Assembly (NCBI GenBank): GCA_946631345.1
Contig: CAMPAA010000002.1
Span: forward strand, 1 to 34,377
Source of the DNA: an uncultured Verrucomicrobiota bacterium
GTDB taxonomy: Bacteria > Verrucomicrobiota > Kiritimatiellia > RFP12 > UBA1067
Direction of reading: 5' to 3'
Length of the DNA: 34,377 bases
This document shows, piece by piece, positions 1 through 34,377 of the stretch. Within the stretch, counting starts at the first letter, position 1. Every line of letters begins with the position of its first letter. The notes under the pieces were generated by a model that was given only the letters and a program-made list of their open reading frames with translations, did no database searches and was not told the origin of the DNA. The translations under genes were made by a program, and so were the position numbers.

Positions 1-33
1 GGTGATCATAACCCGCCTGAGGCGGGCAGTGAG

Positions 34-357
34 ATGCCGGGTAGCTTTGAGCTTGATGTTGCCCGGCGTGACGGCACGCTTGGAGACGTGCTGCAGAAGA
101 TCGCCGCCGCCGCGCAGGAGACGAATCGCTGCGAACAGAAGTCCATCGTGCAGCTTGCGATGGATGCCACGGGCACCAGCAATGTCGACGACCGCAAGAC
201 GTTTTCCATGGTAATGCTGCGCAGGAGCCCTGACGACTGCCGGGAGGTGATCTACCGGTTCGACAGTGAACGGCGCGCCGGGGAGTTCGCCCGCATCAGG
301 AGTCTGCCGGCCCTGCTCACGAAACGCCTCTCCGCCCTCCCCACCCGCACCGATTAG
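34..357 (+). CDS. hypothetical protein (107 aa from the first ATG; the frame is open back to position 1, so it could be the 3' end of a longer gene)
   Basis: ORF track 34..357 with GC-rich composition like the neighbouring genes. A 6-bp GC hairpin (CCCGCC-TGA-GGCGGG, 12-26) just upstream favours an independent start. I recognise no motif. Confidence 0.5.
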   Translation: MPGSFELDVARRDGTLGDVLQKIAAAAQETNRCEQKSIVQLAMDATGTSNVDDRKTFSMVMLRRSPDDCREVIYRFDSERRAGEFARIRSLPALLTKRLSALPTRTD

Positions 358-374
358 CCATAGTTGCAGACGGC

Positions 375-444
375 GGGGAAAGGTAGCGTGACCTTTGCCC
401 AAGGGCAGACGGATTTTTGCCCGTGGGCTGACGGTCGTTTGCCC
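375..444. repeat. left copy of a ~70-bp direct repeat (DR-L), with internal TTTGCCC motifs spaced 22 bp apart
   Basis: GGGGAAAGGTAGCGTGACCTTTGCCCAAGGGCAGACGGATTTTTGCCCGTGGGCTGACGGTCGTTTGCCC recurs at 3434-3504 with one extra T. TTTGCCC starts at 394, 416 and 438. Confidence 0.95.
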
Positions 445-499
445 GGCGTCGGCGCGTTGGGGCAACGCGGCCTGCTATTTCGCTCCCGACAGCCATTTA

Positions 500-508
500 T
501 GGTATAAT
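500..508 (+). promoter_or_regulatory. extended -10 promoter element TGGTATAAT
   Basis: Exact TGnTATAAT lies 13 nt upstream of the ATG at 522. The same motif recurs upstream of four other genes in the window. Confidence 0.55.
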
Positions 509-521
509 TCACGGCGCAAGG

Positions 522-2069
522 ATGGTAGAGGGCATGACGAAGAACGAGACGAAGGAAAGGCCGGAGGCGCGGGTGGTGCTTGTCGGCACGTACAAAAAAG
601 GTCAGCTCCAGAAATGGCGCGGCTGGTACAACTACCCGATTTCGGAGAAGGACACGGAGGATGCAGCGGGAGGGCGGTCGTCCCCGGCCGCCGCAGACTA
701 TTCGCGAATCAACGAGCTTTGGCTGTTCCTCGGCACGGCGGCGCAGAAGACGTACAGGGCGGAGTTCGTGGGCGTGAAGACGCGCGAGGAGCTGATCCGC
801 GACTACGGGTATCCGGCGAAAGGCAAGGGGCACGCCGAGAGGTATCTGCTCTTCAAGACCGAGTTCAAGTACCGCCACCTAAACGACAATCCCCTCGACT
901 GCGAGAAGGTGATCGTACGCACCAAGGACTTCGCGCGCTCGCCTAAGGTCGCGAAGCAGCTCCGCGAATATCTCGCCTCGCCTGAACGCAGGGATCCCGA
1001 TCTCGCCAACATGCTACCGAGCATCGTCACCCAGCTCCCGCCCGCGAAACTCTGCGTCTGCGAAGCCGCCGTGCAGTTGACTTTTTGGGACATGCCGGAA
1101 CACAAGGACCTGAAACCATCTGTTCCGTTCCCTCCGCCTGAACATCCCAAGTTCACGTTCATCGACCTGTTCGCAGGTATAGGCGGCATTCGCCTTGGCT
1201 ATCAAGCTTGTGGTGGCAAGTGTGTGTTCTCTTCGGAATGGGACAAGGAAGCCGCAAAGACATACTACAGCAACTTTGGAGAGCAGCCTTGGGGTGACAT
1301 TCAACAGATTGATCCTAAGAATATTCCAGACTTCGATGTGCTACTAGCAGGGTTCCCTTGCCAGCCATTTTCAATCATTGGAGACAAAGAAGGTTTCTTG
1401 CATGAAACGCAAGGAACTCTTTTCTTCAACATTGAAAAAATACTGCTCGCAAAGAAGCCAAAGGCATTCATGTTGGAAAACGTGCGCAACTTAACGGCGC
1501 ATGACGGTGGACGAACATTTAAGATTATTATTTCGCATTTGCGAAACGCTGGGTACGATGTTCATTACAAAGTGCTGAATGCATTAGATTATGGTGTGCC
1601 GCAGAAACGCGAACGAATCATAATCTGTGGCTTTAATAGGCCTGTTGATTTTGAGTTTCCTCCGCCAATTCCAAGGGAGAAGCGCACAACGGTTGCTGAT
1701 ATAATTGATAGTGATGCTGAAAACGACCCGACATTAAGGGTACGTCCGGTCATTCGAGCGAGTAGACTTGAACGATTGAAAGACAAGAATTTCCCGAGAC
1801 CCTATATTTCGCATGAGAATGTTGCTGGTGCCATTACGCCGCATAATTACTCGTGCGCATTGCGAGCAGGGGCATCAGCAAATTACATTCTCATAAATGA
1901 CGAGCGTCGCCCCTCTCCTCGTGAGATGTTGCGAATTCAAGGTTTCCCAGACGAGTTCAAAATTGTGGTTAATTACGGTCAGATAAAGCATCAAACGGGT
2001 AATAGTGTCGCCGTTCCTGTAATACGTGCTGTTGCTGAACGTGTAACAGAAAAACTGAAAGAACTGTAA
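522..2069 (+). CDS. DNA (cytosine-5)-methyltransferase with an uncharacterised ~205-aa N-terminal domain (fusion protein, 515 aa)
   Basis: The C-terminal ~305 aa carry the m5C-MTase motifs: I FIDLFAGIGGIRLG, IV GFPCQPFS, VI/V FMLENVRNL, VIII QKRERIIICGF, IX REMLRIQGFPDEF and X GNSVAVPV. The N-terminal part (aa 1-205) has no motif I recognise. An alternative start is ATG 534. Confidence 0.9.
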   Translation: MVEGMTKNETKERPEARVVLVGTYKKGQLQKWRGWYNYPISEKDTEDAAGGRSSPAAADYSRINELWLFLGTAAQKTYRAEFVGVKTREELIRDYGYPAKGKGHAERYLLFKTEFKYRHLNDNPLDCEKVIVRTKDFARSPKVAKQLREYLASPERRDPDLANMLPSIVTQLPPAKLCVCEAAVQLTFWDMPEHKDLKPSVPFPPPEHPKFTFIDLFAGIGGIRLGYQACGGKCVFSSEWDKEAAKTYYSNFGEQPWGDIQQIDPKNIPDFDVLLAGFPCQPFSIIGDKEGFLHETQGTLFFNIEKILLAKKPKAFMLENVRNLTAHDGGRTFKIIISHLRNAGYDVHYKVLNALDYGVPQKRERIIICGFNRPVDFEFPPPIPREKRTTVADIIDSDAENDPTLRVRPVIRASRLERLKDKNFPRPYISHENVAGAITPHNYSCALRAGASANYILINDERRPSPREMLRIQGFPDEFKIVVNYGQIKHQTGNSVAVPVIRAVAERVTEKLKEL

Positions 2070-2085
2070 TAAGGAGAATCAGAGA

Positions 2086-2829
2086 ATGGACAAAACGTTA
2101 AATCCACGACTCAGAGGGGTAGATAAGTACAAGCCCGACTACTTGCTTGGGCAGTTCCCTGCTGGGTTTGCTATGGAACTTGGCAAGGAACTTATTTACC
2201 TATTGGCCACACGGAATCCACCGACGCTTGAAGGCCCAGACTGGGAGCAGATTTTTGCAAGGTGTGTAGGCGCTCAATGGGCACCATCGAATGTCGGACT
2301 TGATGATGTGCAGTTACATCAGATGGCATGGAGTGCCAAGACAGTAAAGAACAAAAACCCATTTACAGTCAAACACATTCGACTTATCAGTGGACGCAAT
2401 TCACTAGATTATTCTTTTGACGTTGAGAACGTTCATACCGAAGACCCTGACAAGTTGGGCGAAATGATTCTGGGGATTTGGAATGCACGCATCACAGATG
2501 TGCGAAAGAAATTTGCCACAACGCGAACCGTTGTGCTAATCAAAGGAGAGGATCTCTCAACGGTTTCCGTTTTTGAAGAGGAGGCTCTAAAGTTCCTGCC
2601 CGAAGAATATGAATGGGAGTGGAATCAAAAGGGAAATCTTGAGGGCTATCTTAAGGATACTGATGTGAAGAAGTTTACTTGGCAACCACATGGTTCTCAG
2701 TTCACCATAATAACTAAAGTGCCTGAGAATCGTTTGAAGCTGCGCATCAAGCGGCCGCCATTGTTGAATCGGGATGAGGTGTTGAAACAGCTTAAGTTTG
2801 ATCCATCTTGGATTGAAATAGTTGAGTAA
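2086..2829 (+). CDS. putative type II restriction endonuclease partner (247 aa)
   Basis: It starts 16 nt downstream of the MTase stop and has a strong AAGGAG Shine-Dalgarno at 2071-2076. It shares the AT-richer composition of the MTase core. A possible PD-(D/E)XK-like arrangement is GLDDV...WSAKTVK. The family is not recognised, so the function rests on context. Confidence 0.55.
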   Translation: MDKTLNPRLRGVDKYKPDYLLGQFPAGFAMELGKELIYLLATRNPPTLEGPDWEQIFARCVGAQWAPSNVGLDDVQLHQMAWSAKTVKNKNPFTVKHIRLISGRNSLDYSFDVENVHTEDPDKLGEMILGIWNARITDVRKKFATTRTVVLIKGEDLSTVSVFEEEALKFLPEEYEWEWNQKGNLEGYLKDTDVKKFTWQPHGSQFTIITKVPENRLKLRIKRPPLLNRDEVLKQLKFDPSWIEIVE

Positions 2830-2840
2830 TGACAACTTTT

Positions 2841-2867
2841 GAAGTCACAAAACGTGACTTCCATTTT
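2841..2867 (+). terminator. hairpin GAAGTCAC-AAAAC-GTGACTTC followed by CATTTT
   Basis: Perfect 8-bp inverted repeat (2841-2848 and 2854-2861) with a 5-nt loop, 12 nt after the nuclease stop codon, followed by a short T run. Confidence 0.5.
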
Positions 2868-2877
2868 GGGTGACAAA

Positions 2878-3384
2878 ATGACGCCACAAAATATAAGCAA
2901 AGTCCAAACCGCCGCCGATGCCGCCGCGCTGTTTCGGGAAATGCACCTGCAACGAAGTTGTCAGGTTCCCCGACGAGCGAAGGGAGGCGCATTCGCATTA
3001 GCGAATGTCGCAATAGGGTGCGCGTTGGCGAAGGGGCAGAGGGAGGAGCGGTTCTATGTGCTGCCGCTTGACGCGAACGGCGGCGTTCTCGCTGAGCCGA
3101 TCACCGTTTCGGTGGGGCATAGCGACGGCACGGTGGGGGTTGATGCCGGAGCCGTGTTCCGGGCGGCGCTGAAGGCGGGCGCGGAGGAGGTCGTCGTGGC
3201 GCACAACCATCCGGGCGGCGACCTGACGCCAAGCAAGGCCGACTTGCAGACGACGGCGAAGCTGCGCGAAGCCGCAAAGCTGCTCGGCGTGAAGCTGCTC
3301 GACCATCTGATTGTATCGTCGGATGGCAAGGGCGGCGTAAGTTTCGTTTCCCTTGCCGAAATCACCGACGGCTGGACGGAATAG
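2878..3384 (+). CDS. RadC-like JAB/MPN domain protein (168 aa, no N-terminal HhH domain)
   Basis: JAMM-type motif VVVAHNHPGGDLTPSKADLQTT, which is the HxHPxG...S..D pattern of the RadC/JAB family. The start is taken at ATG 2878, downstream of the hairpin; the ORF track allows 2839. Confidence 0.8.
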   Translation: MTPQNISKVQTAADAAALFREMHLQRSCQVPRRAKGGAFALANVAIGCALAKGQREERFYVLPLDANGGVLAEPITVSVGHSDGTVGVDAGAVFRAALKAGAEEVVVAHNHPGGDLTPSKADLQTTAKLREAAKLLGVKLLDHLIVSSDGKGGVSFVSLAEITDGWTE

Positions 3385-3401
3385 TCCATCGCAAGGGTCA
3401 G

Positions 3402-3504
3402 GTGACCTTTGGGGAAATGTAGCGTGACCTTTGGGGGAAAGGTAGCGTGACCTTTTGCCCAAGGGCAGACGGATTTTTGCCCGTGGGCTGACGGTCGTTT
3501 GCCC
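3402..3504. repeat. array of five ~22-bp phased units that contains the right copy of the direct repeat (DR-R, 3434-3504)
   Basis: GTGACCTTT starts at 3402, 3424 and 3447. TTTG(G/C)(G/C)(G/C) starts at 3408, 3430, 3454, 3476 and 3498, giving spacings of 22, 24, 22 and 22. Positions 3434-3504 match 375-444 apart from one inserted T. Confidence 0.9.
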
Positions 3505-3546
3505 ATGCCCGTTGCGGCCTTCTGCGCGGCCTTTCGCGGAAAGGGG

Positions 3547-3574
3547 TTGAAAAAAAAAATGAATATGATATCAT
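3547..3574 (+). promoter_or_regulatory. sigma-70-like promoter TTGAAA-N16-TGaTATCAT with an A10 tract in the spacer
   Basis: TTGAAA at 3547-3552, A10 at 3550-3559, and TATCAT at 3569-3574 preceded by TG at 3566-3567. It is closely similar to 28632-28660, upstream of the LamG gene. Confidence 0.5.
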
Positions 3575-3615
3575 TCGTGGTGTTTTTTAATTTTTTAAGG
3601 GGGAGAAGGTTTCCT

Positions 3616-6600
3616 GTGAAATACGGTTCTTTTCGCGCAATGGCTGCCAGCGTGTGCGTTGGCTGCATGATGACCGGTTCGCTGTTTGCCGACAGCCGCC
3701 ATTCGTATGACGAGACGGTGTCCATCGCCGACAACATTGTGTTCGGGGAGGGAACGGAGATAGATGTCGCCCCTGACGCCACTGTAACAATGCTCGGCAC
3801 CATGACGATTGACGGAGACGCCGGCGACATCGCCAAGACAGGCGACGGCACGTTCATCCTGGCCACGGCACCGGTCAACGGCACGGCGAATGGCGGGGAG
3901 GCGGCGAGCCTTTCGGTGCAGAACGGTGTGTTCGCCGCATCGACCGGCTCCGGGGTCGTGAGCACGTTCGGCGGCGGCGTGGAAGTGGGCATGATGGGGG
4001 AGCTTGAAGTCCGCAACGGGACGATGAACGCCGGCGGCCTCACGCTCGGCGGCGGCATTGTGGATGTGACCGGCGGCAGCCTAACCGCGGCATCGGCAAC
4101 CGGCGCCGCGACCATAGGGGTATCCGGCGGCGCAACACTTGCCGTCACCGGCACGTTCTCCGCCACGAGCGTCGGCACGGAGAAGGACGGCACCCGCATA
4201 GACGTGAAGGACGGCGGCGTGTTCGCGGTAAAGAACCTCACCGCCGCCTCGGACGCGGAGATCGCGCTGCACGTGGATGGCGGCACGTTCAGGTCGCTGC
4301 AACGCGTTTATAATGACGCTGTCTCCGGCAGATCGGTCTATGTCGGCGAGAAGGGAATGACCATCGATCTGACGGATTCCTATGCGTGGGGCCCGCAATG
4401 GAAAATGAACATCGCCCCCGAGCCAGGAGTGGCCGATGGCGGAATCGACATAGTGAGCACCGCCGACACATCGCCTACCTCGCCGCTGCGCGTCAGGTTC
4501 ATGTCCGATTGCGCTATGACGGTCACAGGCGGCGTGCGGATCGAAAACGTCGAGGCGATGCTGCTCGGTTCGAGCTTCCCCGTTTCGTTCACGGTCGGCG
4601 ACAACGCCAGCGTGCGTGTGGCGGTCGCGCCCGAGGTGACAGTGGACGAGTTGGCGTACGCGGGCCGCGACGGCTATCTCGTGATCGGCGTGAACGCGTC
4701 CAACGAGGCGTCAATGCTTGTCGCCAAGAAGTTCACCGCGCCAAGCGGATGTCTGCGTGTCCGGTTCTTCGGGTCGGACACGACCACCGCAAAATACCCG
4801 ACCGGCACGGCGGACATCCTGAAGATACCGGCTTCGGCGCAGCTTCCGCTGGCCAGGCTGCTGTTCGCGCAGAACAAGGGCGGCTACGAGGTGAGGTTCT
4901 CGGAGCGCGTGGAAGGAAGCTGGCGCATATTCTCGGTGCAGATGGAGGAATATGACGGCACTGCGCTCAATCCGCACACGACGGGCGACTGGATGACTGG
5001 CACGACTCCGTGGCTGCTGGGCAACACCCTCTATCCGTATGCGGGCGACGACCGCACCGTGGCGGCGACGATGCTGCTGAACCCGAAGTCCGCCCGCCGC
5101 AACTCGATGATATCCATCCCGGAGGGAACGGCCCTTGCGCTTGCCGGCGGCGCACAGCAGATGCAGGGCGGCTTCGTGAAGTTCGGCGACGGCACGCTCA
5201 CCTTCGGCGGCGACAGCGCCTATGCGTTCTGCCACAGCTTCACCAAGGATGTTCCGATCGTGAAAGGCATCACCCAGGCGTATCTGGCGGTCACCAACGA
5301 TTCAGGCACAAGCTCGCGGACGCACCAGTCGTCGCTGACTGTCGCGGCAGGCACGCTCAAGATAGGCTCCGGGCAGGACAGCCCGGTGGTTACGGTCGAT
5401 CTCGGCGAGCTCAACGTGGGCTCCGCCACGACTTCCGCCGCCGGCACCGAACGCGACGCGGCGATGGTGATGGAGAGCGGCACGCTGAGCGTGCAGACCG
5501 ACCCTCTCATCGTGGGCCGCACGCACGGCATCACGGCCACCCAGTCGCACACGCCGCTCGTGTCGTCCTTCACGCAGAATGGCGGCGTTGTGACGGTGGA
5601 GAGCGCAGGCGTGGCGATAGACGAGACGGAGATGTCCTCGATGGACGCCCGGCTTGTCGTGAACGGCGGGGCGTTCGAATGCCGCCGCGAACTGAGGCTC
5701 GGCATGACCGGCAATGACGCCGCCTCCCCGTCAACCGCAACGCTGGAGGTGAACGGCGGCACCCTTGACATCGGAGCGAAGGCCGCGGCGCGCGGAGTGG
5801 AAGGGCGGCTTCTCGCCGGCACAGACTCGTCGGAGAACCTCTCGACGGTGTTCACCGTGAACGGCGGCACCGTGACGCTCCACGCGGGCGCGCTCTTCGC
5901 CGCCAGCGGCAGCCACACAGTAAACCTCAACGAGGGAGGCACCGTCGCGCTCATGTCCGGCAGCTTCACGGCGAGCAGCGGCGCGGCGGCCTCCACGATC
6001 AACTGGAACGGTGGCGTGATGAAGTTCTGCGGAGCCAATACTTTCACCGGCTTCAAGACTGTGAACATCGGCGCGAAGGACGCGATCCTCGACCTCTCGG
6101 AGGCGGATACCGCAACCTGGTTCAACCAGGCGCTCTCGGGCGAGGGGCGGCTCGTGGTGCGCGGCAGCGGCTACCAGCGCGGCGTGCAGCTGTACGGCAG
6201 CTTCTCGGGCTGTGCGGGGCTTGTCGTCGCCGACGGCGGCAATGTGATGGTTCGTGTCAACCCGGCGGCGGGATTCCCCGTGCTGGTCAAGGACGGCGGC
6301 ACGCTAACGGCCTACTACAACCGCACATATCCGCTGCTCACTTTCGGCGAGACCGATGCGGACACGACGTCGTTCCTCGGCTATTACATCGGCGGCACGT
6401 TCTACGGCTCCACCGTTTCCGGCACTCTTGCGGTCAACGGCACGGTGAATGTAGGCGGGCGCGATGCGAGCAACGGAATGCTGGTGCTGCCGCAGGGGGA
6501 GCATACAATACTCACTGCGCCGACAGGGCAGATCGATGCCGGGAAGTTCAGGATACATCCCGAGCTTCTGGCGCGAGGCGCTGTTGCGACGCTGTCGGTG

Positions 6601-8856
6601 GAGGCGGCTTCGGCCACAAGGGATAGGCTCGTCGTCAACTGCACGGTGGATCCGTCGCATGGCGTATGGATCGCCGGGACTTCCGGCGCTTGGGAGGCGG
6701 ACGAGAACTGGAGCCTTCCTCCGCCCGGCACCTCCGACGACAGCGTGGAGTTTCCGGCGACCCTGTCCGAAGACATCACCGTGACCACGGACGGCGCGCG
6801 GGTCAGGAGCATTGCGCAGAACTCCGCACAGACCGTTTCGCTGGCGGGTCCGGTGTCGTTTGCCGCGAACTCCACCTACGACATACCCGAAGCGGACGGG
6901 ACGCTGGAGCTGTCCGGTACGGTGGCCGCCGGCTCGCCGCTCTCCTCGACGCGCACGAGCGGCGCGGGCACTCTGCGCATCACGGGCAACATCTCAGGTT
7001 CGCCTGAGATATCGTCGCAGTCGGGCCGCATCGAAGGTGTGCCGTCCGCGCTTGGCTCGGCCATGTTGAACCTCGCCAACACGACGTTGCGTTTTACGGA
7101 TAACGGCGTTTTCTCGGGCCAGGTTCTCCATGACAACGCCGATGCGACCGGCGTTGGCGTGGAGGTCGCCGAAGGCAAGGTCGCATACGTGACCGGGGCG
7201 CTCAACAACAGCAGCGCGCTGCAGAAACTCGGGCCGGGCAAAGTGGTGTTCTGCCGCACCGGCACTAAGGCGAGCGTCACGAACCTCGTCGGCAAAACGG
7301 CGAAATCGGTAGACACCGTGCCTTGGTCGCACGGCACGAACGGCGACGTGCCGAACGGGCCGCCGCTCGGCGTCTATGCCGGAACGATCGCGTTCGACGG
7401 CGACAAAAACACGAAGTACACCGTTGACGGTGCGGTGCGCGTTGGCACACACCCCGTGCTGGACGGCACAGGTGGAGCATATGATGCCGTTTTGAGCGTA
7501 TATGGCGGGACGTTGACGGTGGGAAGCCTGAGCGTGAACTGCTTCACAGGCAACAACATATACGACAGGCCCGGGGATCTCGGCCTCACGCGTAGCCCGC
7601 GCGGCATAGTGAACGTCTATGGCGGCACGCTTCGCGTGAATGGTGGGTTCATAATGGGGCTGAACCCAAAGAAAGACTGTTGCGCCCAGAGCGAACTGAA
7701 TGTGTACGGCGGCCTTTTCGAGGTGAACGGCACCGGTGCGCCTGCAAGCTTCGGGATCGGATATCGTGCCAGCGCGAACGTGGCGTCGTCGCCGGAGGAT
7801 CTGTCTTCCACGATCAACCTCTACGACGGCACCATTCGCCGCACTGCCCCTGACGAGATATCCTTTGGCGCCTATGATGACGGCTACACCTACATACCCT
7901 ACATCACTCTCAACATGCAGGGCGGACATTTCGATGCGCCGGGGAGTACCTTGAACCTGATGAGAAAGAACGCCAAGGTTCGAGTAAGCCTTTGTGGCGG
8001 CGTACTTGACATTCTTTCTTTCACGCAGGGCAAATCGATAGGCAGCAGCACCGGCTCGTCTCTGGACTTCCACTTCAGCGGCGGCACGTACCGGCCGAAT
8101 GCGGCGGAGAGCACCTTCCCGGTGAAGACGATGAGTTCATTTACGGTGGGCGAGGGTGGTGCAAAGTTCGACCTGTGCGAGGCGAACGCGCTTACGCTCA
8201 AACAGGCTCTCACGACTGCGCCTGGCGTTGCGCAGGATGGAGGCATCGAGCTGACGGCCACGGGCGCTGCGCTGCTCACGCTGGACGCGGCCAACGCATT
8301 CAATGGCCCGCTTACGGTGAACGGCGGAACCATGATGCCTTCCGCTGCGGCGTGCGCGAGCTGCGCGGCCGGCGTGGTTGTGAACGGCTCCGGCGTGTTC
8401 GACGCGAACGGCTTCGGTTTCACGTTCGGGGATCTGAAGGGCAACGGCGGCACCTACACGAACGGCACGGTCACTGTGACTGGCTCGGTGGAGCCGGGGC
8501 CGCTCGGTCTGAACGTGCAGAACCTCGTGTTCGGCGGCGGCGCTGCGCTGCGGTGCCCGATCGCCGGTGACGCGGATGCGGGGTGGTCTGCTCCGTGCCT
8601 GAAGGTCTGCGGCAGCGTTTCGGCGCAGGGCGTCGTGACGCTGAACCTTGGCGGTACGGAGTTGGCACCGCTCGAGATCGGCGCGCGCGTGAAGGTCGCG
8701 GAAGTGGCGGCGGGCGGCGCGTTCCCGTCGCTCCGCGTGATGGGCGTGTGCGAGCGGCGCGCGTCCTTCGCCCTCGTCCGTACGGTCGGCGAGAGCGGGG
8801 CTACGGAGATATGGGCGGCGGTCGTTCCGCGCGGCACCACGCTCCATCTGAGGTAG
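3616..8856 (+). CDS. giant secreted or surface repeat protein (~1746 aa) with autotransporter-associated beta-strand (PATR-like) repeats
   Basis: One continuous ORF to 8856. A GTG at 3616 lies 6 nt after AAGGGGGAGAAGG and gives a signal-peptide-like N-terminus (KYGSFRAMAASVCVGCMMTGSLFA). The protein is Gly/Thr/Ala-rich with repeated G-GTL/GGT motifs typical of beta-helical surface proteins. No C-terminal beta-barrel or sorting motif is recognisable. The start is uncertain; alternatives are 3559 and 3640. Confidence 0.85.
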   Translation: MKYGSFRAMAASVCVGCMMTGSLFADSRHSYDETVSIADNIVFGEGTEIDVAPDATVTMLGTMTIDGDAGDIAKTGDGTFILATAPVNGTANGGEAASLSVQNGVFAASTGSGVVSTFGGGVEVGMMGELEVRNGTMNAGGLTLGGGIVDVTGGSLTAASATGAATIGVSGGATLAVTGTFSATSVGTEKDGTRIDVKDGGVFAVKNLTAASDAEIALHVDGGTFRSLQRVYNDAVSGRSVYVGEKGMTIDLTDSYAWGPQWKMNIAPEPGVADGGIDIVSTADTSPTSPLRVRFMSDCAMTVTGGVRIENVEAMLLGSSFPVSFTVGDNASVRVAVAPEVTVDELAYAGRDGYLVIGVNASNEASMLVAKKFTAPSGCLRVRFFGSDTTTAKYPTGTADILKIPASAQLPLARLLFAQNKGGYEVRFSERVEGSWRIFSVQMEEYDGTALNPHTTGDWMTGTTPWLLGNTLYPYAGDDRTVAATMLLNPKSARRNSMISIPEGTALALAGGAQQMQGGFVKFGDGTLTFGGDSAYAFCHSFTKDVPIVKGITQAYLAVTNDSGTSSRTHQSSLTVAAGTLKIGSGQDSPVVTVDLGELNVGSATTSAAGTERDAAMVMESGTLSVQTDPLIVGRTHGITATQSHTPLVSSFTQNGGVVTVESAGVAIDETEMSSMDARLVVNGGAFECRRELRLGMTGNDAASPSTATLEVNGGTLDIGAKAAARGVEGRLLAGTDSSENLSTVFTVNGGTVTLHAGALFAASGSHTVNLNEGGTVALMSGSFTASSGAAASTINWNGGVMKFCGANTFTGFKTVNIGAKDAILDLSEADTATWFNQALSGEGRLVVRGSGYQRGVQLYGSFSGCAGLVVADGGNVMVRVNPAAGFPVLVKDGGTLTAYYNRTYPLLTFGETDADTTSFLGYYIGGTFYGSTVSGTLAVNGTVNVGGRDASNGMLVLPQGEHTILTAPTGQIDAGKFRIHPELLARGAVATLSVEAASATRDRLVVNCTVDPSHGVWIAGTSGAWEADENWSLPPPGTSDDSVEFPATLSEDITVTTDGARVRSIAQNSAQTVSLAGPVSFAANSTYDIPEADGTLELSGTVAAGSPLSSTRTSGAGTLRITGNISGSPEISSQSGRIEGVPSALGSAMLNLANTTLRFTDNGVFSGQVLHDNADATGVGVEVAEGKVAYVTGALNNSSALQKLGPGKVVFCRTGTKASVTNLVGKTAKSVDTVPWSHGTNGDVPNGPPLGVYAGTIAFDGDKNTKYTVDGAVRVGTHPVLDGTGGAYDAVLSVYGGTLTVGSLSVNCFTGNNIYDRPGDLGLTRSPRGIVNVYGGTLRVNGGFIMGLNPKKDCCAQSELNVYGGLFEVNGTGAPASFGIGYRASANVASSPEDLSSTINLYDGTIRRTAPDEISFGAYDDGYTYIPYITLNMQGGHFDAPGSTLNLMRKNAKVRVSLCGGVLDILSFTQGKSIGSSTGSSLDFHFSGGTYRPNAAESTFPVKTMSSFTVGEGGAKFDLCEANALTLKQALTTAPGVAQDGGIELTATGAALLTLDAANAFNGPLTVNGGTMMPSAAACASCAAGVVVNGSGVFDANGFGFTFGDLKGNGGTYTNGTVTVTGSVEPGPLGLNVQNLVFGGGAALRCPIAGDADAGWSAPCLKVCGSVSAQGVVTLNLGGTELAPLEIGARVKVAEVAAGGAFPSLRVMGVCERRASFALVRTVGESGATEIWAAVVPRGTTLHLR

Positions 8857-8864
8857 GGGGCGGC

Positions 8865-10076
8865 ATGAGGCGCAGGGAGTTCATAGGGCTGTCAGCCGCA
8901 ACCGCCGCCGCCACGGCGTTCCGGCGGCTGGACGCAGCGGACGCGGTTCCGCCGCGCAACCGCCGCCCGTATGCGGACGTGGACTGGGACTCGTTCGTGG
9001 AGGTCCACACCACCACCCACGGGCACAGCCCCAGCCAGAAGTATCTCACGGGCTATCTTGACCGGGGCTTTGAGCTGCTGGCGCTCTCGAACTACTATCC
9101 GTCCGCACCGTACGTTCCGGCGGCGGCGATGACCGAGCGCTACTACTGGGTGCACAACGAAGGCATCCCGGTGATGGTGAACGGCGTCCGCACCGACGGC
9201 CCGTTCGACTGGTCTGCGATAATCGGCGAGTGGGCCGCCACTCTTCCGGAGGAACAGCGTTCGCAGCTGCCGTTCACGGAAGGGGCGCCCCTGTTCTCCG
9301 GGTTGCCGGACGGCATAATGGAGGTGCCCAACGCCGAGCATCACCGCTTTACGGACAGCAACATGCACATGTGCTCGCCTGGATCGTGGTTCGCATCCGG
9401 CACGTTCGATGCGCATGACCGCTTCAAGACCCGTTCCCACGGCTACAACTTCGGGACCGGCGAGCCATGGCGCACATCCGTGTCGAGAATGCTCGGCGCG
9501 CTCGCGTATCCGGACGGCGGCGGCGTTACGATAAATCATCCAGGATGGTCCAAGCTCACCGACGCGCACATCTGGGAGGTGCTCGACTACGACCCGCGCG
9601 TACTGGGGATAGAGGTGTACAACCAGTCGTGCGATTCCAAGGCGAACTGGCGCTGGGGGCTGAGCTACTGCGAAGGGATATGGGACAGGGCGCTTGCGAC
9701 AGGGCGGCAGTGCTTCGGCTTCTTCGTGCCAGACTGGGGAATAACGCAGGGGGTGAACGTGCTGCTCGTGCGGGAGAAGTCCGTGCGTGCGTGCCTGGAG
9801 GCATATCGGAAGGGCAACTTTTATGGCGCGATCAAGGGTCGCGGCATGCTGCGCTTCAGGTCGATCCGCTTCGATGGGGCGCATCTCAAGGTGGAGCTTG
9901 ACCGCGAGGCCGGCATACAGGTGGTTTCAAGGAAGGGAATTGCCGCGCGGGGGTGCGGGACGTCAATGGAATTCACCGTAGCGAAGTCCGAATGCCGCTC
10001 TCACGGCTATCTGCGTGTGCGGGCGTTTACGGCGGACGGCGAGACGATCTTCTCGCAGCCGCTGATGCTCACCTGA
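8865..10076 (+). CDS. Tat-signal secreted protein of unknown function (403 aa), possibly a PHP-like metal-dependent hydrolase
   Basis: The N-terminus MRRREFIGLSAATAAATAF has the twin-arginine pattern. His-rich motifs (VHTTTHGHS, NAEHH, TINHPGW) loosely resemble PHP-family metal ligands. The gene starts 8 nt after the giant gene's stop codon. Confidence 0.7.
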   Translation: MRRREFIGLSAATAAATAFRRLDAADAVPPRNRRPYADVDWDSFVEVHTTTHGHSPSQKYLTGYLDRGFELLALSNYYPSAPYVPAAAMTERYYWVHNEGIPVMVNGVRTDGPFDWSAIIGEWAATLPEEQRSQLPFTEGAPLFSGLPDGIMEVPNAEHHRFTDSNMHMCSPGSWFASGTFDAHDRFKTRSHGYNFGTGEPWRTSVSRMLGALAYPDGGGVTINHPGWSKLTDAHIWEVLDYDPRVLGIEVYNQSCDSKANWRWGLSYCEGIWDRALATGRQCFGFFVPDWGITQGVNVLLVREKSVRACLEAYRKGNFYGAIKGRGMLRFRSIRFDGAHLKVELDREAGIQVVSRKGIAARGCGTSMEFTVAKSECRSHGYLRVRAFTADGETIFSQPLMLT

Positions 10077-10193
10077 TGTCCCGATTCCATTCTGGATTGA
10101 ACTGTATTCCCCTTTGGTTGCCCCTGAAAGGGCATATCCTTTTTGGCCCCAACCAGAAGGGACTTTGATGGAAGTTGTGTCAGGGCGGCGGGC

Positions 10194-10221
10194 TTGCTTT
10201 TCGCAGGGAAAATGGTACAAT
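10194..10221 (+). promoter_or_regulatory. promoter TTGCTT-N16-(TGG)TACAAT
   Basis: Extended -10 TGGTACAAT at 10213-10221 and TTGCTT at 10194-10199. The ATG at 10230 is only 8 nt downstream, implying a leaderless or near-leaderless mRNA. Confidence 0.55.
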
Positions 10222-10229
10222 CATCGGCC

Positions 10230-11420
10230 ATGAAAAAACAAATCATTGCCGTTTCGGCCTTTCTCGCTGTAGGTGGCGCATTCGCACAGGCGATCGATGC
10301 CGCCAAGTACGATCCTCGCATGGCGCTTGAGAACGCCGTCGTGGATACCAACGGAGTCAAGTGGATCGACGGGAAGTTCCTGCCGCTCGAGGGCAAGTGC
10401 TTCGCCGACACCGACGACTTCTACGACCGCCTGCCCAAGAACGTCACGACCAACGTCAACAACGGCGTACGCGGCATGAAGCACCATTCCGCCGGTATGC
10501 AGTTCCGCTTCCGCACCGATTCCAAGGCTCTCTACTTCAAGTGGATGCCGTACAGCAGCAATCTCGCAATGGACCATATGCCGTCCACCGGCGTATCCGG
10601 CATCGACGTCTACCGCCAGGGGCCTGACGGCAAGTGGCGCTACATCTCGACGGGCCGCATCCATGACGCGAAGAAGGGCGGAAGCCTCAGCGTATGGGGC
10701 AGCCCAGGCGATGCGTACATCGTGAACCTGCCGCTCTACAACGGCATAAAGTCGTTCACACTCGGCATCGAGAAGAACGCGAAGGTGGAGGCGCTCGGCC
10801 CCCGCAAGAGCGGAATAAACAAGCCGGTCGTGTTCTACGGCACTTCGATCACCCACGGCGGTTGCGCATCGCGGCCCGGCCTTGCGTTCCCGTCCATCGT
10901 CGGGCGCGATCTTGACGTGCCGATCGTCAACCTCGGCTTCTCCGGCTCTGGACGGATGGAGTATGAGATGAGCGAGCATCTCGCCGCCATCGACGCCAGC
11001 TGCTACGTGCTGGACTGCCTCTGGAACATGTCCATCCCGAAGAAGAACGCCGGCGCCGCATTCCACGACATGTACGCGAAGGGCTTCGACAAGAACGACC
11101 GGATATCCGTGGTGCGCGCCCGCTACGAGCCGTTCATCCGCAACCTGCGCGCGAAGCGTCCGGGCGTGCCGATCGTGATGGCCGAGCAGTGCGACGTGTA
11201 CTGCAAGGGGCCCAACGCGAAGGACAAGTTCATAAAGTCCCTCTACGACAAGCTGATCGCGGAAGGCTGGAAGAACCTCGTGTACCTCCCCAAGACGGAC
11301 ATGTACACCGGAGACCATGAGGGCACCGTTGACGGCTGCCACCCGAACGACTGGGGCATGATGTCGATGGCCAAGGCGTTCGGCGCCGGCGTAAAGGCCG
11401 CTCTCGACACCGTAAAGTGA
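10230..11420 (+). CDS. SGNH/GDSL-family hydrolase (carbohydrate esterase-like) with an N-terminal beta-sandwich domain and a signal peptide
   Basis: Signal peptide MKKQIIAVSAFLAVGGAFAQA. SGNH blocks are present: VVFYGTSITHGG (block I Ser), GFSGSGRME (block II Gly) and DGCHPND (block V D..H). Confidence 0.85.
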   Translation: MKKQIIAVSAFLAVGGAFAQAIDAAKYDPRMALENAVVDTNGVKWIDGKFLPLEGKCFADTDDFYDRLPKNVTTNVNNGVRGMKHHSAGMQFRFRTDSKALYFKWMPYSSNLAMDHMPSTGVSGIDVYRQGPDGKWRYISTGRIHDAKKGGSLSVWGSPGDAYIVNLPLYNGIKSFTLGIEKNAKVEALGPRKSGINKPVVFYGTSITHGGCASRPGLAFPSIVGRDLDVPIVNLGFSGSGRMEYEMSEHLAAIDASCYVLDCLWNMSIPKKNAGAAFHDMYAKGFDKNDRISVVRARYEPFIRNLRAKRPGVPIVMAEQCDVYCKGPNAKDKFIKSLYDKLIAEGWKNLVYLPKTDMYTGDHEGTVDGCHPNDWGMMSMAKAFGAGVKAALDTVK

Positions 11421-11441
11421 CCCGGCCTGCGCGGAGGAACA

Positions 11442-13043
11442 ATGAAGTTCATAGCGGCGGCGGTTCTGGCGGCGGTTGCGGCAGGGGCCGCCGCTCCTGT
11501 CTGTGCGGTGGATGCTCCGGACAGGCTTTGGGTGCATATCCTATACGACCTGCGCAAAGAAGACCAGTTCCGCAAGGCCACGAACATAGTTGCGCAGGCG
11601 AAGTCGCACGGCTACACGGGCGTGATGCTCGCCTCCCCCTGCCGGCTCGGGATGCTCCATCTCTGGAAGGACGATGAGCTTGAGCGGCTGCGCGCTGTGC
11701 GACGCGCCTGCGAGTCGGCCGGGATGGAGATCGCAGTGGGGCTGTGGTCGTTCGGATACGCGAAGGAGTGCTTCTTCCCGATCGACCCGAACCTGTGTGC
11801 CGCCGCCCCGGTGAACGATACCCGCTACCGCGTGGAGGGAGGCCGTTGCGTGCATCTGCCGCCACCGCCGCGTGGCCTGCTGTCAGCTCCAGGCCAGCTG
11901 CATTCTCCGCGCAGGGAGGGAGACGTGGCAGACATCACGGTGGCTGTCACGCCAGGCAGGTCGTACCGTCTGCGCGTCCGCGCGAAGTCGCCCGCAGCCA
12001 AGTACCAGTCGTGGCCGGTAGGGGTGAGCGTGCGGCGGATGGACGCCAAGCGCGACTACATCGAGACGGGGGTGTTCCACGTCAAGGCGGACGGTGCCGA
12101 GCATACGTACGACCTGCACTTCGCCAGCCTTGCCGAGCGTGAGGTGAGGATACTGTGCCGCGGATACAACCGAACGTTCCCGAACCACGCGGAGGTGCTT
12201 GGGCTGGAGCTTTCCGAGACCGAGCCGCGACTGGCGATACGGCGGCACGGCACGCCGGTGACTGTGCGCAGCGTCAAGACCGGGCAGATTTTCGAGGAGG
12301 GCCGCGACTACGCCGCGATACCGAGGGCGAAGGGCGTGTGGCCGGGGCCTTGGAACAAGTACCGTTTCGCGGTTAAGCCCCTGCCGGGCGGGCGGATGAG
12401 GGACGGCGACGAGATATCCGTAGACTGTTACTGTTCGTTCCCCACATGGGGCAAGTGGGCGAGTGCATGCATGGCCGCGCCAGAGCTGGACCCGATAATG
12501 GAGGCTTCGGCGGCGGCCGTGGCCCGCGAGCTGAACCCGCGCATGTGGTTCCTGTCCTACGACGAGGTGCGCACGGGCGGCGGATGCACGGATTGCCGCC
12601 GCATCGGAGACATGGCGCACATCTACGCCGCACGCGTGAAGAAATCCATGGAGATCATACGCCGGTACCGTCCTGACGCCGAAATCATGATCTGGAACGA
12701 CATGGTGGACCCGTTCTACATGAACGACGGGGGCGCGAACGCAGGTATGTACTCGTCCATGAAGGGCGTGTGGGACCTTCTGCCGCCAGACCTCGGAATC
12801 GGCTACTGGACTTACGGCACGCGCGAGAAGGGCATGGAGTTCTTCTCTGGGCAGGGGCGGCGCATCCTCGTATGCGCATACTACGACGAGAAGGTGCTGA
12901 AGCGCAGCATCGACTGGGCAGAGCTTGCGATGCGCACTCCGGGCGTGGCCGGGATCGTGTACTGCACGTGGGGGGACAACTGGAGACTCCTCGGCGCATT
13001 TGGCGACATGGTAAGGGAGAAGGCGAAAGGAGCGGCAAGATGA
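11442..13043 (+). CDS. secreted hypothetical protein (533 aa), possibly a TIM-barrel glycosidase-like fold with an inserted beta-sandwich
   Basis: Signal peptide MKFIAAAVLAAVAAGAAAPVCA and GGAGGA Shine-Dalgarno at 11433-11438. The FLSYDEV and IMIWNDM segments are reminiscent of GH20-type catalytic strands, but this is a weak, from-memory resemblance. Confidence 0.7.
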   Translation: MKFIAAAVLAAVAAGAAAPVCAVDAPDRLWVHILYDLRKEDQFRKATNIVAQAKSHGYTGVMLASPCRLGMLHLWKDDELERLRAVRRACESAGMEIAVGLWSFGYAKECFFPIDPNLCAAAPVNDTRYRVEGGRCVHLPPPPRGLLSAPGQLHSPRREGDVADITVAVTPGRSYRLRVRAKSPAAKYQSWPVGVSVRRMDAKRDYIETGVFHVKADGAEHTYDLHFASLAEREVRILCRGYNRTFPNHAEVLGLELSETEPRLAIRRHGTPVTVRSVKTGQIFEEGRDYAAIPRAKGVWPGPWNKYRFAVKPLPGGRMRDGDEISVDCYCSFPTWGKWASACMAAPELDPIMEASAAAVARELNPRMWFLSYDEVRTGGGCTDCRRIGDMAHIYAARVKKSMEIIRRYRPDAEIMIWNDMVDPFYMNDGGANAGMYSSMKGVWDLLPPDLGIGYWTYGTREKGMEFFSGQGRRILVCAYYDEKVLKRSIDWAELAMRTPGVAGIVYCTWGDNWRLLGAFGDMVREKAKGAAR

Positions 13044-14458
13044 ACAGGCGTGAATTCATAAAGGGGGCGGCGATCATGGCGGGGACTGCGCCGGTCGCTG
13101 GATGGAAGTCGTACGAACAGTCCGCGTCCGGGGCGGGGATACGCTATTCGCGCACGCTTCCGGTGAAGGTTGAGACTGACGTTATGGTGTGCGGCGGCGG
13201 CGCGGCAGGGGTGGCGGCGGCGGTAGCCGCGCGCAAGGCCGGTGCGATGGTGTTCCTTGCCGAGGGCTTTACCTGCTTTGGCGGGCTTGGCACCGCCGCG
13301 CGCGTGCCGGTGTTCATGCAGTGGGGCGACGGGGAGCGCGATCTCGCCTGCGGCTTCGGCACGCGCTTCCGCGAGCGCCTGCGCAAGGCTGGAGCCCTGC
13401 ACGGGGGCGAGCGCGCGTTCGACTTCGAGGCGGTGAAGCGCGAGTACGACCGTGTGATGCAGGAAAGCGGGGCGGATTTCCTCTTCCAGACGCGCGTGAT
13501 AGACGTGGTAATGGAGGACGGGGCGATAGGCTGCGCCGTGGTGGCCGCGCCGAGCGGCGTATGGGCGGTGAAGGCGAAGGTGTACGTGGATGCCACGGGC
13601 AACGGCGATATCGCCTGCCAGGCTGGGGTGCCGTTCGAGAAGGGCGACGCCACGGGACACATGATGCCAGCTTCGCTGCTTTCGGCCTGGGACGGCGTGG
13701 ACTGGGACCGCTGGGCGAGGGAACGCCCGAAGAGACCGCAGCCATTCGGTTCGCAGCTTGCGCGGGCGGCGGCGGACGGCGTGTTCAAGGAGCCGGATCT
13801 CCACATGACGGGCCTCTACCGCTTCCCGAACGGCTATGCAACGGCCAATATCGGCCACGTGTTCAACCTCGACGGCACGGACGAGCGGTCGCTTACGAGG
13901 GGGTTCATACGGGGACGCGAGTCGATGGAGGAGTATCAGCGCTACTTCCGCGAGTACCTGAAGTGCGGACTGGAGAACGTGCGCCTCGTGGAGACCGCCG
14001 CGATGATGGGTGTGCGCGAGACGCGCCGCATCCTTGGCGACTACGTGATGACGCTTGACGACTACATGCGGCGGGCCGTGTTCCCGGACGAGATTGGCCG
14101 CTACGCATATCCGATCGACATCCATCCGTCAAGCGCCGACAAGGCTGCGTACGAGAAGCACCGCGAGGAGTTCGATCGTCTCTACAGGTACCGGCGCGGT
14201 GAAAGCTACGGCATACCGTACCGCATCCTGTGCGCCAAGGGCGTGAGGAACCTGCTCGTCGCGGGGCGGTGCGTATCCGTCGACCAGAAGGTGCAGGCGT
14301 CGATCCGCGTGATGCCCGCCTGCTACATAACAGGGCAGGCGGCGGGCTTTGCAGCGGCGGACGCGGCAGACCGGCTCTCCGGCGACGTGCATGCGGTCGA
14401 AGTGAAGGGGCTTCAGCATAGGCTGAAGGATTTCGGCGCGTATCTGCCGAACGCTTGA
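13040..14458 (+). CDS. Tat-signal FAD-dependent oxidoreductase (472 aa)
   Basis: Twin-arginine leader MNRREFIKGAAIMAGTAPVAG. Dinucleotide-binding motif DVMVCGGGAAGVAAAVAARKAGAMVFLAE. The ATG overlaps the upstream stop codon (ATGA at 13040-13043). Confidence 0.85.
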   Translation: MNRREFIKGAAIMAGTAPVAGWKSYEQSASGAGIRYSRTLPVKVETDVMVCGGGAAGVAAAVAARKAGAMVFLAEGFTCFGGLGTAARVPVFMQWGDGERDLACGFGTRFRERLRKAGALHGGERAFDFEAVKREYDRVMQESGADFLFQTRVIDVVMEDGAIGCAVVAAPSGVWAVKAKVYVDATGNGDIACQAGVPFEKGDATGHMMPASLLSAWDGVDWDRWARERPKRPQPFGSQLARAAADGVFKEPDLHMTGLYRFPNGYATANIGHVFNLDGTDERSLTRGFIRGRESMEEYQRYFREYLKCGLENVRLVETAAMMGVRETRRILGDYVMTLDDYMRRAVFPDEIGRYAYPIDIHPSSADKAAYEKHREEFDRLYRYRRGESYGIPYRILCAKGVRNLLVAGRCVSVDQKVQASIRVMPACYITGQAAGFAAADAADRLSGDVHAVEVKGLQHRLKDFGAYLPNA

Positions 14459-17400
14459 TGGAGTCATGTATGCATAAGATGACGGTTAAGATGTTTCTTC
14501 TTTCGGCCTCTTTGGCTGCTGCGGTCGGCGTGGCGGCGAGCGCGGAGCGCCCGCCCAGTCATGATGCTCCTGCGTCGCTGACGGTGGAGTACCGTACCAA
14601 CCCTATTGGCATAGATGCCACGGTGCCAAGGCTTTCATGGAAGCTGCCGACGGGCACCATGCGCCAGAGCGCATACGAGATCGAGGCGGACGGAGTGCCG
14701 TGCGGCAAGACGACTTCGGATGCCACGCTGAACAACCCATGGCCCGGCACCGCGCTGAAGACCGGTTCGCGCCACTCATGGCGCGTGCGCACATGGAGCG
14801 AGAAGGGTGAGGTGTCGGGATGGAGCGCGCCCGCGCATTTTGTGATGGGCGTTATGGAGGACGGCTTCTGGAAGGCGAAGTGGATCGGCCCGAACGCCGT
14901 CACGCGCCCAGACGTGGATTTCGGGGCGGCGAAGTGGGTGACCTCTACGTCCGGCGCGGTGAAGGTGGAGTTCACGCTCGCCGACATCCCGGATACGAAG
15001 GAGATGGTGTTCCTCTCCCGCGCGCCGTACAGTCTATCAGTCAACGGGAAGCATTCGCGGGGTTCGTTCGCCGGGCATGTGTGGGACGGGCGCTTCGCGA
15101 AGTTCCACGACCTCGCGTGCGATGGTCTGAAGACGGGTTTGAACACGGTTGAGTTTCGCCGCATGCACGACAGCGACCCGTTCGCCGTCATATGCGTGTT
15201 CCGGGAGAGGGGCGCATCGGTTGGCGCGGTGTCGTCCGCCGCATGGGATGGCGCGGTTGAGCTTGGCGGGTTGAGGGAGGTGCCGTGGGCGACGAACCTC
15301 GTGCTGCGCGACGAGCTGGTCTCGCCCGCGTTCGAAAAGCGTTTCTCCGTCGCGAAGGATGTGCGCAGGGCCACGCTGTTCATCACGGGGCTTGGATTCT
15401 ACGAGGCGTCGCTGAATGGCGAGCGGGTAGGCGACAAGGTGCTCGATCCGTCTCACACCGACTACCGCCGCCGCGTGCTGTACTCGACCTATGTGCTCGA
15501 CGGAAAGGTACGGAAGGGTGAGAACGTCCTGAAGGTGCTCTTGGGACACGGCTTCTACGATGTGCGCCTCAAGTCCGTGTGGGACAACGACATGGCGCCC
15601 TGGCGGGACTTCCCACGGATGATTGCGCAGCTTGAGCTGGAATATGCGGACGGTACGCGCGGATCGGTGGTGTCGGACGGAAGCTGGCGGCAGGTGAAGG
15701 GGCCAGTCGGATGGGACGACATACGCGAGGGCGAGGTTGTCGGTGGCGGCCATGTGCGGGAGCCGGCGTTTCCGGCTGGCGGCTTTCCGGTGGCGGTGGT
15801 GGATGGCCCGACCGGCAGGCTCGAGGCGGAGAACCAGCCGCCTGCGCGCATAATCTACGAGAACCGTCCGTCGCGCCTGCGGCCTGTCGCGGGGGAGGAT
15901 GGCGGATGGATGGTTGAGTTCCCCGAGAACATAGCAGGCTGGGCGCGGATACGTTTCAGGGGCCTGGCGAAGGGTGACGTGGTCACCATCCGCTACGACG
16001 AACACAAGGATGGCGATCTCGCCCCCGCCGTGCCGAGCTCGTACTACTCGCAGATAAAGGGCGCGAACGGCGCGAAGTTCGACGGCCCGGCGCCGCGTCG
16101 CATCGACTGTCACTTCAAAAGCCCGATCTCCGCAAACGTGTGCGCGCGCGACAGGGGGTTCCAGACCGACCGCTTCGTCGCCTCCGGCGGCGGAGACGAG
16201 ACCTATGAGCCGCGCTTCACCTGGAACGGCTTCCAGTACGTTTATCTGCGCGGGCTACGCACGCCGCCATCTATTGACGACATCGCGCAGTGCGTCATCT
16301 CCACGGACTTCCCCGAGATTGGCGGATTCGCGTCCTCCGACCAAGTGCTCGACCGGCTTGTGGCGGCGGCGGCGCGCACCTACCGTGCAAACTTCACCGA
16401 TGGGATTCCTACGGACTGCCCGCACCGTGAGAAGAACGGCTGGACCGGCGATGCTTCGGTGGCCAGCGATTTCGCGCAGTTTCGTTTCGAGAACACGTCC
16501 GCATACGAGAAGTGGCTACGCGACATCGTCGATGCCCAGAACGCCGTCGGCGACCTGCCGGGCATCGTGCCGTCTCCGGGTTGGGGTTTCGAGTGGGGCA
16601 ACGGCCCTGCGTGGGATTCCGCCCTCTGGACGGTGTCATGGAACCTCTACCGTTACCGCGACGACAGGAAGGCGATAGAGACCGCATATCCGGCGCTCGT
16701 ACGCCTGATCGACTACACCGGAACTAAGGCGGATGCCGACGGGTTGGTAAAGCATGGCCTCGGCGACTGGATACCGCCGGACTGGAAACGCATCCCGTCC
16801 GTACATTTCACCAGCTCATGCTTTTACCTGCAGGCGAACGAGGTTGCGTCCAGGATGGCGGCGGCGCTTGGCAGGCCGGAGGAGTCCGCGCGCCATGCCG
16901 CGCGTGCGGCGGCGGTACGCGCCGCGATACGCGCGAAGTTCATGAAGCCGGGCGGCGTGTTCGACAACGGCGGGCAGACTGCGCAGTCGGCCGCGTTCAT
17001 GTTCGGGTTGGTGGAGCCGGGCGAGGAGAAGGATGTCGGCGCGCGGCTAGTGGAGGCCGTCCATGCGCGCAACGACCATCTTGAGACGGGCGTGATAGGC
17101 TGCAAGACCCTCTTCCGCGCGCTCACGCGGATAGGGCGCACCGATCTTGCTCTCAAGGTGGTTCTGCAGCGCGATGCGCCATCGCCGGCGGCATGGATGC
17201 ACAAGGGCGGCGGCAACTTCTGGGAGGACTGGGGCGAGGGCGCGAGCCGAAATCACATCATGTTTGGCGACATAGCGTGCTGGGCATATGAATGTGTCGC
17301 CGGACTGCGGCTGGAGGACGGCTATCGCGCATTCAGGCGATTCGTGGTGGAGCCGGCCTGGACATGCGGACTTGAGCGATGCGCGGTGACGGTTGACAGC

Positions 17401-17541
17401 CCTTACGGCATAATTGCGGTGAAATGGTCGAAGGATGGCGCGCTTGAGGTCGTTGTGCCGCCTGGCACGGAATGCACTGCGCGCATGAAGGACGGCAGGG
17501 CCGTTAGCCTTCAGCCCGGACTTCACCGCCTTGCGCGGTAG
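14458..17541 (+). CDS. alpha-L-rhamnosidase, glycoside hydrolase family 78
   Basis: GH78 hallmarks are present: LTVEYRTNPIGIDATVPRLSWKL, ATLFITGLGFYEASLNGERVGDKVLDP and PTDCPHREKNGWTGDA. A signal peptide is present (MTVKMFLLSASLAAAVGVAASA). The start is ambiguous (TTG 14455, ATG 14458, 14470 or 14479) and overlaps or abuts the upstream stop codon. Confidence 0.92.
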   Translation: MESCMHKMTVKMFLLSASLAAAVGVAASAERPPSHDAPASLTVEYRTNPIGIDATVPRLSWKLPTGTMRQSAYEIEADGVPCGKTTSDATLNNPWPGTALKTGSRHSWRVRTWSEKGEVSGWSAPAHFVMGVMEDGFWKAKWIGPNAVTRPDVDFGAAKWVTSTSGAVKVEFTLADIPDTKEMVFLSRAPYSLSVNGKHSRGSFAGHVWDGRFAKFHDLACDGLKTGLNTVEFRRMHDSDPFAVICVFRERGASVGAVSSAAWDGAVELGGLREVPWATNLVLRDELVSPAFEKRFSVAKDVRRATLFITGLGFYEASLNGERVGDKVLDPSHTDYRRRVLYSTYVLDGKVRKGENVLKVLLGHGFYDVRLKSVWDNDMAPWRDFPRMIAQLELEYADGTRGSVVSDGSWRQVKGPVGWDDIREGEVVGGGHVREPAFPAGGFPVAVVDGPTGRLEAENQPPARIIYENRPSRLRPVAGEDGGWMVEFPENIAGWARIRFRGLAKGDVVTIRYDEHKDGDLAPAVPSSYYSQIKGANGAKFDGPAPRRIDCHFKSPISANVCARDRGFQTDRFVASGGGDETYEPRFTWNGFQYVYLRGLRTPPSIDDIAQCVISTDFPEIGGFASSDQVLDRLVAAAARTYRANFTDGIPTDCPHREKNGWTGDASVASDFAQFRFENTSAYEKWLRDIVDAQNAVGDLPGIVPSPGWGFEWGNGPAWDSALWTVSWNLYRYRDDRKAIETAYPALVRLIDYTGTKADADGLVKHGLGDWIPPDWKRIPSVHFTSSCFYLQANEVASRMAAALGRPEESARHAARAAAVRAAIRAKFMKPGGVFDNGGQTAQSAAFMFGLVEPGEEKDVGARLVEAVHARNDHLETGVIGCKTLFRALTRIGRTDLALKVVLQRDAPSPAAWMHKGGGNFWEDWGEGASRNHIMFGDIACWAYECVAGLRLEDGYRAFRRFVVEPAWTCGLERCAVTVDSPYGIIAVKWSKDGALEVVVPPGTECTARMKDGRAVSLQPGLHRLAR

Positions 17542-17597
17542 GGCGGATTGCCCACAATCCGCCGAATCCGTGTGCCGCTACGGCGGATTTTCGTTTC
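17542..17597 (+). terminator. terminator region with two alternative hairpins sharing the arm AATCCGCC
   Basis: GGCGGATT (17542-17549) can pair with AATCCGCC (17556-17563). That arm can instead pair with a second GGCGGATT (17582-17589), which is followed by TTCGTTT. Confidence 0.5.
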
Positions 17598-17630
17598 CGC
17601 GAAAAACCTTCGGTATCTGCCGTTGGTTTA

Positions 17631-17639
17631 TGGTACAAT
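17631..17639 (+). promoter_or_regulatory. extended -10 promoter element TGGTACAAT upstream of tkt
   Basis: Same motif as at 10213. It lies 51 nt upstream of ATG 17691, which is preceded by AAGGAAAA. Confidence 0.5.
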
Positions 17640-17690
17640 ACAGGCTCAATCAGACGAGCAGAAGATTTAAACAGAGAAAGGAAAACGAGA

Positions 17691-19622
17691 ATGAAATACA
17701 CGAACGAACAGCTGAAACTGGCGGCGGACACCGTGCGGTGCCTGGCGGCGGACGCAATCGAGAAGGCGAAGAGCGGTCATCCCGGCGCTCCGATGGGGCT
17801 TGCGGACCTTGCGGTCTCGCTGTGGCTCAAATACCTGAATTTCGACCCGAAGGACGTGAACTGGGCAATCCGCGACCGTCTGGTGTTCTCTGGCGGACAC
17901 GCCTCGATGCTGGTCTATTCGCTGTTCCACCTCGCCGGCGTGAAGGGCTGCGAGATGGATCAGGTGGAGACGTTCCGTCAGCTGGGGTCGAGGTGCGCCG
18001 GCCACCCCGAGCGCGGGGTTATGCCTGGCGTGGAGGTGACGACCGGTCCGCTTGGACAGGGGATCGCGATGGGCGTTGGCATGGCGCTCGCCTCGCGGCG
18101 CAACGGCGACGCCAACCATACATGGGTGTTCTGCGGCGACGGCGACCTTGAGGAGGGCATCTCGCACGAGGCGTGCTCGTTCGCCGGCAACCTCAAGCTC
18201 GGCGGGCTTACGCTCGTATACGACTCGAACGGAATCACGATCGAGGGTTCCACTTCGCTGTCGATGGCCGATGACGCCAAGAAGCGTTTCGAGAGCTACG
18301 GCTGGAAGGTGCTGGAGTGCGACGGCCACGACTTCGACCAGATCGACCGCGTATACCGCCGCGCCCTCAAGATCACTGATGTGCCGGTGATCATCATCGC
18401 AAGGACCACGATCGGGTTCGGTGCTCCCACGAAAAAGGGCACTGCCGGCGTGCACGGCGCGCCGCTTGGAGCGGAGGAGTTGGCCGGACTCAAGCGGAAC
18501 CTCGGATTCGATCCGGAGAAGAGCTTCTACGTGCCGGATGAGGTGTATGCGATGTTCGAGCAGCGTGCGGTGAAGTGCCACAGGCTGCGCAACGCATATG
18601 AGAAGGCGAGGAAGGCCGCGCCGTCGCCGTCGAAGTACACTGTGGCCGATCTGTACGGCGCGCTGCCGTCCTTCGATCCGGCCAAGACGGTGGCCACCCG
18701 TGCCGCGAACGGCACCGTGATGAATGCGCTCGCCAAGGTAGCGACCGATCTCATCGGAGGGTCTGCCGACCTTGAGCCGTCGAACAAGACTGGCCTGAAG
18801 GAGTACGGCTGGCTCGCCGCCGGCGACCTATCTGGCCGCAACATCCACTTCGGCATACGTGAGCTTGCCATGAGCGCCATCGTGAACGGCATCACCGCAT
18901 ATGGCGGCTACCGTGCGTTCGGCGCCACGTTCTTCGTGTTCTCCGACTACTGCCGCCCGGCGATCCGGCTTGCGGCGCTCATGAAGCTCCCGTCCATCTG
19001 GGTGTTCTCGCACGATTCCTTCTATGTTGGCGAGGATGGCCCCACGCACGAGCCGGTCGAGCAGCTTGCCGCCATGCGCACGATGCCGAACGTGGCGACG
19101 TTCCGTCCGGCGGACGCCAACGAGACGGGCTGGTGCTGGGTTGAGATGCTCAAGAACACTGCGGGCCCGAGCTGCATCCTCACGACGCGCCAGAACCTGC
19201 CGATCCTCGAAGGCACGAGCGCAGAGGGTGTTGCCCACGGAGCATACACCGTATATGAGAGCGCGGCGCATCCGGAATATCTCTTCCTTGCGTCCGGCTC
19301 GGAGGTTTCGCTGTGCGTGGAGGCGGCGAAGCTTCTGGCGGAGACGGGCCGCGCCGTGCGCGTGGTGTCCATGCCATGCCGGGAGCTTTTCGAGCGTCAG
19401 TCGCTTGAATACCGCGAGAGCATAGTGCCTGGCACGTGCGCCAAGCGCATAATCGTCGAGGCCGGAGTGAAATTCGGGTGGGGGGCATATGTGCTTGATG
19501 CATCCAAGACCCGCTTCGTCACTCTCGATAGCTATGGCGAGTCCGGCCCGTACAAGGTGCTGGCGGAGCATTTCGGCTTCACGGTGGAGAACGTTCTCGC
19601 CAAGGCGAAAGAGCTGTACTGA
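17691..19622 (+). CDS. tkt: transketolase
   Basis: Full-length collinear similarity to bacterial TktA. Matching segments include KSGHPGAPMGLADLAVSLW, TTGPLGQGIAMGVGMA, GDGDLEEGISHEA, GEDGPTHEPVEQLAAMR and FGFTVENVLAKAKEL. Confidence 0.97.
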   Translation: MKYTNEQLKLAADTVRCLAADAIEKAKSGHPGAPMGLADLAVSLWLKYLNFDPKDVNWAIRDRLVFSGGHASMLVYSLFHLAGVKGCEMDQVETFRQLGSRCAGHPERGVMPGVEVTTGPLGQGIAMGVGMALASRRNGDANHTWVFCGDGDLEEGISHEACSFAGNLKLGGLTLVYDSNGITIEGSTSLSMADDAKKRFESYGWKVLECDGHDFDQIDRVYRRALKITDVPVIIIARTTIGFGAPTKKGTAGVHGAPLGAEELAGLKRNLGFDPEKSFYVPDEVYAMFEQRAVKCHRLRNAYEKARKAAPSPSKYTVADLYGALPSFDPAKTVATRAANGTVMNALAKVATDLIGGSADLEPSNKTGLKEYGWLAAGDLSGRNIHFGIRELAMSAIVNGITAYGGYRAFGATFFVFSDYCRPAIRLAALMKLPSIWVFSHDSFYVGEDGPTHEPVEQLAAMRTMPNVATFRPADANETGWCWVEMLKNTAGPSCILTTRQNLPILEGTSAEGVAHGAYTVYESAAHPEYLFLASGSEVSLCVEAAKLLAETGRAVRVVSMPCRELFERQSLEYRESIVPGTCAKRIIVEAGVKFGWGAYVLDASKTRFVTLDSYGESGPYKVLAEHFGFTVENVLAKAKELY

Positions 19623-19663
19623 CGGCTCTCCGACGAGAATATTACACTTCCTGTATAACATCA

Positions 19664-19716
19664 GCGCGCTGCCATTACACGGCATTTCTGTCTTGCGCGC
19701 TGAAACGCGGCATTTC
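19664..19716 (+). promoter_or_regulatory. two imperfect direct repeats GCGCGCTG-N(5-8)-CGGCATTTC; candidate enhancer-binding-protein sites
   Basis: Copies at 19664-19688 and 19695-19716 lie 30-70 nt upstream of the sigma-54-type promoter. The assigned function is inference only. Confidence 0.3.
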
Positions 19717-19719
19717 GCT

Positions 19720-19736
19720 TTGGCACGGGAAATGCT
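19720..19736 (+). promoter_or_regulatory. sigma-54 (RpoN) type -24/-12 promoter upstream of glnN
   Basis: TTGGCACGGGAAATGCT compared with the consensus TGGCAC-N5-TTGCW. The GG and GC dinucleotides are correctly spaced and there is one mismatch (A for T before TGC). It lies ~57 nt upstream of ATG 19793. Confidence 0.65.
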
Positions 19737-19792
19737 AATGGTGTTTCGCCGGGCGCGGTGGTCGCGTCTGGCGAAAACACAAGGAAACGAAA

Positions 19793-21895
19793 ATGACGGA
19801 AGAGACAAAGGCGGCAACCGACTTCGGCGCTGACGTGTTCGGCGGCGAGGCGATAAGGACATACCTGAGCAAGGATACGGCGAAGAAGCTCCAGGCGACA
19901 ATCCAGGAGGGCAAGCCGCTTGATCCGTCGATCGCGGGCGAGGTTGCGCACGGCATCCGCCACTGGGCGATGGATCGCGGCGCCACGCACTACACGCACT
20001 GGTTCCTGCCGATGACCGGCTCCACCGCCGAGAAGCACGACTCCTTCCTTGAGCTGAAGGATGGCGAGCCGATCATGCAGTTCAGCGGCAAGAACCTCAT
20101 CGTCGGCGAACCGGACGCAAGCTCGTTCCCGTCGGGCGGCATCCGTTCCACCTTCGAGGCGCGCGGCTACACGGCGTGGGATCCCACGTCCCCTGCGTTC
20201 ATCAAGCGCCATTCGAACGGCGCGACCCTGTGCATCCCCACGGCGTTCTGCGCCTACACGGGCGAATCGCTCGACAAGAAGACGCCGCTTCTCCGTTCGA
20301 TGCAGGCGCTCGACAGGTCGCTGAGGCGGCTGATGAAGCTCTTCGGGCGCGGCGAGGCGCACACGGCCTGCACGCTCGGCGCGGAGCAGGAGTACTTCCT
20401 CGTGGACAAGGAGTACTGGAAGAAGCGACCAGACCTGGTGCTCACTGGCCGCACGCTCTTCGGTGCGCCGTCCGCAAAGGGGCAGCAGCTCGAAGACCAC
20501 TACTTCGGCACCATCCCAGACCGCGTGCTCTCGTTCATGAACGATGTGGAGCGCGAGCTGTGGAAGCTCGGCATTCCGGCGAAGACGCGCCACAACGAGG
20601 TCGCGCCCGCGCAGTTCGAGCTGGCTCCGCAGTTCGAGGAACTCAACCTGGCGAGCGACCACAACATGCTGGTGATGGACACGCTGCGCAACGTCGCCGA
20701 AAAGCACGGCCTCAAGTGCCTGCTGCACGAGAAGCCCTACGCCGGCGTGAACGGTTCCGGCAAGCACAACAACTGGTCTGTCGCCTACGGCGGTCGGAAC
20801 CTGCTCGACCCCGGCAGCGATCCGCACGAGAACGCCGTTTTCCTCACGATGCTCTGCGCCGTGATAGAAGCTGTGGACAAGCATGCCGACCTGCTGCGCG
20901 CCTCCGTCGCGGGCGCGGGGAACGATCACCGCCTTGGCGCGAACGAAGCGCCGCCCGCAGTCATCTCCATCTACGTGGGCGACCAGCTTGCGGAGGTCCT
21001 TGAGCGCATCGAAAACCCGAAGAGCGCAAAGCACGAGGCCAAGGGCACGCTCAAGATCGGTGTCGATACGCTGCCGGCTATCCCTAAGGACGCGACAGAC
21101 CGCAACCGCACGTCGCCGTTTGCGTTCACCGGAAACAAGTTCGAGTTCCGCGCGCCGGGATCGAGCGTATGCTGCTCCGGTCCGATGACGGTTCTGAACA
21201 CCATCGTCGCCGAAGCCGTGGATCGCATTGCGGATGAACTGGAGGCGTCGAAGGTGACCGGCAAGGCGAAGCCCGGCGAGCATACCGCTGCTTTCCACAA
21301 TGCGCTGCAGAAAATCCTCGAGAAGTCGCTCAAGGCGCACAAGCGCGTCGTCTTCAACGGCAACGGCTACGAGGCCGACTGGATGGTGGAGGCGGCGAAA
21401 CGCGGACTCCCCAACGCGCCAGACACGCCCTCCGCCCTCGCCGCGCTCGCGAAGGCGGAGAACGCCGCGCTCTTCGAGAGGTACGGTGTGATGACCGCGC
21501 GCGAACTGAAGAGCCGCCACGACATCTTCCTGGAGGAATACGCGAAGAAGGTGCGCATCGAGGGCGTCTGCGCGCGTGACATCGCAAGCGAGATGATCCT
21601 GCCCGCCGTCAAGGCGGAGTATGCCGAGACGGTCGCTTCGTTCGCGCAGGCCGAGAAGTGCGGCATTGCAAGCGGCACGGCGACGCTGAAGGAGAGCATC
21701 GTCGAGCTTGGCTCCGGGCTTGACGCGCTCAAGGACGGAATCAAGCGACTCGATGCGGCGCTGGCCGGAACGGAATGCGAAGCGGTGCTCTCCGCGATGC
21801 GTGCGCTCCGCACCACGGCCGACGTGCTGGAGCACCATGTCGCTGACGCGAAGTGGCCGCTACCCAAGTACCGCGACATGCTTTTCCTGTACTGA
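19793..21895 (+). CDS. glnN: glutamine synthetase, type III
   Basis: 700 aa, collinear with Bacteroides-type GSIII. Matching segments include THYTHWF, EPDASSFPSGGIRSTFEARGYTAWD, EQEYFLVD, TRHNEVAPAQFELAP, GSGKHNNWS, RLGANEAPPA, DRNRTSPFAFTGNKFEFRA and the C-terminal WPLPKYRDMLF. Confidence 0.97.
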   Translation: MTEETKAATDFGADVFGGEAIRTYLSKDTAKKLQATIQEGKPLDPSIAGEVAHGIRHWAMDRGATHYTHWFLPMTGSTAEKHDSFLELKDGEPIMQFSGKNLIVGEPDASSFPSGGIRSTFEARGYTAWDPTSPAFIKRHSNGATLCIPTAFCAYTGESLDKKTPLLRSMQALDRSLRRLMKLFGRGEAHTACTLGAEQEYFLVDKEYWKKRPDLVLTGRTLFGAPSAKGQQLEDHYFGTIPDRVLSFMNDVERELWKLGIPAKTRHNEVAPAQFELAPQFEELNLASDHNMLVMDTLRNVAEKHGLKCLLHEKPYAGVNGSGKHNNWSVAYGGRNLLDPGSDPHENAVFLTMLCAVIEAVDKHADLLRASVAGAGNDHRLGANEAPPAVISIYVGDQLAEVLERIENPKSAKHEAKGTLKIGVDTLPAIPKDATDRNRTSPFAFTGNKFEFRAPGSSVCCSGPMTVLNTIVAEAVDRIADELEASKVTGKAKPGEHTAAFHNALQKILEKSLKAHKRVVFNGNGYEADWMVEAAKRGLPNAPDTPSALAALAKAENAALFERYGVMTARELKSRHDIFLEEYAKKVRIEGVCARDIASEMILPAVKAEYAETVASFAQAEKCGIASGTATLKESIVELGSGLDALKDGIKRLDAALAGTECEAVLSAMRALRTTADVLEHHVADAKWPLPKYRDMLFLY

Positions 21896-21913
21896 GGTAG
21901 TGAGCAGGATCGT

Positions 21914-21947
21914 GGGTGCCGTCTGCAAACGTTTGCAAGCGGCACCC
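21914..21947 (+). terminator. long GC-rich hairpin downstream of glnN
   Basis: GGGTGCCG-TC-TGCAAAC/GTTTGCA-AG-CGGCACCC forms a nested 8+7-bp inverted repeat 19 nt after the stop codon. The T tract is weak (CTTTG). Confidence 0.6.
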
Positions 21948-22021
21948 GATATCTTTGCTCCGTCCGACGCGGGTGCCTCTGCCGCGTCAAGGACTCGCGT
22001 CGCTGCGCTGAAGCCAGAATT

Positions 22022-22030
22022 TGGTATAAT
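22022..22030 (+). promoter_or_regulatory. extended -10 promoter element TGGTATAAT upstream of larA
   Basis: Exact TGnTATAAT lies 10 nt upstream of ATG 22041, implying a leaderless or near-leaderless transcript. Confidence 0.55.
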
Positions 22031-22040
22031 TCCGCGCACC

Positions 22041-23333
22041 ATGAACAGCATACTTCTGCCATATGGAAAGGGAACGGTGACCGTCGATATCGATGACGGG
22101 CACCTCGCCGGCGTATTGCGCTCCGGCATACACGGCTACAGGCCGGAAAAGGACGCCGAGTCGCTCGTGCGCGAATCGCTGGAGCATCCGGTCGGTTCAC
22201 CGCGCCTGAGGGAGCTTGCGGCCGGCAAGCGGAAGATCACGGTGATAGCGTCCGACCACACGCGTCCCGTGCCGAGCCGCGTCATCATGCCGCAGATGCT
22301 TGCGGAGATCCGCGCCGGCAATCCGTCCGCCGAGATAACGATACTCGTGGCGACGGGCCTGCACCGCACGACGACGCGCGAGGAGATAGAGGCGAAGTTC
22401 GGCGAGGAGATCGCCTCGAATGAGCGCATCGTCGTGCACGACTGCGACGACGCGGCGAATCTCGTGAACATCGGCACGCTTCCATCCGGCGGCGAACTCG
22501 TCGTGAACAGGCTCGCCGTGGAGGCGGATCTGCTCGTCGCGGAGGGTTTCATCGAGCCGCATTTCTTCGCGGGATTCTCCGGCGGCAGGAAGAGCGTGCT
22601 GCCCGGGATCGCCAGCCGCGCGACGGTGATGTACAACCACAACGCCGGATTCATCGCGCACCCGAAGGCGCGCACCGGCGTCCTGGAGGGGAACCCCATA
22701 CACGAAGACATGCTCTTCGCGGCGCGGGCGGCGAAGCTCGCGTTCGTCGTGAACGTCGTCATCGACGCCGCCCATGAACCCATCTTCAGCGTTGCGGGCG
22801 ACTGCGAGGCGGCGCACAGGGCGGGGCGGGAGTTCCTGCTTTCGAAGTGCATGGCGGACGCGATTCCGGCGGACATCGCCGTGACCACCAACGGCGGCTA
22901 TCCGCTCGACCAGAACATATACCAGGCCGTGAAGGGGATGACCGCGGCCGAGGCGACGGTGCGGAAGGGCGGCGTGATCGTGATGTTCGCGAAGTCGTCC
23001 GACGGGCACGGCGGGGCGAGCTTCCACAGGACGTTCCGCGACGAGCCCGACCTTGATCGCATGATGCGCACGTTCCTCTCCCGCCGCCCCGAGGAGACGG
23101 TCGTGGACCAGTGGCAGTCGCAGATACTCGCGCGCGTGCTCTTGAAGGCGCGCGTCGTGTACGTCTCGGACTGCGACGACCAGACCGTGCGCGACCTTCA
23201 CATGATACCCGCCCATGGCGCGGCGGAGGCGATGGAGATCGCGAAGTCGCTCGTGAACAAGCCCGACTGGAAGGCTGTCGTCATCCCGGACGGAGTCTCC
23301 GTCATCGTCAGGGAAAGCGGGGCGAAGGCGTGA
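22041..23333 (+). CDS. larA: nickel-pincer-cofactor-dependent lactate racemase family protein (LarA homologue, 430 aa)
   Basis: End-to-end similarity to Lactobacillus plantarum LarA as I recall it. Matching segments include SDHTRPVPS, EGFIEPHFFAGFSGGRKSVLPGIA (with the cofactor-binding Lys position), NGGYPLDQNIYQAVKGMTAAEAT and VIPDGVSVIV. The start is set at MNSILLPYGKG; the ORF track's 21708 start overlaps glnN and its terminator. Confidence 0.92.
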   Translation: MNSILLPYGKGTVTVDIDDGHLAGVLRSGIHGYRPEKDAESLVRESLEHPVGSPRLRELAAGKRKITVIASDHTRPVPSRVIMPQMLAEIRAGNPSAEITILVATGLHRTTTREEIEAKFGEEIASNERIVVHDCDDAANLVNIGTLPSGGELVVNRLAVEADLLVAEGFIEPHFFAGFSGGRKSVLPGIASRATVMYNHNAGFIAHPKARTGVLEGNPIHEDMLFAARAAKLAFVVNVVIDAAHEPIFSVAGDCEAAHRAGREFLLSKCMADAIPADIAVTTNGGYPLDQNIYQAVKGMTAAEATVRKGGVIVMFAKSSDGHGGASFHRTFRDEPDLDRMMRTFLSRRPEETVVDQWQSQILARVLLKARVVYVSDCDDQTVRDLHMIPAHGAAEAMEIAKSLVNKPDWKAVVIPDGVSVIVRESGAKA

Positions 23334-24295
23334 GGATCCTCGCCGGCGTGAAGAAGGTCCCGGGCGGCCTCATGGTCGTGCCGCTGATCCTCGGCGCTTT
23401 CGTCAACACGTTCTGCGGCGGGGTGTGGGAGCGGTTCGACGGCACGTTCACCACGTACCTGTGGAAGTCCGGGGCGATGCCGCTCCTCTCGGCGTTCATC
23501 TTCTGCAACGCCACGACGATAAACTTCCGCCGGGCCGGGGTGGCCGTAGGGAAGGGCGTGCTGCTTACCCTTGTGAAGGTCGGCATCGGGATTGCCGCAG
23601 GCCTTCTCTGCGGCAGGATGTTCGGCTCAGCCGGCTTTCTCGGGCTGTCGACGCTTGCGATAGTGGCCGCGCTAGCAAACTCGAACGGCGGGCTGTACGC
23701 CGCGCTCGCTGCGGAGTACGGCGATTCGACGGATGTCGGGGCGGTTTCCATACTGTCCATAAACGACGGTCCCTTCTTCACGATGCTCGCCCTTGGCGCG
23801 GCCGGGGCCGCGAACATCCCGCTGTCTGTTCTGCTCGGCTGCATTATTCCCGTGATCGTGGGATGCGTGCTCGGCAATCTCGACGACGACATACGCAAGT
23901 TCTGCGAACCGGGCGCGACGCTGCTCATCCCGTTCTTCGCGTTTCCGCTCGGTGCGGGCCTGAACGTGCTCAACCTGCTCAACGCAGGGCTTTCGGGCAT
24001 CCTGCTCGGGCTCGGGTGCCTCTTCGTGACGGGGCTTGGCGGGTTCGCCGCATACAAGATACTGCGCATACGCCATCCCGAGGTCGGCGCGGCGATCGGC
24101 GCGACCGCAGGCAACGCGGCGGCGACGCCGCTCGCGGTTGCGGCCGTGGACTCGTCGCTGCTGGCCGTCGCCGAGACCGCCACCGCGCAGATAACCGCCG
24201 CGATAATCGTGACCGCCATTGGCTGCCCGATACTTGTCTCGTTTCTGCACAGGTACGCAGGCGGCGGCGGGGGGCGCGGCGGTTGCCGCGCATAG
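23330..24295 (+). CDS. KdgT-family (2-keto-3-deoxygluconate permease-like) transporter
   Basis: Collinear with KdgT. Matching segments include KKVPGGLMVVPLILGAFVNTF, LSTLAIVAALANSNGGLYAAL, LIPFFAFPLGAGL and GILLG. It is hydrophobic throughout. The GTG start overlaps the larA stop codon (GTGA at 23330-23333). Confidence 0.88.
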   Translation: MRILAGVKKVPGGLMVVPLILGAFVNTFCGGVWERFDGTFTTYLWKSGAMPLLSAFIFCNATTINFRRAGVAVGKGVLLTLVKVGIGIAAGLLCGRMFGSAGFLGLSTLAIVAALANSNGGLYAALAAEYGDSTDVGAVSILSINDGPFFTMLALGAAGAANIPLSVLLGCIIPVIVGCVLGNLDDDIRKFCEPGATLLIPFFAFPLGAGLNVLNLLNAGLSGILLGLGCLFVTGLGGFAAYKILRIRHPEVGAAIGATAGNAAATPLAVAAVDSSLLAVAETATAQITAAIIVTAIGCPILVSFLHRYAGGGGGRGGCRA

Positions 24296-24348
24296 CAACG
24301 TCAGGGTGATGCAGCAGTTGTCTTGCCTGATCTTGCATATGCCTTTTG

Positions 24349-24378
24349 CTGAAAACATACGTGCATTTCTGGTATACT
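24349..24378 (+). promoter_or_regulatory. promoter CTGAAA-N18-TATACT with TG extension (TGGTATACT)
   Basis: TGGTATACT at 24370-24378 lies 8 nt upstream of ATG 24387. The -35 region is part of TTTTGCTGAAAA (24344-24355), a 12-mer that recurs at 28627-28638. Confidence 0.5.
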
Positions 24379-24386
24379 GTCGCGCG

Positions 24387-27317
24387 ATGAAGAGAGAAAA
24401 GAGCGTAGATGGGTCTGGCTGCGGCCGGAGGACGGAGGGAGCCGTGCTTATTGCAGGCATCGTTGTGGCGTTGTCTGCGGCCGCATGTGGCGAAGAGCTG
24501 CATGGCGTGGACACGTGGGCGGGGATAAAGCCGCTGCCCGCCGTGGTGAACCATGTCGGGCACGAGGCCTCCGCCGATTTGATCTCCCTGCGCGGCGAGT
24601 GGGAGTTCGTCACGCAGCCGAAACCGTTCCCTCGACGCTATCGGCACACCAAGGTGCCGTTCGCGAAAGTGGGCGAGCATACGCCGTCCGGCCGCGCCAG
24701 CAGCATGGACACGCCGTGGTCCAAGGCGCGGAAGATCAACGTGCCCGGCGCGTGGGAGGCGCAGGGCGTGGGCGAGCCTGGAATGTCCGTGACGTGGGAT
24801 CCGCTGTGGGACTCGAGCCCCAAGAAGCTGCACCACGTCTACATGGGCGAGGGCTGGTACCGCAAGGACGTGGCCCTGCCGCGAGACTGGGCGGGGAAGA
24901 AGGTGTGGCTGAAGGTCGGCGGCGTGAAGTCGCAGGGATGGTTCTGGGTGAACAAGCATCCGGTCGCGTGGGTGGACAGCTACTGCGGTACGTACAAGTA
25001 CGACATCACGCCTTTCGTGAAGATCGGCGGCACGAACCGCATCATCGCGTGCGTGAACAACGTTCTGCCGTCGCGCAAGGGCCTCATGAGCAACGTCCAC
25101 CGCTGGGGCGGCATCTATCGCGACATCGAGATCGAGGCCACGCCCGAAACGCGCATCGACGACGCATGGGTGCGCGGCGACTTCGACGCGCAGATGGCCG
25201 AGGCGCATGTGACGGTGGGCGGTTCGGCGATGCTTGCGAGCCGCGTGCGCGTGACGGTAGAGGGAGAGGTGGCGACATGCGATGCCAGTGCATCCGGCGA
25301 GACGGTGGTGCGACTGCCAATCCGCAGTTTCCGTCCCTGGTCGCCTGAGCATCCGAATCTCTACTGGGCCGACATCGCGCTCGTCGACGAGGCTGGCAAT
25401 GTGGTGCAGAAGCGCCGCGAGCGGTTCGGCGTCCGCAAGATCGAGGTGCGAGGCGGAGAGTTCTACCTCAACGGCCATCCTTACTTCCTGCGCGGGTTCG
25501 GCGACGACAGCGTGTATCCGCTCACAGGGCTTCCTCCCGCAGACCGCGAGACGCACCTTGCGCATCTCAGGAAGGCGCACGCGGCGGGCTTCAACTTCGT
25601 GCGCCTGCATACGCACTGCGAGGTGCCAGAGTACTTCGAGGCGGCGGACGAGGCGGGCATAATGGTGCAGGCCGAGCTGCCGTACTACACCGACATCCCC
25701 ACCGAGGCGTTCACGTTCGATCCGATGCGCGACCTCCGCGAGCTGCATGCGCACTACAGGCGCCATCCTTCGTTTGCCGTGTACTGCGGCGGGAACGAGG
25801 GGAGGCTTGGGCCATATGTCGAGAAGGCGATGTACGCGTTCGTGAAGCGCACCGATCCCGACAGGCTCGTGATCCATCAGGACGGAGACAGGTGCGCATG
25901 GCTTGAGCGCGACGACGACGAGGGCAGCAACGATCCGGGGAATTCGGACTATGACGTGGGGCCGCGCGACGTATGGCCGCACGGATCGTTCAACACCGGG
26001 CGCCCGTTCGTATGCCACGAATACCTCAACCTCTGCGTGAAGCAGGATACGCGGCTCGCGCCGCTCTACATGGGCGCCTGGGCGGCTCCAGACTCGCGCG
26101 CCGACCGCGCCAAATGGCTGGCTGAGCGCGGACTCGACCTTGCTTGGGGCGATGCCCTGCAGGATGCCCAGCACGCGCTTCAGGGCGTGTACCAGAAGCG
26201 CGGCATCGAGTGGGCGCGCAAGGATCCGTACTGCGACGGCTACTGCTTCTGGACGGCGGTGGACGTGGTCGTCGCGAACGGCGCGATACATTCCGCGCAG
26301 GGGTTCTTCGACCCGTTCTGGCAGACGAAGAAGGGCGGCCTTTCGCTGGAGCAGTTTGCGCTCTTCAACGGCACGAGCGCGTTGCTGGCCGATTTCGCGC
26401 CGGAATGCCATGTGGCGGAGGCCGGCGAGACGCGCAAGGCGTCGTTCATGTTCGCGAACTACGATGGCGCGCCGAAGCGGGCGGCGACGCTCGCATGGTC
26501 GCTTTCCGCCGCCGGCAGGACGCTAACCGGAGGCAAGGTGCCGATTGCGGAGATACCAGAAGGGAACGCGCGCCGGGTGGCGGATGTTGAGATCGCCATG
26601 CCGCATGTGGAGAGGGCGGTGAAAGCCGTACTGCGCGCGGAGATAGACGGCACCGCGAACGAATGGGACTTCTGGGTGTTCCCGAGGCGCGCCATGCGCG
26701 ATGGAGCGGATATCGCCGCCGACGTGACGCTCCTGCCGCAGCTCTCGCGCCTCTACAACAACGTCGCCGATGCATCCACGCCAGCCGCCGCCAATGCGCG
26801 AGTGATCGTAGCTCCCTACGGTTCGGAGACCGCCCGGGCGGCGCTTGCGCGCGGCAAGCGTGTGTTTACGGTATCCGGTGGCGACGGTAAGCCGAATGTT
26901 TCCTTGGGCTGGTGGTCGATGGGCAACCAGGTGGGGACGGCGCTTTCCCGCACGAGCAGGATGCTGGCGGACCTGCCGCACGAGGGCGTGATGACGCCGC
27001 TCATGTTCCGTATCGTGAAGGAGGGGGCGCATCCGCTTTCGGCAAACGGGCTGAAACTGACCGAGCCGATCATCGTTGGCGAGGGGAAGAAGGATTGCTA
27101 CCTCTATCTCGGCGAAGTGAAGTGCGCTTCGGCAAGTGCGCGGCATATTGCCGCCTTTGGGCTTGATGTGCTTTCCGGCAAGCCTGAAGGCACGGCGATT
27201 CTCGACGGCATCATCGGAGAACTCAGGCGTTGTTGCGCCATATCTTCGCCCTGCCGGATTTCAGCCTGCCCCCATGGCGGGAGGCAGGCACGGTCTACAC
27301 ATGCAATGCTCCCATGA
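24387..27317 (+). CDS. glycoside hydrolase family 2 protein (beta-galactosidase, mannosidase or glucuronidase-like), probable lipoprotein
   Basis: GH2 sugar-binding and TIM-barrel signatures are present: INVPGAWEAQG, GEGWYRKDVALPRDWAGKKVWLKVGGV, YKYDITPFV, NGHPYFLRGFG, NFVRLHTHCEVPEYFEAADEAGIMVQAELP and GGNEG. The N-terminus MKREK...VALSAAAC has a lipobox-like Cys. Confidence 0.88.
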   Translation: MKREKSVDGSGCGRRTEGAVLIAGIVVALSAAACGEELHGVDTWAGIKPLPAVVNHVGHEASADLISLRGEWEFVTQPKPFPRRYRHTKVPFAKVGEHTPSGRASSMDTPWSKARKINVPGAWEAQGVGEPGMSVTWDPLWDSSPKKLHHVYMGEGWYRKDVALPRDWAGKKVWLKVGGVKSQGWFWVNKHPVAWVDSYCGTYKYDITPFVKIGGTNRIIACVNNVLPSRKGLMSNVHRWGGIYRDIEIEATPETRIDDAWVRGDFDAQMAEAHVTVGGSAMLASRVRVTVEGEVATCDASASGETVVRLPIRSFRPWSPEHPNLYWADIALVDEAGNVVQKRRERFGVRKIEVRGGEFYLNGHPYFLRGFGDDSVYPLTGLPPADRETHLAHLRKAHAAGFNFVRLHTHCEVPEYFEAADEAGIMVQAELPYYTDIPTEAFTFDPMRDLRELHAHYRRHPSFAVYCGGNEGRLGPYVEKAMYAFVKRTDPDRLVIHQDGDRCAWLERDDDEGSNDPGNSDYDVGPRDVWPHGSFNTGRPFVCHEYLNLCVKQDTRLAPLYMGAWAAPDSRADRAKWLAERGLDLAWGDALQDAQHALQGVYQKRGIEWARKDPYCDGYCFWTAVDVVVANGAIHSAQGFFDPFWQTKKGGLSLEQFALFNGTSALLADFAPECHVAEAGETRKASFMFANYDGAPKRAATLAWSLSAAGRTLTGGKVPIAEIPEGNARRVADVEIAMPHVERAVKAVLRAEIDGTANEWDFWVFPRRAMRDGADIAADVTLLPQLSRLYNNVADASTPAAANARVIVAPYGSETARAALARGKRVFTVSGGDGKPNVSLGWWSMGNQVGTALSRTSRMLADLPHEGVMTPLMFRIVKEGAHPLSANGLKLTEPIIVGEGKKDCYLYLGEVKCASASARHIAAFGLDVLSGKPEGTAILDGIIGELRRCCAISSPCRISACPHGGRQARSTHAMLP

Positions 27318-28537
27318 AGCCGCCTGTGAAAATCAAAGCAGCGGAAGTGCCGCTTGTGGTCGTGGCCCTGCCCTTCGCATACCGCGAGGGGGTGGACGAA
27401 TACAACGGCGTGATGCGCCACCTGCGCGAAAGCGGCGAGGAGTGGGATCTGCGCATTATACGGCATTCGTTCGGGGCGGAGCTTTTCAACGAGTTCCCGC
27501 TTGAGCGGGTGAGCGGCGTTGTGTGCGGAATCAACACGCGCCCCGGCATCGCAGGGTACGAGCCGTATTTCGACGAGTCCGCGCTCGAACTGCTGATTTC
27601 GCGGAAGATTCCTGTCGTGGGGATCGACCTGCCCGTGGATTTTCGCCGCCATGCGCGGCGTGGAGCGAGGTGCGCATTCGTATCCATAGACTCCGGTCCG
27701 ATCGGGAGGGTGGCGGCGCAGTATCTCGCGAACGCCGGCACGTATGAGTCGTTCGGATTCGTGGGCGCGTTCGCCGACAGGGCGTGGTCCCGCGACAGGG
27801 GCGCGTTCTTCGCCCGTGAGCTTCGCAGGCTCGGTCGCCGGAACGTGTACATATTCCAGGGCGTGTACAGAAGGGGAGGCGAAGCACTCCTCGCGTGGCT
27901 GAAGGGTCTGCCGAAGCCTGCCGCCGTTTTTGCGTCCAACGACAACTGCGCCGACGGCATCATGCGGATGTGCTCCATGGGCGGTGTGCGCGTGCCTGAC
28001 GACCTTGCAGTGCTTGGCGTTGACGACGATCCGATATTCTGCATCCACACGCATCCGTCGCTTTCGAGCATACATCCCAATTTCGAGGCCGAAGGGCATC
28101 TCGCGGCGCAGACGCTTTCCGCGTTGATGAAGGGGCGGCGGGTGCGGTCGCACCAGTTTGCGGGAGGGACGCCCACGGTGACGGTGAGGATGTCGACGGC
28201 TCCCTGCTCGCCTTCAGGACGGCTTGTGCGCCGTGCCGACGAGATCATAGCGGAACGGGCCTGCGCCGGGCTGAACGCTGATGTGATTGCGGGGCTGCTC
28301 GGGATATCACGCCGGCTGCTCGACCTCAGGTACCGGCAGATCACCGGCAGATCAGTGCGCGAGTCGATAGAGGCGACGCGCATGGCGCAGGTGCGCAAGC
28401 TCCTTTCCGGCACGCGGCTTTCGCACCGGGAGATAGCGCGTTCATGCGGGTACAGGTCGGAGTCGTACATGGAGCATGTGTTTGTGAAGCGTTTCGGGTG
28501 TTCGATGCGCGATTATCGCAGCTCCGGCGAGACCTAA
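27314..28537 (+). CDS. XylR-type transcriptional regulator (periplasmic-binding-protein-like sugar sensor domain plus AraC-family HTH)
   Basis: The N-terminal domain aligns with the XylR/LacI-type sensor (VVVALPFAYREGVDEYNGVMRHL, SNDNCADGIMRMC...VPDDLAVLGVDDD). The C-terminal AraC HTH is LSHREIARSCGYRSESYMEHVFVKRFGCSMRDYR. The ATG overlaps the GH2 stop codon (ATGA at 27314-27317). Confidence 0.88.
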   Translation: MKPPVKIKAAEVPLVVVALPFAYREGVDEYNGVMRHLRESGEEWDLRIIRHSFGAELFNEFPLERVSGVVCGINTRPGIAGYEPYFDESALELLISRKIPVVGIDLPVDFRRHARRGARCAFVSIDSGPIGRVAAQYLANAGTYESFGFVGAFADRAWSRDRGAFFARELRRLGRRNVYIFQGVYRRGGEALLAWLKGLPKPAAVFASNDNCADGIMRMCSMGGVRVPDDLAVLGVDDDPIFCIHTHPSLSSIHPNFEAEGHLAAQTLSALMKGRRVRSHQFAGGTPTVTVRMSTAPCSPSGRLVRRADEIIAERACAGLNADVIAGLLGISRRLLDLRYRQITGRSVRESIEATRMAQVRKLLSGTRLSHREIARSCGYRSESYMEHVFVKRFGCSMRDYRSSGET

Positions 28538-28631
28538 CGTCGCACAAAGTGAAGCGAACGGAATGGGGCTGCCCCAGCGAAGGTCAGATGGCATGCCTCC
28601 GGCATTTGCCTGATATTTGAAGTGTTTTTTG

Positions 28632-28660
28632 CTGAAAAAAAAAATGCTTTATAGTATCAT
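28632..28660 (+). promoter_or_regulatory. sigma-70-like promoter CTGAAA-N17-TATCAT with an A10 tract in the spacer
   Basis: A10 at 28635-28644 and TATCAT at 28655-28660. It is closely similar to 3547-3580. The downstream gene has an AAGGAG Shine-Dalgarno at 28698-28703. Confidence 0.5.
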
Positions 28661-28711
28661 TGTGGGCGTTGCGGAGATTGTCCCCGCAGCGAAACCAAGG
28701 AGTGTTGCACG

Positions 28712-31700
28712 ATGAAAGCATTAGTGACGGCAATCTGCGCGTTCGGCGCGGCGTTTGGTCTGGCGGTTTCCGCCTCGGCGGCGGGCACCTATACGTGGAC
28801 GGCCACCGGCGACGGGATCGGTTCGGCTACGTACGTCAAGATCGCCGATGATGTCGGTGCGCTGAACGGGCGTCTGCGGCTTGTGGGCTTCTCGACGGCG
28901 GAAGGCGAGTACACTGTTACGTCCAACAGGCTTCATGTAGTGTCGAGTACAGGCGGTAAAGCCAACGGACTGCCTTCAGAAGCCTATACCTACCAGATGT
29001 CGGCTGGCGCGCGCTTCGACGGCACCACGACGAAGTCCTTGCGCGTGCAGCTTGCGCAGCCGGCGAACTCCTACTCGCTCTATGCGCGCATCACTGCGGT
29101 GACGACGGTGTCCGGCGACCACATGGACAGCCCAGACCTCCGCGAGGACTTCAAAAGCAATTCCTCCACGGAAGCCGCCGACCTCCTCGCGAACGCTGTC
29201 ACGAAGATCGTGGTGGGCGTGGCGAACGAGACGATCGCCTACTGGCCGTTCGGCGAGAACGGTTTCAGCGACGTATCCGGCAACGGACACGACCTCGTGG
29301 GCGTGGAGATTTCCGAAAGCGATGCGGCGTACATTTCTCTTAACGACGGCCGCACCGACCAGTATCTCAAGACCGCCTCAGCCCTTGATCTCTCCAAGGA
29401 AACCGCCGTCACGTTCGAGTGCTGGTGCAGGTTGAAAAGCCATTCCTCCGGCTTCGCCAACATCGTGTTTGCAGCCGAGAATCTATCCTCAGAGAATACT
29501 GGCTCTTTCGTAATCTACAACTCTGGCGTATATCAGGCGCAGTTCCGTGTTTCTGCTGGTGATTGGCAGATTGACAGTTCTACGCAAACGGATTTCCTTG
29601 ACGGCATGTGGCATCATATCGCCTATGTCATTGACCGTTCACGCACCGATCGCTATTCATGTGGTCTCTATGTTGATGGAGTTCGGCAGAACGACAATAA
29701 CAAGCAGGGGAATGTTCCTAATCTGTTCAACGAACTGCTGTTGATTGGTGGTGGCGGAGTTTACGTGCCCGGCAAGGATCACTTCAGCGGTTATATCGAT
29801 GATGTGCGTATCAGCCGTGGCGTGGTTGCGCCTGAAGACTTCCTCAAATGTCCGACCGTTGGAAAGAAGATGCGCGCCGACGACGGTAAGCTGCCGGTTG
29901 TAGCCTACTGGCCGTTCGGTGCCCAGCGCGGCAAGGATGCGACCGGAAACGGTTTCGATTTGGCGATGTCCGCCAACGTCCGGATTGTGTCCGGCGCTCC
30001 GAGCTTTACGAACAACATCGATGGCTGGAGTGGCGATTTCAAGTGCGTTAACGTGCCGTTTTCCGTGTTCTCCAAGACAGGTGTCACAATCGAATTCTTC
30101 GCAAAGACGGGAGCGACCGATTCCAGATCGGAAAATATCCTGACGCTTTCGCCTACTGCTCAGTATTACAACAACCCAGGAGCGTTTCGGTTTGGCCCCA
30201 CTGGAAATTCCGACTCCATGGGGATTGCGTTCCGTTGCAAGGATAGCGGCAAGTACATGGGTTCTTCCACAGCGACGGCGAGTTTTGGAACACTCAACGA
30301 CGGCATATGGCGGCATTATGCGGCGGTCTATGATCCGTCGAAGTCCGGGCCGGGAATCGTCACTCTCTACGTAGATGGTGTCGCTGCGGACGTCACCGCA
30401 ACCGATGCCTCTCAAGGAGCTGTTGCTCTTCCCGATACGACACTTTATTTTCAGCGTGTGAACTACAACGGTGCCATCAATTCTGGATATAACGGATGTT
30501 TTGACGACGTCCGCATTACGGCCGGTGTGTTGACGCCAGACCAGTTCCTGTCGAGCCGTTCGCAGGCAAAGACCATTGCGCTTTATCGGTTGGATAAATC
30601 GACTCTCGCCGACATGACCGGAAATGGACACGACCTTGCATACGAGAGTGGAACGCCGCGGTTAACGGCCCCGTCGTCATTTGCTTCCGCAGGCGTTGGA
30701 TTGGTGCTGAATGAAGTCGGGTCGCAGCAGCGGCTCTACACTTCTACGCCTATTGATCTTTCATCATCCAAGGCCATGACAGTGGAATTCGACTACAACC
30801 GTTGGTGGGGTCCTGCAGGCCCATATGCACTTGCCGCAAGCGAAGATGTAACGCGTGCTGGCGGATTTGTCGTGGACAGGACTGGTTCAAATGACAATTA
30901 CAGAGGGCGGTTTCGCGCTGTTGCGGATTCTTCGGACTATGCGTCGGCGCTCGACGCCAACGGACATGGCGCCAACACGGCAGTGGATGGGTGTTACCGC
31001 GTGCGCTATTCGATCGACGCCAATGCTTCGCCGATGAATTTTACGCTGTTTGTAGATGGTACGACGAAGACGGGAACGGCAGCTGGAACGATTGACAATC
31101 TCGGGTGCCAGAAGATATATTTCGGGAACAGCCCCTCGTATTACCCCAACGTTTATTTCAAGGGCGTATATTATCGGATTGCTATTTCCGATGGTGAACT
31201 TGCCCCGGCGGACTACGTGCTGGACAACTTGATCGAGCCTGAGACGAAGCGGACGCTGGCGTACTGGGATTTCAGGAACCACGACGGGCTTACCGTGGTC
31301 AATGGCGCAACGCGCGGCGGTGGACTGATGCTTGACGGAACAACTTCCGTTTCGACGACCAATCTCACGCTCTCTGCGCTTACGCAGGTGACGGTGGAGT
31401 GCTTTGTGAGGTTCGGGGTGACACCTTCCTCCGGCACGGTCTTCAGCCTTGGCAGTGGCGTGGGGTCGTTCGCGGTGGCGAGCGATGCGACTGCTGGGAC
31501 GCTTACGGGTACGTTCATCCCGTACGACCATCTGGCGGCATCAAACGGTGGCACTGCGAATCTTGCCGGCGTCGGCGACCGGAGCTGGCACCATGTGGCG
31601 CTCGTCATCGACCGCACGAAGTCCGGCGCCGATGCCGTGAAGTTCTATGTCGACTACGAACGCGCAACGCCTGCCGGACGCGCCTGGGACAAGGCGGCGA

Positions 31701-31852
31701 CGATCCTCGACGGCGTGCTTTCCGTCGGCGGCGGATTCGCGGGTCGTATCGACGACTTGCGCGTGAGCGCAGGCGCGCTTGACCCCGCCGAATTCCTCCA
31801 GCCTTCGCAGCTGACGGCGGTGCCGATAGGCATGTCGATTTCCGTGCGGTAG
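28712..31852 (+). CDS. secreted protein with four tandem LamG / concanavalin-A-like lectin modules (1046 aa)
   Basis: Signal peptide MKALVTAICAFGAAFGLAVSASA. There are four modules. Each opens with (A/L)YW(P/D)F...GNG(H/F)DL-type segments (the third is LYRLDKSTLADMTGNGHDLA). Each closes with DDVRIS/DDVRIT/ISDGEL/DDLRVS followed by ..P.(D/E)(F/Y)(L/V). Confidence 0.88.
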   Translation: MKALVTAICAFGAAFGLAVSASAAGTYTWTATGDGIGSATYVKIADDVGALNGRLRLVGFSTAEGEYTVTSNRLHVVSSTGGKANGLPSEAYTYQMSAGARFDGTTTKSLRVQLAQPANSYSLYARITAVTTVSGDHMDSPDLREDFKSNSSTEAADLLANAVTKIVVGVANETIAYWPFGENGFSDVSGNGHDLVGVEISESDAAYISLNDGRTDQYLKTASALDLSKETAVTFECWCRLKSHSSGFANIVFAAENLSSENTGSFVIYNSGVYQAQFRVSAGDWQIDSSTQTDFLDGMWHHIAYVIDRSRTDRYSCGLYVDGVRQNDNNKQGNVPNLFNELLLIGGGGVYVPGKDHFSGYIDDVRISRGVVAPEDFLKCPTVGKKMRADDGKLPVVAYWPFGAQRGKDATGNGFDLAMSANVRIVSGAPSFTNNIDGWSGDFKCVNVPFSVFSKTGVTIEFFAKTGATDSRSENILTLSPTAQYYNNPGAFRFGPTGNSDSMGIAFRCKDSGKYMGSSTATASFGTLNDGIWRHYAAVYDPSKSGPGIVTLYVDGVAADVTATDASQGAVALPDTTLYFQRVNYNGAINSGYNGCFDDVRITAGVLTPDQFLSSRSQAKTIALYRLDKSTLADMTGNGHDLAYESGTPRLTAPSSFASAGVGLVLNEVGSQQRLYTSTPIDLSSSKAMTVEFDYNRWWGPAGPYALAASEDVTRAGGFVVDRTGSNDNYRGRFRAVADSSDYASALDANGHGANTAVDGCYRVRYSIDANASPMNFTLFVDGTTKTGTAAGTIDNLGCQKIYFGNSPSYYPNVYFKGVYYRIAISDGELAPADYVLDNLIEPETKRTLAYWDFRNHDGLTVVNGATRGGGLMLDGTTSVSTTNLTLSALTQVTVECFVRFGVTPSSGTVFSLGSGVGSFAVASDATAGTLTGTFIPYDHLAASNGGTANLAGVGDRSWHHVALVIDRTKSGADAVKFYVDYERATPAGRAWDKAATILDGVLSVGGGFAGRIDDLRVSAGALDPAEFLQPSQLTAVPIGMSISVR

Positions 31853-31881
31853 AGTCGATTCACAGCACAAAAAGAAAGGCC

Positions 31882-33831
31882 ATGAAGACGATAGAGTCGT
31901 TGGCGGTCGCCTGTGTGATTGCACTTGGCGCATGTGCGGCGGTTGCCGATGAGTCTGGCCGGTCTGTTGCCGGGAGGGTTCTGAACTTCGATCAGGGCAC
32001 TTCCGGCTGGAGGCTGAAGCCCAACTATTCGGTGGTCAATGGCGAGGGGATGAATGGCTCTGCGGCACTTGTATATGAGAACCGTGATTCCAAGGTTCCG
32101 TATGTGTTTCCGCACTCCCTGCCGACTTTCGACCTGATGCTCGAGACCGGCGTGTACTACCGCGTCTCTGCGATGATCCGCACGGAGGGTATGGATCCCG
32201 CCAAAGGGCATGGTGCAAGACTGTGCCTTACGGGGGTAAGGACCAACGGAACTTGGACGGGCGAGGCGTACTCAAGTGTCGTCCGTGGGACGAAAGACTG
32301 GACGAAAGTGGAGTTCATGATGAATCCGGTCCGCCCTGATGCCGTCACATGCCGCCTCGCCGTTTACTGTCTGCCCAGATCTGTCGGCAAGGCCTGCTTT
32401 GACGACATACGCATCGAGCCGCTAACGAAGCCGATTGTTGGCGCCATCGTGTCCTCCGCATACCGGAATATGGCAGCGGAAGGTCGTGTCGATTTCCGCG
32501 TAGGGCTGTCTGTGCCAGAGAGATATGCGCTTGACGAGGTGAAAGGCGTGTATTCATACGAGGGCGCGAATGGCACGCGCGATACCGGCGCGGCTGCGGT
32601 GACAGCGCGGGACCGGGCCGAGTTCTCGATTGACTGCGCCAAGATGAAGATGGGCGAAGGAGAGATCGCTTTTGAACTCCTTGCTTCAGGCGGGGTTAAG
32701 CTCGGCGGCGCGGTTATGCGGTTCAGCCGTCCTTCCAGAATGCCAGATCGCCGCGTATGGATTGATAGGCATGGGCGCACCATGGTGAACGGCAGGCCGT
32801 TCTTTCCGCTCGGAATGTACACCGCCAACCTCATCCGCAAGGATACATATGTGAAAGGACCGTTCAACACGGTCATGTCATATACGCCACCAGATGCCGC
32901 TGAGATGGACTTCTTCCACACCAACGGAATAAGGGTCATCTATTCTGTCAAGGACGCCTACGCCGCGATGGGGAGCCGCGCGCCGGAATGCGTGACGACC
33001 GTTGCTGCGGAAAACGCCTATGTGCAGGCGAAGGTAGAGGCGTTCAGACGGCATCCGGCGCTGCTTGCGTGGTATGTGAACGACGAATGTACCTTCGAGA
33101 TGTTTGAATCGCTCAAGGGACGGCAAAGGCTTCTGGAAAGGATCGATCCAGACCATCCGACGTGGGCGGTGTTCTATCAGCTCGAACTTCTGCGCGACAT
33201 GATGCCTACGTTCGATGTTATCGGTACCGATCCATATCCGATTCCAGAGGAGCCGCTTTCCCGCGTGACTGAAGTAACGCGGCGTACCGATGATGCAATG
33301 TTCGGCTTTCGACCGATGTGGCAGGTGCCCCAGGCGTTCGACTGGGGAGTTTTCCGCAAACGGCGCCCAGGCTCACCTGAACCGTACATGCCGTCGGTAG
33401 AGGAGATGCGGTCGATGTCATGGCAGTTTGTCGCCGCTGGTGCGAACGGGCTGGTCTACTACTCGTTCTCCACCATCCAGCATCCAAAAAGGAAAGACGG
33501 AACACCGACTGTTCCCTTCGAGAAGTCATGGGGTGACATTTGCAGGGTCGGCGCTGAACTGAAGAAATATCTGCCTGTGCTGACCGCTGAGCCGGGGCCT
33601 GCGGTAACGGGTGCGCCGATGGCGTGGGGGGTGCGCACATGGCGAAAAGATGGAGAGATATGGCTGCTTCTTGCCAACGCGCAGGACAGGATGGAGACGG
33701 CGGAAGTTGCGTTTCCCGGAGATTTCCAGATGATCAGAACTGAATTTGGCCCGGCAGCGGAAAGGATCAGTGCGCGCGCGGCAAGGGTTACGCTCGCGCC
33801 GAATCAGCCGGCGTTGTACAGGATCAAATGA
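31882..33831 (+). CDS. secreted protein with an N-terminal carbohydrate-binding-module-like domain and a C-terminal TIM-barrel glycosidase-like domain (649 aa)
   Basis: Signal peptide MKTIESLAVACVIALGACAAVA. The N-terminal ~170 aa resemble a CBM4/9-type beta-sandwich (CFDDIRIEP ending). The C-terminal part has clan GH-A-like segments (GRPFFPLGMY, LLAWYVNDE, GTDPYPI). The family is not assignable by eye. Confidence 0.75.
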   Translation: MKTIESLAVACVIALGACAAVADESGRSVAGRVLNFDQGTSGWRLKPNYSVVNGEGMNGSAALVYENRDSKVPYVFPHSLPTFDLMLETGVYYRVSAMIRTEGMDPAKGHGARLCLTGVRTNGTWTGEAYSSVVRGTKDWTKVEFMMNPVRPDAVTCRLAVYCLPRSVGKACFDDIRIEPLTKPIVGAIVSSAYRNMAAEGRVDFRVGLSVPERYALDEVKGVYSYEGANGTRDTGAAAVTARDRAEFSIDCAKMKMGEGEIAFELLASGGVKLGGAVMRFSRPSRMPDRRVWIDRHGRTMVNGRPFFPLGMYTANLIRKDTYVKGPFNTVMSYTPPDAAEMDFFHTNGIRVIYSVKDAYAAMGSRAPECVTTVAAENAYVQAKVEAFRRHPALLAWYVNDECTFEMFESLKGRQRLLERIDPDHPTWAVFYQLELLRDMMPTFDVIGTDPYPIPEEPLSRVTEVTRRTDDAMFGFRPMWQVPQAFDWGVFRKRRPGSPEPYMPSVEEMRSMSWQFVAAGANGLVYYSFSTIQHPKRKDGTPTVPFEKSWGDICRVGAELKKYLPVLTAEPGPAVTGAPMAWGVRTWRKDGEIWLLLANAQDRMETAEVAFPGDFQMIRTEFGPAAERISARAARVTLAPNQPALYRIK

Positions 33832-34143
33832 AGCCCAGGCGCTTGCATCCGTCTTATCTGCGCACATGAGGAATCCGTTGCAGCAGGGTGCATAGACTTC
33901 GACGGTCGGAGGTGCCAATCCTGCCTCCTATGCTTGTCGACTGGTTGGACTGGGAGGGGCATATGTGTTGACGAAGGGGGCGTGGGGGTAGGCAGTGCGC
34001 AATGCAGACTTGCGCAATACATACTTGTCCCCAAGAAGTTCACCGAATCTGGAGTTTACCCATTTTTTGAGGGCGGGATTATTGTCGCAACCCTGCAAGC
34101 AAAGGCGGCGGCATTCCGGCCTTGGGGCAAATCCGTTCCGCCG

Positions 34144-34261
34144 TCTGCCGGAGAGCGTTCTGCCGTGCGGACACCCCAAGATCCGCGTGTGGACACTCCG
34201 ACCCCCGCCTGTGGACAAACGGATTCCGCCTGTGGACAAAATCGTTTCCGCGTGCGGACAG
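34144..34261 (+). repeat. array of five (plus one degenerate) same-orientation ~22-bp repeats with core CCGC(C/G)TG(T/C)GGACA(A/C); DnaA-box-like
   Basis: Core start positions are 34166 TGCGGACAC, 34188 TGTGGACAC, 34210 TGTGGACAA, 34231 TGTGGACAA and 34253 TGCGGACAG. A degenerate in-phase unit is at 34144. Spacings are 22, 22, 22, 21 and 22. TGTGGACAA is the reverse complement of TTGTCCACA. Confidence 0.85.
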
Positions 34262-34273
34262 TCATGAGTTTTG

Positions 34274-34344
34274 GCGTCAATACTCTATAGAATTGACGCA
34301 CAAACACTATAGAATTGACGCAAGAACACTGTTGAAATGACGCC
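34274..34344 (+). repeat. three 22-bp iterons (CTATAGAATTGACGCA x2 plus degenerate CTGTTGAAATGACGCC), preceded by an inverted half-site GCGTCAAT
   Basis: Units start at 34285, 34307 and 34329, exactly 22 bp apart. GCGTCAAT (34274-34281) is the reverse complement of ATTGACGC. Confidence 0.85.
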
Positions 34345-34377
34345 AATTCTTTTTTGAGGCCACAGACCCCGCTCCTT

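What the first reader, a model, noticed from the sequence alone, without database searches (positions are those of the whole stretch)
375..3504. Near-identical ~70-bp direct repeats bracket a 3.06-kb methyltransferase / nuclease / RadC cassette
The 70-nt sequence GGGGAAAGGTAGCGTGACCTTTGCCC...GTTTGCCC at 375-444 reappears at 3434-3504 with a single extra T. The match stops abruptly on both sides. Everything between the copies is accessory-type content with its own promoter: a fusion m5C methyltransferase, a putative restriction nuclease and a RadC-like JAB protein. Recombination between the two copies would delete the cassette precisely. That would place gene 34-357 directly upstream of the giant surface-protein promoter. 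This is the signature of a site-specific or homology-mediated insertion, or of a swappable defence-island slot. No integrase, transposase or recombinase is visible, so the mobilisation mechanism is unexplained.
Basis: partly seen in the sequence, partly recalled or inferred. Interest (0 to 1): 0.72.

Follow-up and report, generated by a model that had tools for sequence, protein, structure and literature searches.

The report
Repeat-flanked restriction-modification cassette with swappable core
Two near-identical 70-base repeats do bracket a complete restriction-modification gene cassette in a gut/rumen Kiritimatiellia genome, but they are copies of a small, strain-variable tandem-repeat array, and the defence genes are mainly exchanged at points inside the cassette.

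Summary
Window 375-444 recurs at 3434-3504 (70/71 nt, one extra T), with no other copy in the window or in the public collections scanned.

- **What lies between the copies.** It is one complete member of a multi-copy three-part module confined to gut/rumen Kiritimatiellia: a conserved 206-aa N-terminal domain fused to a DNA methyltransferase, then a variable restriction gene, then RadC.
- **Where cargo is exchanged.** In about 40 related loci the low-GC methyltransferase-plus-nuclease core is swapped between the conserved N-domain and RadC arms, not at flanking repeats. Only one other locus has flanking direct repeats.
- **What the 70-mers are.** Each is part of a tandem array of 22-bp, palindrome-containing units. 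Each lies just after a stop codon and about 60 nt before an extended -10 promoter.
- **What relatives show.** Strains with the same upstream gene carry different arrays or none, followed by different restriction-modification systems (HindVP, type I, PLD nuclease).
- **Reading.** The site is a swappable defence slot. The repeat pair most likely marks whole-module insertion by recombination at an array (long-target-duplication or Campbell-type), and it could mediate precise deletion.

No empty site could be found, so this mechanism remains inferred.

The parts
34..357 (+). Upstream gene (107 aa, no known domain), the conserved left flank of the variable slot.
   Evidence: It has 18 homologues. 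In relatives it is preceded by a 22-23-bp palindromic array, and in L082 by an HTH_36/DnaD_N gene. It is followed by varying arrays and varying R-M cargo. In L073 an RNase P RNA gene lies just upstream.
375..444 (+). Left copy of the 70-nt repeat, a 3.2-unit 22-bp tandem array (U1-U2-U3-GCCC). It starts 18 nt after the stop codon at 357 and ends 59 nt before the -10 at 503.
   Evidence: In L080/L081 this exact interval is occupied by a different (GTTGAAA-type) array between conserved flanks.
450..508 (+). Promoter-proximal segment and extended -10 (TGGTATAAT, 500-508) of the module.
   Evidence: Read from the sequence. Positions 450-502 are 85% conserved in L080/L081. TGNTANAAT lies within 160 nt upstream of 16 of 51 N-domain genes, against 2.25% of background windows. 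The generic -35/-10 scan did not flag it.
522..1139 (+). N-domain, the conserved 206-aa N-terminal domain of the methyltransferase ORF. It has host-like GC (about 0.62) and is the 5' homology arm of the module family.
   Evidence: The AlphaFold model has pLDDT 78.7 and only a weak ASCH/PUA-like fold match.
1140..2069 (+). m5C DNA methyltransferase catalytic domain, the first part of the low-GC exchangeable core.
   Evidence: PF00145 E 4e-87, TIGR00675, PADLOC MTase_II. GC falls to 0.42-0.47 from about 1140. It is 83-90% aa identical in 12 loci whose N-domain is only 44-66% identical.
2086..2829 (+). Putative restriction endonuclease (247 aa, cluster C2, found in 13 loci), the second part of the low-GC core.
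   Evidence: No Pfam, NCBIfam, PADLOC or PDB hit. It sits where sister modules carry NgoFVII, EcoRII-C, NgoMIV, HpaII, EcoO109I or MTaX1 proteins. Family alignment is A6.
2841..2861 (+). Terminator-like hairpin plus T-run at the 3' edge of the low-GC core.
   Evidence: DNA homology of the core to other loci ends at 2816-2830.
2878..3384 (+). RadC-like JAB protein (168 aa) with host-like GC, the conserved 3' arm of the module family.
   Evidence: PF04002 E 6e-27. A RadC gene lies 1.7-4.7 kb downstream of the N-domain gene on the same strand in about 39 of 59 loci. Paralogous arms within one genome are 92-94% identical.
3396..3504 (+). Right array of about 5 units. Two degenerate U1-type units (3396-3433) are followed by the right copy of the 70-nt repeat (3434-3504, with the extra T).
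3547..3574 (+). Promoter of the giant surface-protein gene (TTGAAA-16-TGaTATCAT). Its -10 hexamer starts 65 nt after the right repeat.
3640..8856 (+). Giant secreted/surface protein gene (1738 aa), the right flank. It is followed by housekeeping and glycan-utilisation genes.
   Evidence: One homologue is named 'autotransporter-associated beta strand protein' by its source.

Best explanation
Shown:
- The two 70-nt sequences are two same-orientation copies of one short tandem array of 22-bp, palindrome-containing units.
- One copy lies in the spacer before, and the other in the spacer after, a complete restriction-modification module (promoter, N-domain::m5C methyltransferase, putative nuclease, RadC).
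- The module belongs to a multi-copy family specific to gut/rumen Kiritimatiellia.
- The family's cargo exchange points lie inside the module. The low-GC methyltransferase-plus-nuclease core is exchanged between the conserved N-domain and RadC genes.
- The site downstream of gene 34-357 holds different R-M systems in different strains.
- Such arrays are optional, strain-variable inserts between a stop codon and the next promoter.

Inferred:
- The whole module, with its promoter and array, entered this slot by recombination at an array without a dedicated recombinase. Either a Campbell-type crossover occurred between an array on the incoming DNA and a related array in front of the giant gene, or the insertion duplicated a long stretch of target, as described for other R-M systems. 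Either route leaves the array duplicated on both sides.
- The 70-nt identity is enough for RecA-type recombination, which would delete 3,059-3,060 bp precisely and leave gene 34-357, one array and the giant-gene promoter.
- The molecular role of the arrays is not established. Protein-binding operator is more likely than RNA element.
For: - Repeat pair.
- Unit structure and the extra U1 units in phase with the right copy. These units fit a crossover between two pre-existing arrays better than duplication of a unique target.
- Completeness of the bracketed unit: DNA homology to about 40 sister modules spans 551-576 to 3312-3363, entirely inside the repeats.
- Module family: 59 loci in Kiritimatiellia MAGs, 2-4 copies per genome, with unrelated flanking genes.
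- Internal swap points: paralogues share only the N-domain (up to 98%) and RadC (up to 94%) while carrying different cores.
- Core properties: the core is low-GC in every locus and is 83-90% aa identical where the arms are 44-66%.
- N-domain partners: it is fused to m5C, N6_N4 and D12 methyltransferases.
- A second module with flanking direct repeats in the same geometry: L054, 34 nt at 94%, E 2e-10.
- Slot polymorphism and array modularity.
- No recombinase gene in the window, and no tRNA or Rfam element in or near the repeats.
- Precedent for recombinase-less R-M insertion flanked by direct repeats longer than 30 bp: PMC2853133.
Against: - No empty site with a single array between a gene 34-357 homologue and a giant-gene homologue was found. 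The only giant-gene relative with upstream sequence (60% aa identity) has a lipocalin-like neighbour, identified only from a sequence motif, and no array.
- About 38 of 40 sister modules have no flanking direct repeat, so this is not the family's usual footprint.
- In the closest relative (L073) homology ends at window position about 335, not at the repeat edge.
- Palindromic arrays are common and dispersed in this lineage, so the two copies could pre-date the module.
- Genome-wide copy number of the 70-mer is unknown.
Confidence: 0.5

Rival explanations
1. The 70-mer is one member of a dispersed REP/BIME-like family of intergenic palindromic arrays in this genome. Two copies bracket the module only because such arrays populate the spacers of this island. 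They would have no causal link to the module's arrival.
For: - U1 is an imperfect palindrome. The 70-mer folds into two hairpins (-34.6 kcal/mol, z -3.66).
- Both copies sit just after stop codons.
- The 17-nt U1 core occurs in the opposite orientation and at another position in the related strain L080/L081.
- Other palindromic array families recur at many positions and species and often sit at contig ends. Examples are the CCCCGTGAGGGGAAG type in L007, L082, L083, L085 and L099, and GGGGACTGTCCCC in L085, L089 and L098.
- L036/L048 share REP-like hairpin repeats downstream of one module and upstream of another.
Against: - Only two copies occur in 34 kb, and they lie exactly at the two borders of the module.
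- U2/U3 units have no convincing match in 913 kb of related loci. Two 2-mismatch hits to the 16-nt U2 core, in L017 and L024, look like chance.
- Nothing matched in genome, metagenome or viral collections.
- Identity of 70/71 nt argues for a recent common origin of the two copies.
Confidence: 0.25
2. The arrays are operator or upstream-activating arrays for one DNA-binding protein that co-regulates the two adjacent transcription units (the R-M module and the giant surface-protein gene). Their identity would be maintained by selection or gene conversion rather than left over from insertion.
For: - The units contain short palindromes (TGCCC-AA-GGGCA, AAAGGT-N6-ACCTTT) spaced 22 bp apart, two helical turns.
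- Both arrays have the same orientation and nearly the same distance to an extended -10 promoter, 59 and 65 nt.
- Analogous arrays precede TGGTATAAT promoters in L014, L073 and L083.
- The array upstream of the left gene keeps its palindrome through compensating changes across strains.
Against: - No candidate binding protein was identified. The N-domain and the left-gene product stay conserved while the arrays differ completely between strains.
- Relatives L074, L086 and L087 have no array in front of the equivalent promoter.
- This reading does not by itself explain the 70/71 identity.
Confidence: 0.13
3. The repeats are attL/attR-type sites of a site-specific recombinase encoded elsewhere (for example a Xer-like system acting on the 10-6-10 U1 palindrome), which mobilises the module as an integrase-less cassette.
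For: - U1 has the architecture GGGGAAAGGT-AGCGTG-ACCTTTGCCC, two inverted arms around a 6-nt asymmetric spacer.
- The same core is inverted in a related strain.
- No recombinase gene is present locally.
Against: - Sister modules do not share any conserved flanking site.
- The repeat is much longer than a core site and is a degenerate tandem array.
- No tRNA or tmRNA target is present in the window.
- Nothing here tests recombinase binding.
Confidence: 0.05
4. The duplication is an assembly or chimera artefact.
For: Metagenomic contigs can be mis-joined at repeats.
Against: - A second, non-identical assembly (3 differences in 13.4 kb) has the same structure.
- An NCBI contig independently spans the low-GC/RadC junction (L002).
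- The N-domain...RadC order is reproduced in about 40 other loci.
Confidence: 0.02

Closest known systems
Insertion of restriction-modification gene complexes with long target duplication (Nobusato et al. 2000, as cited in Furuta, Abe & Kobayashi 2010, Nucleic Acids Res 38:2428, PMC2853133)
   Same: An R-M unit shorter than 20 kb, with no integrase or transposase, is flanked by direct repeats longer than 30 bp and differs in GC from its surroundings. Furuta et al. also list 'chance insertion between repeated sequences' as an alternative class and describe gene fusion at such insertions.
   Different: Membership requires an empty site with one copy in a related genome, and none could be found here. 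The repeat is itself a tandem array with extra in-phase units on one side, which points to recombination between two pre-existing arrays. The inserted unit belongs to a structured module family.
Allelic substitution of R-M or defence systems between conserved flanking genes. Examples are R-M 'substitution' in PMC2853133, and (from my own knowledge, not checked here) the hsd/immigration control region and the P2/P4 prophage defence hotspots.
   Same: Variable, low-GC defence cargo lies between conserved arms. The arms are kept similar within a genome while the cargo differs.
   Different: The 5' arm here is not a neighbouring gene. It is a 206-aa domain translated in frame with whatever methyltransferase follows (m5C, N6_N4 or D12). 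The 3' arm is always RadC. The whole docking unit is multi-copy and sits in unrelated genomic contexts.
REP/BIME-type bacterial interspersed mosaic elements (my own knowledge)
   Same: Short imperfect palindromes occur in extragenic spacers after stop codons, are combined in mosaic arrays, occur in either orientation and vary between strains.
   Different: High genomic copy number, the defining trait, is not shown for this 70-mer. The strict 22-bp phasing and the diversity of unit sequences between strains are not typical of REPs. No RAYT-type transposase was seen.
Type II methyltransferases with an N-terminal regulatory DNA-binding extension, such as the SsoII/EcoRII type (my own knowledge)
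   Same: An m5C methyltransferase carries an extra N-terminal region that does not belong to the catalytic domain, in an operon with its nuclease.
   Different: The N-domain is 206 aa, has no HTH signature and gives only a weak ASCH/PUA-like fold match. It is shared across three methyltransferase classes and also occurs with DUF3791 or truncated methyltransferase stubs. DNA binding is untested.

Membership tests
R-M insertion with long target duplication (criteria of PMC2853133) | Both an M gene and an R gene lie inside the inserted segment. | tested here: inconclusive
   The M gene is firm (PF00145). ORF 2086-2829 has no nuclease domain hit but occupies the position of bona fide REases in sister modules.
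R-M insertion with long target duplication (criteria of PMC2853133) | The insert is shorter than 20 kb and the direct repeat is longer than 30 bp. | tested here: met
   There are 2,989 nt between the copies, and the repeat is 70/71 nt at 98.6%.
R-M insertion with long target duplication (criteria of PMC2853133) | No mobility gene (integrase, transposase) lies in or next to the unit. | tested here: met
   No such Pfam domain was found in the large ORFs of the window. The left side is limited to 374 nt, plus 153 nt from L001.
R-M insertion with long target duplication (criteria of PMC2853133) | A related genome has an empty site with a single copy of the repeated sequence. | tested here: inconclusive
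   Twenty-seven relatives of the left gene and one of the giant gene were examined. None has the U1-U3 array in single copy with both flanks. Most contigs are too short to tell.
R-M insertion with long target duplication (criteria of PMC2853133) | The repeated sequence does not occur elsewhere in the genome. | not testable with these tools
   It is absent from the rest of the 34-kb window and from the public collections scanned. The host genome is not available.
REP/BIME-like dispersed intergenic repeats | An imperfect palindrome in an extragenic location. | tested here: met
   The hairpins have z -3.66, and both copies lie between a stop codon and the next promoter.
REP/BIME-like dispersed intergenic repeats | Tens to hundreds of copies per genome. 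| not testable with these tools
   Only two copies are seen in 34 kb. A U1 core is present, inverted, in the related strain L080/L081.
Site-specific recombination cassette (att sites, integron attC, Xer/pdif modules) | A conserved recombination site is shared at the borders of family members. | tested here: not met
   No DNA similarity was found outside 551-3363 between the window and about 40 sister modules. Flanking repeats are absent in about 38 of 40 modules.
Site-specific recombination cassette (att sites, integron attC, Xer/pdif modules) | A cognate recombinase gene or a tRNA/tmRNA target lies at the border. | tested here: not met
   No recombinase domain and no tRNA, tmRNA or Rfam hit in the window. 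An RNase P RNA gene lies upstream of the left gene in L073, outside the repeat pair.
N-domain/RadC-bracketed R-M module of Kiritimatiellia (defined here) | An N-domain fused to a DNA methyltransferase, a low-GC core and a RadC gene downstream on the same strand. | tested here: met

The most novel reading that the evidence does not exclude
The 22-bp palindromic arrays are functional docking or recombination sites, or shared operators, of an undescribed system in Kiritimatiellia. That system would move whole promoter-plus-defence cassettes between array-marked intergenic slots without a cassette-encoded recombinase. A second layer of exchange would swap methyltransferase-nuclease cores in frame behind a universal N-terminal domain and in front of RadC. 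The result would be a two-tier, integron-like shuffling system for restriction-modification genes.
Probability: 0.12. Interest if true: 0.75.

Novelty: new variant of a known kind. Interest (0 to 1): 0.5.

Why it matters
R-M systems are known to move and to replace one another, but how they do so without mobility genes is poorly understood. This locus offers a concrete case. A lineage-wide docking unit (conserved N-terminal domain, RadC) accepts methyltransferase-nuclease cores of at least three methyltransferase classes and many endonuclease families. One copy of the unit is bracketed by long direct repeats that could show how whole units enter and leave a slot. If confirmed, this would explain the rapid turnover of restriction specificities in uncultured gut and rumen Kiritimatiellia. 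It would also give a testable model for recombinase-independent cassette exchange. The strain-variable 22-bp palindromic arrays next to promoters are an uncharacterised class of intergenic element in this phylum.

Tried and rejected
- **DNA scans for the repeat.** Exact and degenerate scans of genome contigs, metagenome contigs and viral contigs found nothing. The strain is not in those sets, so copy number and empty sites could not be assessed that way.
- **Exact-protein look-ups.** Look-ups of the window's methyltransferase, nuclease and RadC returned only one other scaffold of the same strain, plus one fragment. The 107-aa left-gene product is not on record.
- **Giant-gene relatives.** None were found in genome contigs. 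Only three protein hits were found, the best at 60% identity with non-syntenic upstream DNA.
- **tRNA, tmRNA or known RNA family as an integration target or as the identity of the repeat.** None was found.
- **Intrinsic terminator.** The scan flags a weak 6-pair hairpin plus T5 inside U2, but the stronger predicted hairpins are not followed by T-runs. I rejected this as the main explanation.
- **ACCTTT-N-AAAGGT as a family-wide operator.** It occurs only in the window, L014 and one site in L032, so it is not general.
- **Identity of the N-domain.** There was no Pfam, NCBIfam, PADLOC or PDB sequence hit. The fold search gave only ASCH at E 0.03 and TM 0.28-0.38, which is too weak to assign. The domain is absent from the plasmid and phage record collections.
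- **Flanking repeats as a general property of the module family.** Tested and rejected.

Full report
**1. The observation**

Window 375-444 and 3434-3504 are the same sequence apart from one extra T in the right copy. A local alignment gives 98.6% identity over 71 columns, E 9e-33.
- Nothing comparable exists elsewhere in the window. Other direct repeats are 25-45 nt at 73-92% identity.
- Unit patterns with up to three mismatches hit only these two places, against fewer than one match expected by chance.
- A second assembly of the same strain differs from the window at 3 of 13,384 positions and has the same arrangement (ENA ERZ28612940 scaffold_4035).
- A short NCBI contig independently spans the nuclease/RadC junction.

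The repeat is therefore real and not an assembly artefact.

**2. Anatomy of the repeat**

It is a tandem array with a 22-bp period.
- The units are U1 GGGGAAAGGTAGCGTGACCTTT, U2 GCCCAAGGGCAGACGGATTTTT and U3 GCCCGTGGGCTGACGGTCGTTT, followed by GCCC.
- Each unit holds a short palindrome: AAAGGT-N6-ACCTTT in U1, TGCCC-AA-GGGCA in U2.
- The right copy is preceded by two further degenerate U1-type units at 3396-3433. The right array therefore has about five units and the left about 3.2.
- The left copy starts 18 nt after the stop codon of gene 34-357, and the right array 12 nt after the RadC stop.
- The copies end 59 and 65 nt before an extended -10 element: TGGTATAAT at 500-508, and TGaTATCAT at 3566-3574.
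- As RNA the 70-mer folds into two hairpins (-34.6 kcal/mol, z -3.66). It has no proper terminator tail and matches no Rfam family or tRNA.

**3. What lies between the copies**

- ORF 522-2069 is a fusion. Residues 1-206 form a domain with no Pfam, NCBIfam, PADLOC or PDB match. Residues 211-508 are an m5C methyltransferase.
- ORF 2086-2829 has no detectable domain.
- ORF 2878-3384 is RadC.
- GC content is about 0.60-0.69 in the flanks, the N-domain and RadC, but 0.42-0.47 from about 1140 to about 2880.

The foreign-looking block is therefore only the methyltransferase catalytic domain plus the second ORF.

**4. The module family**

The N-domain has 210 database relatives but only 266 representative clusters among 1.84 billion proteins, and it is always N-terminal.
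- A scan of species-representative genomes returned 59 loci, almost all from gut or rumen Kiritimatiellia MAGs, with 2-4 copies in several genomes.
- In about 39 of them a RadC gene follows on the same strand 1.7-4.7 kb downstream.
- Clustering all ORFs of these loci shows that only the N-domain protein and RadC are shared. The neighbouring genes are unrelated between loci.
- At least ten ORF families occupy the space between the two arms. They include bona fide type II endonucleases: NgoFVII, EcoRII-C, NgoMIV, HpaII, EcoO109I and MTaX1.
- The window's ORF 2086-2829 belongs to a family found at that position in 13 loci. This positional argument is the only support for calling it a nuclease.
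- The N-domain is fused to m5C (30 of 42), N6_N4 (7) and D12 (1) methyltransferases.
- It also occurs with DUF3791, or with about 50-aa methyltransferase stubs followed by other cargo such as ORF6N plus HNH.

**5. Where exchange happens**

- Paralogous modules in one genome share DNA homology only in the N-domain and in RadC, while their cores differ. L029/L038 are 98% identical in the N-domain and 92.5% in RadC. L042/L069 are 92% and 94%.
- Twelve loci from other genomes carry a core close to the window's. The methyltransferase is 83-90% and the second ORF 56-89% aa identical, although their N-domains are only 44-66% and their RadC 48-64% identical.
- The core is low-GC in every locus, whereas the arms follow the host GC.
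- DNA homology of the shared core ends at 2816-2830 in all these loci and starts as late as 1123-1151 in some (L059, L067).

This is the signature of core exchange by homologous recombination within conserved arms. The left crossover lies in or near the N-domain/methyltransferase linker, and the right one just after the nuclease stop. The 70-nt repeats are not these boundaries. No locus shares any similarity with the window outside 551-3363.

**6. Are flanking repeats a family trait?**

No. I compared 1 kb upstream of the N-domain gene with 1 kb downstream of RadC in about 40 loci. Only two modules have significant direct repeats:
- the window;
- L054, with 34 nt at 94% identity, E 2e-10 and abrupt ends. 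The copies lie 31 nt after the upstream stop codon and 60 nt after the RadC stop.

L065 has a 68-nt inverted pair, and L028 a low-complexity inverted pair. L054 is an independent second case with the same geometry. This keeps the idea of whole-module insertion with a long duplication alive, but it is not the rule.

**7. The slot and the arrays in relatives of gene 34-357**

Homologues of the left gene were followed into 27 contigs.
- **L073** is 97% identical to the window up to window position about 335.
  - An RNase P RNA gene lies just upstream.
  - Past position 335 it carries a different 22-bp x 7 array (TTAGGCTGAGGGT...), a TGGTATAAT promoter and a HindVP endonuclease gene.
- **L083 and L088** have a 23-27-bp GGTGTACACC array. 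In L083 it is followed by a type I HsdM gene.
- **L096/L097** have a 21-bp x 7.7 array.
- **L074** has no array and carries ORF6N plus a PLD nuclease.
- **L086 and L087** have no array.
- **L080/L081** are 86-89% identical to the window.
  - They keep both flanks of the left repeat: GATTAGCC at the stop codon, and the homologue of window 450-502.
  - Between those flanks they carry a GTTGAAA-type array.
  - They have the U1 core (17/17 nt) in inverted orientation further downstream.

Three conclusions follow. The site after gene 34-357 is a polymorphic slot for R-M systems. The arrays are optional, modular and strain-variable. At least the U1 unit exists outside the window's two copies. Similar arrays and palindromes are frequent near these modules and often lie at contig ends. 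The rest of the window is ordinary chromosome: rhamnosidase, transketolase, glutamine synthetase III, LarA, KdgT, GH2 and an AraC-type regulator, with no recombinase.

**8. Interpretation**

Shown:
- a real 70-nt direct repeat brackets a complete module;
- the module family and its internal swap points;
- the slot polymorphism;
- the modular nature of the arrays.

Inferred:
- The pair records entry of the whole module into this slot by recombination at an array. The in-phase extra U1 units on the right favour a crossover between two pre-existing related arrays (Campbell-type) over duplication of a unique target. The published class 'insertion with long target duplication' remains the nearest described phenomenon (PMC2853133).
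- Recombination between the copies would remove 3,059-3,060 bp and leave one array in front of the giant-gene promoter.

I put this at about 0.5. The rivals are:
- The arrays are dispersed REP/BIME-like elements that bracket the module by coincidence of location (0.25).
- The arrays are shared operators kept alike by selection (0.13). This reading is compatible with either of the above.
- The repeats are sites for a recombinase acting in trans (0.05).
- The duplication is an artefact (0.02).

**9. Limits**

- The host genome is unavailable, so genome-wide copy number is unknown.
- No empty site was found.
- The N-domain fold is unresolved. Its best match is ASCH at E 0.03 and TM 0.28-0.38, on a model of pLDDT 78.7.
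- The nuclease assignment is positional only.
- All context look-ups and collection scans that could reach ENA contigs are exhausted.

**10. Verdict**

The finding is best filed as a new variant of known R-M mobility: a repeat-flanked copy of a lineage-specific, arm-bracketed R-M docking module. The 22-bp arrays remain an uncharacterised element class.

Noticed in passing
window 34150-34343: Two adjacent 22-bp tandem arrays lie after the last gene of the window. One is GCSTGYGGACA-type with about 5 units. The other is CTATAGAATTGACGCAAAAACA x 2.7. Arrays of this kind therefore also mark the far end of the 30-kb chromosomal block.
   Followed up: partly
window 34049-34070; L089 161-182: A 22-nt exact match links the window's right end to the region upstream of a left-gene homologue in L089, next to GGGGACTGTCCCC palindromes. 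This hints that another copy of the same island type begins at the window's right edge.
   Followed up: no
L001 60-122 (153 nt left of the window start); L073, L081-L083, L085-L093, L099: Gene 34-357 is always preceded by 3-4 copies of a 22-23-bp unit holding a 15-bp palindrome (GTTGCACAGCGCTAC, GTCTCACAGTGAGAC, GTCCCACAGTGGGAC...). The halves of the palindrome change together between strains. In L082 an HTH_36/DnaD_N protein gene lies just upstream. The arrangement looks like an iteron or operator set with co-evolving specificity.
   Followed up: partly
L073 1244-1601: A bacterial RNase P RNA gene (Rfam RF00010, 200.7 bits) lies about 90 nt before the start of homology with the window's left flank. 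A truncated remnant of the usual upstream gene lies in between. The island may therefore abut rnpB.
   Followed up: partly
L007 vs L008, positions about 640-7120: Two otherwise identical contig families differ by a roughly 6.5-kb segment between a PBP gene and the 22-bp array. One has a 2157-aa ORF and the other a set of small minus-strand genes. This looks like a second polymorphic slot bounded by an array.
   Followed up: no
L013 8542-8812; L024 9301-9601: A MITE-like element lies upstream of two modules of one genome. Its terminal inverted repeats are GCGGAGGGGRTGTTTCGG ... CCGAAACACCCCTCCGC, about 200-240 nt apart.
   Followed up: no
P0051, P0059, P0073, P0075, P0078 (alignment A2): Several N-domain proteins end after about 50 residues of a methyltransferase with a similar tail (..WEAA, ..LEAA, ..LEVA). 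This suggests a recurrent deletion or recombination junction inside the methyltransferase gene where other cargo (ORF6N plus HNH) was brought in.
   Followed up: partly
window 24323-24367 and 28606-28650: A 45-nt motif (TTGCCTGAT...TTTTGCTGAAAA, 73% identity) recurs upstream of two glycan-related genes. It may be a shared regulatory site of the polysaccharide-utilisation cluster.
   Followed up: no
7 of the related loci (e.g. L017 9517-9759): A small Cro/C1-type HTH gene (PF13443, E 3e-20) lies 0.2-1.3 kb upstream of the N-domain gene in seven modules, where an R-M controller (C) protein would be expected. The window has no equivalent.
   Followed up: partly
L085, L089, L098: The perfect palindrome GGGGAC-N-GTCCCC occurs repeatedly, singly or at about 26-bp spacing, in intergenic DNA around left-gene homologues of several species.
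   Followed up: no

What the first reader, a model, noticed from the sequence alone, without database searches (positions are those of the whole stretch)
1140..2905. In-frame compositional chimera: an AT-richer R-M core spliced between GC-rich flanks, with one junction at methyltransferase motif I
I hand-counted GC in 60-nt lines. Position 661-720 is ~65% and 3121-3180 is ~75%. In contrast, 1321-1380 is ~45%, 1501-1560 is ~42% and 2401-2460 is ~43%. The drop begins around 1150-1200, inside ORF 522-2069. That is where the unknown N-terminal domain ends and motif I (FIDLFAGIGG, about 1156-1190) begins. Composition returns to GC-rich at about 2900, roughly 25 nt into the RadC-like gene. The only strong Shine-Dalgarno in this region (AAGGAG, 2071-2076) lies inside the AT-richer block. 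So a foreign methyltransferase-core-plus-nuclease segment appears to have replaced an earlier segment, with the reading frame preserved. This could be a specificity-module swap using conserved motif I as a recombination anchor.
Basis: seen in the sequence. Interest (0 to 1): 0.66.

Follow-up and report, generated by a model that had tools for sequence, protein, structure and literature searches.

The report
Swapped restriction-modification module in conserved scaffold
A bacterial DNA-defence operon from a gut or rumen Kiritimatiellia bacterium is a real mosaic: its AT-richer methyltransferase-plus-nuclease core sits in frame between two GC-rich conserved pieces, and the same design recurs in dozens of related genomes with many different cores.

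Summary
GC is 0.62 up to about 1199, 0.44 from 1199 to 2908, and 0.63 after that. Third-codon GC falls from 0.81-0.87 to 0.41-0.46.

Against the closest relatives, DNA identity jumps from about 70% to about 91% at 1168-1196, at methyltransferase motif I (1158-1187). It falls again at the nuclease stop codon (2829).

This is not a one-off. In Kiritimatiellia and relatives from gut and rumen samples, DNA methyltransferases of at least 18 sequence types carry the same undescribed N-terminal domain of about 185 aa. These are mostly cytosine-5 enzymes, with some N6/N4 enzymes. The domain has no Pfam, NCBIfam, PADLOC or PHROG model and probably has a PUA/ASCH-like fold. A restriction nuclease usually follows the methyltransferase, then a RadC-like gene.

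In 27 of 27 loci the N-terminal domain and RadC are GC3-rich and the interior is AT-richer. Loci in the same genome share 92-98% identical N-domain and RadC blocks around unrelated interiors.

The best explanation is module exchange by recombination anchored in conserved coding segments, which keeps the reading frame. In this window the whole 3-kb unit is also flanked by a 71-nt direct repeat.

Not shown: a donor from another taxon, which side was replaced, or the function of the N-domain.

The parts
375..444 (+). Left copy of a 71-nt direct repeat that brackets the whole unit. It is intergenic, just after the stop (357) of the upstream gene, and contains a terminator-like hairpin at 394-409.
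   Evidence: (70/71 identical to 3434-3504, E 1.5e-32)
445..521 (+). Locus-specific upstream region of the methyltransferase gene, with TATAAT at 503-508. It shows no homology to other loci.
522..1076 (+). N-terminal domain ('N-dom', aa 1-185) of the fusion protein. It is GC3-rich (0.81-0.87), belongs to an undescribed family and has a predicted PUA/ASCH-like barrel plus helical tail.
1077..1195 (+). Linker plus motif I (FIDLFAGIGG, 1158-1187), with intermediate GC3 of 0.60. Its ancestry differs from the core. The best DNA matches are other loci: L015, and L036, which carries an HpaII-type system.
1168..1199 (.). Left junction. The phylogenetic breakpoint (max chi-square at 1168, identity step at 1195/1196) coincides with the compositional breakpoint (1199).
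1196..2069 (+). Cytosine-5 methyltransferase core after motif I, through the target-recognition region to motif X. GC3 is 0.41. It is 96-97% aa and about 90-92% nt identical to L076/L078, and aligns with M.HhaI along its whole length.
2071..2076 (+). Shine-Dalgarno sequence AAGGAG for the nuclease gene, inside the AT-richer block.
2086..2829 (+). 247-aa partner gene, the presumed Type II restriction endonuclease. It has no Pfam, PDB or PADLOC match. It lies beside this core type in every locus examined that carries a full-length core of this type.
2841..2861 (+). Terminator-like hairpin after the nuclease gene, still in AT-rich sequence.
2829..2908 (.). Right junction zone. About 90% identity to the closest relatives ends at the nuclease stop (about 2829). 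The 2830-2933 stretch is about 78% identical to L078/L077. The compositional break is at 2908.
2878..3384 (+). RadC-like JAB gene (ATG at 2878, JAB domain about 3034-3345, HxHx7SxxD motif intact). It is GC3-rich and 72-77% nt identical to the RadC genes of many loci.
3434..3504 (+). Right copy of the 71-nt direct repeat, preceded by extra 23-nt sub-repeats at 3411-3433. It is intergenic, upstream of the large gene that starts at about 3640.

Best explanation
The window holds one member of a lineage-specific family of Type II restriction-modification operons built on a constant scaffold. The scaffold is an N-terminal domain of about 185 aa fused to the methyltransferase, then the nuclease, then a RadC-like JAB gene.

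The two scaffold pieces are host-like in composition. They are kept nearly identical between paralogous loci of one genome. The stretch between them is an exchangeable, AT-richer module.

I infer that modules are exchanged by homologous or homeologous recombination, or gene conversion, between family members. The conserved coding segments serve as the anchors. Because the left anchor lies inside the reading frame and aligns in register, the frame is kept automatically.

In this window the left crossover lies at or just after motif I (1168-1199), so the gene kept its own linker and motif I. The right end of the recently shared block is the nuclease stop and terminator region (2829-2908).

The whole 3-kb unit probably entered this intergenic site as a unit, producing the 71-nt flanking duplication.

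Shown:
- the mosaic and its breakpoints
- the family-wide architecture and composition pattern
- the lack of correlation between N-domain and core relatedness

Inferred:
- the recombination mechanism
- insertion as a whole unit
- the function of the N-domain (a nucleic-acid or modified-base binding accessory of the methyltransferase)
For: Composition:
- The break in this window is documented.
- Across the family, N-dom GC3 exceeds core GC3 in 27/27 loci (mean difference 0.25). RadC GC3 exceeds core GC3 in 27/27 loci (mean 0.18). Wilcoxon p is 5.6e-6.

Ancestry:
- Nearest neighbours switch from segment to segment.
- The breakpoint lies at 1168-1196.
- P0385 has a core 96% identical but an N-dom only 45% identical. 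P0386 is 96% versus 75%.
- The same core (82-86%) and nuclease (87-89%) sit behind N-doms that are 52% identical (L071) or too divergent for BLAST to detect (L065/L066). In each case GC drops where core homology starts.
- The closest N-dom among the 57 genome loci (L008, 73%) carries a core only 32% identical.
- Over 666 locus pairs, N-dom identity and core identity are uncorrelated (r = -0.05).

Anchors:
- Between paralogous or related loci, blastn finds only two homology blocks. One is N-dom (470-700 nt, 92-98%), ending 0-10 codons after ...LxVCE. The other is the RadC JAB core (305-370 nt, 92-95%).
- Between the two blocks and outside them, blastn finds at most short weak matches.

Diversity of modules:
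- There are at least 18 C-terminal methyltransferase types, including N6/N4 enzymes.
- Interior genes include NgoMIV, HpaII, EcoRII, MvaI/BcnI, BglII, EcoO109I, NgoFVII, Bpu10I, MutH-like, HNH and Eco57I-like nucleases.
- RadC lies 0.7-3.3 kb downstream in 38 genome loci, and 10 genomes have two or more loci.

Unit insertion:
- The 71-nt direct repeat has both copies in intergenic sequence.
- A second locus, L050, has a 34-nt flanking repeat of different sequence.
Against: - No donor was found closer than about 8-10% nt divergence, so the exchange is not very recent.
- The direction of replacement is not resolved.
- The left compositional break alone is broad (1070-1300).
- The linker could in principle just evolve fast. 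However, its 29-30% divergence exceeds the 8-13% divergence of the adjacent core, and L076/77/78 share the same variants against the window.
- The interior stays AT-rich in hosts of 0.41-0.72 GC, even where relatives are 20-30% diverged. A single acquisition event does not explain that. It needs either fast turnover or a selective or mutational cause that I did not test.
- No empty site was found for the 71-nt repeat.
- Most loci (35 of 37 testable) have no flanking repeat.
- All data come from metagenome assemblies.
Confidence: 0.7

Rival explanations
1. Same mosaic, opposite direction. A complete incoming unit (N-domain-methyltransferase, nuclease, RadC) inserted here. Its N-domain and RadC ends were then overwritten by gene conversion from resident paralogous copies. 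The GC-rich ends are therefore the replaced parts and the interior is what remains of the original.
For: - Same-genome paralogs share 93-98% identical N-dom blocks and 92-95% identical RadC blocks with sharp edges, which looks like concerted evolution.
- The whole unit, not just the interior, is bracketed by the 71-nt direct repeat.
- The variable Lys-rich N-terminal tail, the promoter region and the RadC C-terminal tail lie outside the homogenised blocks.
Against: - No other N-dom or RadC copy from this genome is available. The 34-kb window holds only one of each.
- Conversion of the N-dom alone would be expected to end at the N-dom boundary (about 1047-1100), as in other loci. Here the break is at motif I.
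Confidence: 0.25
2. No replacement at all. This is an old, vertically inherited fusion in which the methyltransferase core and nuclease are kept AT-rich by selection or a local mutational regime, for example low expression of a toxic nuclease. The N-domain and RadC simply track host composition.
For: - The GC3 pattern is universal in the family (27/27 loci). It persists among same-core genome loci that are 20-30% diverged in DNA with no identity step.
- The domain order is conserved across 260 clusters of relatives at 50% identity.
Against: - It cannot explain cores 96% identical behind N-doms 45% and 75% identical.
- It cannot explain the sharp identity step at 1168-1196.
- It cannot explain the zero correlation between N-dom and core relatedness.
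- It cannot explain unrelated interiors between near-identical N-dom and RadC blocks in one genome.
- It may still be part of the reason the interior stays AT-rich.
Confidence: 0.05
3. Assembly artefact. A metagenome assembler joined two different loci or strains through repeated N-domain, motif I or RadC sequence.
For: - The window matches a metagenome scaffold.
- N-dom and RadC are multi-copy repeats within genomes, which is a known cause of chimeric joins.
Against: - The junction lies at motif I. There, different loci are only about 70-84% identical over about 70-120 nt, too low for k-mer joins.
- The same architecture and GC step recur in dozens of independent assemblies from different projects.
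- The interior continues colinearly through the nuclease gene, as in L076-L078.
Confidence: 0.03

Closest known systems
Allelic substitution of restriction-modification systems at a conserved locus, and 'insertion with long target duplication' (Furuta, Abe & Kobayashi 2010, PMC2853133)
   Same: - Different R-M systems occupy the same position between conserved flanks.
- The R-M DNA is lower in GC than the host.
- The unit is flanked by a direct repeat longer than 30 bp, with no transposase or integrase inside (read; here).
   Different: - Here the conserved 'flanks' are themselves part of the operon, and the left one is translated as part of the methyltransferase. Substitution therefore happens inside a reading frame.
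- No empty-site genome was found to prove target duplication.
Domain movement or recognition-domain shuffling in Type I, Type III and Type IIG methyltransferase genes (Furuta & Kobayashi 2012, PMC3467074; mod gene mosaics, PMC1557822 and PMC3311624)
   Same: A variable central segment recombines between conserved segments of the same gene. The frame is kept and specificity changes. (I saw only the abstracts.)
   Different: - The exchanged piece here is not just a recognition domain. It is the whole catalytic core after motif I plus the separate nuclease gene.
- The constant piece is an accessory domain unrelated to the methyltransferase fold.
- Cores of different enzyme classes (C5 and N6/N4) occupy the same slot.
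PUA-like reader domains fused to or beside R-M components, e.g. DCD-methyltransferase fusions followed by a PD-(D/E)xK nuclease (Bell, Wolf & Koonin 2020, PMC7641849)
   Same: An N-terminal PUA/ASCH/EVE-like domain sits on a DNA methyltransferase, with a nuclease gene next to it (text read).
   Different: - The N-domain has no detectable sequence match to EVE, DCD, ASCH or YTH models. Only weak to moderate fold similarity was found.
- The partner nucleases are classical Type II enzymes that cut unmodified sites.
- RadC is not mentioned anywhere in that paper's text.
M.HhaI-type cytosine-5 methyltransferases
   Same: The core aligns with M.HhaI over residues 13-320 (E 1.8e-69), with all catalytic motifs present.
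   Different: - The target-recognition region aligns poorly, so specificity cannot be read off.
- The partner nuclease has no match to any solved structure.
- The enzyme carries a 210-aa N-terminal extension.
RadC/JAB proteins of mobile elements (Iyer et al. 2017, PMC5512222)
   Same: A small RadC-family JAB protein with an intact metal-binding motif, found alongside methyltransferases and conflict systems. It is predicted to process nucleic acids.
   Different: - Here it is a fixed third gene of chromosomal Type II R-M operons, not part of a conjugative-element polyvalent protein.
- Its JAB core also marks the right-hand homology block.

Membership tests
Type II restriction-modification system (C5 methyltransferase + endonuclease) | Methyltransferase with the full set of C5 motifs (I FxGxG, IV PCQ, VI ENV, VIII QxRxR, X GNS) | tested here: met
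   PF00145 matches aa 211-508 (E 3.8e-87) and TIGR00675 gives E 3.5e-92. FIDLFAGIGG, FPCQPFS, ENV, QKRER and GNSV are visible in the translation.
Type II restriction-modification system (C5 methyltransferase + endonuclease) | Adjacent co-oriented endonuclease gene that co-occurs with this methyltransferase type | tested here: met
   Homologues of ORF 2086-2829 lie directly after the same core type in L009, L015, L040 (tblastn), L041, L045, L059, L065-68, L070-72 and L076-78.
Type II restriction-modification system (C5 methyltransferase + endonuclease) | Recognisable nuclease catalytic fold or motif in the partner | tested here: inconclusive
   No match in Pfam, NCBIfam, PADLOC, PHROGs or PDB sequences. 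No structure was predicted for it.
Type II restriction-modification system (C5 methyltransferase + endonuclease) | Methylation and cleavage of a defined site | not testable with these tools
   This needs enzyme assays or methylome data. The recognition region aligns poorly with M.HhaI.
RadC / JAB (PF04002) | Profile match plus the JAMM metal motif HxHx7SxxD | tested here: met
   PF04002 gives E 6.2e-27 and phrog_10276 gives E 1.6e-23. HNHPGGDLTPSKAD is present in the translation.
PUA-like superfamily (ASCH / EVE / YTH) for the N-terminal domain | Sequence-profile match to a member family | tested here: not met
   No Pfam hit even at E <= 10. A profile search of PDB sequences at the same threshold gave nothing. 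NCBIfam (searched at E <= 0.01) has no hit covering the N-domain. PHROGs at E <= 0.01 gave none.
PUA-like superfamily (ASCH / EVE / YTH) for the N-terminal domain | Five- or six-stranded pseudo-barrel fold similar to solved members | tested here: inconclusive
   The AF2 model has pLDDT 87 and pTM 0.83. The top Foldseek PDB hits are ZmASCH 5y6b (prob 0.92, E 0.02, TM 0.28-0.38). VcaM4I, PD-T4-3, YTHDC1 and the THYN1 EVE domain follow, all with E > 0.1. ASCH and DUF3850 hits appear in BFVD. The hits point the same way, but none is significant.
R-M insertion with long target duplication (criteria of PMC2853133) | Insert contains both R and M genes, is shorter than 20 kb, has no mobility gene, and is flanked by a direct repeat longer than 30 bp | tested here: met
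   The 71-nt repeat (70/71 identical) brackets 2.99 kb holding the methyltransferase, nuclease and RadC genes. No integrase or transposase domain is present.
R-M insertion with long target duplication (criteria of PMC2853133) | The repeat aligns to a single copy at an empty site in a related genome | tested here: inconclusive
   The repeat has no exact match in metagenome contigs. Contigs with the orthologous upstream gene carry other cargo there: a Type I HsdM-like gene in L073 and an AAA ATPase in L074.
Site-specific cassette systems (integron, shufflon, invertible R-M loci) | Recombinase gene and inverted or att-type repeats at the cassette borders | tested here: not met
   No inverted repeats lie near the junctions. 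No recombinase domain was found in the unit or in the neighbouring genes that were annotated. Junction positions vary between loci.

The most novel reading that the evidence does not exclude
The N-domain and RadC may not be passive homology arms. They could be working parts of an undescribed 'R-M cassette platform' specific to Kiritimatiellia and neighbouring lineages. A PUA/ASCH-like reader fused to every methyltransferase, whatever its chemistry or target, could read the methylation state of DNA and give the enzyme maintenance-type behaviour, or tie it to a host factor. The RadC JAB enzyme could process DNA so that modules are exchanged or installed safely. Under this reading, the persistent AT-richness of the interior reflects continual turnover of modules through the platform.
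Probability: 0.15. Interest if true: 0.8.

Novelty: new variant of a known kind. Interest (0 to 1): 0.6.

Why it matters
Restriction-modification systems are known to move and to replace one another at fixed loci. Recognition domains are known to shuffle inside Type I, III and IIG genes.

Here an entire Type II module is exchanged inside a reading frame. The module runs from the catalytic core after motif I through to the separate nuclease gene. It sits behind a constant accessory domain that no database describes, and in front of a constant RadC gene. At least 18 methyltransferase types from two enzyme classes use the same slot.

This gives three things:
- a natural set of in-frame methyltransferase chimeras whose junctions show where these enzymes tolerate fusion
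- a new domain family that appears to be needed by DNA methyltransferases in a poorly studied gut and rumen phylum
- a test case for how a compositional discontinuity can persist across many species, whether through turnover or through selection

It also shows that a sharp GC step inside a gene can be a reliable sign of recombination. The compositional breakpoint (1199) fell within 3-31 nt of the phylogenetic one.

Tried and rejected
- Comparison with the six genome-collection loci that carry the same core type showed uniform 70-82% DNA identity and no step. On its own this suggested an old fusion. The step appeared only once closer relatives were found through the core search.
- An exact search for the 71-nt repeat in metagenome contigs gave 0 hits. 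The search for an empty site through the upstream gene found only loci with other cargo.
- Flanking direct repeats are not a family feature. Only the window and L050 have them, out of 37 testable loci.
- The window's 22-nt sub-repeat motif is absent from all other loci.
- An integron, shufflon or inversion mechanism is rejected. There are no inverted repeats and no recombinase.
- The conserved C-terminal peptides of truncated methyltransferase stubs (…EAA*, …RVA*) first looked like a site-specific joint. The DNA shows they are just a Shine-Dalgarno sequence plus an overlapping stop/start of the next gene.
- The N-domain gave nothing in Pfam, NCBIfam, PADLOC, PHROGs or PDB sequence searches. 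The first AF2 model (pLDDT 77) gave only very weak fold hits.
- The nuclease has no PDB or Pfam match.
- Avoidance of GCGC sites as a cause of low GC is rejected. GCGC is not depleted in the interior or in the window.
- The promoter scan of the region was no better than shuffled sequence.
- L071 at first looked like a stand-alone 317-aa methyltransferase without the N-domain. That was a gene-call artefact, because the frame is continuous with an upstream N-domain.


Full report
**1. The observation**

A two-breakpoint likelihood segmentation of bases 1-5000 places the breaks at 1199 and 2908. GC is 0.616, 0.444 and 0.626 in the three segments, and lnL rises by 72.7 over a single-composition model. 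The left break is loosely placed (1070-1300 within 2 lnL units). The right break is sharp.

No other 1.7-kb stretch of the 34-kb window comes close: the next lowest is 0.536, z = -6.3.

The difference lies at synonymous sites. GC3 values are:
- 0.81 in aa 1-205 of ORF 522-2069
- 0.42 in the rest of that ORF
- 0.46 in ORF 2086-2829
- 0.71 in the RadC ORF
- 0.81 in the large gene downstream

**2. The genes**

- ORF 522-2069 (515 aa) has a complete cytosine-5 DNA methyltransferase domain at aa 211-508 (PF00145, E 3.8e-87). It aligns with M.HhaI along its whole length (E 1.8e-69). The target-recognition region aligns poorly, so the site cannot be inferred.
- ORF 2086-2829 (247 aa) has no match in Pfam, NCBIfam, PADLOC, PHROGs or PDB. 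It has 2732 homologues and follows this core type in every locus examined that carries a full-length core of this type. It is the presumed restriction nuclease.
- RadC (gene call ATG at 2878, ending 3384) is a JAB-domain protein with an intact HxHx7SxxD motif.
- The first 185 aa ('N-dom') match nothing in any profile library.

**3. The N-domain family**

- A search with aa 1-210 found 211 relatives. A profile search of 1.84 billion representatives found only 260 clusters, and where the domain is complete it lies at the N-terminus.
- Ten divergent full-length members are all N-dom plus a DNA methyltransferase: nine C5 and one N6/N4.
- In one-genome-per-species contigs the family is confined to gut and rumen Kiritimatiellia, plus MAGs labelled Lentisphaeraceae, Verrucomicrobia or Spyradenecus. 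There are 57 loci, and ten genomes have two or more.
- Among 37 loci there are at least 18 unrelated C-terminal modules, including DPPY/SPPY-type N6/N4 enzymes.
- The gene that follows is a different classical nuclease each time: NgoMIV, HpaII, EcoRII, MvaI/BcnI, BglII, EcoO109I, NgoFVII, Bpu10I, MutH-like, HNH_2, an Eco57I-like fusion, and others.
- A RadC gene lies 0.7-3.3 kb downstream in 38 loci.
- An AF2 model built on a diverse alignment is confident (pLDDT 87, pTM 0.83). Its best structural neighbours are ASCH, EVE/YTH-type domains and the reader domains of modification-dependent nucleases. All scores are weak (best prob 0.92, E 0.02, TM 0.28-0.38).
- I take the N-dom to be a PUA-like nucleic-acid-binding domain with a helical tail, at moderate confidence. 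Its role is unknown.

**4. The composition step is a family trait**

In 27 of 27 loci with full data, N-dom GC3 exceeds core GC3 (means 0.71 and 0.46). RadC GC3 (0.64) also exceeds core GC3 in all 27. The DNA between the methyltransferase gene and RadC averages 0.46 GC. The window is therefore not a unique accident.

**5. Modules and scaffold have different histories**

- Over 666 pairs of loci, N-dom identity and core identity are uncorrelated (r = -0.05).
- Paralogous loci in one genome have N-doms 93-98% identical but cores only 30-39% identical: L021/L022, L038/L044, L010/L015 and L034/L059.
- Between such loci, blastn finds just two homology blocks. One is the folded part of the N-dom (470-700 nt, 92-98%), ending 0-10 codons after the conserved ...LxVCE. 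The other is the RadC JAB core (305-370 nt, 92-95%), which starts 55-140 nt into RadC and stops about 60 nt before its end.
- Between the two blocks and outside them, blastn finds at most short weak matches.
- Conversely, the window's core and nuclease recur at 82-89% identity behind other N-doms. One is 52% identical (L071). Another is so divergent that BLAST misses it (L065/L066). In each case GC falls exactly where core homology begins.

**6. The window's own junctions**

The core search produced closer relatives. P0384 (L078) is 97% identical in the core. P0385 (L076) is 96% identical in the core but its N-dom is only 45% identical. P0386 (L077) is 96% in the core and 75% in the N-dom.

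DNA identity to L076 / L078 / L077 by segment:
- N-dom: 0.50 / 0.80 / 0.71
- 1047-1195: 0.70 / 0.71 / 0.71
- 1196-1400: 0.92 / 0.90 / 0.87
- 1401-2060: 0.92 / 0.90 / 0.87
- Nuclease gene: about 0.905 for all three

Against L076, identity collapses at about 2825-2830. Against L078 it drops to 0.78 over 2830-2933 and to 0.72 in RadC.

The maximum chi-square breakpoint is at 1168 for L076 (chi-square 250) and for L078 (chi-square 44). The contrast between 1077-1195 and 1196-1400 gives p = 3e-7, 1e-6 and 1.5e-4. Motif I occupies 1158-1187.

In 1110-1195 the three relatives share the same AT3-rich variants against the window's GC3-rich version. The best DNA matches of the window's 1077-1195 are other loci: L015 (77% over 121 nt) and L036, which carries an HpaII-type system (84% over 70 nt).

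The methyltransferase gene is thus a three-layer mosaic:
- its own N-dom
- a linker plus motif I of separate ancestry (GC3 0.60)
- a recently shared block running from just after motif I to the nuclease stop (GC3 0.41, 8-13% nt divergence from the closest relatives)

The phylogenetic break (1168-1196) and the compositional break (1199) agree. Among L076, L077 and L078 themselves, the shared block appears to begin earlier, near the end of the N-dom (by eye in the alignment). This matches the family-typical junction.

**7. The whole unit**

- A 71-nt direct repeat (375-444 and 3434-3504, 70/71 identical) brackets the promoter region, the three genes and nothing else.
- Both copies are intergenic. 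The left one follows the stop of the upstream gene and includes its terminator-like hairpin. The right one precedes the large gene, which starts at about 3640.
- This meets the structural criteria used for 'insertion with long target duplication' of R-M units (PMC2853133, read). No empty site was found. In contigs with the orthologous upstream gene, the site holds a Type I methyltransferase-like gene or an AAA ATPase instead, so the position is a variable hotspot.
- Only one other locus (L050, 34 nt, different sequence) has such a repeat.

**8. Mechanism**

The simplest reading is recombination or gene conversion between members of the family. The conserved N-dom (or, as here, motif I) is the left anchor. 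The nuclease-end/RadC region is the right anchor. The left anchor is coding sequence aligned in register, so the frame survives every exchange.

What is shown is the mosaic, the breakpoints, and the decoupling of scaffold and module. What is inferred is the recombination pathway. The data do not tell whether the interior was imported into a resident scaffold, or whether the ends of an imported unit were converted by resident paralogs.

A purely selective explanation without exchange is contradicted. Something beyond a single event is still needed to explain why interiors stay near 0.45 GC in hosts from 0.41 to 0.72 GC.

An assembly chimera is unlikely. Loci are only 70-84% identical at the junction, and the design recurs in many independent assemblies.

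**9. Comparison with what is known, and novelty**

The following are all described: allelic substitution of R-M systems, long-target-duplication insertion, recognition-domain movement, and PUA-like domains attached to R-M components (PMC2853133, PMC3467074, PMC1557822, PMC7641849).

I did not find these features described:
- a constant N-terminal domain with no profile model, serving methyltransferases of two classes and at least 18 sequence types
- a constant RadC third gene
- exchange of the whole core plus nuclease inside a reading frame

I rate this a new variant of a known kind. My literature search was limited to the open-access library and a handful of queries.

Noticed in passing
window 375-444, 3389-3504; L004 9365-9467; L073 about 1010-1200: The 71-nt flanking repeat is itself built of 22-23-nt tandem sub-repeats (GGGGAAAGGTAGCGTGACCTTTG; TTTGCCCnnGGGCnGACGGnnn), each with a small hairpin. 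Arrays of similar period but unrelated sequence lie next to related loci: CCCCGTGAGGGGAAGTGAAAC x4 in L004, and GTGTACACCTAAGCGGCT-type units in L073. Their meaning is unknown.
   Followed up: partly
P0001-P0120; L001/L013 7968-10693; L004 10001-13615; L033, L035: Many family members are methyltransferase stubs. The N-domain is followed by only 30-90 aa of a C5 core, cut at 15 or more different positions. Other cargo then follows before RadC: NOV_C, or ORF6N plus HNH_2 plus small ORFs. In L001/L013 a truncated copy of the window-type nuclease remains (183 of 247 aa). These look like scars of interior replacement that destroyed the R-M system.
   Followed up: partly
P0002, P0004-P0006 and about 35 others; L043 3673-4467: The same N-domain is also fused to DUF3791 (PF12668) instead of a methyltransferase, joined at the same point after ...CEAAVQ.
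   Followed up: no
L073 (about 1290 onward), L074 (about 3140 onward) versus window 358-3640: Downstream of the conserved upstream gene, related contigs carry different cargo: a Type I HsdM-like gene in L073 and an AAA ATPase in L074. The site behaves as a variable defence hotspot.
   Followed up: partly
L065 1-7014: Two methyltransferase-nuclease units sit in tandem. The first is a >588-aa C5 methyltransferase with an HNH_2 nuclease. The second has a divergent N-dom-like domain fused to the window-type core and nuclease. They are separated by a 562-aa unknown gene and followed by an acidic 76-aa ORF and a Schlafen/AlbA_2-HATPase_c_4 gene. No RadC is present.
   Followed up: partly
L050 7151-10557: The unit bounded by 34-nt direct repeats includes an extra small ORF in front of the N-domain gene. 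By eye it resembles an XRE-type helix-turn-helix regulator (MAISYKKLWKQLIDRDMTRGDL...). It was not run against any library.
   Followed up: no
whole window: GGCC is under-represented (173 observed, 313 expected from base composition). GCGC and CGCG are over-represented (481 and 449 against 313). This may reflect another restriction system in the genome's history.
   Followed up: no
window 3499/3640-8856: A gene of about 1740-1785 aa lies directly downstream of the unit. It encodes a Gly/Thr/Ala-rich repetitive protein with a signal-peptide-like start and no annotation (no Pfam entry on record). It was not examined.
   Followed up: no
L078 about 360-460: The closest overall relative of the window's locus has a frameshift near the end of its N-domain. 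The gene caller therefore split it into a 150-aa and a 330-aa product. This is either a pseudogene or a sequencing error.
   Followed up: partly
window 2906-2936: A 31-nt stretch at the start of the GC-rich part of RadC is 87-90% identical in several otherwise divergent loci (L024, L026, L036, L025). It lies just where composition switches back to GC-rich.
   Followed up: no

Follow-up and report, generated by a model that had tools for sequence, protein, structure and literature searches.

What kind of DNA do the two phased repeat arrays at the end of this contig belong to, and what might they do there? The window, by which we mean the whole stretch of DNA that was analysed (34,377 nt), is a complete contig of a gut-type Kiritimatiellae bacterium and ends at position 34377. 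Genes of the glycoside-hydrolase, LamG and AraC types are found on it, and its long plausible open reading frames all lie on the + strand. The last gene (31882–33831) encodes a 649-aa glycoside-hydrolase-like protein. No tRNA genes or Rfam families were found in the last 1.4 kb. The initial annotation, made from the sequence of the window, described DnaA boxes followed by iterons and considered a replication origin, with the end of a Tn7/Mu-like transposon as its alternative; it also remarked that the genes point toward the site, which is broadly right. The repeats and the signals around them are laid out as follows.

34136–34157 (approximate), + strand: degenerate in-phase unit, in which TTCCGCC is kept and TGYGGACA is missing.
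34160–34268, + strand: array 1, five co-oriented units of 21–22 nt with variable spacers.
34160–34173, 34182–34195, 34204–34217, 34225–34238 and 34247–34260, + strand: the 14-nt cores of array 1, (T/C)CCGC(C/G)TG(T/C)GGACA.
34268–34305, no strand: imperfect palindrome with 17-nt arms, a 4-nt centre and the inner core GCGTCAAT-N10-ATTGACGC.
34285–34350, + strand: array 2, three 22-nt direct repeats, CTATAGAATTGACGCA(C/A)(A/G)AACA twice and then CTGTTGAAATGACGCCAATTCT.
34306–34335, − strand: sigma-70-like promoter match TCAACA-18-TATAGT inside array 2, reading leftward (a consensus match only).
34351–34377, + strand: tail to the contig end; the element described below runs on past the window.

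The shorter array-1 cores, TGCGGACA/TGTGGACA, start at 34166, 34188, 34210, 34231 and 34253 (steps of 22, 22, 21 and 22 nt), with the exact sequence TGTGGACAA in two of the five units, at 34210 and 34231. The palindrome, whose 17-nt arms (34268–34284 and 34289–34305) were identified in a repeat search, is formed where a single inverted array-2 unit meets the first direct one, with the inverted half-site GCGTCAAT at 34274–34281 facing ATTGACGC at 34292–34299. For array 2, TRF reports repeats starting at 34285, 34307 and 34329 (score 83, 86% matches); units 1 and 2 are identical at 20/22 positions and the remaining two pairs at 14/22 each. The array-2 unit, counted as 16–22 nt, contains TATAGAAT and TTGACG hexamers and is present in one inverted and three direct copies, and the GC content of the array 2 patch is 39% versus 61% for array 1. 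The five-unit coordinates, the two exact cores, the inverted half-site and the three 22-bp repeats of the initial annotation were all confirmed in the sequence, as was its degenerate in-phase unit, albeit as a weak one. A simple scan of the last 880 nt returned no other sigma-70-like promoter, including any convincing rightward one, and no terminator was found near the window end.

Chance is no explanation for this pattern. In the whole window TGYGGACA occurs seven times on the + strand, five of them in array 1, and never on the − strand; a first-order Markov model predicts approximately 1.3 occurrences per strand. The five array-1 occurrences are phased and co-oriented across 34166–34260, and 0 of 600 simulated strands contained even one pair spaced 21–23 nt apart. 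The extended core CCGCSTGYGGACA, allowing up to one mismatch, matches only array 1 within the window, in four of the five units.

The DNA that carries the arrays could be delimited by comparison with closely related strains. Homologues of the 649-aa gene that are 99% identical were found on four Kiritimatiellae contigs in ENA (L077, L078, L124 and L125), which match the window at 98.8% identity up to position 34048 and then diverge completely; a 55-bp indel at 33980 separates the window from L077 and L078. The four contigs, which we call empty sites, read TCACCGAAT directly followed by ACATTGCATG and continue into an AAA_14/DUF4143 ATPase gene, a 309-aa open reading frame, and a rhamnosidase-type gene (Pfam Bac_rhamnosid6H). 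This last gene comes immediately after the homologue of the 649-aa gene in relatives that are 77–80% identical. At the same point, the window reads TCACCGAAT directly followed by CTGGAGTTTACCCATTTTTTGAGGGC. Two contigs from other assemblies with the same ATPase gene, L126 and L127, start within the inserted DNA and read GGGCCAGTCAAAAAATGGGTAAACTCCAG, then TCACCGAAT, then ACATTGCATG. The left side of the junction comprises the following features.

33832–34039, + strand: intergenic leader after the 649-aa gene, common to strains without the element.
33996–34027, + strand: 15-nt tandem repeat TGCGCAATRCAKACT in two copies within the leader (TRF).
34040–34048, no strand: 9-bp target-site duplication on the left, TCACCGAAT, which is single in the four empty-site contigs and is repeated after the right end in L126 and L127.
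34049–34070, + strand: left terminal inverted repeat CTGGAGTTTACCCATTTTTTGA, 22 nt, with its perfect reverse complement at nt 65–86 of L126 and nt 8–29 of L127.

A 22-nt inverted repeat at both ends, with the 9 bp TCACCGAAT flanking both, is the signature of a DDE-transposon insertion. The insertion site is 119 nt upstream of the ATPase gene, a candidate anti-phage gene (PADLOC PDC-S01), and its expression in the window strain may be altered. The element is known from its first 329 nt and from 86 nt of its right end, which do not overlap, giving a total of at least 415 bp. Two Logan contigs from SRR14517526 bear on its copy number: L123 spans the left junction in the form seen in the window and breaks off exactly 30 nt inside the element, and the first 29 nt of L127 are the right end of the element. 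In Logan assemblies, made at k = 31, no 31-mer is repeated (PMC12424806). A unique flank that breaks off after k − 1 bases of a sequence shows that at least two flanks lead into that sequence, and we infer that the element is multi-copy in this sample, as a shared node of the assembly graph.

These junctions effectively refute the reading of the locus as the chromosomal oriC of the Kiritimatiellae host. Such an origin would be in keeping with the DnaA-box-like 9-mers, which are clustered beside an AT-richer segment, but the DNA from 34049 onwards is absent from strains whose shared DNA next to it is ~99% identical, is enclosed by inverted repeats and a target duplication, is multi-copy in one sample and belongs to a dispersed family. 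The GC-skew check proposed with the initial annotation also speaks against an origin, as the skew is positive across the 34 kb to the contig end with no switch, and the cumulative skew is still rising there (one side of the site being visible). The locus should not be recorded as a replication origin. An origin recognised by the neighbouring AAA+ ATPase was likewise rejected, as strains with an empty site possess this ATPase but lack the arrays. So was an att site for an integrase, with arm-type sites, as the DNA lacks an integrase C-terminus and the junction is accounted for by the inverted repeat and target duplication.

The visible part of the element offers no gene. No open reading frame starts within 34049–34377. 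On the − strand, a frame of 106 codons stays open through the arrays (34376 to 34060) and has no Pfam match, and concatenated six-frame peptides of 34049–34377 matched no protein among 5.8 billion, so we treat this segment as non-coding. No transposase homology was detected in the window or in the known 329 + 86 nt of the element.

To what family does the element belong? The first 20 nt of the inverted repeat occur at more than 114 loci in GTDB genomes, nearly all of them gut or rumen Kiritimatiellae MAGs, and at none in IMG/VR. Inverted pairs of this repeat bound complete elements of 1539–1720 bp (L129, L204, L170, L141, L150 and L193) as well as MITEs of 256–427 bp (L130, L139, L168, L173, L161, L167 and L179), the first three of which are flanked by 8–9 bp target duplications. 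The full copies carry a single open reading frame of ~437 aa with the Pfam domain DDE_Tnp_1 (PF01609) and the YREK signature, Y-(2)-R-(3)-E-(6)-K, which reads YLSRWRIEETIRFVK in L170 and YLTRWRIEETIRFVK in L204. The best NCBIfam models for this transposase are those of the IS4 family, with transpos_IS4_3 scoring highest at 42.8 bits against a cut-off of 160, and the scores are far below every IS4, IS701 and IS1380 cut-off. The ~437-aa protein also shows weak sequence similarity to the Tn5 transposase of the PDB. The IS10 and IS50 subgroups of the IS4 family are characterised by CT ends, 8–9 bp duplications, their size and the YREK motif (PMC2266710, Table 1). The window copy begins CTGGAG, has a perfect 22-nt inverted repeat and a 9-bp duplication, and its full-length relatives supply the YREK motif. 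Judged on these sequence features, the window element is a distant, IS10/IS50-like member of the IS4 family. Because its scores are far below the NCBIfam cut-offs, the transposase family is probably undescribed, and the elements apparently form an abundant, undescribed IS4 branch, with MITEs, in gut and rumen Kiritimatiellae. An IS4-family element has inserted between the 649-aa glycoside-hydrolase-like gene and the AAA_14/DUF4143 ATPase gene. Among the GTDB loci listed, the 20-nt match in very many cases coincides with the end of a contig; with many contigs ending inside its members, this IS4 branch fragments Kiritimatiellae metagenome assemblies.

Within the element, the arrays follow a segment that is related to one particular arm of the full copies.

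34071–34143, + strand: subterminal arm of the transposase-distal type, by BLAST to the distal arm of the full copy L193.

Counted from the inverted repeat, this arm is 80% identical to the L193 distal arm over 64 nt (BLAST, E 1e-8), with a local alignment z of 6.6 against shuffles, and its stretch from 34071 to ~34113 shares homology with the arm found behind the transposase stop codon of some full copies. Measured from the terminus, the arrays run from +96 to +302; full copies reach the stop codon of their transposase after ~105 nt. When compared with the arm types, the 86-nt end of the right arm was assignable to neither. Neither TGYGGACA arrays, nor the CCGC-TG-GGA core, nor ATTGACGC was found in 87 other ends of the element family. 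Given that full-length and MITE copies exist without them, the arrays are unnecessary for the family transposase, and on this comparison of ends they are specific to the window copy or its subfamily. We are very confident that the arrays lie in the interior of a multi-copy IS4-family element whose insertion is polymorphic.

The alternative offered by the initial annotation, the end of a transposon, was therefore sound in placing the site at the end of an element and mistaken in its type, which is IS4-family rather than Tn7/Mu-like. The terminus is CTGGAG, the duplication is the 9-bp TCACCGAAT, the first unit lies at least 96 nt inside the end, the motif is missing from the 86 nt known of the right end, and autonomous copies of the family are without arrays. 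A TnsB/MuA-type (rve) transposase with an AAA+ partner was also rejected, as the full-length relatives encode a single DDE_Tnp_1 protein. A related reading keeps the arrays as accessory transposition sites, bound subterminally by a variant transposase or by a host factor, with DnaA as a candidate, and tuning transpososome assembly. DnaA acts at the outside end of IS50, IS4-family members use host factors at their ends, and the ends of Tn7 and Mu carry 22-nt phased sites. The closeness of the arrays to the terminus, their 22-nt phasing, and a conserved (A/G)(A/T)GTGG near +80 in the distal arm of other copies would suit this reading. It is made improbable by the autonomous and MITE copies, which transpose without arrays, by the lack of TGYGGACA in the 86 nt of the other end, by the position of the sites, none of which abuts the terminus, and by the comparison with Tn7 and Mu themselves (CTG termini versus TGT/TG; a duplication of 9 bp versus 5 bp).

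If the arrays are interior DNA of one copy or subfamily, the next question is whether their units are functional sites, and for what. The initial annotation took the array-1 units for DnaA boxes, an identity that is only partly borne out. Two units contain an exact TTGTCCACA, one matches with one mismatch, and two with two mismatches. The conserved columns extend 5–6 nt beyond the DnaA box and omit box positions 1–2; the columns equivalent to T1 and T2 are unconserved, and the invariant A7 of the box is replaced by G in two of the five units. With the conservation falling outside the box in this way, only two units are credible DnaA boxes, and some DnaA binding may occur at these two, which are exact matches to the high-GC DnaA box.

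The pattern of conservation within array 1 points instead to sites of another kind. The mean pairwise identity between units is 0.79 in the core and 0.21, the random level, in the 8-nt spacer (permutation p 0.002), as assessed between the units of one array sequence, the sole one in the collections searched. The invariant columns are C..TG.GGACA. Because the core is conserved while the spacers are randomised, array 1 appears to consist of selected binding sites; the contrast is that expected for such sites and unlike that of a young neutral tandem duplication. The core is also partly palindromic, TCCGC-NN-GYGGA-CA, with TCCGC-NN-GCGGA perfect in the last unit and 3–4/5 in three others, a symmetry more in keeping with a dimeric DNA-binding protein than with DnaA.

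Neutral origins for the repeats were weighed against this pattern. Internal tandem duplications could arise by slippage in a non-autonomous, MITE-like element and have no function; the family yields many 256–427 bp MITEs, two other odd members contain unrelated internal tandem repeats (3 × 22 nt in L135 and 3.5 × 26–28 nt in L201), and the 20/22 identity of array-2 units 1 and 2 resembles that of a recent duplication. Repeat arrays may thus arise easily inside members of this family. We nevertheless regard functionless repeats as unlikely here, as neutral decay predicts something other than the contrast between the 14-nt core and the spacer, and the inverted copy that forms the palindrome is no product of slippage.

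Our preferred reading is that the arrays are selected protein-binding sites that form a passenger control region in an IS4-family element, and we give this, with its structural claim included, a little more than an even chance. The arrays would be sequence-specific protein-binding sites, as passenger or regulatory DNA of one copy or subfamily. Array 1 would present five sites with a shared 14-nt core on one face of the helix, as set by the 22-nt phasing, to a binder that may be dimeric. An inverted partial copy combined with direct repeats is the control logic of autoregulated initiators and repressors, as in F, pSC101 and pPS10. By analogy, array 2, with its autoregulated operator/iteron layout, would probably govern transcription into the interior of the element or a DNA transaction within it. 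Against the passenger-control reading, the sole promoter match reads leftward.

The same layout raises the possibility of an origin carried as cargo, in which a plasmid-like replicon was captured between IS ends. Array 2 would then be Rep iterons and their operator, array 1 either DnaA boxes or a further set of iterons or centromere sites, and rep/par genes would lie beyond the contig end. Features of iteron origins are present: direct repeats at ~22 nt, of which array 2 has three and array 1 five (at least three, of 17–22 nt, being usual for such an origin), and an inverted partial iteron that would form an operator. The AT-rich patch beside a GC-rich array and the two exact TTGTCCACA boxes are in keeping with this, and a Moraxella contig (L008) has five 22-nt iterons containing TGTGGACA before a Rep_3 initiator gene. 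The 329 nt, however, contain no visible gene and no start of an open reading frame, and all complete family copies seen are at most 1.72 kb and without cargo. Furthermore, the inverted half-site precedes the iterons instead of separating them from a gene, and array 1 departs from the DnaA box at T1, T2 and A7 as described above. We consider captured origin cargo quite unlikely. A broader proposal, to which we assign a similarly low probability, is that of a transposable cassette of gut Kiritimatiellae that moves phased iteron/operator sites, as a mobile origin-like, centromere-like or regulator-titrating module with IS4-type ends. If true, transposition would seed clusters of binding sites for a replication, partition or regulatory protein.

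Searches for further copies of the arrays covered genomes, metagenomes, plasmids and viruses. Exact array searches gave no match in GTDB genomes (40-mer), IMG/VR (36-mer) or JGI metagenomes (26-mer), and the palindrome pattern gave none in IMG/VR. A degenerate search for three TGTGGACA boxes in phase matched 72 genome loci and 21 viral loci, all unrelated, comprising actinomycete DnaA-box clusters, plasmid iterons, coding repeats and Bacteroidota tandem arrays. The two-unit CCGCNTGNGGACA pattern returned only coding repeats and unrelated arrays, and BLAST of 34049–34377 against plasmids and phages returned only chance matches.

Finally, we compared the locus with known systems. Tn7-like and Mu-like ends share with it several co-oriented sites of ~22 nt near one transposon end, but differ in their termini, duplication length and transposase class, and here the sites are off the terminus and missing from autonomous relatives. 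Rep_3-type iteron origins (F ori2, pSC101, pPS10 and R6K) resemble it in their 22-nt direct repeats, operator-like palindrome and AT-rich surroundings; they differ in that the present arrays are embedded in the arm of an IS, palindrome and iterons come in an unusual order with respect to any gene further downstream, and array 1 is atypical as a set of DnaA boxes. The IS10 and IS50 subgroups have in common with the element family 5′-CT ends, 8–9 bp duplications, full copies of 1.5–1.7 kb and one unframeshifted YREK DDE transposase, the differences being the Kiritimatiellae host and the ~250 nt of phased arrays in the distal arm of the window copy. To our knowledge, neither IS10 nor IS50 has been described with phased repeat arrays in its distal arm. 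MITEs and mobile insertion cassettes (MICs) consist of IS-type ends and a duplication around non-transposase DNA, and are mobilised in trans. An IS4-derived mobile insertion cassette, MIC231 from IS231, has been named (PMC2266710). The window element is similar in having IS-type ends and a duplication, in a family with many MITEs; it differs from the family's known MITEs, which are without arrays, and is itself known from 329 + 86 nt. If the arrays are functional, the element would be a transposon that spreads regulatory or origin-like DNA instead of genes.

The IS4-family element that enters the window at 34049 belongs to a family of full insertion sequences and MITEs. Gut and rumen Kiritimatiellae MAGs carry this family in great abundance, as seen from the GTDB loci that contain the first 20 nt of its inverted repeat (L128-L207). 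Many contigs among these loci end 20-140 nt inside a family element, which makes the family a main cause of assembly breaks. A few matches to the 20-nt repeat come from short contigs assigned to the bins of Gemmiger, Barnesiella, [Ruminococcus] lactaris, Eggerthellaceae or Faecalimonas; for these matches outside Kiritimatiellae bins, mis-binning seems more likely than transfer. Relics of the family are also present. Locus L154 holds a minimal inverted-repeat pair (+1 to ~+62, counted from its inverted repeat), comprising the 20-nt repeat, ~25 nt and then a truncated inverted copy (AAAAATGGGTAC). At several other loci (L207, L146 and L176) a solo repeat is followed by ordinary chromosomal genes.

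Internal repeats are found in other family members:

L135, reverse strand, +288 to +351 (counted from the inverted repeat): three 22-nt direct repeats, CACAAAGTGGGGTGTTTGTGTA
L201, +141 to +300: 3.5 x 26-28-nt repeats

The L135 repeats are framed by an inverted repeat (CCCCTATAGGGATATA / TTATATCCCCTAAGG) and lie at a distance from the terminus similar to that in the window, with the contig likewise stopping ~40 nt past them. Their sequence is unrelated to that of the window's arrays.

Close to the start of the window, a low-GC island (447-3425; 46-47% GC vs 62-65%) is flanked by a direct repeat. The repeat copies and the genes inside the island are:

373-446 and 3426-3505: direct repeat, ~72 nt, GGGGAAAGGTAGCGTGACCTTTGCCCAAGGGCAGACGGATTTTTGCCCGTGGGCTGACGGTCGTTTGCCC
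522-2069: type II C5 DNA methyltransferase
2086-2829: unassigned 247-aa ORF, possibly the restriction enzyme
2839-3384: RadC-like JAB protein

The flanking repeat itself consists of phased sub-repeats, 22-23 nt long, that carry a GCCC-NN-GGGC palindrome. No integrase is encoded within the island, which looks like an inserted restriction-modification island with att-like repeats at both borders.

At the other end of the window, small repeats surround the left end of the IS4-family element:

33996-34027: 15-nt tandem repeat, TGCGCAATGCAGACT / TGCGCAATACATACT, in the leader that follows the 649-aa gene, just left of the insertion site
34063-34072 and 34350-34359: 10-mer TTTTTTGAGG, two copies

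The 15-nt tandem includes the palindrome TTGCGCAA and is kept in the near-identical strains with an empty insertion site; relative to two of these (L077 and L078), there is a 55-bp indel at 33980. One copy of the 10-mer lies at the inner end of the left inverted repeat, the other directly after the second array; this recurrence may be chance because the 10-mer is a T-run.

The spot between the 649-aa gene and the Bac_rhamnosid6H gene is an insertion hot spot. In relatives that are 77-80% identical (L079 and L121), the Bac_rhamnosid6H gene begins 42-47 nt after the homologue of the 649-aa gene, whereas in the window's lineage (L077 and L078) the two are separated by ~2.9 kb comprising the leader, an ATPase gene and a 309-aa ORF:

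L077, 2681-4057: AAA_14/DUF4143 ATPase gene, adjoining the insertion site on its right

The ATPase locus is carried by contigs L077, L078, L124, L126, L127, L242 and L243. Its leader begins with (T)CACCGAA, and the unit of ATPase and leader, found mostly on very short contigs, is preceded by three different upstream sequences. The unit thus looks like a cassette that is itself mobile or variable, and the IS insertion point coincides with its exact left edge, 119 nt upstream of the ATPase start codon. The ATPase has a PADLOC match to the candidate defence family PDC-S01 (E 8e-134).
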